Origin: a virus
Taxonomy: Duplodnaviria; Caudoviricetes
Strand: one strand, 5' to 3'
Length of the DNA: 35,502 nucleotides
Virus record (IMG/VR): IMGVR_UViG_3300020381_000025
Span: 1 to 35,502 of that record
Below the pieces are notes generated by a model, which saw nothing but the letters and a program-made list of their open reading frames with translations, did not search any database and was not told where the DNA came from. This document shows, piece after piece, positions 1-35,502 of this stretch (position 1 is the first letter of the stretch; every line of letters begins with the position of its first letter). The position numbers and the translations under genes are program-made.

Positions 1-277
1 ACGTTCCTGTGGTTCCTGATACAGCTCCACTAAATGTTCCTGTGGTTCCTGATACAGCACCAAGAGAAGTAACTGTGTTTGCAGTCAGGGTAGTTACAAT
101 TCCTGTTGTAACGGTTAGAGTTGTAACAATACCTGTGACTATTTTTGTCGCACCTGTGCTATCTATTCTTAATCTTTCTGTGCCGTTATTTGTATGAATC
201 GTCAACAAGTCATCACTACCGCTTCCAGTGGTGATACTATTAATGCCAGATATACTTTTTGGATTTACTACAGTCAT
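1..277 (-). CDS. Tail fibre-like protein, N-terminal part (runs off the window)
   Basis: Not in the ORF track. ATG at 277 reads MTVVNPKSISGINSITTGSGSDDLLTIHTNNGTERLRIDSTG...GAVSGTTGTFSGAVSGTTGT and stays open to base 1. ERLRI motif is typical of these fibres. Preceded by a late promoter and the GGGGGAAAGTGAACCC leader. Confidence 0.75.
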   Translation of the reverse strand, partial: MTVVNPKSISGINSITTGSGSDDLLTIHTNNGTERLRIDSTGATKIVTGIVTTLTVTTGIVTTLTANTVTSLGAVSGTTGTFSGAVSGTTGT

Positions 278-313
278 TTGGGTTCACTTTCCCCCTATTG
301 TTTTACTATTTAG
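278..313 (-). promoter_or_regulatory. Late promoter (CTAAATA, 307-313) plus conserved leader GGGGGAAAGTGAACCC
   Basis: T4-type late promoter core overlaps the upstream stop codon. The leader motif recurs before two other fibre genes. Confidence 0.6.
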
Positions 314-987
314 ACTACAACGTAGTTGCCGTCAACGGTCAAAGTTCCAGCGATTGATACTGGGCCTGCCATCATACCTCGGAAGTTAGTTCCGATGTAA
401 TGAGCTCCTGTGAGTTCATTATCATGTATAACCATTCCGTTACCTATGTATAAACCTTTGAATGAATTACCGATTCCTGTGAGATCATTATCATCAACAG
501 TTGCGGTGTTGATACCAACAGATGTATTTGTAGATATACCAGCAGTTTCTGTAATAAACTTACCAGCAGATACTCCAGTTAGAAATCGTCCATCACCACG
601 AATACTCGTAGCACTGACGATACCTGTCATTATAATGGTTCCAATACCACTATACTCACCAAAGGAACTATTTAATTTTGTAGAATCAACTGTCCCATCA
701 GCAGGCGTGCCGATACTTACCGCTGAACCTAACGCAATAATGAAGATGTTTGCGTCTGATGTTGGCGGATTTGAAAAAGTTATTTGATCATTGACTACCG
801 TAAATGCTGATACTGCTTCCTGTATAACACCACCCAACGACACTAATAAAGTGTTCGCAGAGCCAGGTGTGTATGCACTACCACCTGATGTTAAATTAAA
901 TGTCGTCTTCGTACCATCAAACTGTGACTGTAAATCATCCAGTTTAATGTAATTACCCTGTACTAACGCTCTTCCGATGTATGCCAT
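310..987 (-). CDS. Virion structural / tail-fibre-associated protein (225 aa)
   Basis: MAYIG start, DDLQSQFDGTKTTFNL...LLVSLGGVIQE module common in cyanophage fibre and baseplate proteins, C-terminal GPVSIAGTLTVDGNYVVV, fibre-cluster context. Confidence 0.65.
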   Translation of the reverse strand: MAYIGRALVQGNYIKLDDLQSQFDGTKTTFNLTSGGSAYTPGSANTLLVSLGGVIQEAVSAFTVVNDQITFSNPPTSDANIFIIALGSAVSIGTPADGTVDSTKLNSSFGEYSGIGTIIMTGIVSATSIRGDGRFLTGVSAGKFITETAGISTNTSVGINTATVDDNDLTGIGNSFKGLYIGNGMVIHDNELTGAHYIGTNFRGMMAGPVSIAGTLTVDGNYVVV

Positions 988-1021
988 TCGGGTTCACTCT
1001 CCCCCTTTTTTTAGTATTTAT
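988..1021 (-). promoter_or_regulatory. Late promoter (ATAAATA, 1015-1021) plus conserved leader GGGGGAGAGTGAACCC
   Basis: Minus strand reads CATAAATACTAAAAAAAGGGGGAGAGTGAACCCGAATG. Confidence 0.65.
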
Positions 1022-1040
1022 GAAAAGACTTAGTTGTCAA

Positions 1041-3035
1041 TTATCCTTCTAGTGCAGCAACTTTTGTTTCCAATGTTTCAATTTTAGCAATAGCTTCCTG
1101 TAATGCAGCAACTATTAATGGTGACATACCACCAAGATCAATTTCTTGATACTCTGGGTTGCCTTCAGAATCAACTTCATCTTTTTCTCCTGTAACGACT
1201 TGTGGCATTATCTCCTTTACTTCATGGGCTAAAAATCCCATAACATTATTGTTGTCTGTTTCTTTAATCCAATCAAAAAGAATTGGATTTAAGTTTTTTA
1301 GTTTTGTAATACCATCAGATATTGATGTAACATTTTTTTTCAAGCGATAATCCGAACTTCCTCCATAAACCATAACAGAACCATTGAAGGTGATTGTTCC
1401 TCTAGTATTACCACCTGACCCTGCGGCAAAACGCATGAGCCTGTCAGAATAACTGTCAGAAGAGTTTGAAGCAAAAAATGGAATACCTTCATTATGTGAA
1501 ACTGCTGCAGCTATACCAACCGTATTACTAGCACTACCACCCTGCACTCCTAAATATTCTGTTCCAACAACAGGTCTTGCTGTAGCATTTATACAAACAG
1601 CACCATCACTTAAAATACGCATACGTTCTGAGCCATTAACATCAAAACGCATTGGTGCAGATTCTACTTGATTAAAATATGCAGTTCCATCAGAAAGTGC
1701 TGCAATTTGTAAACCGTTATCATCACCTTGTCCAGTAGCAGCATTAGTTAACTGTAATGATGAGGTTGAAGAATTAGTATTATGAATTTTTAATTGTCTT
1801 CCACTTGTACTTGAAATATATACATCAGGAGAAGTACCACCACCTCCATAAGAAGTAGCTCCTAAAAGCAATCTACCACTTGAGTCGATGGTCATTCTTT
1901 GAGTTGCTGTATTTGCACCATCAGCAGTAGTCCAGAAAGAAAGGTTGCCAGGTGTATCATTTGCGCCTGGAGCTCCATTAACTTGTGATTTTATTGCTGC
2001 AGTATTTGAAATCAAGTCAGTACCATCATCAGCAACAAAGAATATATTTCCTACTTCGTCACCATTATTAAGTATCGTGCGTGATCCAACAGATGCGTTT
2101 CTAGATTTTGACAACACAAGAAATGCTCCTTGAGCATCATTACTACCTCTTCTAATGGCAACAGAACTTGTGCTTGCGTCTGTCCCAAATGTTTGAACCC
2201 TTGCATTCAATCCAATTGTGTTCTCAGCAGTGTCATCGCCTATGAGAACTCTGCCAGCTGATGTGATGCGAACTCTTTCCGTTGGTGATGCTGCACCATC
2301 AGCAGTTGTATAGAACTGAAGACGGCCAGGCATATCGTTAGAACCTGGCGTTCCATCCACAGAAGCAATTATTTTTGCAGCTTCACTATTAATATCGGTT
2401 CCATCATCACCACTAAATGTAATTCTTCCTAATTCATCATCATCTTGAACAATAGTATTTGATCCAATCGTTGCATTTCTTGATTTACCGATATAAAGAC
2501 CACTGCCAGCAGCATCCGCACTATGCCTTATAAAACTAGCACCACCTCTACTATCTGTTGATTTAACCTGTACAAATGGGCCCTCTCCATTAGATGTGGA
2601 TGTTGATGCAGTATGACCTACAATTAAAATACCACCATTAATATTAACGTTTGATTCTCCAGTTAATGCGGTGGCACTAGAAGAAGTTACAACTCTATTA
2701 TCTACACCACCTGATAATGTTGGATTACCAGATGCAGTTCCTGTTACGTTTCCTGTTACGTTTCCAGTTACTGTTCCCACAAATGTTGTTGCGGTTGTAA
2801 CACCTGTAAAGAATCCATCTCCATCCTTACTTAAAGTTATACCACTACCAACTACAATACCGTTTCGAGCAGTAATCAAACCAACTGCATCTACATTTGT
2901 TACGTCTTCATAAGTTAATGTACCACCAATCGAAACAGTTCCACCAACAGCGAGTGTGTTCGTGACTGTAAGAACACCAACAGTAACGTCTGTGGTGTTC
3001 TTTATTACTTGTCCTGTGACTTTGGTGAGTGCCAT
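1041..3035 (-). CDS. Tail fibre protein with C-terminal intramolecular chaperone (peptidase S74-like) domain (664 aa)
   Basis: Repeated ERxRITSxG / KSRNA..G fibre modules, SSDYRLKKN autocleavage motif followed by GFLAHEV and a terminal coiled coil. Confidence 0.85.
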   Translation of the reverse strand: MALTKVTGQVIKNTTDVTVGVLTVTNTLAVGGTVSIGGTLTYEDVTNVDAVGLITARNGIVVGSGITLSKDGDGFFTGVTTATTFVGTVTGNVTGNVTGTASGNPTLSGGVDNRVVTSSSATALTGESNVNINGGILIVGHTASTSTSNGEGPFVQVKSTDSRGGASFIRHSADAAGSGLYIGKSRNATIGSNTIVQDDDELGRITFSGDDGTDINSEAAKIIASVDGTPGSNDMPGRLQFYTTADGAASPTERVRITSAGRVLIGDDTAENTIGLNARVQTFGTDASTSSVAIRRGSNDAQGAFLVLSKSRNASVGSRTILNNGDEVGNIFFVADDGTDLISNTAAIKSQVNGAPGANDTPGNLSFWTTADGANTATQRMTIDSSGRLLLGATSYGGGGTSPDVYISSTSGRQLKIHNTNSSTSSLQLTNAATGQGDDNGLQIAALSDGTAYFNQVESAPMRFDVNGSERMRILSDGAVCINATARPVVGTEYLGVQGGSASNTVGIAAAVSHNEGIPFFASNSSDSYSDRLMRFAAGSGGNTRGTITFNGSVMVYGGSSDYRLKKNVTSISDGITKLKNLNPILFDWIKETDNNNVMGFLAHEVKEIMPQVVTGEKDEVDSEGNPEYQEIDLGGMSPLIVAALQEAIAKIETLETKVAALEG

Positions 3036-3050
3036 TTATCTCTTTTTAGT

Positions 3051-3057
3051 TATTTAT
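3051..3057 (-). promoter_or_regulatory. Late promoter ATAAATA for the 1041-3035 fibre gene
   Basis: T4-like late consensus about 15 nt upstream of the ATG. Confidence 0.6.
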
Positions 3058-3257
3058 TCAACAACCTCTGGTTCTGTGGTTGTTTCTGGAGTTGTCTCCT
3101 CTTCTTTTGGTAAAGTCACACCGATTTCGGTAAGATACTCAATTGCACCTGTGACTTTCATTAATAAATTTCTTTTCTTTTCAATCTCATTAGAAAGTGC
3201 AACTTGCTGGTCAGCAAGTGATTTAAGATGAGTTGAATGATCGATTCCTTCAGCCAT
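3054..3257 (-). CDS. Small acidic coiled-coil hypothetical protein (67 aa)
   Basis: Fills the gap between two fibre genes, has heptad pattern and KVTGAIEYL motif, and has its own sigma70-type promoter. Confidence 0.7.
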   Translation of the reverse strand: MAEGIDHSTHLKSLADQQVALSNEIEKKRNLLMKVTGAIEYLTEIGVTLPKEEETTPETTTEPEVVE

Positions 3258-3280
3258 AATTAAAAAATACTTTTATCTCT

Positions 3281-3309
3281 ATTATATATCATAGTTTTGA
3301 TGATGTCAA
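3281..3309 (-). promoter_or_regulatory. Perfect sigma70-type (early) promoter TTGACA-N17-TATAAT
   Basis: -35 at 3304-3309, -10 at 3281-3286, 17-nt spacer. Confidence 0.85.
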
Positions 3310-3330
3310 TTATTAAATTAACCAAAATGA

Positions 3331-4998
3331 TTATCCTATCAGGTATCCACAGAAATATGTATGAGGATCTGATGCACCAGCAGTGTAGTAAGTAAGGTTA
3401 GTATTGTCAACTTGAACAAATATGCGATCACCAGTATCCATCTGGTAAACAACAGATGCTGATGTGGCACGATCATTATTGTTTACACTATTAGCGTGAA
3501 AACCATTTTGAGTTATATTATTACCAGCATAACTATTACTTGCATCTTCAATACGGTAATGGAATCTTGCATTAGTTGTGGAATTTTTTGCCCATATTTG
3601 CACAAAGAAATAATAAAATCCAGATACAGGTGCTACAAATTTGTAAGTGCTAGTGTCAAAATGACTTCCATTATTATGTTTAACAACATTAAAAGGTATT
3701 GTATCACCGTTATTTGTAGTGTTATCTCCTCCGTTAATTGTTGCAAAGAAAGATGGTGTCTCTGGTTTTGTTACATGTCCAGCAGAACTGATTTTCAATC
3801 CTACATTATTACCTTGATCACGATAGAATATCCAATCACCAGTGCCTGCACTAGAATCTGTATTTGTAACTACTAATCTTTTCTTATGAACTCCTGCTAC
3901 ACGGAAGTCAATACCAGTTGCAAATGAAGCACCAGCAGTTCCATTTGCATAGGTGTCAATATCTAAAGCTGGATGATTACCTGTTGTTGCTGACGCATGA
4001 GTTCTGTCTATGGATAATTTACCATCTGATGCGATGCGAAGTCTTTCTGTTAAATTATTATCAGTTCCTCTATCTGCATATGGTTGATGTTGAAAAGCAA
4101 AGAAATTACCAGTAGTTTGAGTGAATCCACCACCACTGCCACCAACACTCATCCCAATGTGTTTTGAATTGTTATAATTTGATATAATTGCTGGTACACC
4201 ATTCTTTTGAACTTCAAACATTCCAGCTGGAGTGCAATTTATACCTACTTCTCCACCTGATGTGATGCGAAGTCTTTCAGTTGGTGTAGAAACTCCTCCT
4301 TGTGCTGTTAAAAAAGTTACTATTTGATCATTATAAGTTCCAGCATCAACATTTGTTACTTTAACTCCAGACATGGCACCGCCACCATCTTCAATTCCAA
4401 GAAGAACACTACCAGCATTACCATCTGCGTGACTACTAGATGCTATTTGTCCAATTTCTATATTGCTTCCTATTGGAACTTGTAAACTACCATCGGATTT
4501 GATGCGAATTCTTTCACTACCACCAGTTTCTGCTGTAATTGTATCAGCAGCAGGGAATCTGATTGCAGTGTTTGTATCACCAGTGTGAATTATCTTATCA
4601 GCAATATCTACATCACCTGTAAAAGTTCCTGTGGATCCAGCAATGGTTCCTCCACTTATATTTCCTGTTACGTTTCCTGTTAAAGCACCAACGAAAGTTG
4701 TTGCAGTTGTGACTCCTGTGAAGAATCCATCACCATCCTTACTTAAAGTTATTCCACTACCAACTACGACACCATTTCTTGCAGTTATAAGTCCTACGGC
4801 ATCTACGTTAGTTACGTCTTCATACGTCAAAGTTCCAGCAATTGAAACTGTGCCACCAATTGAAACATCACTGACAAAATTTACCGTACCACCAACTGAA
4901 AGAACATTATCTGAAGAGTTTAATGTTGCAATAGTAGTGACACCAGCAAATTGAATACCAGTCGAAACACCAATACTTCCAATTTTGGTCAGTGACAT
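3331..4998 (-). CDS. Tail fibre protein with C-terminal C1q-like domain (555 aa)
   Basis: N-terminal module shared with the 1041-3035 fibre, ERLRI repeats, C-terminal PSFFA...IPFNVVKHNNGSHFD...FVAPVSGFYYF...FCGYLIG typical of the C1q fold. Confidence 0.8.
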   Translation of the reverse strand: MSLTKIGSIGVSTGIQFAGVTTIATLNSSDNVLSVGGTVNFVSDVSIGGTVSIAGTLTYEDVTNVDAVGLITARNGVVVGSGITLSKDGDGFFTGVTTATTFVGALTGNVTGNISGGTIAGSTGTFTGDVDIADKIIHTGDTNTAIRFPAADTITAETGGSERIRIKSDGSLQVPIGSNIEIGQIASSSHADGNAGSVLLGIEDGGGAMSGVKVTNVDAGTYNDQIVTFLTAQGGVSTPTERLRITSGGEVGINCTPAGMFEVQKNGVPAIISNYNNSKHIGMSVGGSGGGFTQTTGNFFAFQHQPYADRGTDNNLTERLRIASDGKLSIDRTHASATTGNHPALDIDTYANGTAGASFATGIDFRVAGVHKKRLVVTNTDSSAGTGDWIFYRDQGNNVGLKISSAGHVTKPETPSFFATINGGDNTTNNGDTIPFNVVKHNNGSHFDTSTYKFVAPVSGFYYFFVQIWAKNSTTNARFHYRIEDASNSYAGNNITQNGFHANSVNNNDRATSASVVYQMDTGDRIFVQVDNTNLTYYTAGASDPHTYFCGYLIG

Positions 4999-4999
4999 C

Positions 5000-5329
5000 T
5001 TATGTAATCTCCATAATTGTTAAGGCGGTGTCAACACTATTGTTTACATCACTATCTACAGTTAAAGTATCTGTTGCCTCTAATACCACCTTGTTTCCAG
5101 CCATAAATTCAAGTGATGAACCCTGTGGTAATGGAGCATTCTTAAGTAATTTTATATCTTCAGTAGTCCCTGCACGAGTAATTCCAACTCCTACATTGAC
5201 ACCAGACCCAGAAGTATTTGCCATTGTAATACCAATCACAACGGTTGTTGTTGCGGCAGGAGCAGTGTATATTCCCACTGTGGTCACTCCCACATTTGCT
5301 TTTGTTTTTAATTTAAAGGTGTTTGCCAT
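5000..5329 (-). CDS. Conserved small virion/fibre-associated protein (109 aa)
   Basis: MANTFK...GNKVVLEATDTL...ALTIMEIT family, found directly after a fibre ending in ALAIALG. Confidence 0.65.
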   Translation of the reverse strand: MANTFKLKTKANVGVTTVGIYTAPAATTTVVIGITMANTSGSGVNVGVGITRAGTTEDIKLLKNAPLPQGSSLEFMAGNKVVLEATDTLTVDSDVNNSVDTALTIMEIT

Positions 5330-5336
5330 TTTGTGA

Positions 5337-6446
5337 TTATCCTAAAGCGATTGCAAGTGCGGTTGCGTCACCACTTGCAGTGGTTAAGACGCTAGATCCA
5401 GCCTGACGAATTGTGCCTGTGCTATTTATATCACCATCTACATCTAGTGTATATGCAGGGCCGACTGAGTTGATACCAACTCTAGTTGCTGGTGTTCCCT
5501 GTACCTTGACCATTGTTGCACCCATACCAACATTTAATAATGCTGATGTGGTCATACCAGAGACATATGCGTTTGTAGCAGTCAAGAATCCAACTGTACC
5601 AACTCCAGATACGAAAGCGTTTGTTGCAGTCAGGAATCCAACTGTACCAACTCCAGTTACATTTAACTTTGAGGTTGTAGTTACACCAGTAACAAAGGCA
5701 TTTGCTGTGGTGGTAAATCCAATCGTTGCAATTCCTGTAATGGTTGCGTTACGAGCATTAACCTCATCAAAGGTTAAGTCACCACCAATATCAAGATTTC
5801 CATTAAAGTATGCATTACCAGTAACAGTTAATGCACCACCAACTGTTGTTGCACCACCAACATTTAAGTCTTCACCGATTGCAAGACTCTTTTCAAATCT
5901 TGAATTAGAAGCGAACTTAGCAGCACCTGTAAATGTTGAAATACCTGTGATAGTTGCAGCAGCACCAACATTAAGATCTTCACCAATCTCTAACGCCTTT
6001 TCAAATCTTGAATCAGCTGCAAACTTAGCACCACCTGTAACTGTCAATGCAGCACCGACTGTTGCAGCAGCACCAACATTTAAATCTTTTGTGACTGTTG
6101 CACCAACTGATACAGAAATATCAGTTGCAGTCAATGACTGAACTGTTGAAAATCCACTTACGTTTAATGATGTGGCGTTGGCCTTTCCAAGTGTTGAGAA
6201 TCCAGTAACAACCGCATCAAGTGTGGTCATCGTTGTGACACCAACTGAACCAGCTGTAACGATACCTACAAACTTACCAACCCAACTTTCTACTTGACTA
6301 TCTGATAATATTTTTCCACGCACGTCAAGAGTTGCGGTGGGAACTGTTGTACCTATCGCAACTCTGTTGTTAGCTGAATCGACAAAGAGAGTATTAGTAT
6401 CTACCTCTAAGCCGTTTTTGACTACAAAATTCTTATTTACTGCCAT
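5337..6446 (-). CDS. Tail fibre-like structural protein (369 aa) with internal repeats
   Basis: MAVNKNFVVKNGLEV start, repeated AKFAxxSRFEKxLxIGEDLNVG and GVGTVGFLTATNAxVS units, C-terminal DATALAIALG. Confidence 0.75.
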   Translation of the reverse strand: MAVNKNFVVKNGLEVDTNTLFVDSANNRVAIGTTVPTATLDVRGKILSDSQVESWVGKFVGIVTAGSVGVTTMTTLDAVVTGFSTLGKANATSLNVSGFSTVQSLTATDISVSVGATVTKDLNVGAAATVGAALTVTGGAKFAADSRFEKALEIGEDLNVGAAATITGISTFTGAAKFASNSRFEKSLAIGEDLNVGGATTVGGALTVTGNAYFNGNLDIGGDLTFDEVNARNATITGIATIGFTTTANAFVTGVTTTSKLNVTGVGTVGFLTATNAFVSGVGTVGFLTATNAYVSGMTTSALLNVGMGATMVKVQGTPATRVGINSVGPAYTLDVDGDINSTGTIRQAGSSVLTTASGDATALAIALG

Positions 6447-6481
6447 TGGGTTTCACTCTCCACCCTTTTCTTTTTATTTAT
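6447..6481 (-). promoter_or_regulatory. Late promoter (ATAAATA, 6475-6481) plus conserved leader GGGTGGAGAGTGAAACCC
   Basis: Minus strand reads CATAAATAAAAAGAAAAGGGTGGAGAGTGAAACCCAATG. Confidence 0.6.
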
Positions 6482-6485
6482 GAGA

Positions 6486-9400
6486 TTAAGTTGCTGGGAA
6501 AACTGAAAGTATTCCAACCATTCCACTGTGATTTGTACACTGGTAGAATAATTGTGCTGGTGCAGCGAATGGAACTTCAAATTTAACAACTCCAACTGCT
6601 GCTCCATTGTTTGTAACTCCAGTATTATAAGCAGATCCTCCATCTGATGATCGTATCTGGAATGGATGACCACTTGCGTTCACGTTAAACTCATATGTTT
6701 GACCCCTTGCAACGTAAATTGTTGAGTTGTCAGCTGATCCATCAAGTCCGCCAGGCCCTGTGAAACGATATGAAGATGATCCATTGTTTACAACTGACCA
6801 TCTAGATGTCACTGCATCTGATAGATCACCAACAAACTTGGTTGCAGTTGAAATACCAGTTACAAATGCGTCTCCATCAGAACTCAGTGTAACTCCAGAT
6901 CCAACTTTAACTGTGGTTGCAGTTAGAATACCAACATTATATTTCTCAGTTCCAAGACCAACTGTAAGGTCTGATCCTACGTTAACCAGTTGAGTCCAAG
7001 CACCAGCGTGTGCATAGAATGCCTTACCAGCAACGTGAACATGAACAAATGCACCATGATATGTGGATGCAGATGGTAGATCTGAGTAGTTATTATATAA
7101 GAATGGTATGATGTTGTTTGTTGAGATTCCAAGAACTCTCTTACCAATCGTTGTAATACCAGTTGTAAGCACATCTCCATCTGGACTTAGAGTTATTCCT
7201 GATCCAATTGATGTAATACCAGTTGCAAATACGTCTCCATCAGGACTTAGAGTGATTCCTGATCCAACAAGAGTATTTGATCTGAATGTTGCAATTCCAG
7301 CAACATCTAGAATACCTGTTCTTACGTTAGCAGTATTAATACCGACTCCATTCATATCTTTGAATGTTGTTGCAGTTATAATACCAACGACATTGATTCC
7401 AGATTCACTTAATGTGACGGCAGATCCAACAGTTGTATGTTCAAGTGTTGCACTTGTCGCTGTAAGATCACCTGTATTTGAATTAAATGTGAGGTTGGTT
7501 CCAGTCTTAGGTGGTAAGTTTCCTGTTGCACCTGTCGCAAACAACACGTTACATGTTGTATCTGTTGATTCATCAGCAAGAGTAACGTTTGTGGCGTTTG
7601 TTGCAGTTCCAGTGACATCACCAGTGACATCACCTGTGACATTACCTGTCAAGTTTCCAACGAATGTGGTTGATGTGGTTACGCCTGTTGCAAATACATC
7701 ACCATCAGGACTTACAGTGACTCCTGTGCCGACTTGTAAAGTGTTGCTAAGAGTTGAAACACCTGTGATATTAAGATTTCTACCAGTGATTTCATCGTAT
7801 GTAATATCGCCTGCGACATCTAAGTCTCCACCAATTCTCACACGACCTGTAACAGTTAGAATACCGACTGTTGTAATACCAGTTGCAAATATATCTCCAT
7901 CAGGACTTAAAGTAACTCCTGATCCAATCAGAACATCATTTTGAAGGGTTGAAATACCTGTAACATTTAACTTATCCGTAATAATATTATCTGTTCCAGC
8001 AGCACCAACAATAGTTGCAATACCAACTGAGAATTGAACTGATAGATTATCTCCAAAATTAACTGTCGCAGCAGTTCCAACCGCACTTCCACTATCCTTA
8101 ACTGTAATACCAGATCCGATTCCAATTACACCTGTGAGTGCAGAACCATCTCCAGTAAATTCAGTCGCCTTTATAGTTCCATCAACATCTAATCTCTCAC
8201 TCGGAGTGTGAGATCCAATCGCTACATTACCATTTCCTTTAACTTGAATTACGGGAGCCTCTTGACCCTCTGGACGAACTTGAAAATCAGATCCAACTCC
8301 AACAATTTCTGTTTCAGAGGAGCCATTTCTAAGTTTAATTCCTGATATAGAGTCACTACTACTAATAACTAAAGGAACATTAATAGAACCACTGTTAATT
8401 TCAACTAATTGACTTCCTTGTACCGATGTGGTTCCAATACCAATCTTATCAACACTAACATGAACTGAATCTTGATCATTAGACACAAGACCAAACTTTC
8501 TCCAAGTGTTTTGTGTAGTATAAACCCAACCAGCATAACCACCCTGAGATGGTTTGGTAGTGAGAACCACATCTCCAGCAGCACCACCGACTGACGGTGT
8601 TGCGATTCCGACTGTAATCTTTCTAGCAACCTTACCATCACCCTGTAATTGTAATGATACTGCTTCAATACCATCAACAGATGTGGATGTTACTTTATTA
8701 GTAAAGATAGATGGGCCGTTGAACTCTGATAATACATCTTTGTTTGCACCACCAGTTACTTTGATTGCATCTGTATCTGTCTTATAAACATCATGTCCTT
8801 CACCAGTTACAGATGTGATAGGTGCATCAAATATTTCTTCTTCACCTGTTGTTCCCTTGATAACCTTGTTACCAATGAAGTATTCACCAACATCATTTAA
8901 ACCAGTGTAGAAGTTTTGTCCTCCACCTCTCTTCTGTGTTTGTCCTAACTTACGATCTTCTGTAGATAGAACCTTAGTTTGTTTCTCTGGTAAAGCAACA
9001 GAGTAGTTACCTTGACCAAATCCAACATACTCAAATGTCTGGTTTGCAGCACGAATGAGTGAGTTTCTTCTTGATTCAACAGGAACCACACGAACTTTCT
9101 TGATCTGTGTTCCTGATATATGGTTTGTTGACTTAGTTCCAAACACACCTCTGAATACAGAGTTAATTGATGTGTTCTTAATTCTCATCATCTCATCATT
9201 GACCATGATGTAATCACCAATGTTCAATCCACTTGTACTTGCATCTGAAATAACAATTGAAGATGATGTGGATGTGATACCAGATGAAAGTGTTGTGGTA
9301 ATTCCAACAAAGAAATTAGACATTCTACTTCCAATCTTCTCATCATCAGCACTAATTGCACCATCAGCAGATGAATATCCGCCAGGGAATCCAAATACTG

Positions 9401-12400
9401 AACCAGATAAAGTCGGTGCAGATACAGTCGATACACCAAGATTAACTGTAAATGTATTGAGTCCTACATTTTCTTTAACAATAAAGACACCATTATATGC
9501 AGTTTGACCAGCACCAGCTAGTTTAACTTTAGATCCAGCAAGTAATCCATGTGCAGTAATACCAGTTCCAACTGTTGCAATGCCACTTGTAATGTCATAT
9601 GAAATCTGTGTGACACCAATCGCAGGGCCAATAAATGACATTGACGCATCTGATGTTGCAGAACCAACTGTAATATTATTACTACTTCCTCCTAATGATC
9701 TACCAAAATCAATAATCTCTGTAGATGCAAACGATACTTGTTTAGGGCCAGGAGTTGATGTGACTCTGAATGTGTTATTAAGTTTTGAGTTAGTATCAGA
9801 TCGAATACCAGCAATCTGAACAACTTGATCAACAGCACTATAAACATTTGTAACTGTTAATATACCAACAACGTGTCCAGCAGCAGTTGTGACACCAACA
9901 ACTTCAACAGAGTTACCGATACCATATGCACCACCACCATTTACAATAGTGACTCCAGTAATACCACCACGAGCATCGATTGTGATATTTGCAGTTGCAC
10001 CACCACTCGCTGTGCTACCTAAACCAACTCCAACAAGTTTTGCACCATGTAATGTTGTGGCAGAACCCTCTCCATATCCGATACCAGATGATCCAATACC
10101 AACAGATAGAATTGAATTTAGATTATGTTCAACTGCTAAGTATGCAGTATGAGCAAGACCAGCACCATTATCAGAAACAATACTTGTTATTCCAACACTG
10201 ATTCCATTCTGTAGTAAGAATTTATTTTGTGTATCCTTCGTAATACTATTCTTTAGATCACTTGATGCAACCTTACCGATTGTTTTCGATACAGCATGAC
10301 TGATGGCAACATCAGGATCAGACTTGGGATTGTCTCGATCTACCTGTGGATAAAGATCTTTGACTGGTTGACTGAACTTATAGTTCGTAAATGGTGATAC
10401 CGTTGGTTTTACATCATAATGTAGACAAGTTAGATGATAAACACCATCTTGTTCTCCCGTAATATGTTCCTTGACTTCTTCTGACTCATAAATGTAGAAA
10501 CTTTGTGCATATTCATTCTTCGAGAAGTTTGGTAGATTACCAACAGTTCTTGTTTGTGCATCAAGAGTTGATGAGCCTGGATCTGCATTAAGTGAATATT
10601 GGAATCCCCTTGCACTTGTGATACCTATGACTGAGAATCTTCCGTTGAATCCAGAACTACCAATACCAGTTGCGTTATTTGCAGACGTAATCTTATTGAC
10701 ATTCACAACAGAACCAACAGTTAAGTTATGTGGTTCTTCTGATATTACTGTTGCAACATTGCTTGTCCAGTTTGCCTCGTTTAAGAAGTGGAAATTTCTT
10801 TGATCATCAATGTTAGTTAATGATGTAGTTGTAATCTCTCCATCAGTTGAACCAGTTGTATCACTTGTTTCTTGTATGACATAACCTTCAATTGGTGGCC
10901 TTGCAGTTGTGATTCCAGCAGGGATGACATATCTAAACTTATAGATTGAATCATCAAGACCTCTTGAGTTCTCTTTTCTTACAAAGTATGACTTAGGTGT
11001 ATTTGCACCAAGAGCAGTTGTTCCGACTCCAACAAATGTAGGATAAATTTCATTATCAATAGATTCGTTTGAAACATTGACAAACCAATTTTTATTTGGA
11101 ATATCAAACTGGATTGGATGTCCAATATCACCTGATTTCTTATCAGATACACGACTAACAACTACAAGTTCTCCACCAGTGTTGTTAATTGTAAGTGCTG
11201 TTCCTTCTAATGCATCATTTAAAGTTCTTGCAACTTTAAGATCATTTGCATTACTACCTTTAATTGTAAAGTAAACTTGATCTTCTTCTAATCCATCAGG
11301 TAAGAAACCATCATTTGCAATAATACGAATTGATTCACCAGTAATTAAATTATGATCAGTCTTTAAAGATATAATATTTGAACTAATACTACTTACACCA
11401 ACAGCATTATTAACAACATATCTCTTCTCACCTGTGTTTGTTGTAATACCAGTCTCAGTTGGCATCACAATCTTAGAAACGAAGTCACCTTCATTTCCAT
11501 TAATATTCAATTGTAATCTTATTTTATCGTCTAATGCAGCACCAAATCGATATCCATCTACAACATGTGGTGGTGGAGCATCTTGGTTTGTAAATCCTTC
11601 AAAGTATAATCTTGTAACTGTACCTACACCGATTGTCTTATCTACGTCAAGTGTTAGGTAATCTACATTTGCAGTTTCATCATCAATTTCTTTTGGTGGA
11701 ATGAGATGTGTAATATATGCAGCGTTATCTGGAGTAAATGCTGCCTTTTTAAATCCATCAGATAAAAGTGCATTTTCACCAAAGTTAGCATTACAGTTTG
11801 CAAGTGATAGTTCACCACCTGTATCTGCTACATATTGACTCTTATGTCCAATCGCAAAGACTGAAACTGCCTGTATAACTGAATCGTTTGATGCACGAAC
11901 GTGAGTTGATTCATATTCTGGGCGGTAAATCGCAGCTGGATCTAAGTGTAGATTGTCTACACTTGTGTAATCTTCATACTGTCCAGATGTTGAATTATAT
12001 CTAACGAATGCCTTATCATCTTTCTGAAGTGCATTACCTGTAAACTGTGCAAGTAATCCACTCTTAAATCCTGTAACCTTTGCACCATCCAAGTGAATAC
12101 CATTCATACCAAAGACAGATCTCTTCGATAGATTGAATAAGTATGGTGAAGCAGAGTTGATTGTATCAACTTCAATGTTCACGTTTGCACTTGTCAGTGT
12201 TGGTAGTGGGTTGTTTGGTGCAGCACTAACCACATACTTGAATTGTGTGGTAGATACTACTTCTGATACAACAAAGATACCATTATATCCAGACGTACTG
12301 ATACCAGAGATACGAACAGGAGTGTCGATTGAAAGATCTGTAAGATTTGCATCTAGATCAACAGTAACCACTGTAGACGCAGTTGCACCATCACCAGACT

Positions 12401-13280
12401 TGATAGATGAAATACCAACCTGTTGTCCTTTTGATCCTACAATACGGTATTCTTCTACTCTTGTCTGGAAATCAAGACTGCCTGATGGATAGTCTGGTTC
12501 GATTGGTCTTCCTGTACCAGCATCATAAACATCACCAACTTTCTGATAATACATATCAAGATCAGTTGATGTTGAGTTTACATTTAAGAAACTATCATTA
12601 ATTGTAACTGCGTTTGCACCATCAGCATACTCAAAACAAGTTAGTTTATGATGTGAGAAACTTGGTGTAAATAAGTTTGCAGTGTAGTCTTTATATACGT
12701 TACCAGATGGATCTCCATCAAAGATAGTGAATTGTGAAATATAACAAGCACCAGTTAGTCTGAATATTGCAGTTGGATCTATGTTATTATTATCTGGATC
12801 TGGAACATACTTAGGTCTTATCTTTGTCTTACGAAGATCTTTACCTACAATTGATGTACCTCTTGGTATAATTACACCACCACGAACACTATTTAATTTG
12901 TATAGTTCGTTGTCAGGTGAGGTTAAATCAAAGTTACTACCTAATCCGAACGGACTTAATATCTGATTACTCTCTCCAAATCTTGTAAAATATCTTGCAT
13001 TACCACCAGAACTATAAGGTATAAATCCTGGCCTGTTGTCCACTGTATGTGTACCAGCAGCGAGGATGATTGTTGTTAAATCAAACTTATCGTTTCTTTG
13101 TCCTACAACATAAGAGAACCTAGCAGCTTCAATCAGAGCCCTCTGTATGGTTTTAAATGGTCGTGTTTGGGAGTTTCCTTGGTTTTCAATACTATCAGTC
13201 GCATCCAATTCATTGGGATCAACGTAGATGACGTTACCTTGTATATTCTTTAGAAAATTCTCCAGTCTTGAAAGGGGCAT
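6486..13280 (-). CDS. Giant virion structural / tail fibre protein (2264 aa) with C-terminal cupredoxin-like domain
   Basis: MPLSRLENFLKN...RPFKTIQRALIEAARFSY N-terminus is recognisable from cyanomyovirus large structural proteins. Has VGSGxTLSPDGDVFATG repeats and terminal HPF...YQCTNHSGM. Confidence 0.8.
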   Translation of the reverse strand: MPLSRLENFLKNIQGNVIYVDPNELDATDSIENQGNSQTRPFKTIQRALIEAARFSYVVGQRNDKFDLTTIILAAGTHTVDNRPGFIPYSSGGNARYFTRFGESNQILSPFGLGSNFDLTSPDNELYKLNSVRGGVIIPRGTSIVGKDLRKTKIRPKYVPDPDNNNIDPTAIFRLTGACYISQFTIFDGDPSGNVYKDYTANLFTPSFSHHKLTCFEYADGANAVTINDSFLNVNSTSTDLDMYYQKVGDVYDAGTGRPIEPDYPSGSLDFQTRVEEYRIVGSKGQQVGISSIKSGDGATASTVVTVDLDANLTDLSIDTPVRISGISTSGYNGIFVVSEVVSTTQFKYVVSAAPNNPLPTLTSANVNIEVDTINSASPYLFNLSKRSVFGMNGIHLDGAKVTGFKSGLLAQFTGNALQKDDKAFVRYNSTSGQYEDYTSVDNLHLDPAAIYRPEYESTHVRASNDSVIQAVSVFAIGHKSQYVADTGGELSLANCNANFGENALLSDGFKKAAFTPDNAAYITHLIPPKEIDDETANVDYLTLDVDKTIGVGTVTRLYFEGFTNQDAPPPHVVDGYRFGAALDDKIRLQLNINGNEGDFVSKIVMPTETGITTNTGEKRYVVNNAVGVSSISSNIISLKTDHNLITGESIRIIANDGFLPDGLEEDQVYFTIKGSNANDLKVARTLNDALEGTALTINNTGGELVVVSRVSDKKSGDIGHPIQFDIPNKNWFVNVSNESIDNEIYPTFVGVGTTALGANTPKSYFVRKENSRGLDDSIYKFRYVIPAGITTARPPIEGYVIQETSDTTGSTDGEITTTSLTNIDDQRNFHFLNEANWTSNVATVISEEPHNLTVGSVVNVNKITSANNATGIGSSGFNGRFSVIGITSARGFQYSLNADPGSSTLDAQTRTVGNLPNFSKNEYAQSFYIYESEEVKEHITGEQDGVYHLTCLHYDVKPTVSPFTNYKFSQPVKDLYPQVDRDNPKSDPDVAISHAVSKTIGKVASSDLKNSITKDTQNKFLLQNGISVGITSIVSDNGAGLAHTAYLAVEHNLNSILSVGIGSSGIGYGEGSATTLHGAKLVGVGLGSTASGGATANITIDARGGITGVTIVNGGGAYGIGNSVEVVGVTTAAGHVVGILTVTNVYSAVDQVVQIAGIRSDTNSKLNNTFRVTSTPGPKQVSFASTEIIDFGRSLGGSSNNITVGSATSDASMSFIGPAIGVTQISYDITSGIATVGTGITAHGLLAGSKVKLAGAGQTAYNGVFIVKENVGLNTFTVNLGVSTVSAPTLSGSVFGFPGGYSSADGAISADDEKIGSRMSNFFVGITTTLSSGITSTSSSIVISDASTSGLNIGDYIMVNDEMMRIKNTSINSVFRGVFGTKSTNHISGTQIKKVRVVPVESRRNSLIRAANQTFEYVGFGQGNYSVALPEKQTKVLSTEDRKLGQTQKRGGGQNFYTGLNDVGEYFIGNKVIKGTTGEEEIFDAPITSVTGEGHDVYKTDTDAIKVTGGANKDVLSEFNGPSIFTNKVTSTSVDGIEAVSLQLQGDGKVARKITVGIATPSVGGAAGDVVLTTKPSQGGYAGWVYTTQNTWRKFGLVSNDQDSVHVSVDKIGIGTTSVQGSQLVEINSGSINVPLVISSSDSISGIKLRNGSSETEIVGVGSDFQVRPEGQEAPVIQVKGNGNVAIGSHTPSERLDVDGTIKATEFTGDGSALTGVIGIGSGITVKDSGSAVGTAATVNFGDNLSVQFSVGIATIVGAAGTDNIITDKLNVTGISTLQNDVLIGSGVTLSPDGDIFATGITTVGILTVTGRVRIGGDLDVAGDITYDEITGRNLNITGVSTLSNTLQVGTGVTVSPDGDVFATGVTTSTTFVGNLTGNVTGDVTGDVTGTATNATNVTLADESTDTTCNVLFATGATGNLPPKTGTNLTFNSNTGDLTATSATLEHTTVGSAVTLSESGINVVGIITATTFKDMNGVGINTANVRTGILDVAGIATFRSNTLVGSGITLSPDGDVFATGITSIGSGITLSPDGDVLTTGITTIGKRVLGISTNNIIPFLYNNYSDLPSASTYHGAFVHVHVAGKAFYAHAGAWTQLVNVGSDLTVGLGTEKYNVGILTATTVKVGSGVTLSSDGDAFVTGISTATKFVGDLSDAVTSRWSVVNNGSSSYRFTGPGGLDGSADNSTIYVARGQTYEFNVNASGHPFQIRSSDGGSAYNTGVTNNGAAVGVVKFEVPFAAPAQLFYQCTNHSGMVGILSVFPAT

Positions 13281-13315
13281 CCTATTTTTCTCTAATTACA
13301 GATTCTGTCTAAGTT

Positions 13316-13322
13316 TATTTAT
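13316..13322 (-). promoter_or_regulatory. Late promoter ATAAATA for the giant structural gene
   Basis: Overlaps the oxygenase stop codon, about 35 nt upstream of the ATG at 13280. Confidence 0.55.
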
Positions 13323-13834
13323 TCAACGGAATAATACCAAAAAGAGAGTGCATATCTCTCTGAGTTCTCTACTTTATCAACATAATGTAGATTTTTTGTA
13401 TTTTCAAAGATAATTAATTTTCCTGGCTCTGGTTTGACCGTCACATCTTGAAAAATTAAGTTGCCACCCTCAAAATCATTATTTAGATACAGCATCGCTG
13501 CAACTTTATTTGGTGTATGAACATTATTACTATCAAAATGAGGTTTCATGAATGTTCCAGTTGGCCATCTGACGATACCAACATAACCCAATTGACAATT
13601 AACTAAACTTTTACACTTTTCAGTAACCTTTGTAACAACCTCATCATTGTCTTCGGGTGTTATAGGATCAACATTATTACCATAATATGTAGCGCCATGA
13701 TCAATCCATTCAATGTCTGTAGAATAAACATCATCACGACTCACATTTTCACTCTTATTTAACGTAGCATAATCTATAAGTCTTTGACACTCACTCAAAG
13801 AAATAAAATCTTCTTCTATGTAAGGGAAACTCAT
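13319..13834 (-). CDS. 2OG-Fe(II) oxygenase (prolyl-4-hydroxylase-like)
   Basis: HFD (HxD), AMLYLNNDFEGGNL, distal His in LHYV, and RYALSFW 2-oxoglutarate-binding Arg. Confidence 0.9.
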   Translation of the reverse strand: MSFPYIEEDFISLSECQRLIDYATLNKSENVSRDDVYSTDIEWIDHGATYYGNNVDPITPEDNDEVVTKVTEKCKSLVNCQLGYVGIVRWPTGTFMKPHFDSNNVHTPNKVAAMLYLNNDFEGGNLIFQDVTVKPEPGKLIIFENTKNLHYVDKVENSERYALSFWYYSVE

Positions 13835-14706
13835 TTTGTAAATGTGTTTGGTGGGCCATCAAATCGAGGATCTTTTGTATTCTTCTTATCAGAATCAACC
13901 TTATTTGGATCAAAGTTTGGATCTGGATAATCCTCCCAACTGTTACCCTCATACTCAACTATCAAAGGATTGATATCTTTTCTTTCGCCATATACATGAT
14001 AGAAACAATCAATGGTCGATAAATCAGTAATCAAATCAGTATTAGTTGAATCTTCTGCGATGACAATGAATTCATTATTAAACTCTTGAATCACAAGATT
14101 TTGATTTGATCCAATCGGTTGTAATTGAACAGTGATACTATCTTCATGAACTAAATCTTTCCAGTAATCGGGCAAATTAATCACATTAGACTCTTTTAAT
14201 CTACCACGACAGTAAACTGCAACCTCTGGGCCCTCAATACATGCATAACGAAGACGATGACCCTCACCTTTTGTAGGATGAACTAAATCAAATGGTTTTG
14301 GAGATGCATCCGCAGCAGCAAACCTAGATGCAAGTCTACCCTTATTACCACAATCAACTGAACCAGAAACAGTCATATCACCTATGACACTGATGGTATC
14401 AACAGATGATCCACCAGATATAAGTAAGGCATTGGCAGTTTTACCGTCGCCTGCAACAGTCATATTACCATCAGATTTCATTGCCAAACTTGCACTGCAA
14501 GCTGGTTGAGTATCAAGTGGACTCTGTGGTGCAGAGTTTGATGTGATATTTAAAAGTGCCTCATAACCTGGCGATGCACCAGTCTTTCCAACGTAAACAG
14601 GGCCATTTAATACCGCAGTTCCAGTTGGAGAAGTATCAGGTGCAACATAAGAAACATCATTTGTTCCTACAATTAACTTATCAACTTGTTGTCTAGATAT
14701 ATTCAT
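13831..14706 (-). CDS. Conserved baseplate/spike-associated protein with chaperone-like C-terminal domain (291 aa)
   Basis: KPFDLVHP...LRYACIEGPE...RG...LPDYWKDLV...ITVQLQPIG...YHVYGERKD motif set, located downstream of gp5. Confidence 0.6.
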   Translation of the reverse strand: MNISRQQVDKLIVGTNDVSYVAPDTSPTGTAVLNGPVYVGKTGASPGYEALLNITSNSAPQSPLDTQPACSASLAMKSDGNMTVAGDGKTANALLISGGSSVDTISVIGDMTVSGSVDCGNKGRLASRFAAADASPKPFDLVHPTKGEGHRLRYACIEGPEVAVYCRGRLKESNVINLPDYWKDLVHEDSITVQLQPIGSNQNLVIQEFNNEFIVIAEDSTNTDLITDLSTIDCFYHVYGERKDINPLIVEYEGNSWEDYPDPNFDPNKVDSDKKNTKDPRFDGPPNTFTK

Positions 14707-15335
14707 GCGTTAGGCCCCTTTGGTGCATTGATTGTAGATGCTGATTTTAAGACTTGAGACATTGTTCCATAAGCTTCATCTGAAAAAGTTGCTGCTAATG
14801 TGAATCCAGACTTAAGTTCCATAAAACCTTTACTTATTATATTAGTGGTATTATCAGCTTTTATTAGTATTTTTTCACCTTGAAGTCGAACATCAGGTGC
14901 ATCAATAGTCGCAACTCTAGTAGCCTTGATATTAAACTGTCCATCTTGGCCACCACCAATCGCTTCAAAATTAATATTTCTTCCTCTCAGTGTAATATCT
15001 CCATTCTCACAATCAATAACTACATCACCTTTTTTACACTTTATAATTTTAGCTGGTAACTGAGAAATATCACCAGCACTTCTGACTTTCAATCCTTCAC
15101 CAAGTACCTCTGTTGAAGATCCTGGCGTATATAAGACTGCCTTACCAGTTCCAGGCCCACCACCAGAACCACCTTGACCTGTTCCAGAATGAAACGCAAA
15201 AGATTGTGCCTCTTGAGTTTGAACTTCATAGAGAGTATCGCCATGAATACTACTCTGTCCACTCTGAGTGCAATACCTTAAATGTACGTCTCTTTCTAAA
15301 TTTTGTCCGTCGTTTGAAGCTTTATTCTTTGACAT
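14703..15335 (-). CDS. gp5 C-terminal-like beta-helical spike protein (210 aa)
   Basis: Short beta-strand repeats (GDVVIDCENGDITLRGRNINFEA...NIKAT...IKAD), directly after the gp5 N-domain gene. Confidence 0.55.
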   Translation of the reverse strand: MSKNKASNDGQNLERDVHLRYCTQSGQSSIHGDTLYEVQTQEAQSFAFHSGTGQGGSGGGPGTGKAVLYTPGSSTEVLGEGLKVRSAGDISQLPAKIIKCKKGDVVIDCENGDITLRGRNINFEAIGGGQDGQFNIKATRVATIDAPDVRLQGEKILIKADNTTNIISKGFMELKSGFTLAATFSDEAYGTMSQVLKSASTINAPKGPNA

Positions 15336-15336
15336 T

Positions 15337-17925
15337 TTATTTCTCGATACAACTAATAACAGTTATAACAGATGTTTGAGTTGTCTGAGCAAGTTGAGAT
15401 GCATCATCAACCTTAGTAAATTTAAGAACTGGTAATAATTTAGCACCAGCTCCAGTGTCACTATTTATTGTTATTTCTGGAAGTTTAGTAAACCCAAATC
15501 CACCATTAACAACACTCGCACCTACAATCAATCCATTCTGAATATTTAATTCAATTTGTGCTTGGCCAGGTTTTTGTATTGTATCAGCATTCGCATCGCC
15601 TGGCAAAGTATTACCAGCAGAATCAACAGATCCACCACCTATTGAAGCTGTATCATTATCCCCATATCCAAACCCTGTATTTTCAACAACAACATCTGCT
15701 ACCTCTGTAAGGTATGATTGTTCTCCATCATAATTTTCATTTGGATCAGGTATGACTTCTTGTACATTACCATCTATATCTGTTTCAGTTGTATTTGATA
15801 GATATTCTTGGCCAGGGGAGGTGATTACAACACCAACAACACCTAAACTTGATCCATTTGGATCAGGGACGTATAATTCATCCAAATCACTCTCACCACC
15901 AACCGTTATATTAAAACCATCAAAACCACCAGCACCAGCACCAACACCACCAACACCACCACCAGCACCAACACCACCAGCACCACCAGCACCAACACCA
16001 CCAGCACCAACACCACCAGCACCAACACCAGTGCCGCCACCTACTCCGTCAGCACCAACACCAGTACCAGTAGATCCAACCACAACAGGAAAAGCACCAG
16101 CTATCAAACCTTGTCCACCTTCACCATTAACGATCACAGGTATTTCACCAACAGTTATTGGTATTCCACCTGTACCACCAGCGGTCACAGGAATGCCTCC
16201 TGTACCACCAGCAACTACTAAATCTCCATCTGCTGTAACTGATTGTCCACTAGAAGTTGTAACTGGTATTCCTCCTTGTCCACCAGCATTAACAGGAAGA
16301 TTATTTGCAGTAATTTGTGTTCCTCCAACACCACCCACAGATACATTTGTTCCATTTGCAATCGGTGAAACAGTCCCCATCACTGGATAACCTCCAGCTC
16401 CATAACCTTTATCACAACTATCAAAGAATGAAAGTAAGGGTGGTTCCTCAAATCCAAATCCTGTGCCATTAATTGCAACACCAATAACATTACCTAAAGC
16501 ATTTACAATTGCAGATCCAGTTGCACCTTGACCACTACTTCCTATAAAGTCTACTCGTGGTGGGCCACATTTAAGAACATTAGTTTGACAATTTGGTGCA
16601 GATGGTTTTGCTGGAATGGCATTATCGAGACTATCTAAAAGAGGATCTATCAAAGAATTTAATCCAATTTTATTAATTATATTATCAAAACTATCCTCAG
16701 TTGCTTTTGAAACTCCGTTTTTTGAAGAATATGAAGTTGCTGGTGGACAATTTAGAGCATCACAATCAAGAACATTTGTAATAATATTTGCATATTTAAT
16801 TGCTTTTGAAAATGTTGAACTTGGAAGTCCAATACCACCACCTTGAATATTGTTTAATTGTCCAAATATATTTCCAAGGTTTGTATCTAAAATATTATTA
16901 ATCTGACCAAACATATCACTCAAAAAGTTTTCAATACCACAAACAGGTACATCTAAAACTTGTCCGATCATATTCTCTAAACTCTTAGAAAGATAATCTA
17001 AAAGAGCATCTTGAATTTTTTCAATATTGCAAAAAATTACATCAGTTAAAGATTTAGTTGCCTGACCTACAGGTGCCTGTAGTGTTTTAGGTGTTTTATC
17101 TTTTAAAGTTAGGTTTAGTTTATCTAAAGTATCTTGTATTAACCATGATCTGGCACGACGAACTAGTTTTGTTGTCGAGTTATGAATTTTATTTGTAGTT
17201 AATTTTATCTCTTCTTGAATATCAATAATACCACCGTAAATAGGATCAACATATGAATTTTGATCATTTAATTGTTGAAGAGTTTCCAACTTTCGAGTAA
17301 AGTCTTTTATTGTATTACTTATCTTTGATATCTCATTATCTTCACAAGCAGTGAAATTGTCGATGGTGATATTTGTAGATGCTTCTTTTTGTTTTGCTGC
17401 GATTGTTTTTACCAATTCACCAGGCGAGAATCCACCACCCCAAGGTGATGAAGGTGCTTGACGTTGTTTACCAGCTCTTTGTCTTACTTTAGGTGGAGTA
17501 TATGGAGTAAAACATGTTTGTTTTTTTGCATTAAATTGATCAGTTGTTAGATCATCTGGGATAAAAGTTTGTTTAAATAAAGTTCCAAATATAACTGGTT
17601 GTTGGCCATCTTCACCATCAAAGAAAAATCCAACTACAACTTCTCCACCTTGATACTGCAAGGTGGCTCCACAACCACCAGTGGTTGTAGTGTTTGGTGG
17701 TAAAAGAACATGAGCTAGTGGTAGTTCATTATCTGGTAAATCATCTGCACATCCATGATATCCAATAATACGAACTCTACATCTAAACGAATAGATATCC
17801 TCTCCATCGTCCGCTTGTTTTTTCTCTAAAGAATCTCCCCACTCTCCTTTATCTGGATCGGTGACTTGACCGATCCACCATTGCATTGGATCTTTTCCTA
17901 TAAAATTGGTTGATGGTTGATACAT
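15337..17925 (-). CDS. gp5: Baseplate hub/central spike gp5-like protein (OB-fold N-domain, no recognisable lysozyme domain)
   Basis: WWIGQV...RCRVRIIGYH...LPLAHV...VVVGFFFDGEDGQQPVIFG matches the T4 gp5/VgrG OB-fold. Confidence 0.85.
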   Translation of the reverse strand: MYQPSTNFIGKDPMQWWIGQVTDPDKGEWGDSLEKKQADDGEDIYSFRCRVRIIGYHGCADDLPDNELPLAHVLLPPNTTTTGGCGATLQYQGGEVVVGFFFDGEDGQQPVIFGTLFKQTFIPDDLTTDQFNAKKQTCFTPYTPPKVRQRAGKQRQAPSSPWGGGFSPGELVKTIAAKQKEASTNITIDNFTACEDNEISKISNTIKDFTRKLETLQQLNDQNSYVDPIYGGIIDIQEEIKLTTNKIHNSTTKLVRRARSWLIQDTLDKLNLTLKDKTPKTLQAPVGQATKSLTDVIFCNIEKIQDALLDYLSKSLENMIGQVLDVPVCGIENFLSDMFGQINNILDTNLGNIFGQLNNIQGGGIGLPSSTFSKAIKYANIITNVLDCDALNCPPATSYSSKNGVSKATEDSFDNIINKIGLNSLIDPLLDSLDNAIPAKPSAPNCQTNVLKCGPPRVDFIGSSGQGATGSAIVNALGNVIGVAINGTGFGFEEPPLLSFFDSCDKGYGAGGYPVMGTVSPIANGTNVSVGGVGGTQITANNLPVNAGGQGGIPVTTSSGQSVTADGDLVVAGGTGGIPVTAGGTGGIPITVGEIPVIVNGEGGQGLIAGAFPVVVGSTGTGVGADGVGGGTGVGAGGVGAGGVGAGGAGGVGAGGGVGGVGAGAGGFDGFNITVGGESDLDELYVPDPNGSSLGVVGVVITSPGQEYLSNTTETDIDGNVQEVIPDPNENYDGEQSYLTEVADVVVENTGFGYGDNDTASIGGGSVDSAGNTLPGDANADTIQKPGQAQIELNIQNGLIVGASVVNGGFGFTKLPEITINSDTGAGAKLLPVLKFTKVDDASQLAQTTQTSVITVISCIEK
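15925..16070. repeat. Low-complexity GVGAG/GGVGAG-coding tandem repeats within gp5
   Basis: Imperfect accaccagcaccaac 15-bp units. Confidence 0.8.
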
Positions 17926-17929
17926 CTAA

Positions 17930-18157
17930 TTAATCGTCATATACTAAACATTCTGGTTCATCTGGATGCAAATCACAGAATATTTCCAAAGCATTGGGAT
18001 CATGGTGGTCTCCCGCCTTGATTTCTTCTTTATGATGTTCTACATACTCTTCTAACTCATGCAATTCTTCTTTTGCATGTCTGCGTGCTGCTGGGTTTGA
18101 TTGTGGATCTTCGATAATTTTCTTATCGTGTTCCATATGGTCTTCGATTGATTTCAT
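17930..18157 (-). CDS. cp12: CP12 Calvin-cycle inhibitor (auxiliary metabolic gene)
   Basis: C-terminal LEIFCDLHPDEPECLVYDD CP12 signature. No N-terminal Cys pair, as in marine picocyanobacterial and phage CP12. TTAAATA late-promoter-like site at 18178-18184. Confidence 0.95.
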   Translation of the reverse strand: MKSIEDHMEHDKKIIEDPQSNPAARRHAKEELHELEEYVEHHKEEIKAGDHHDPNALEIFCDLHPDEPECLVYDD

Positions 18158-18180
18158 TTGATTGTTCCTGTTTCTTCTAT

Positions 18181-19419
18181 TTAAGCGGTAAATACATCAC
18201 GAATTAACGTAAGTTGTGTTTCTGACTTTCCGCCACCAATAAGATGTCTTAATTCAGATATTATATAATTTCCACTAGGATCGTTAGTTTTTTCATTTCC
18301 ATATGAACCTGTTTCAGCACTTTCATCATCTTTTTTAAGAGGTAATTTAATTTTAATCAACTCACCAACTCTTAAATCGGGATTAATTGGAATTGATACT
18401 TGTAAGGATTGTGAAAATAATAAGTTATTTCTAATATAAGATTTATTTTGATAAACGGCAAGCTCACTTTCGGGTTGAGTATCACTTTTTTTCGATCCTT
18501 TTTGTGCAACTCCGAGATCACTTACTCGAAGCATTAATCGGGTTGGATAATTCTCAATACCGTTTAATAATTTAACTGGTTTTTTCATTTTTAAATCTGT
18601 AATTTTAAAATCAACTTCACTCATAGTTTGATTTTCAATATCAACATATATGGTTCTATTTGCATACATTCCCAGTCTACAGTTAAGACCAATATCATTT
18701 GATTGATTTAAATTATTTTGTAAAATTTTAAAACCCTTTGCATCTTTATCATATGGTTTATCTGTTTGAGTATATGTAAAACTTGGTTTTTGATCTAATA
18801 ATTTTTCGATTGATTTAAAATTATACCCATCTAAATTTTCATAAAATAAGAAACCAAAATTCTTTGTAGATGATTGTGTTTTTGGACACAACCATTGAAT
18901 AGTATCAAAAGGTCTTTTTAAATTGCCTACAAACGAGTAAGAATTAGCAGCGCTATCTTTTGTTAACTCTTTACTACTTTGAATTCCTTTATCATCACCT
19001 ATGAGTAACTCAAAAACAGTTTGTGAAACATTACCAGTAAATTTTTTATTTACTCTCGATGTTTCATTTATAATTGTTTCAACCGATACAAACTCTAAAG
19101 TAGCTATTTGTTTTTTAGTTTCAGTGATAACATTTCTAACAGAGTTTAACATCAACTTATGTTTTTTAGATGTAAGTTTAAAGTCATCATATCCATCAAT
19201 TTTAACTGTTACATCTATATACTCTCCACCAGTAATTCCTACTCTACTTATCACTTGATCAATATCAACAAAAGTTAGAGTCATTGCTATAGTAGGACTA
19301 TCAAGACTCTCATAATAATCAATGATTGGGTTTCCACGAGCTATATCATAGTCCTCCTTTAATGAGGATCCCTCATTAGGACGTAACATGCATTTAGTGA
19401 TAAGAAATCTATTTTCCAT
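18181..19419 (-). CDS. Baseplate hub protein (gp27-like / late-control D-like, 412 aa)
   Basis: YYESLDSP, KRPFDTIQWL, GFLFYENLDGYNFKSIEKL, LRVGELI, SGNYIISELRHLI motifs, located upstream of gp5. Confidence 0.7.
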   Translation of the reverse strand: MENRFLITKCMLRPNEGSSLKEDYDIARGNPIIDYYESLDSPTIAMTLTFVDIDQVISRVGITGGEYIDVTVKIDGYDDFKLTSKKHKLMLNSVRNVITETKKQIATLEFVSVETIINETSRVNKKFTGNVSQTVFELLIGDDKGIQSSKELTKDSAANSYSFVGNLKRPFDTIQWLCPKTQSSTKNFGFLFYENLDGYNFKSIEKLLDQKPSFTYTQTDKPYDKDAKGFKILQNNLNQSNDIGLNCRLGMYANRTIYVDIENQTMSEVDFKITDLKMKKPVKLLNGIENYPTRLMLRVSDLGVAQKGSKKSDTQPESELAVYQNKSYIRNNLLFSQSLQVSIPINPDLRVGELIKIKLPLKKDDESAETGSYGNEKTNDPSGNYIISELRHLIGGGKSETQLTLIRDVFTA

Positions 19420-21866
19420 TATGAAATCATTGAAGCTATTTCTGGTGGTAATCCAGATTTAGAATTTGAAGTTATTGATAAGTATTTTTTAGATGATAGA
19501 AGTTTTCTAAAAGGTATGGGAGCCTCTGTCACTTTTATTTCTGCATCTGCAACTTGTGGGGGACTTGCTTGAATTAAAGGAGATGGATTATTATTTGGTG
19601 GAATTGGATTATTAATTTGATTATTAATTTGATTTTGTGCGTTTAAAACTTGTATTGCTTGATTATTCGCATCTACAGATTGAATAATAGTGCTAGATAA
19701 ATCCTTCTCATTACTTTCTATTATTGGTTTAATAGTGCTAGATAAATCCTTCTCATTACTTTCTATTATTGGTTTAATAGTGCTAGATAAATCCTTCTCA
19801 TTACTTTCTATTATTGGTTTAATAGTGCTAGATAAATCCTTCTCATTACTTTCTATTATTGGTTTAATAGTTTCCATATTATAACTTTCCATTATTTCTG
19901 GACTAAATGTATTTCCCATATCTATTCCCATCTTTACAACCATTTTTTGTTTTTCAGTCAAAGGCTGGCCAGGAGTAAAAGGTTCATCACCGAGTAATTC
20001 ACCAGATCCTTTACTTGTAATTGATCCATCAGGATTTACAGTGGTATTCATCGGAATTTTACTCTTGTAATCATACAGTTCATTTTTATCTTCGTTAAAT
20101 TCCTGTACATGAGGATTGTTTTGATAAGCTTCTTTTTTCTTTTTATTTTCCATTCTCTTTCGTATGCCAAACAAATCCATCTTACCTTTCTTATCAAGAT
20201 CAAGCATATTACCACTCAAAGCATCTATAAAACCTTTTCCAACTCTTTGTATTTTGCTATCACCCCTCTTATCAAAATCAAAAACTCCACCTGTTAGAGA
20301 GTCTGCCATGCCTGTAAGATTACGCATGACTCCAGATGGTTTTCCACCTTTCTTATCAAGATCAAGCATATTACCACTCAAAGCATCTATAAAACCTTTT
20401 CCAACTCTTTGTATTTTGCTATCACCCCTCTTATCAAAATCAAAAACTCCACCTGTTAGAGAGTCTGCAACTCCACCAATACTACTAAATATATTTCCCT
20501 CTTTATCAAGGTCTTGTTCCCTCTTTAAGTCCTCATCACTTATGGGAGAAAATACACCAGCTTCAATATTTTCCGACTTCATATACTCTTCCCTTGTTAA
20601 TGGGCCACCAGAATTTTTATAATCCTCTAATTTTTGTGAATCGATACTACCTTCACCTGACATCATTATTCTAGCTTGTATTGACGTTCTTTGTTTAATA
20701 GTCATCTTTTCACCAGGCTTGTATAATTCACCACCAAGAAGAGTTCCCGATCCTTCACTTGTAATTGATCCATCGGGGTTTATAGTGGTTTCCATTTTAA
20801 GTTGATCTCTTTTACTTTCTAGATCATCTTTCTTTTGTTGAAACTCTAGTTTTCTTTCATTATTACCAATATAGTTACCGTCTTTATCGTAAAATTTATT
20901 TTTATCCTTAGTTTTTCTTGAGCCAGGCCTACCATCAAAATCACGAATCTTATCAAAAAAGTTAGTGATAAAATTGCCTTCCTTTACTTGATCTTTTTCA
21001 CCCTCTACTTCCTTAATTTCATCTTTTTTACCAAATTTTCTACCAAGCATGCCACTAATTCTAGCAAATGGATTTATTGTTTCAAATAAATTAAATTTAT
21101 TTTCTTTTTTCTCTGGTTCTATTGATTCTCCTCTTCCACTTGTAAGATTTAATTCCTGTTTTATCTCTGACTTAATTTCATCCTTTAAATCGTTTTTAAT
21201 ATCTTCTTTTTTACCACCTCTTTTATCAAAGTCAAATTTATTACCTGTAAAGGCATCAGCCAAACCACCAAACATTCCTGTCAATCCTCTTGGTCTATCT
21301 TCACCAATTAATTTTGATCTTTTTTCTATATCTTTTGCACTATTGTTTCCTCCTGGCAAAAGACTTTTCTTCAAACCTAAAGGATTCCTCAAAAAACCCA
21401 TTAATTTAGTGGCTCCAAGGATTCCTACAGATGCAAGTAATGTTTTTAAACCTCCTCCTCCTTTTCCTAATGATGGAGATAAACCTTCACCCTGTTCACC
21501 TTGAGTACCTTGAGTACCTTGAGTACCTTGAGTACCTTGATCTCCTTGATCACCCTTTTCACCTTTAAGAGCCTCAGCTCTTTCTCTCATTTCTTCTTTT
21601 TGTTTTTTATCTTGTTCTTCAAAAAGTTTATCTTCTCTTTCATTTTTTTCTACAATAATATAATTATTAATTTCTTGAATATCTGATTGCATTCCCTCTA
21701 TCAACGTTGATAGATTATCAATTATAGATTTTTGTTCTTGAATAACACCTAAATTAGAGTTGGATGTTTTTAGAGCACGATTAGCCACCTTGTCAATTGA
21801 TTTAATTGACTCAAAAAAATTACCTATGGTTATTTTTTTCGGTTGTTCTAATTCTTCTTCATCCAT
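19419..21866 (-). CDS. Repeat-rich virion protein, candidate tape measure / gp29-like (815 aa)
   Basis: N-terminal coiled coil, short Gly-X-Y tract, multiple internal repeats, located between the gp26/gp51-like genes and the hub gene. Confidence 0.55.
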   Translation of the reverse strand: MDEEELEQPKKITIGNFFESIKSIDKVANRALKTSNSNLGVIQEQKSIIDNLSTLIEGMQSDIQEINNYIIVEKNEREDKLFEEQDKKQKEEMRERAEALKGEKGDQGDQGTQGTQGTQGTQGEQGEGLSPSLGKGGGGLKTLLASVGILGATKLMGFLRNPLGLKKSLLPGGNNSAKDIEKRSKLIGEDRPRGLTGMFGGLADAFTGNKFDFDKRGGKKEDIKNDLKDEIKSEIKQELNLTSGRGESIEPEKKENKFNLFETINPFARISGMLGRKFGKKDEIKEVEGEKDQVKEGNFITNFFDKIRDFDGRPGSRKTKDKNKFYDKDGNYIGNNERKLEFQQKKDDLESKRDQLKMETTINPDGSITSEGSGTLLGGELYKPGEKMTIKQRTSIQARIMMSGEGSIDSQKLEDYKNSGGPLTREEYMKSENIEAGVFSPISDEDLKREQDLDKEGNIFSSIGGVADSLTGGVFDFDKRGDSKIQRVGKGFIDALSGNMLDLDKKGGKPSGVMRNLTGMADSLTGGVFDFDKRGDSKIQRVGKGFIDALSGNMLDLDKKGKMDLFGIRKRMENKKKKEAYQNNPHVQEFNEDKNELYDYKSKIPMNTTVNPDGSITSKGSGELLGDEPFTPGQPLTEKQKMVVKMGIDMGNTFSPEIMESYNMETIKPIIESNEKDLSSTIKPIIESNEKDLSSTIKPIIESNEKDLSSTIKPIIESNEKDLSSTIIQSVDANNQAIQVLNAQNQINNQINNPIPPNNNPSPLIQASPPQVADAEIKVTEAPIPFRKLLSSKKYLSITSNSKSGLPPEIASMIS
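19685..19871. repeat. Four perfect 45-bp tandem repeats (IKPIIESNEKDLSST)
   Basis: Unit taatagtgctagataaatccttctcattactttctattattggtt starts at 19685, 19730, 19775 and 19820. Confidence 0.95.
20184..20468. repeat. Identical 123-bp direct repeat, period 162 bp
   Basis: 20184-20306 equals 20346-20468 (ADSLTGGVFDFDKRGDSKIQRVGKGFIDALSGNMLDLDKKG). Confidence 0.9.
21498..21560. repeat. 9-bp tandem repeat encoding a collagen-like GTQ/GDQ tract
   Basis: accttgagt x4 plus degenerate copies. Confidence 0.85.
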
Positions 21867-22059
21867 ACTTTTGAACGCCCTCTTGTTGTTGTCTCTTTAG
21901 ATTTTCCTTTTCAATATGATCTATAAGAAGAGTTAGATAAATATCTCTTTCCCAAGGCATCATATTTTCAAGTTCCGTCAAGCTGTATTTATGGTATTGC
22001 ATGAGAGCGAAATTGATACGGTAATAGGATTCAAGATCCTCTCGTGCAATACTTAGCCG
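21859..22059 (-). CDS. 'gp51'-like small ORF in the -1 frame of the gp26-like gene, probable frameshift extension
   Basis: Missed by the ORF track. Reads RLSIAREDLESYYRINFALMQYHKYSLTELENMMPWERDIYLTLLIDHIEKENLKRQQQEGVQKYG*. The YxxNFALMQxHKYSLTELENMxPWER motif matches cyanophage 'gp51'. First ATG is only at 22002, inside the motif. Confidence 0.8.
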   Translation of the reverse strand, partial: RLSIAREDLESYYRINFALMQYHKYSLTELENMMPWERDIYLTLLIDHIEKENLKRQQQEGVQKYG

Positions 22060-22778
22060 AAAAAATCAGCAAGACCCTCCAAAACAACACTATTCTTTTG
22101 TTTTGTGTTCGGATTTATAACTTCAATAGTGTGAGATAATTTAGGCATGGATGCAAAAAACTTCTCAACTTCCTTATATTGTTTTGAATTTAACTGTTCT
22201 ATAAACTTAACTCTTTCATCAGGAGTATAGTCTTTAGCTTCCCAAGCATCCTCCTCTGTATAAACAGTATCCATACAGTCAGCAACAACTTTAAAAGTTT
22301 TATCAACGATAGTCTTTGACTCATCCTCAACATCAAAATTAGATTCGATAAATTGATTCAATGATGGATACTTCATCCGAAGAGTCATTTTATCATCTAA
22401 AACAATATCAGTCTTATGATCTTTTGGTTTAACCACCTTAATTTCATCGACATATACTGTTACTGGAACTTGTGTTTTTTTATCGTCAGGACATGTTATG
22501 GTCATTTTAATGTCCTCTCCGATTGATTTAGCACGAATATTTAGAAACAAATATTCAATATCAAATGTAGGAAGACTATCAACATCAATTCCTCTCGTTA
22601 AAATACACTTTTTCAAAACATCTGTTACAGAATTTGTAATTTCGTTTTGATCTTTTGATTCTAGAGCTAATATTAAAATCTTCTCTTCTTTAACAAGGAA
22701 AGGTCGATATTTAATTTTTTTGTTTGATGAAGGCAACTTCAACTCATACGTTGGAGTTTCAATTGTTGGTAAGGGCAT
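22053..22778 (-). CDS. gp26: Baseplate hub assembly protein gp26-like (241 aa)
   Basis: MPLPTIETPTYEL.LPS...KYRPFLVKEEKIL, FDIEYLFLNIRAKSIGE, LEGLADFF. CTAAATA late promoter at 22798-22804. Confidence 0.85.
   Translation of the reverse strand: MPLPTIETPTYELKLPSSNKKIKYRPFLVKEEKILILALESKDQNEITNSVTDVLKKCILTRGIDVDSLPTFDIEYLFLNIRAKSIGEDIKMTITCPDDKKTQVPVTVYVDEIKVVKPKDHKTDIVLDDKMTLRMKYPSLNQFIESNFDVEDESKTIVDKTFKVVADCMDTVYTEEDAWEAKDYTPDERVKFIEQLNSKQYKEVEKFFASMPKLSHTIEVINPNTKQKNSVVLEGLADFFG
22059..22080 (-). other. Candidate -1 programmed frameshift signal (GGAGG-N10-T TTT TTC)
   Basis: In-frame X XXY YYZ heptamer at 22065-22059, one codon before the stop, with an internal SD-like GGAGG at 22080-22076. 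Confidence 0.65.
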
Positions 22779-22796
22779 AATGTCTTGTTCAGTGTT

Positions 22797-23582
22797 TTAT
22801 TTAGTAAGTAGTCCACCTCTTTGTGTTGTTTTTCCTAAAGGTAATCCGCCTTGGCCACCCTGTGTACGAACTTGATCATTTGAATTTACAACTCCATTTG
22901 ATGTATTAAGAACAGCTTGATTAAAATCTACAGAATTAAAATTCGTGAAGAATCTATCATAAGCAAACTGTACACTACATTGTAACACATTTGAATCACC
23001 ATAGGCAACTCTCATTGATGTAAGATCAGTTGGCCAAATATTTACAAACTCATAACTAGTCATATTGGATTGATAACTTCCAGTTTTTTTAGTGAAAGTA
23101 TCTCTTTCAAATTTTGTTATGTGAATAATTTCTTTATAATCTTCTGGATAATTAAATCTTGAGTATGCACTCATATCCCTTCTATTTGTTTGAATTGGAT
23201 TGATATAACTCATCCAAGTTTCTAAAACCTCTAGAATCACCATATCAGCATCACAATAAAAAGTAAGATTTAAAGGTGGAAAGTTTCTCATATTTGGAAA
23301 CTGCTCTTGAATACCTTGATGATGTCCAGTTGCAGTATCAGTATTATAATTTGTGCCTGGAATCTCAGCTTGTGTACATAACAGAGACATTTTTTCAGTA
23401 AAATTTCTTCCTTGAGTTCTATTCTTATTCGGTATTGTTTTTAACCATGTTTCATAATTTCCAAATGAAAAACTTACTTGATAAAGAGTATCAAGAGAGG
23501 CTCTTGACAAACTATCTCTACTATCTAAAGTTGTACCTCTAAATATATCTGATCTTCTTGGAAATAAATTATTTTCTGACAC
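22797..23582 (-). CDS. Tail tube-like protein (gp19/gp54 family, tail tube initiator)
   Basis: LLCTQAEIPG, LNLTFYCD, LETWMSYI, RFNYPEDYK, YEFVNIWP, VAYGDSNVLQCSVQFAYDR. GTG start. Confidence 0.75.
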   Translation of the reverse strand: MSENNLFPRRSDIFRGTTLDSRDSLSRASLDTLYQVSFSFGNYETWLKTIPNKNRTQGRNFTEKMSLLCTQAEIPGTNYNTDTATGHHQGIQEQFPNMRNFPPLNLTFYCDADMVILEVLETWMSYINPIQTNRRDMSAYSRFNYPEDYKEIIHITKFERDTFTKKTGSYQSNMTSYEFVNIWPTDLTSMRVAYGDSNVLQCSVQFAYDRFFTNFNSVDFNQAVLNTSNGVVNSNDQVRTQGGQGGLPLGKTTQRGGLLTK

Positions 23583-23613
23583 AATAAATAAATTTAAGTT
23601 GTTATTATTATAT

Positions 23614-24054
23614 ATGAGCTATAAAGGGATATATAGACCTTCCAACCCTAAAAAGTATAAGGGTGATTATCGTAATATTATTTATCGATCTTTATGGGAG
23701 AGAAAATTCATGAATTACTGTGATTTGAATGAAAATATACTTGAATGGGCGTCTGAGGAATTTTGGGTTCCTTATAAAGATCCAACAACCAATCGAGTTC
23801 GTAGATATTTTCCAGACTTTTTTATTAAATATAAAGATAAAGATGGTGATATAAAAAGATCTGTGATTGAAGTTAAACCACTAAGAGAAACATTAGAACC
23901 AAAAGTCACAAAGGGTAAATCACGAAAAACATTGATTAATGAATCTATGACATATATTAAGAATCAAGCAAAATGGAAGGCAGCTAGAGAGTTTTGTGCA
24001 GATCGCAAATTAGAATTTAAAATTATGACTGAGAAAGAATTAGGAATTCGATGA
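23614..24054 (+). CDS. gp4: Head completion nuclease gp4
   Basis: MSYKGIYRPSNPKKYKGD...YRSLWERKFM..CD...WASEE...RYFPDF...IEVKP...NQAKWKAA. Start placed at ATG 23614 after late promoter ATAAATA (23584-23590). Confidence 0.9.
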   Translation: MSYKGIYRPSNPKKYKGDYRNIIYRSLWERKFMNYCDLNENILEWASEEFWVPYKDPTTNRVRRYFPDFFIKYKDKDGDIKRSVIEVKPLRETLEPKVTKGKSRKTLINESMTYIKNQAKWKAAREFCADRKLEFKIMTEKELGIR

Positions 24055-24539
24055 GTATTCTTCAAACTATACTAGATAAAGTTAGTGGTCAAGTCTCTGA
24101 GGATTGGTTTCGGAGTCAATTACTTGAGGAACTTGGATCTACAAACTTTGATGATGACGCTGCAGATACAGCTGGGTTTTCTCCTGGCCAATTATATTTT
24201 TTCACATACTCAGCACAGACAAAGCAACCATATTATGACATGTATCCACTTACATATGTGATTGAATATCAAAAAGGTGGGTTCTTAGGATGCAATCTTC
24301 ACTATGTTCGTTTAACTCAAAGAGATGAACTCGCAATAAGCTTACTAAATAACTCTGCTCAGGGTGCAGTTGCAGTTCCTCAAAGGACGCTACATAAATA
24401 TGTGTACACTGGTGTGAGAGGAACACCATATCGTATTCCTAGTAGTGAATGGTCAGACGTAGCGCAATTACCCACCGAAAGATTCGTTGATATGAGAGGG
24501 ATTCCAGTCCCAAGAGACAGAATTTACAACAAAAGTTAA
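24051..24539 (+). CDS. gp2: DNA end protector protein gp2-like
   Basis: PGQLYFFTY.A...PYYDMYPL...GFLGCNLHY...HKY...EW..VAQLPTERF. Confidence 0.8.
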   Translation: MSILQTILDKVSGQVSEDWFRSQLLEELGSTNFDDDAADTAGFSPGQLYFFTYSAQTKQPYYDMYPLTYVIEYQKGGFLGCNLHYVRLTQRDELAISLLNNSAQGAVAVPQRTLHKYVYTGVRGTPYRIPSSEWSDVAQLPTERFVDMRGIPVPRDRIYNKS

Positions 24540-25876
24540 TGTCAATTAAAAAAAGTAAAAAATATGATATAGACGGAACTAATTACGCTTTCGATTTCGA
24601 TGGCGGAAAATTAGTAGGCATAAAAGAAGATATAAATGGAGTTTTAACACCTGTTAATCCAAATACTAGTGCATTCTCAGATATTGCAAATTCAGATGAA
24701 GCATTGAGAGCATATAATGTTGCAAAATATACCTCAGCTAAAAAATCTTATGAAGATACAACTGAAAGATTAACAGCGTCTGAACTTAATGATTACTACA
24801 CAAAAGAAAATAAAAAATTAACTAATGAACAGTTTGTTGATATAGAAACTTCAAATTCACCACCTTTAGCTTTCACAACACCAAAAACTGCTTATGGTGC
24901 ATATCGAAGAGGTAAAACAGCTGGAAGTGATGTTATGGCATATCCACTTGATATTGATTTAAATCAAGATCATATGAAGATTACACGTCATGAATATCGA
25001 AGACCAACAGTAAACCAAAGTAAATCACAAAGAGATGTAAATTATGACAGTTTTGCTGGTCGAAGCACATATAATGTAGCTGGTGATAGTGTCGTAGGTA
25101 GTGAAATTGGTGGAAGTATTTTCTTACCAATGCCAAAAGCAACAGACGTAAATGGTGTTGAATGGGGAAAAAGTGAGTTAACTATTTCTGGACTTGCGGC
25201 TGTTGGTGCAGCTCAAAAAGTTTTAGGTGCTGGAAGTATGATAACAAACTTAAATTTGACAGGAAAAGAAGCCAAAGACAGTATGGCTGATTTTAAAGCA
25301 AATTTAGGTCGAGGGCCACAAGGAAATGAAGGGTTGGGTGCGAAAGGGATGACTCAAGCTCAAGTAACTCAATTAGCCACTAAAGCGGCGGGATCTGCAT
25401 TTGGTGTAGAAGTGGATATGGATACATTCTTAGCTAGAGCTGGTGGTAGAGTTTTAAATCCAAATGCAGAGATGTTATTTCAAGGGCCTGTCATAAGAGA
25501 CTTTGCTTTTGAGTTTACAATGATAGCAAGAAGTCAAAAAGAGGGTGAAGAGATTAGAAAAATAATTCGATTCTTAAAGGTTGGAATGGCACCAAAATTT
25601 AACAGCACCACGTTCCTAGCAAATCCTGACGTATTTACTTTACAATACAAAAATGGAAAAAGAGATGGAGATATGTTGAAAACTGTAAATCAATTTAATC
25701 CAGGCGGACTTGCATTAACAACGATGAATGTTGATTATGCTCCAAATGGTTATTGGTCTGCATATCGAGATTCTCAACCAGTTGCCGTTAAAATGGGTCT
25801 TAACTTTACTGAACTTAGACCAATATATGAAGGGGATCAAGAACAAGGAACTCCAAAAGATAGCGTAGGTTACTAA
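24539..25876 (+). CDS. gp48: Baseplate tail tube cap gp48
   Basis: YPLD, IFLPMP, LNPNAEMLFQGP..RDFAFEF.MIARSQKE, VDYAPNG, LNFTELRPIY. Confidence 0.85.
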   Translation: MSIKKSKKYDIDGTNYAFDFDGGKLVGIKEDINGVLTPVNPNTSAFSDIANSDEALRAYNVAKYTSAKKSYEDTTERLTASELNDYYTKENKKLTNEQFVDIETSNSPPLAFTTPKTAYGAYRRGKTAGSDVMAYPLDIDLNQDHMKITRHEYRRPTVNQSKSQRDVNYDSFAGRSTYNVAGDSVVGSEIGGSIFLPMPKATDVNGVEWGKSELTISGLAAVGAAQKVLGAGSMITNLNLTGKEAKDSMADFKANLGRGPQGNEGLGAKGMTQAQVTQLATKAAGSAFGVEVDMDTFLARAGGRVLNPNAEMLFQGPVIRDFAFEFTMIARSQKEGEEIRKIIRFLKVGMAPKFNSTTFLANPDVFTLQYKNGKRDGDMLKTVNQFNPGGLALTTMNVDYAPNGYWSAYRDSQPVAVKMGLNFTELRPIYEGDQEQGTPKDSVGY

Positions 25877-25878
25877 TT

Positions 25879-26553
25879 ATGACATACTCAGGATCATCAA
25901 ACAGTTATTTCAAACAACTTCCAGAACTCGATTATCCATCATTGGCAAATGATCGAACATCTGCATATGATTATCAAACTGTAAAAAATATATTTAAAAG
26001 AGCGGTAATTCGTGACGATATTTTTGATGAAATTACAGCATTTACAAAATATTCGATAGTTGGTGACGAAAGACCAGATCAGATTGCATATGATTTCTAT
26101 AAAGACTCTGGACTTGATTGGGTTGTGTTAACTACAAATAATATCATTCATGTTAGAGATGAATGGCCAATGTCAAATCAAGATTTTTTAAATTATCTGA
26201 ACGGAAAATATACAAGTGAACAACTCTCTAATGTTCATCATTATGAAACTGAAATTTTAAGAGATTCAAACGGAAGATTAATTCAATCAGAAGGTTTACA
26301 CGTTTCATCTGGACACTCAATTACTTTTTTAGATAATGGTGTTTTAAGAACGGAATCTAAAATCAAATTAGTTAGTTTCCTAGAACATGAAACTAATTTA
26401 AATGATGCAAAGAGAAATATCAATATTTTAAAATCAGAGTATCTTAACTTCTTCTTAGAGGATTTTGCTAATATTATGGAATACAAAGAATCTAGTCAAT
26501 ATATCAATGATGATTTAAAAAAGACAGAAAATCCAAGACTTATATCTCCATAA
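25879..26553 (+). CDS. gp53: Baseplate wedge subunit gp53
   Basis: YFKQLP, KNIFKRA, GDERPDQIA..FY.DSGLDWVVL..NNI....EWP, VHHYET. Confidence 0.9.
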   Translation: MTYSGSSNSYFKQLPELDYPSLANDRTSAYDYQTVKNIFKRAVIRDDIFDEITAFTKYSIVGDERPDQIAYDFYKDSGLDWVVLTTNNIIHVRDEWPMSNQDFLNYLNGKYTSEQLSNVHHYETEILRDSNGRLIQSEGLHVSSGHSITFLDNGVLRTESKIKLVSFLEHETNLNDAKRNINILKSEYLNFFLEDFANIMEYKESSQYINDDLKKTENPRLISP

Positions 26554-26580
26554 AAAAAGAGGTCGTTTTGAGCGACCTCT
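26552..26580 (-). terminator. Rho-independent terminator for gp32
   Basis: AGAGGTCGCTCAAAACGACCTCT followed by a T tract on the minus strand. Confidence 0.85.
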
Positions 26581-26593
26581 GGCGTAAAAATGG

Positions 26594-26618
26594 CCCCGAA
26601 TTTTTTTCGGGGTATTTT
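26594..26618 (+). terminator. Second hairpin, probable terminator of the plus-strand gp4-gp53 block
   Basis: CCCCGAA-TTTTT-TTCGGGG followed by TATTTT at a convergent gene junction. Confidence 0.55.
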
Positions 26619-27533
26619 CTAATTTTCAGCTAATTTTGCAAAATAGCTAAGTGCATCTTCTTCATCATCATCTGTATTGACAGAGGATGGTGTTGTGTCA
26701 ACAACTGCACGACCTTTACCTTCACTTAGATCTTCAAGTTCACCACGAGTAGTTTCTTCATCAGCAACTTCTGGATCTTGTCTCTTAGGTGCAACAGTTA
26801 GACCAAGAACATAGTTAAGTCTCTTCTTGAGATCTTCATATGACTTGAACTGATCTGGAGCAACAAGTTCTGCAAGAGAGTGTTCGTTCTTCCAGATTGT
26901 TTCCATTGCATCATCATCATCAAGAAGTGGAGCAGGAGCAGCAAACTCAGATGAGTCATAGTTCCAGTATCCAGCAACCTTTTTGATTTTAATCTTGAAG
27001 TTTGCACCCGCCCAGAAATCAAATGGATTGATGGGAGTTTCATCTTCAAACTCAGGTTGCATCGCAGCAGTTAACTTATCAAAGATTTTCTTTCCAAATC
27101 TGAATAAGAATACTTTACCTTCATTCGATGGGTTTGAAGGATCTTTTACAACATATACGTTACTGTAATAAGATAACTTACGTTTCTGTTTTCTTGCGAC
27201 TTCTTTATCTGAATCAACACCTGAGTTCCAGAGTTGTGAGTTGTGCTCAGAGACTGGATCTTTTTGACCAAGTGTTGTTAGTGAATTCTCTATGTACCAA
27301 CCACCAGATGCTTGGAATGCATGTGTGTAGAGTTTTGCCCAAGGCAAATCTTCTCCGTCTGGTGCAGGGAGAAATCTGATTACTGCGTAACCGTTACCTG
27401 CTTTATCAACTTCTGGTTTCCATAAACGATCATCTACACCGTTAGAACCTTTGTTCATTTTTTCCACCTGACTAACAAGTTTTGCAGTCAGAGAACCAAG
27501 TGAGGATTGTTTTTTTAGATTAGAAAAAGACAT
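26619..27533 (-). CDS. gp32: Single-stranded DNA-binding protein gp32
   Basis: DDRLWKP..DKAGNGYAVIRFLP, HAFQ..GGWYIENSLTT, GKKIFDK, NPFDFW.GANFK, NYDSSEF, acidic tail ending LSYFAKLAE. Confidence 0.95.
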   Translation of the reverse strand: MSFSNLKKQSSLGSLTAKLVSQVEKMNKGSNGVDDRLWKPEVDKAGNGYAVIRFLPAPDGEDLPWAKLYTHAFQASGGWYIENSLTTLGQKDPVSEHNSQLWNSGVDSDKEVARKQKRKLSYYSNVYVVKDPSNPSNEGKVFLFRFGKKIFDKLTAAMQPEFEDETPINPFDFWAGANFKIKIKKVAGYWNYDSSEFAAPAPLLDDDDAMETIWKNEHSLAELVAPDQFKSYEDLKKRLNYVLGLTVAPKRQDPEVADEETTRGELEDLSEGKGRAVVDTTPSSVNTDDDEEDALSYFAKLAEN

Positions 27534-27617
27534 TAGATTTTATTAGATTTATTTTTATTTGTGTTAGGGGAGACCATCTGCCCGACTCTTTCGAGTTGCA
27601 TCTTAGGTCAAAAAAGA

Positions 27618-27784
27618 GGGAGGTTGGATTCCTGTGTACCAACAAAAAACGGGCATTACTACAGAGTAAATACGTTTTTGCCTGAGACCCGACTGGTAAG
27701 TCGATTCTGACTCGCATCAGCAGCACCACCTGTGTCTCATCACCTTAACCAGCACTATGCCAGTAAGTTTATTCAGTCACTCCC
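27618..27784 (-). ncRNA. Structured ncRNA resembling the manA RNA motif
   Basis: About 167 nt closed by GGGAG/CUCCC and followed by a U tract. Internal helices include GAGAC/GUCUC, CGAC/GUCG and GUUGG/CCAAC. The segments GAAUAAACUUACUGGC, GGUUAAGGUGAUGAGACACAGGUGGUGCUGCU and GGGUCUCAGGC match my recollection of manA RNA. Needs Rfam confirmation. Confidence 0.75.
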
Positions 27785-27807
27785 AACGTAAGCGTCCTTA
27801 CATTATT

Positions 27808-27836
27808 AATATAACACACTACTATTTAGTTGTCAA
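27808..27836 (-). promoter_or_regulatory. Nested early (TTGACA-N17-TATATT) and late (CTAAATA) promoters for the ncRNA/gp32 unit
   Basis: -35 at 27831-27836, -10 at 27808-27813, late core at 27823-27829. Confidence 0.75.
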
Positions 27837-28176
27837 GCGTCTCTTTTAACTTACGAATTGTACCCTTCATATTTTCAAACATCTGTTCTACAGTTGTACC
27901 TCTTGTCATGCCCATCTTTCTTAAAGACTCTCTCATATTCTCTGCAACCATCAAGGCATCCTCATCTCCTGAGAGTTTACATCTGACATACATTAACTGT
28001 TGTTTCTCTAATAATTCTTCAACCAAATCGAGTTGTTCACGTTCTTCCTCCTCATCTTCATAACCAAGACCAGCAGAAAATGCAGACTCTAATATACCAT
28101 CGGTAATAATATCTTGAAGATTTTTAATATCTTCTAGACTTTCTTTTACCATATCTGATTCAAAAAAATCGTTCAT
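27826..28176 (-). CDS. Conserved cyanophage/cyanobacterial hypothetical protein (DUF1825-like)
   Basis: FFESDMV...LLEKQQLMYVRCKLSGD..A motif, in its usual position between gp59 and gp32. Confidence 0.7.
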   Translation of the reverse strand: MNDFFESDMVKESLEDIKNLQDIITDGILESAFSAGLGYEDEEEEREQLDLVEELLEKQQLMYVRCKLSGDEDALMVAENMRESLRKMGMTRGTTVEQMFENMKGTIRKLKETLDN

Positions 28177-28772
28177 TTAACAACTATCTCCTTGAGGGTT
28201 TGTTTATATTTTTTAAGGTTAATATTATTTAACAAGAATGGTTTGTACTTGTCAAGCTTTAGACTAACGGTTTTCCACACAAAATCATCAAGTTTTGAAT
28301 CAAAATCTTTTTTATATCCCAACAACCCTTCGAGTATCACTAACGTTTCGACTGTGATATTCCTCTTTAGATGCTCCTTTATAATTATTGGATGTCTTCC
28401 ATTCATACATTCAAATAAAGAATTAAATTCATTATCATCACAAAGGTTTGTCATCTCCTGTTTAAAAAGATAGTTCATACTCTGTATCTTTTTAAGCCAG
28501 TCGTTATATTTATTCTCACCAGTTTCTATAATCTCTCCAATCCACATCTTCTGTGGATCATCGCACTGTGAGAAAATTGCAGTGAAGTAATCTACAATAT
28601 CTTCGTCTTTCTTCTGACGAGACATCTTTTCAAAAAAATATTTATCCTTTCTCTTATTAAATGATGTGGTGGTTGCATTTGTTTTGCCACCATATTTAAA
28701 ATAATCAAAGTTATCTTTCGTAAAATGGTTTTTGAATGCTAAGTATGTTCTGTAGCAATCAAAACCAGTCAT
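28173..28772 (-). CDS. gp59: Helicase loader gp59
   Basis: MTGFDCYRTYLAFKNHFT...DYFKYGGK....SFNKRKDKYFFEK, HPII, ETLVIL, KYKPFL. Start moved to ATG 28772. Confidence 0.9.
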   Translation of the reverse strand: MTGFDCYRTYLAFKNHFTKDNFDYFKYGGKTNATTTSFNKRKDKYFFEKMSRQKKDEDIVDYFTAIFSQCDDPQKMWIGEIIETGENKYNDWLKKIQSMNYLFKQEMTNLCDDNEFNSLFECMNGRHPIIIKEHLKRNITVETLVILEGLLGYKKDFDSKLDDFVWKTVSLKLDKYKPFLLNNINLKKYKQTLKEIVVK

Positions 28773-29020
28773 AAGGGCAGTTTTGCTCTTGAGGTACGTT
28801 TTAGAAAGTTGAGTTCTGTGGCTTCCCATTTCAACTTCTCCTTAAGAGGTTTTGAAATGAGTTTCGGAACTGATTCAACATCAATTGCATTTTTTTCACA
28901 ATAATCTACTATAGCATCAATATAACCTAAATTGTCATCTTTGACAATAGCCTCTATGTCCTGTGCAAACTGTGCTGAACAGAGAAACTTTTCTTTAAGT
29001 GCTTTGTCAATGCTACCCAT
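28769..29020 (-). CDS. gp33: Late promoter transcription co-activator gp33
   Basis: FAQDIE..V....YIDAIVDYCE...IDVESVPKLISKPLKEKLK.EA.ELNFLK. Start likely ATG 29020. Confidence 0.9.
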   Translation of the reverse strand: MGSIDKALKEKFLCSAQFAQDIEAIVKDDNLGYIDAIVDYCEKNAIDVESVPKLISKPLKEKLKWEATELNFLKRTSRAKLPL

Positions 29021-29687
29021 TAGCCACCATTCGGTTTTTGATAAATTCTTTAACATATTTCACCAATAATTTAATGTAATCACCTTTGTTTCTTTTATCA
29101 TAAACCTTAATCTCACCGTTAGGTGTGACCATGATTGTGATAAGTTTTTGGATAGGAATTCCAGTCAGTTCATAATACATGCAGGCATATGCAACCTCTT
29201 GAACAAAGTATTGTTCAATCCATTTTTCTGGTTTAATTTTTTTCGAGGTCTTAAAATCAATAACAGCGAGTTCGCCTTCGTATTCGGCGATACAATCGAC
29301 TCTTCCTGCCAGACCAAGGTATTCAGAATAAAGTGTGCGTTCTATTGCGTGTATCTTACCAATCTTATCAAGACTAGACTTCGCACTGTGAAACATGAAC
29401 TGAGTCAGTGGTTGGTAATCATCCCAAACTAACTCTTTATTTTCAAGATAGGCCTGTGCAGCCTCATGAAAGTCTGTACCACGGCGAGTTGCCTCTTTTG
29501 TGACACGATCTGCTTCTTCATTTCCGACTCTCTGTCTCCATTTACGAAACACCTCTCGATTATAAAAACTAGTTACTGAGGTGATAGAAGGAACCCAATC
29601 TTCATTAGGTAACTTATATAGGCGGAGTCCGTCAGTCTGTTTTGCCTCTAGTTCTAACTCACCTAAATGATTTTCAATTACGAACAT
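29013..29687 (-). CDS. PD-(D/E)xK family exonuclease
   Basis: PSITSV, RGTDFH, AGRVDCIAEY...VIDFKTS, YFVQ..AYA.M. Confidence 0.9.
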   Translation of the reverse strand: MFVIENHLGELELEAKQTDGLRLYKLPNEDWVPSITSVTSFYNREVFRKWRQRVGNEEADRVTKEATRRGTDFHEAAQAYLENKELVWDDYQPLTQFMFHSAKSSLDKIGKIHAIERTLYSEYLGLAGRVDCIAEYEGELAVIDFKTSKKIKPEKWIEQYFVQEVAYACMYYELTGIPIQKLITIMVTPNGEIKVYDKRNKGDYIKLLVKYVKEFIKNRMVANG

Positions 29688-30436
29688 TACATACCCATAG
29701 CCATTTTTTTAACAAGATAATCTCTCACAAGTCCAGAACGAACAATATCATTGACATCAAATTCAATCATTGCAAATAGTTCAGGCATTTGTTCGATAAT
29801 CTTCATGAAGTCAAGAATACCATTCTTCTCATTGGTTTTTTGTAAGTCTGTTTGACTTGCATCACCACAGAAAATGATTTTAGCATCCTCTCCTACTCTT
29901 GTTATTATACTATCTAATTCATGAAAATTCAAGTTCTGTGATTCATCAACTAACACAATTGCTTGATCGATTGTTGTTCCACGAATGAATGATGTACTCC
30001 AGAATTTAATTGTGTCCTGTTGTTTTAAATTACCATATAACATTTCAAAGTCTGCATCAGATGGCATCTGAAACATATACTTAACCATGTTTTTGTATGG
30101 TATCTGATACAAGAAAGACTTGTCTTCATGATCGCCAGGCAAAAATCCAATCTCTCTTGTAGAGACTAGAGACCTTACAATATAAAGTTGATTATAAGGT
30201 GTGTGTTGATCCATTATATCTTTCAGTGCAAGATATAATGCAACGAAAGTTTTACCTGTTCCAGCAGCACCATAAGCAAAAATGTTTTTACCCTCTTTAT
30301 AATTGTCAAAGAGAATCTTTTGGTTGTCTGTAATCGGTTCGATCTTGTTTAAAAGATCGGCGTTGATTGGTCTTTTTCTTTTCATCTGTTTAGCCGTCAT
30401 TCCTACACCGATAGGAGAATCTTTTTTTCTTGCCAT
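29687..30436 (-). CDS. phoH: PhoH family ATPase
   Basis: Walker A GAAGTGKT, REIGFLPG, TSFIRG, VDESQN, CGDASQTDL, DIVRSGLV. Confidence 0.95.
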   Translation of the reverse strand: MARKKDSPIGVGMTAKQMKRKRPINADLLNKIEPITDNQKILFDNYKEGKNIFAYGAAGTGKTFVALYLALKDIMDQHTPYNQLYIVRSLVSTREIGFLPGDHEDKSFLYQIPYKNMVKYMFQMPSDADFEMLYGNLKQQDTIKFWSTSFIRGTTIDQAIVLVDESQNLNFHELDSIITRVGEDAKIIFCGDASQTDLQKTNEKNGILDFMKIIEQMPELFAMIEFDVNDIVRSGLVRDYLVKKMAMGM

Positions 30437-30684
30437 TACTTGTTGATTTTAGAAACTCTAGAGCCAGGGGATTTGGATGCTTTGTGGAGAACATCATTCC
30501 AACTCGGATTACGAGTGATCAGTTTGTCTCTCCATTCACCGACCTCTCCGAGACCAGCAACTCCAGCATTCCAATCTTTATCCCAATCAGGATTTTCCTT
30601 TCTCCATTCATCATACTTAATCATACTCATGGATAATTCTTTTTTCTCACCAGTTTCTTTGTTAATAACAGGGTATGTTGGCAT
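30436..30684 (-). CDS. Conserved hypothetical protein upstream of phoH (FmdB-like N-terminus without Cys)
   Basis: MPTYPVINKETGE...W..ENPDW...WNDVL.K..K.PGS. CTAAATA at 30706-30712. Confidence 0.75.
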   Translation of the reverse strand: MPTYPVINKETGEKKELSMSMIKYDEWRKENPDWDKDWNAGVAGLGEVGEWRDKLITRNPSWNDVLHKASKSPGSRVSKINK

Positions 30685-30713
30685 AAGTTTTACGTTTTGT
30701 AATATTATTTAGA

Positions 30714-30935
30714 TTAACTCTTAGAAAAAGCTTTCTCTACATATGATCTAAGATAATCTTGAAAGCCTTGTTCGATTCCACCTACGTTGTTATGTTCATC
30801 GCACCAGATGGTTGCAAACTCATATACGGCTCTTGTGTGTTCTTCTAAGTGGTGGGTAAGGCATCGAAAACAAGCTGCTCTTAGTAACAACTTCTCTTCT
30901 GAGTAACGGGGATCATCACTGTCACCCGTCATCAT
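30714..30935 (-). CDS. Hypothetical protein (about 73 aa)
   Basis: Fills the gap. Start moved to ATG 30935/30932 to avoid a long overlap with the upstream ORF. Confidence 0.6.
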   Translation of the reverse strand: MMTGDSDDPRYSEEKLLLRAACFRCLTHHLEEHTRAVYEFATIWCDEHNNVGGIEQGFQDYLRSYVEKAFSKS

Positions 30936-31092
30936 CCTCAAAGATCTCATCATAGTCCGTAATGTGATTGACAATCTCCTCGTAATTTAAACGAGGAGCA
31001 TATGACTCTGTGTCAGAGTATATTTCACATTCTAACGCATTTACAACATTTTTCAAGTCCTTTATCATAACCTTTAACTTTTCTTTATCCAT
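30922..31092 (-). CDS. Conserved small acidic cyanophage protein (56 aa)
   Basis: Not in the ORF track. Reads MDKEKLKVMIKDLKNVVNALECEIYSDTESY...DYDEIFEDDDG, TAATG-coupled to the upstream gene. Confidence 0.75.
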   Translation of the reverse strand: MDKEKLKVMIKDLKNVVNALECEIYSDTESYAPRLNYEEIVNHITDYDEIFEDDDG

Positions 31093-31367
31093 TAGAGTGG
31101 CCTCCCATGTTTATCGACTAGTCCCATCCTCTTTACTTGAGATAGATTTGATTTTTCTTTCTTCTTTAACTTCTTATATTGCTTCATAATCTTATCGATT
31201 TCAGCATTAGATATTTTTACTTTGAGTTCTTTTGCTTCTTCTGAAGTGACAAAACCCAGTCCTTGATTTTTTTCTTTGTCTTGTTTCTCTTCCAAATAGT
31301 CGTTGATTCCATTCTGAATCTCACCCTCAATAATGTCATTAATTTGATTCCGAATTTGATCACTCAT
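31092..31367 (-). CDS. Hypothetical protein (91 aa)
   Basis: Coupled stop/start overlaps on both sides, basic C-terminal helix. Confidence 0.7.
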   Translation of the reverse strand: MSDQIRNQINDIIEGEIQNGINDYLEEKQDKEKNQGLGFVTSEEAKELKVKISNAEIDKIMKQYKKLKKKEKSNLSQVKRMGLVDKHGRPL

Positions 31368-31726
31368 TATCCTCTCCTCACTCTCTTCTTAGGTTTATTT
31401 GGTGTTGTTACTGCACCCCATGTTTTTGGACTTACAATTCCAGGCCCATATTCAATACTGACAATTGAACCAGCACCAAATTTATCAAAATACATGTCAA
31501 AGATATTAACCTTTGCATGACAACGAACAAGATCTTTACGAACTCCATCGTCAATTTCATAAGTCACAATGTATGCATCAGAAGGCCAACTCTTATCACT
31601 GAGTTCTTCCTGATTACAGTTCTCTTTAAGAAGATTTGTTGAATACTTACTATTCATATCTTCTTTTTCTTTTGGTGTCCAATAAGCTTCAGACATCACT
31701 TCATCTCTGGTTTTTGTTTTCGCCAT
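31367..31726 (-). CDS. Conserved cyanophage hypothetical protein
   Basis: DKSWPSDAYIVTY...DLVR....VNIFDMYFDKFG....P..WG. ATG 31726 has a GAGG RBS. Confidence 0.7.
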   Translation of the reverse strand: MAKTKTRDEVMSEAYWTPKEKEDMNSKYSTNLLKENCNQEELSDKSWPSDAYIVTYEIDDGVRKDLVRCHAKVNIFDMYFDKFGAGSIVSIEYGPGIVSPKTWGAVTTPNKPKKRVRRG

Positions 31727-31727
31727 G

Positions 31728-32204
31728 TTAACCTCGATTACCCCATTGTATATCGGGAAATGCTTCTTCAACGATTGCACGAGTCAACTTATATTTCTTC
31801 TTAAGATTTTTATCTTTAACTAAACAGATAATCTCTGCTTCGTCAGGATGTAATCCCTCTAGAAGTTGCATAAAGAGTTGTTCTCTTTTGATAGGTCGAA
31901 GAACATCGTTGCCTCCCTTAACAAAATTATACAACTTTTTCCATTCATATGCAAGGTGTAAATGTTCGGTTCCAGCAGGCGCCTCGTTTTTATTGAATGG
32001 AACATCACCATCTGGAAGCAGCGACTTCACAGATTCATCAAAATTCCAAATCAAAACAGATTTAAGATGTAAGGATTCATACTGTTTAAGTGTTTGAATC
32101 TTCTTCGCTTTTGTTTTTTGTTTTGATACTAATGCCAACACCTCACTCAAAAGAGGATTTCTTGGCAATCTAGCTTCTCCCAATGTGGGGTGTGTCGTAG
32201 TCAT
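31728..32204 (-). CDS. Conserved T4-like phage hypothetical protein (158 aa)
   Basis: LIWNFDESV...LPDGDVP, KLYNFVKGGN, KREQLFMQLLEGLHPDEAE, VEEAFP. Confidence 0.8.
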   Translation of the reverse strand: MTTTHPTLGEARLPRNPLLSEVLALVSKQKTKAKKIQTLKQYESLHLKSVLIWNFDESVKSLLPDGDVPFNKNEAPAGTEHLHLAYEWKKLYNFVKGGNDVLRPIKREQLFMQLLEGLHPDEAEIICLVKDKNLKKKYKLTRAIVEEAFPDIQWGNRG

Positions 32205-32422
32205 AATTCTTCTTCAGTTTCGTTATCGAAATTTAAATTTTCAAATCGAAAGGCAATGATTTCATCTGGAATAACATTACCTTTAAGGTCATACATCTCA
32301 GGATGCATCTCAGAGATATCATTTCTTTGTTTGTGTTCTTTGTATAACCATCCTATTATACCACCAACAAAGAGAAAAAGCACCGATATAAGGGTGCCTA
32401 GAGTTAGAGCGAGTGTTAACAC
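32201..32422 (-). CDS. Small membrane-anchored conserved cyanophage protein
   Basis: One TM helix followed by HPEMYD..GNVIPDEIIAFRFEN. GTG 32422 has a GAGG RBS and a CTAAATA promoter at 32443-32449. Confidence 0.7.
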   Translation of the reverse strand: MLTLALTLGTLISVLFLFVGGIIGWLYKEHKQRNDISEMHPEMYDLKGNVIPDEIIAFRFENLNFDNETEEEL

Positions 32423-32441
32423 ATTACCTCTTGTACTTGAT

Positions 32442-32792
32442 TTATTTAGTTTTAGTTTTACGTCTCCCTCTTCTTCTTTCCTTTTCATATCTCTGTGCGT
32501 CTTCTAAGATCACAGTAAAGTAATCTCTAATCTTTCTTGCGTTTGGTTTACCAAGATGACCATATGCTTCTCTAAGCAATTGATGTTCACTATCTTTTCC
32601 ACCTTTGATGTATCCATTCAAATCATCAATGAAATCAGTCAACTCTTTTGCAGTCGAACTTTGAATGAATTCTTTTGCTCCAGTTCCTGTTGTTTTACAG
32701 GACTTCATAAAATCATAATAATGCAAGTGAAACTTTTGTTCTTCAAATGCAATATCAATTGCTTTATCTACGATTGTGTAAATGTCTTCCAT
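32442..32792 (-). CDS. Conserved cyanophage hypothetical protein (116 aa)
   Basis: VDKAID.AF, FIQSSTA, YIKGG...LREAYGHL.KP.ARKIR. Confidence 0.75.
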   Translation of the reverse strand: MEDIYTIVDKAIDIAFEEQKFHLHYYDFMKSCKTTGTGAKEFIQSSTAKELTDFIDDLNGYIKGGKDSEHQLLREAYGHLGKPNARKIRDYFTVILEDAQRYEKERRRGRRKTKTK

Positions 32793-33028
32793 TAAACTAA
32801 GTTCTTTTCTTCAAGGTATTTGAAGGTGTCTAAACATCCTCCAAGTAATTTGTCATCCGCAAGTATTCTTGGGAATGATGATCCATAACCAAACTCTGAT
32901 ATGAACTGATCTTTTGTAAAGTCTATACCAAGTTTGTAAACTCTATAATCCACCTTCGCTAATTCTAAAAGTTTCTTTGCTTTTTCGCAATAGGAACATC
33001 CTTCCTTTGAATAAATCGTAAACTTCAT
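32792..33028 (-). CDS. nrdC: Glutaredoxin (NrdC-like)
   Basis: YSKEGCSYC (CxxC), SFPRI cis-Pro, LGGC. Confidence 0.9.
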   Translation of the reverse strand: MKFTIYSKEGCSYCEKAKKLLELAKVDYRVYKLGIDFTKDQFISEFGYGSSFPRILADDKLLGGCLDTFKYLEEKNLV

Positions 33029-33700
33029 TTAGATTTTAAGTGCGTTGACTGTCTCCCAATCTTTTTGGAAAAGATCTAAACCTTTGTCAGTTAGGATATG
33101 TTTGTACATCTTTTCAAAGACTGTTGGAGGCATTGTAACAATACCAGCACCGTTCTCAAAAGACTTACTGACACTTCCTACATCTCTTATAGATGCGGAT
33201 AAAATTTCCGTATCAACAAAATTATATAGTCTCGACTGTTTTTCATAGATGTCTGCAATTTGTTTAATCAAATTCAATCCATCAAATGAATTATCGTCAA
33301 CTCGACCAACGAAAGGCGAGACGTAGGCAGCGCCTGCCTTCGACGCCAAGACCGCTTGGGCAGCACTAAAGATCAATGTCACGTTTACTCTAATCTTCTC
33401 GTCTGAGAGGAATTTACAACCCCTCAGGCCTTGAGGTGTGCAAGGTACTTTAATTGTTGTGATTTCACCAAATTTTTCTTTGAGTCTACGACCTTCGGTT
33501 AAGAATTCATTAGCATCATCTGTTACAATTTCCATACTAATATCATCTACACCCATCAAGGCAAGTTCACGATATACATCCTCTGGATCTTTTCCACTCT
33601 TCTTAATTAGAGTTGGATTTGTTGTGACACCATCAATCAATCCTGTTCCATAATATTTCGATATCAGATCAACATCTGCTGTGTCAAGGAAAATTTTCAT
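33029..33700 (-). CDS. talC: Transaldolase TalC (auxiliary metabolic gene)
   Basis: MKIFLDTAD, GVTTNPTLI, TIKVP catalytic Lys, NVTLIFS, YVSPFVGRVDD, SASIR. True start at ATG 33700. Confidence 0.95.
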   Translation of the reverse strand: MKIFLDTADVDLISKYYGTGLIDGVTTNPTLIKKSGKDPEDVYRELALMGVDDISMEIVTDDANEFLTEGRRLKEKFGEITTIKVPCTPQGLRGCKFLSDEKIRVNVTLIFSAAQAVLASKAGAAYVSPFVGRVDDNSFDGLNLIKQIADIYEKQSRLYNFVDTEILSASIRDVGSVSKSFENGAGIVTMPPTVFEKMYKHILTDKGLDLFQKDWETVNALKI

Positions 33701-33734
33701 ACTCAAAATAGTATTTGTGCATTCACCATAACAC

Positions 33735-33760
33735 AAAAAAAGACCCCTGTAAAGGGGCCT
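33735..33760 (-). terminator. Rho-independent terminator downstream of psbA, overlapping a weak TTTACA-N17-TATGGT promoter for talC
   Basis: AGGCCCC-TTTACA-GGGGTCT followed by a T tract. Confidence 0.8.
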
Positions 33761-33810
33761 TGTAAGTTCCGATTGTAGAGACCGCACGAAAGAAGTCTCA
33801 AATCTATTTA

Positions 33811-34899
33811 TTAACCAATTGCAGGTGCTGTTAAAGCAACTGTTGTTGACTCTGCTGATGCAAGGTCAAGAGGGAAGTTGTGTGCATTTCTTTCATGCAT
33901 TACTTCCATACCTAAGTTTGCTCTGTTAAGAACGTCTCCCCATGTAGGTATCACTTTACCATTTACGTCTACTACAGACTGGTTGAAGTTGAAACCATTT
34001 AGGTTGAATGCCATTGTACAGATACCCATAGAGGTCAACCATACACATACAACTGGGAATACAGCAAGGAAGAAGTGTAAACTTCTTGAGTTGTTGAATG
34101 AAGCATATTGGAAAATAAGTCTTCCGAAATATCCGTGTGCTGCCACGATATTATATGTTTCTTCTTCTTGTCCAAACTTATATCCATAGTTCTGAGACTC
34201 AGTTTCTGTAGTTTCTCTGATTAGAGATGATGTAACTAAAGAACCGTGCATTGCAGAGAATAAAGATCCTCCGAACATTCCAGCAACACCAGCCATATGG
34301 AATGGGTGCATTAGAATATTGTGCTCTGCCTGGAACACGAACATGAAGTTAAATGTACCTGAGATACCTAAAGGCATACCGTCTGAGAAAGAACCCTGAC
34401 CGAAAGGATACACTAAGAATACAGCGAATGCTGCTGATACTGGTGCTGAATAAGCAACACAGATCCAAGGACGCATACCTAATCTGTATGATAGTTCCCA
34501 CTGTCTTCCCATGTATGCTGAGATACCGATGAGAAAATGGAAAATAACTAACTGATAAGGGCCACCATTATACAACCATTCATCTACGGTTGCTGCTTCC
34601 CAGATTGGGTAGAAGTGAAGTCCTATAGCGTTTGATGAAGGAACAACTGCACCAGAGATGATGTTGTTACCATACAAGAAAGAACCCGCTACTGGTTCTC
34701 TGATTCCGTCGATATCGACTGGAGGTGCTGCAATGAAAGCAACGATGAAACATGCTGCTGCTGCGAGTAGACATGGAATCATTAGAACACCAAACCAACC
34801 AACATAAATTCTGTTGTTTGTTGATGTTACCCATTCGCAAAACTCAGGCCAGCCTGCTAGGAGGCTAGTTTGTCTGCGTGAAATATTTGAGGTTGTCAT
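33811..34899 (-). CDS. psbA: Photosystem II D1 protein, intron-free, Prochlorococcus-phage type
   Basis: Full D1 sequence including [46 protein letters not shown] and [14 protein letters not shown]. Confidence 0.99.
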
Positions 34900-34914
34900 T
34901 AGTAAGACGTTTGT

Positions 34915-35022
34915 AAGTAGGGCATCAAGGGTAGATGCGAAACTTATTTCCTGTAACCCCTCGCTACAGGATATGAAAGACGAAGTATTATACTGCCTAT
35001 AGGTCTTGGTTTGAGAGCAGTT
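34915..35022 (-). ncRNA. PhotoRC-II-like structured psbA leader RNA
   Basis: Helices ACUGC/GCAGU, UCCUGUAGC/GUUACAGGA and GCAUC/GAUGC, with potential AAGAC/GUCUU pseudoknot, directly 5' of phage psbA. Family assignment is from memory. Confidence 0.7.
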
Positions 35023-35081
35023 GTACGCAGGGTTACGATCCTTTCGAGTCCTTTGTCAGGTAATGAAAACATCACCTGTGT

Positions 35082-35115
35082 TATTTATATTAACAAAACT
35101 TTACATAAATGGCAA
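35082..35115 (-). promoter_or_regulatory. psbA promoter: sigma70-type TTGCCA-N17-TAATAT, overlapping late TATAAATA, with HLR1-like direct repeat
   Basis: -35 at 35110-35115, -10 at 35087-35092, TATAAATA at 35082-35089, TTAACAAA-ac-TTTACATA at 35090-35107 (plus strand). Confidence 0.7.
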
Positions 35116-35188
35116 GTATCATAGGATACAATACCTATTCTTAAGGATTTACTATAATAAATAAAGGCATGCTTATTGTAAAGTAACA

Positions 35189-35502
35189 ATGAAGAAATTT
35201 TTACCTATATTATTATTGTTTGGATTTAGTTCGCCTGCTATGGCTGATTTGACGCATAAACTATCCAGTAGTGTGCAATTGAGTGTGAACGCAGCAGCGA
35301 CTCAGGTTGATAGAGTTGGCTCTACATTTACGATCTCTGGTTCAAACATTGATACAACTGATGGTACAACAGCGGGTACAGTATCTGCTGGAACAATCAC
35401 ATCAGGTGTTTATAATCCAGGCACAATCGCTGCCACACAGGACACAGCTGGTGCTGCTTTTAGCTTCAGTTCTAGTTACACTCAGGCTGATGCGGTTCCA
35501 AC
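35189..35502 (+). CDS. Secreted/periplasmic Ser/Thr-rich conserved cyanophage protein, N-terminal part
   Basis: Not in the ORF track. Reads MKKFLPILLLFGFSSPAMA|DLTHKLSSSVQLSVNAAATQ..., with an AxA signal peptide, open to the window end. ATAAATA at 35157-35163. Confidence 0.75.
   Translation, partial: MKKFLPILLLFGFSSPAMADLTHKLSSSVQLSVNAAATQVDRVGSTFTISGSNIDTTDGTTAGTVSAGTITSGVYNPGTIAATQDTAGAAFSFSSSYTQADAVP

What the first reader, a model, noticed from the sequence alone, without database searches (positions are those of the whole stretch)
21859..22085. Candidate programmed -1 frameshift fusing gp26-like and 'gp51'-like ORFs: a lambda G/GT-style tail chaperone switch in a T4-like cyanophage
Seen: the gp26-like gene ends GAG GGT CTT GCT GAT TTT TTC GGC TAA, which contains an in-frame X XXY YYZ heptamer (T TTT TTC, 22065-22059). 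An SD-like GGAGG lies 10 nt upstream. The -1 frame is open for 66 codons (RLSIAREDLESYYRINFALMQYHKY...PWERD...) and has no ATG until the middle of its conserved motif. A small AGGAT/ATCCT hairpin lies 18 nt downstream. Established: an internal SD about 10 nt 5' of the slip site stimulates -1 shifting in E. coli dnaX. Many long-tailed phages make two tail assembly chaperones (G and GT) by a -1 shift in a gene between the tail tube and tape measure genes. Inference: the order here is tube-like gene, gp26, -1 ORF, candidate tape measure, hub, spike. The products would be 241 aa and about 306 aa, and 'gp51' would not be an independent gene. I do not recall this being described for T4-like cyanophages.
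Basis: partly seen in the sequence, partly recalled or inferred. Interest (0 to 1): 0.9.

Follow-up and report, generated by a model that had tools for sequence, protein, structure and literature searches.

The report
Frameshift in cyanophage tail-chaperone gene
A tail-assembly gene (gp26) of this marine T4-like cyanophage ends in a slippery TTTTTTC run that nearly every relative keeps, so some ribosomes very likely slip back one base and make a longer second protein, the pair that phage T4 encodes with two genes (26 and 51); a 2022 paper appears to have predicted this for T4-like phages already.

Summary
The gp26 gene (241 aa) ends in T TTT TTC (22065-22059). The -1 frame opens at that first T and runs 66 codons past the heptamer. 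GGAGG lies 10 nt upstream. Of 313 related loci (22-100% identity), 312 keep the slippery site; 308 show the tail in -1, none in another frame. In 48 clusters below 50% identity, 45 of 45 terminal Phe-Phe pairs are slippery (18.3 expected). T4 gp51 is a gp26 domain plus this tail, and T4 gp26 is the domain alone. Four slippery-type genomes have one such gene; T4 has two. The model's four best structural matches are tail assembly chaperones. The likely products are 241 and 306 aa; no protein evidence was seen. Two papers citing Vladimirov et al. 2022 (not readable here) credit it with the T4 two-gene pair and poly-T -1 sites in T4-like phages. This scan reported the same thing in at least 8 other genomes. 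New member of a known kind.

The parts
22053..22778 (-). gp26-like gene = short chaperone form (G / TAC-N), 241 aa; residues about 1-95 model as a tail-assembly-chaperone fold
   Evidence: phrog_150 E 1e-74; PF12322 E 2e-70
22076..22080 (-). internal Shine-Dalgarno-like GGAGG, 10 nt 5' of the heptamer; candidate -1 stimulator
   Evidence: GAG in 46 of 64 clusters vs 16.7 expected; 9-14 nt for -1 stimulators
22066..22068 (-). TGA in the -1 frame directly before the heptamer: no shift or start can lie further 5'
22059..22065 (-). slippery heptamer T TTT TTC (Asp238 third base, Phe239, Phe240)
22053..22055 (-). zero-frame stop TAA, one codon after the heptamer (one codon in 290 of 307 loci)
21994..22052 (-). 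predicted 59-nt stem-loop starting 6 nt 3' of the heptamer; candidate 3' stimulator; also pairs the UG of the internal AUG
21859..22059 (-). -1 frame extension (T / TAC-C), 66 aa, homologous to the C-terminus of T4 gp51; annotated elsewhere as a short 'gp51' gene
   Evidence: (phrog_634 E 1.5e-27; phrog_150 positions 236-276)
22000..22002 (-). internal ATG (residue 20 of T) that gene callers use for a 47-aa 'gp51'; conserved residues L9, N16, F17 lie 5' of it
22797..23582 (-). upstream tube-fold gene, probably gp54-like (tube initiator); context
   Evidence: same-strand tube-like ORF upstream in 240 loci
19419..21866 (-). 815-aa downstream gene, candidate tape measure (lead only); its start overlaps the end of T
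   Evidence: no tape-measure hit; PF25671 cluster at 0.77, below the bar; long genes one or two places downstream in ValKK3, Cr30 and phiN3 hit tape-measure PHROGs weakly
18181..19419 (-). tail protein in the hub (gp27-like) position; context
   Evidence: phrog_350 'tail protein' E 1e-75; gp27 equivalence inferred from position
15337..17925 (-). gp5-like hub/spike gene; context
   Evidence: phrog_1922 E 2e-74

Best explanation
The gp26 gene ends in a conserved T TTT TTC between an upstream GGAGG and a predicted downstream stem-loop, so a minority of ribosomes likely slip back one base there and make a 306-aa protein beside the 241-aa one; the pair would act as the short and long tail assembly chaperones that T4 encodes as gp26 and gp51. 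Shown by sequence: the site, the frame relation, their conservation, and the homology of both halves to T4 gp51. Inferred mechanism: with both Phe codons in the P and A sites, two tRNA-Phe re-pair from UUU UUC to UUU UUU. The anti-SD hybrid 10 nt behind and the stem 6 nt ahead stall and push the ribosome, as in E. coli dnaX. The shift skips the TAA and reads 66 more codons. The A-site pair goes from Watson-Crick (UUC) to wobble (UUU), which would keep the rate low and give many G per GT, as in lambda (30:1); the C is enriched (70 of 95 vs 30.7 expected). Inferred function, by analogy with lambda: the N-terminal chaperone domain coats the tape measure, and the T tail links it to a tube-fold subunit. 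The short 'gp51' of cyanophage annotations would then not be an independent gene.
For: Site kept in 312 of 313 loci with a complete G. T in -1 in 308 of 313, in other frames 0; the 5 without a hit are 3 contig ends, Yut2 and D532. Codon test against each gene's own usage: 45 of 45 slippery vs 18.3 expected in 48 clusters below 50% identity (P 3e-22 if independent), 17 of 17 vs 2.8 in genes that prefer TTC, and 11 of 98 for internal Phe-Phe controls. No -1 stop in the first 35 codons in 307 of 307 loci, against a +1 stop in 307 of 307. The PxER-type motif sits at a fixed distance from the heptamer (87 of 95 clusters). T codon 4 is Leu in 66 of 96 clusters (CTC or CTT in 51), Met in 20. SD-like codons are enriched. 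The 3' window folds better than shuffles in 34 of 94 clusters vs 1-17 of 94 at six control offsets. T4 gp26 = PF12322 alone; gp51 = PF12322 (1-201) plus a tail matching T. One PF12322 gene in 4 of 4 slippery-type genomes, two in T4; T-even gp26 ends are not slippery, 0 of 4. The top four structural matches (Z 7.8, 7.5, 7.4, 4.9) are tail assembly chaperones.
Against: No protein, ribosome-profiling or reporter evidence was seen here or in the papers found. 31 of 95 clusters have an ATG within the first 8 T codons, often overlapping the stop as TAATG/TGATG, which is also the -1 frame and the classic layout of translational coupling. In the window the codon at that position is ATT, invariant in 65 of 65 close relatives. 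Vibrio phage D532 lacks the heptamer and has TAATG. The 3' structure is weak or absent in 60 of 94 clusters and its pairing differs between clades. Within the close clade the outer stem is invariant rather than covarying (one A-U for G-C change), so it is not independent proof. Structural Z values are under 8, the level the tool calls common, and Foldseek found nothing at E <= 0.001. P values assume independent clusters. U_UUU_UUU is described as less shift-prone than A_AAA_AAG in E. coli.
Confidence: 0.88

Rival explanations
1. T is a separate small protein made by translational coupling: ribosomes stop at TAA and restart in the -1 frame at an overlapping ATG (relatives) or at ATT 22050 (this clade), and T joins G in trans.
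For: An ATG lies within 8 codons in 31 of 95 clusters, and many records annotate a gene starting at the stop. SD motifs near gene ends can serve coupling. D532 has no heptamer and has TAATG.
Against: 33 of 95 clusters have no ATG/GTG/TTG in the first 15 codons, and codon 4 is mostly CTC/CTT. Coupling does not explain T TTT TT[C/T/A] in 312 of 313 loci against codon usage. GGAGG is 25 nt from the ATT, too far for initiation (own knowledge of SD spacing). Early ATGs are mostly predicted paired (89 of 132 above 0.5). T4 needs the covalent fusion form, gp51.
Confidence: 0.06
2. The same fusion protein, but made by transcriptional slippage: RNA polymerase adds one U in the T run, and the edited mRNA is read normally.
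For: The site is a T run, and 25 of 97 clusters have all seven heptamer positions as T. Slippage makes dnaX products in Thermus.
Against: 72 of 97 clusters have only six T within the heptamer, and C is selected at its last position. The run begins exactly in codon phase. Ribosome-level signals flank it (SD at 10 nt, stem at +6). An RNA-run contig of a relative spans the junction without an indel (X20 21979-22099), though contigs drop rare variants. Polymerase slippage usually needs runs of about nine (own knowledge).
Confidence: 0.04
3. An assembly error or broken gene: a full-length gp51 split by an indel in the T run.
For: In-frame fused proteins of 294-357 aa exist in the protein collection (P0005, P0006, P0009, P0010, P0019, P0023).
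Against: Independent contigs of three runs span the junction without gaps. 312 of 313 loci have the same layout. The fused entries come from one contig each, and several carry truncations or run-ons typical of indel errors; their DNA could not be checked.
Confidence: 0.01

Closest known systems
T4-like tail assembly chaperones TAC-N / TAC-NC (Vladimirov, Gautam, Davidson 2022, Virology 566:9, PMID 34826709). Seen only as a reference title and through two citing passages: PMC10885494 and PMC12846349.
   Same: Short and long chaperone forms in T4-like phages. Some groups carry them as two genes, others by a -1 shift on a poly-T site at the end of TAC-N.
   Different: I could not check whether cyanophages, the SD at 10 nt, the 3' stem-loop or the fold match were reported there. 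My recollection (no call) is that the paper is purely bioinformatic.
Phage T4 gp26 (208 aa) and gp51 (249 aa), hub assembly chaperones (Leiman et al. 2010, PMC3004832, passages)
   Same: G aligns end to end with gp26 (HHalign 99.1%, E 2e-18) and with gp51 residues 7-185 (93%). T aligns with gp51 207-244 (E 1e-4; blastp 31% to T4, 36% to Aes508).
   Different: T4 has two divergent genes on opposite strands and no slippery end. This phage has one gene with a slippery end.
Lambda gpG/gpGT and the conserved tail-chaperone -1 frameshift (Atkins et al. 2016, PMC5009743, passages)
   Same: Shift at the 3' end of a chaperone gene lying between a tube-fold gene and a long tape-measure candidate. Neither product is expected in the virion. 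The N-domain matches HK97 gp13 (2OB9), YqbN (3KLU), Rbstp2171 (3FGX) and PLE1 TAC (5IR0).
   Different: The site is U UUU UUC with tRNA-Phe, not the tRNA-Lys site of lambda. G is about twice the size of those chaperones, with an extra C-terminal part that has no clear PDB match. The upstream gene is gp54-like. The review says this frameshift is conserved 'except T4'.
E. coli dnaX -1 cassette (internal SD, heptamer, 3' stem-loop; PMC5009743)
   Same: Three-part layout, with SD spacing of 10 nt inside the 9-14 nt range.
   Different: Different heptamer. The shift extends the protein rather than truncating it, and the efficiency is probably far below 50%.
Sullivan et al. 2010, cyanophage core genes (PMC3037559, passages; Fig. 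S3 not seen)
   Same: Noted that cyanophage and marine vibriophage gp51 lack the first ~200 aa of T4 gp51.
   Different: Offered no explanation ('frameshift' occurs 0 times in the main text). The missing part is supplied by gp26 under this reading.

Membership tests
Programmed -1 ribosomal frameshift (bacterial, dnaX type) | In-phase X XXY YYZ heptamer conserved beyond amino-acid need | tested here: met
   312 of 313 loci; 45 of 45 vs 18.3 expected; internal control 11 of 98
Programmed -1 ribosomal frameshift (bacterial, dnaX type) | Conserved open -1 frame beginning at the site, without its own start | tested here: met
   0 of 307 with a -1 stop in 35 codons; opens at the heptamer in the window; no early start in 33 of 95 clusters, an early ATG in 31 of 95
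Programmed -1 ribosomal frameshift (bacterial, dnaX type) | Internal SD 9-14 nt 5' of the site | tested here: met
   GGAGG at 10 nt in the window; GAGG at 10 nt in 46 of 97 clusters; GAG 46 of 64 vs 16.7, Leu ending in G 43 of 71 vs 19.3. Stimulation itself untested.
Programmed -1 ribosomal frameshift (bacterial, dnaX type) | 3' stem-loop or pseudoknot a few nt downstream | tested here: inconclusive
   Strong in the window (z -4.56) and its clade. z < -2 in only 34 of 94 clusters; pairing differs between clades; little covariation
Programmed -1 ribosomal frameshift (bacterial, dnaX type) | Transframe protein or shifted footprints detected | not testable with these tools
   Only assembled contigs were available
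Tail assembly chaperone G/GT (TAC-N/TAC-NC) | TAC fold | tested here: met
   Top four of 48,161 chains are TACs: 3FGX Z 7.8 rmsd 3.8 over 86; 2OB9 Z 7.5 rmsd 4.0 over 85; 3KLU Z 7.4 rmsd 4.1 over 86; 5IR0 Z 4.9 rmsd 3.6 over 80. Z under 8, so this rests on the four agreeing.
Tail assembly chaperone G/GT (TAC-N/TAC-NC) | Short and long forms sharing the N-terminus | tested here: met
   At sequence level: T4 gp26/gp51 architecture and a single PF12322 gene in 4 of 4 slippery-type genomes
Tail assembly chaperone G/GT (TAC-N/TAC-NC) | Position between tail tube and tape measure genes | tested here: inconclusive
   Upstream gene has the tube fold but is probably gp54-like. The downstream 815-aa gene has no tape-measure hit in the window; weak hits in 3 of 8 relatives tested
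Tail assembly chaperone G/GT (TAC-N/TAC-NC) | Spiral oligomer that binds the tape measure; T binds the tube subunit; absent from virions | not testable with these tools
   Needs experiments; oligomer not modelled
T4 gp26/gp51 family (PF12322, phrog_150, phrog_634) | Profile match above cut-off | tested here: met
   PF12322 237.6 bits vs cut-off 24.5; phrog_634 E 1.5e-27 for T
T4-like cyanophage (Kyanoviridae-like) | T4-like core genes plus photosynthesis/carbon genes | tested here: met
   psbA, transaldolase, phoH, CP12, ssDNA-binding protein, helicase loader; G is 58-61% identical to S-CAM9 and P-SSM2. The record is a fragment, 17% complete.

The most novel reading that the evidence does not exclude
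The T4-like chaperone shift is driven by a complete dnaX-type cassette on U UUU UUC: an internal SD at 10 nt plus a stem-loop at +6 that has been rebuilt with different pairing partners in different clades and also buries any false start of the T frame. The C of UUC is selected to hold the G:GT ratio low. This would be one of the most widespread recoding events in ocean viruses (about 21,000-22,000 stored IMG/VR stretches match the G patterns by the tool's estimate) and works on cyanobacterial ribosomes; gp26's N-domain is a true HK97-type chaperone fold.
Probability: 0.5. Interest if true: 0.45.

Novelty: new member of a known kind. Interest (0 to 1): 0.33.

Why it matters
It corrects the annotation of the short 'gp51' in hundreds of cyanophage, vibriophage and other T4-like genomes (678 phage records match the T frame at E <= 1). 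It explains the truncation that Sullivan et al. 2010 noted and left open. [quoted passage not shown] 2010, testable as a GT-type chaperone. The window offers an unusually clean three-part cassette for a reporter assay. The principle is not new: lambda G/GT is textbook, and the T4-like case was apparently predicted in 2022.

Tried and rejected
(2) In-frame fused proteins from the protein collection (33 hits; 11 read) as evidence of natural fusion: each from a single contig, several with indel-like damage, DNA not checkable; not used. (3) Complex prediction of T (1-60) with the upstream tube-fold protein (15-220): score 0.00, no verdict, no evidence either way; the true tube gp19 is not in this fragment. 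(4) Folding residues 1-99 alone, without an alignment: pLDDT 43, unusable, not searched. (5) Foldseek against PDB: nothing at E <= 0.001, 2OB9 only at rank 13. Foldseek against viral models returned gp26-like relatives. The C-terminal part of G has no clear PDB match. (6) Pfam scan of 82 T peptides: only weak hits far below significance (best E 0.002). (7) ESM Atlas for the 815-aa gene: no named hit at 0.9 or more. (8) Promoter/terminator scan 21500-23800: 7 promoter-like sites vs 12.2 expected, none within the junction. (9) RNA runs hold only 5-8% of the words and are contigs; no expression or slippage rate could be read. (10) Nine literature searches (listings only unless named) showed no experimental test in a cyanophage; most subscription papers are outside the library, and the 2022 paper was not held. 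Rows left out: 4 of 317 loci (the T-even loci L093-L096) gave no profile hit on the forward strand and were analysed separately; loci with too little downstream DNA were dropped from the frame and folding counts, hence n = 307, 94-97 or 45-47.
Full report
1. Observation. The window is a 35.5-kb fragment (17% complete) of a T4-like cyanophage: psbA, transaldolase, phoH and CP12 lie among T4-like core genes. The gp26-like ORF 22778-22053 (241 aa; PF12322 E 2e-70) ends GAT TTT TTC GGC TAA. The heptamer is at 22065-22059 and GGAGG at 22080-22076, with 10 nt between. The -1 frame is closed by a TGA ending at 22066, opens at the first T of the heptamer, and gives 66 residues after it. Its first ATG is residue 20. 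Contigs of three runs not flagged as a possible source span the junction with no gap, so it is not an assembly error.

2. The 69 nt after the heptamer fold into one long stem-loop, 22052-21994, starting 6 nt downstream: -21.6 kcal/mol, z -4.56, 0 of 200 shuffles as stable. In 47 distinct versions from 78 close loci, the outer 8 pairs are kept in 47 of 47. Third codon positions in the outer stem are 98% conserved against 77% elsewhere. This is conservation rather than covariation, so it is supportive only.

3. Conservation. I collected 317 loci: four scans by protein (patterns from the body of G, none from its last codons) and 18 annotated records. 313 gave a complete G, 22-100% identical to the window's, in 98 clusters at 70% and 48 at 50% identity; the four T-even loci were treated apart. 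A T profile hit the -1 frame in 308 of 313 and no other frame; the misses are three contig ends, Yut2 and D532. T TTT TT[C/T/A] lies in phase in the last 14 codons of 312 of 313; only Vibrio phage D532 lacks it. The Phe-Phe end could be a protein constraint, so I tested codons against each gene's own usage. Slippery were 307 of 307 terminal Phe-Phe pairs (156 expected), 45 of 45 in the 50% clusters (18.3 expected, P 3e-22 assuming independence), and 17 of 17 in genes that prefer TTC (2.8 expected). Internal Phe-Phe pairs of the same genes are slippery in 11 of 98. The -1 frame has no stop in its first 35 codons in 307 of 307 loci, the +1 frame has one in 307 of 307, and the -1 frame is closed within 12 codons upstream in 257 of 307. 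Anti-SD pairing peaks in the windows ending 6-9 nt before the heptamer; the Glu codon there is GAG in 46 of 64 clusters (16.7 expected), and the last heptamer base is C in 70 of 95 (30.7 expected). The 65-nt window at +4 has z < -2 in 34 of 94 clusters against 1-17 of 94 at six other offsets (25 shuffles each); the pairing differs by clade and 60 of 94 do not reach that mark.

4. Against a separate gene. An ATG occurs within 8 codons in 31 of 95 clusters, often as TAATG or TGATG, which is also the -1 frame and is how several records annotate a short gene. This is the real rival. But 33 of 95 clusters have no ATG, GTG or TTG in 15 codons. T codon 4, Met in P-SSM2 and Ile in the window, is Leu in 66 of 96 clusters. 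Conserved residues L9, N16 and F17 precede the window's ATG. The distance from the heptamer to the PxER-type motif is fixed in 87 of 95. Early ATGs are mostly predicted paired (89 of 132).

5. What the products are. T4 gp26 is PF12322 alone (1-206 of 208). T4 gp51 is PF12322 (1-201) plus a tail of about 48 aa; the same holds for Phi1, Aes508 and phage 133. The window's T matches that tail (blastp 31-40%, E 5e-5 to 1e-8; HHalign gp51 207-244). G aligns with gp26 end to end. G residues 1-240 plus 66 of T give 306 aa with the layout of gp51. P-SSM2, Syn10, PX29 and ValKK3 each have one PF12322 gene, T4 two, and the four T-even gp26 genes do not end in slippery codons: frameshift and duplication are alternative solutions. 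The AlphaFold model of G (pLDDT 94.6) matches over residues 1-95 the chains 3FGX (Z 7.8), 2OB9 (7.5), 3KLU (7.4) and 5IR0 (4.9), the first four of 48,161. All four are called tail assembly chaperones in passages of PMC9603447 and PMC12987554. Z under 8 is common and Foldseek found nothing significant, so the weight lies in the four agreeing. The tape-measure identity of the 815-aa downstream gene is a lead only.

6. Mechanism. Shown: site, phase, frame, conservation, homology. Inferred: tandem tRNA-Phe slippage, stimulation by the SD (9-14 nt is the range for -1) and by the stem, low efficiency, and lambda-like roles for G and GT. Not shown: any protein. Odds: ribosomal -1 shift 0.88, coupled separate T 0.06, transcriptional slippage 0.04, artefact 0.01, other 0.01.

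7. Prior art. Sullivan et al. 2010 noted the missing ~200 aa of cyanophage gp51 without explanation (passages; Fig. S3 not seen). Leiman et al. 2010 list gp26 and gp51 as hub assembly chaperones (passages). Atkins et al. 2016 say the G-T shift is conserved except in T4 (passages). Vladimirov, Gautam and Davidson 2022 (PMID 34826709) was not held. I saw its title and two citing passages: some T4-like phages carry a short gene and a fused long gene instead of shifting, and poly-T -1 signals are known in TAC-N genes of T4-like phages. That the paper found the shift conserved in several T4-like groups is my recollection of its abstract, not a call. Its text and supplements may already cover cyanophages. 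Nine searches listed no experimental test. This scan has reported the same arrangement in at least 8 other genomes; those notes are leads, not support.

8. Verdict. A real and very well supported programmed -1 frameshift candidate, a new member of a known kind. What this locus may add is a clean three-part cassette, the breadth of the survey and the fold match. Interest 0.33.

Noticed in passing
L091:3190-3260 (Vibrio phage D532, OZ196211.1): The only locus of 313 without the heptamer. It ends TCA CTT TTC AAG TAA with an ATG overlapping the stop in the -1 frame and a divergent T-like ORF: a possible switch to coupling or to a one-tRNA slip on T TTC.
   Followed up: partly
L295 and L303, end of G: The heptamer is T TTT TTA (Phe-Leu), a different but still slippery variant: the site is kept although the amino acid changes.
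   Followed up: partly
L157, L231, L239: The zero-frame stop has moved 8 codons past the heptamer while T keeps its register, so the position of the stop is not what fixes the T frame.
   Followed up: partly
L081:3721-3755 (P-SSM2) and relatives L104, L115, L156, L200, L203, L217: A different, compact 10-12-bp hairpin starts at about the same +5 position; in P-SSM2 it pairs the ATG annotated as the gp51 start.
   Followed up: partly
window 19419-21866 (-): The 815-aa tape-measure candidate carries a 45-nt repeat x4.2 (19685-19871, 100% identical), a collagen-like 9-nt repeat x4.8 (21498-21540) and longer repeated peptide blocks; no family names it.
   Followed up: partly
L083, L084, L098, L178, L182, L186, L190, L212, L216 and others, directly after T: In about a fifth of clusters the first ORF after T is short (about 80-140 aa); in Melnitz-2, Cr30 and phiN3 it lies between T and a long tape-measure candidate. 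Identity unknown.
   Followed up: no
L088 (PhiW-14), L091 (D532), L097 (RSP15): Here the G-T locus lies next to ribonucleotide reductase genes, with no tube gene directly upstream, yet PhiW-14 and RSP15 keep the slippery site.
   Followed up: no
window 17930-18157 (-): A CP12 gene (PF02672) is inserted between the hub and spike genes.
   Followed up: no
window 15337-17925 (-): The gp5-like gene (862 aa) has a long Gly/Val/Ala-rich repeat in its second half.
   Followed up: no
proteins P0005, P0006, P0009, P0010, P0019, P0023: In-frame G+T fusions in the protein collection, each from one contig: probably indel errors in the T run, though a true fused lineage is not excluded.
   Followed up: partly
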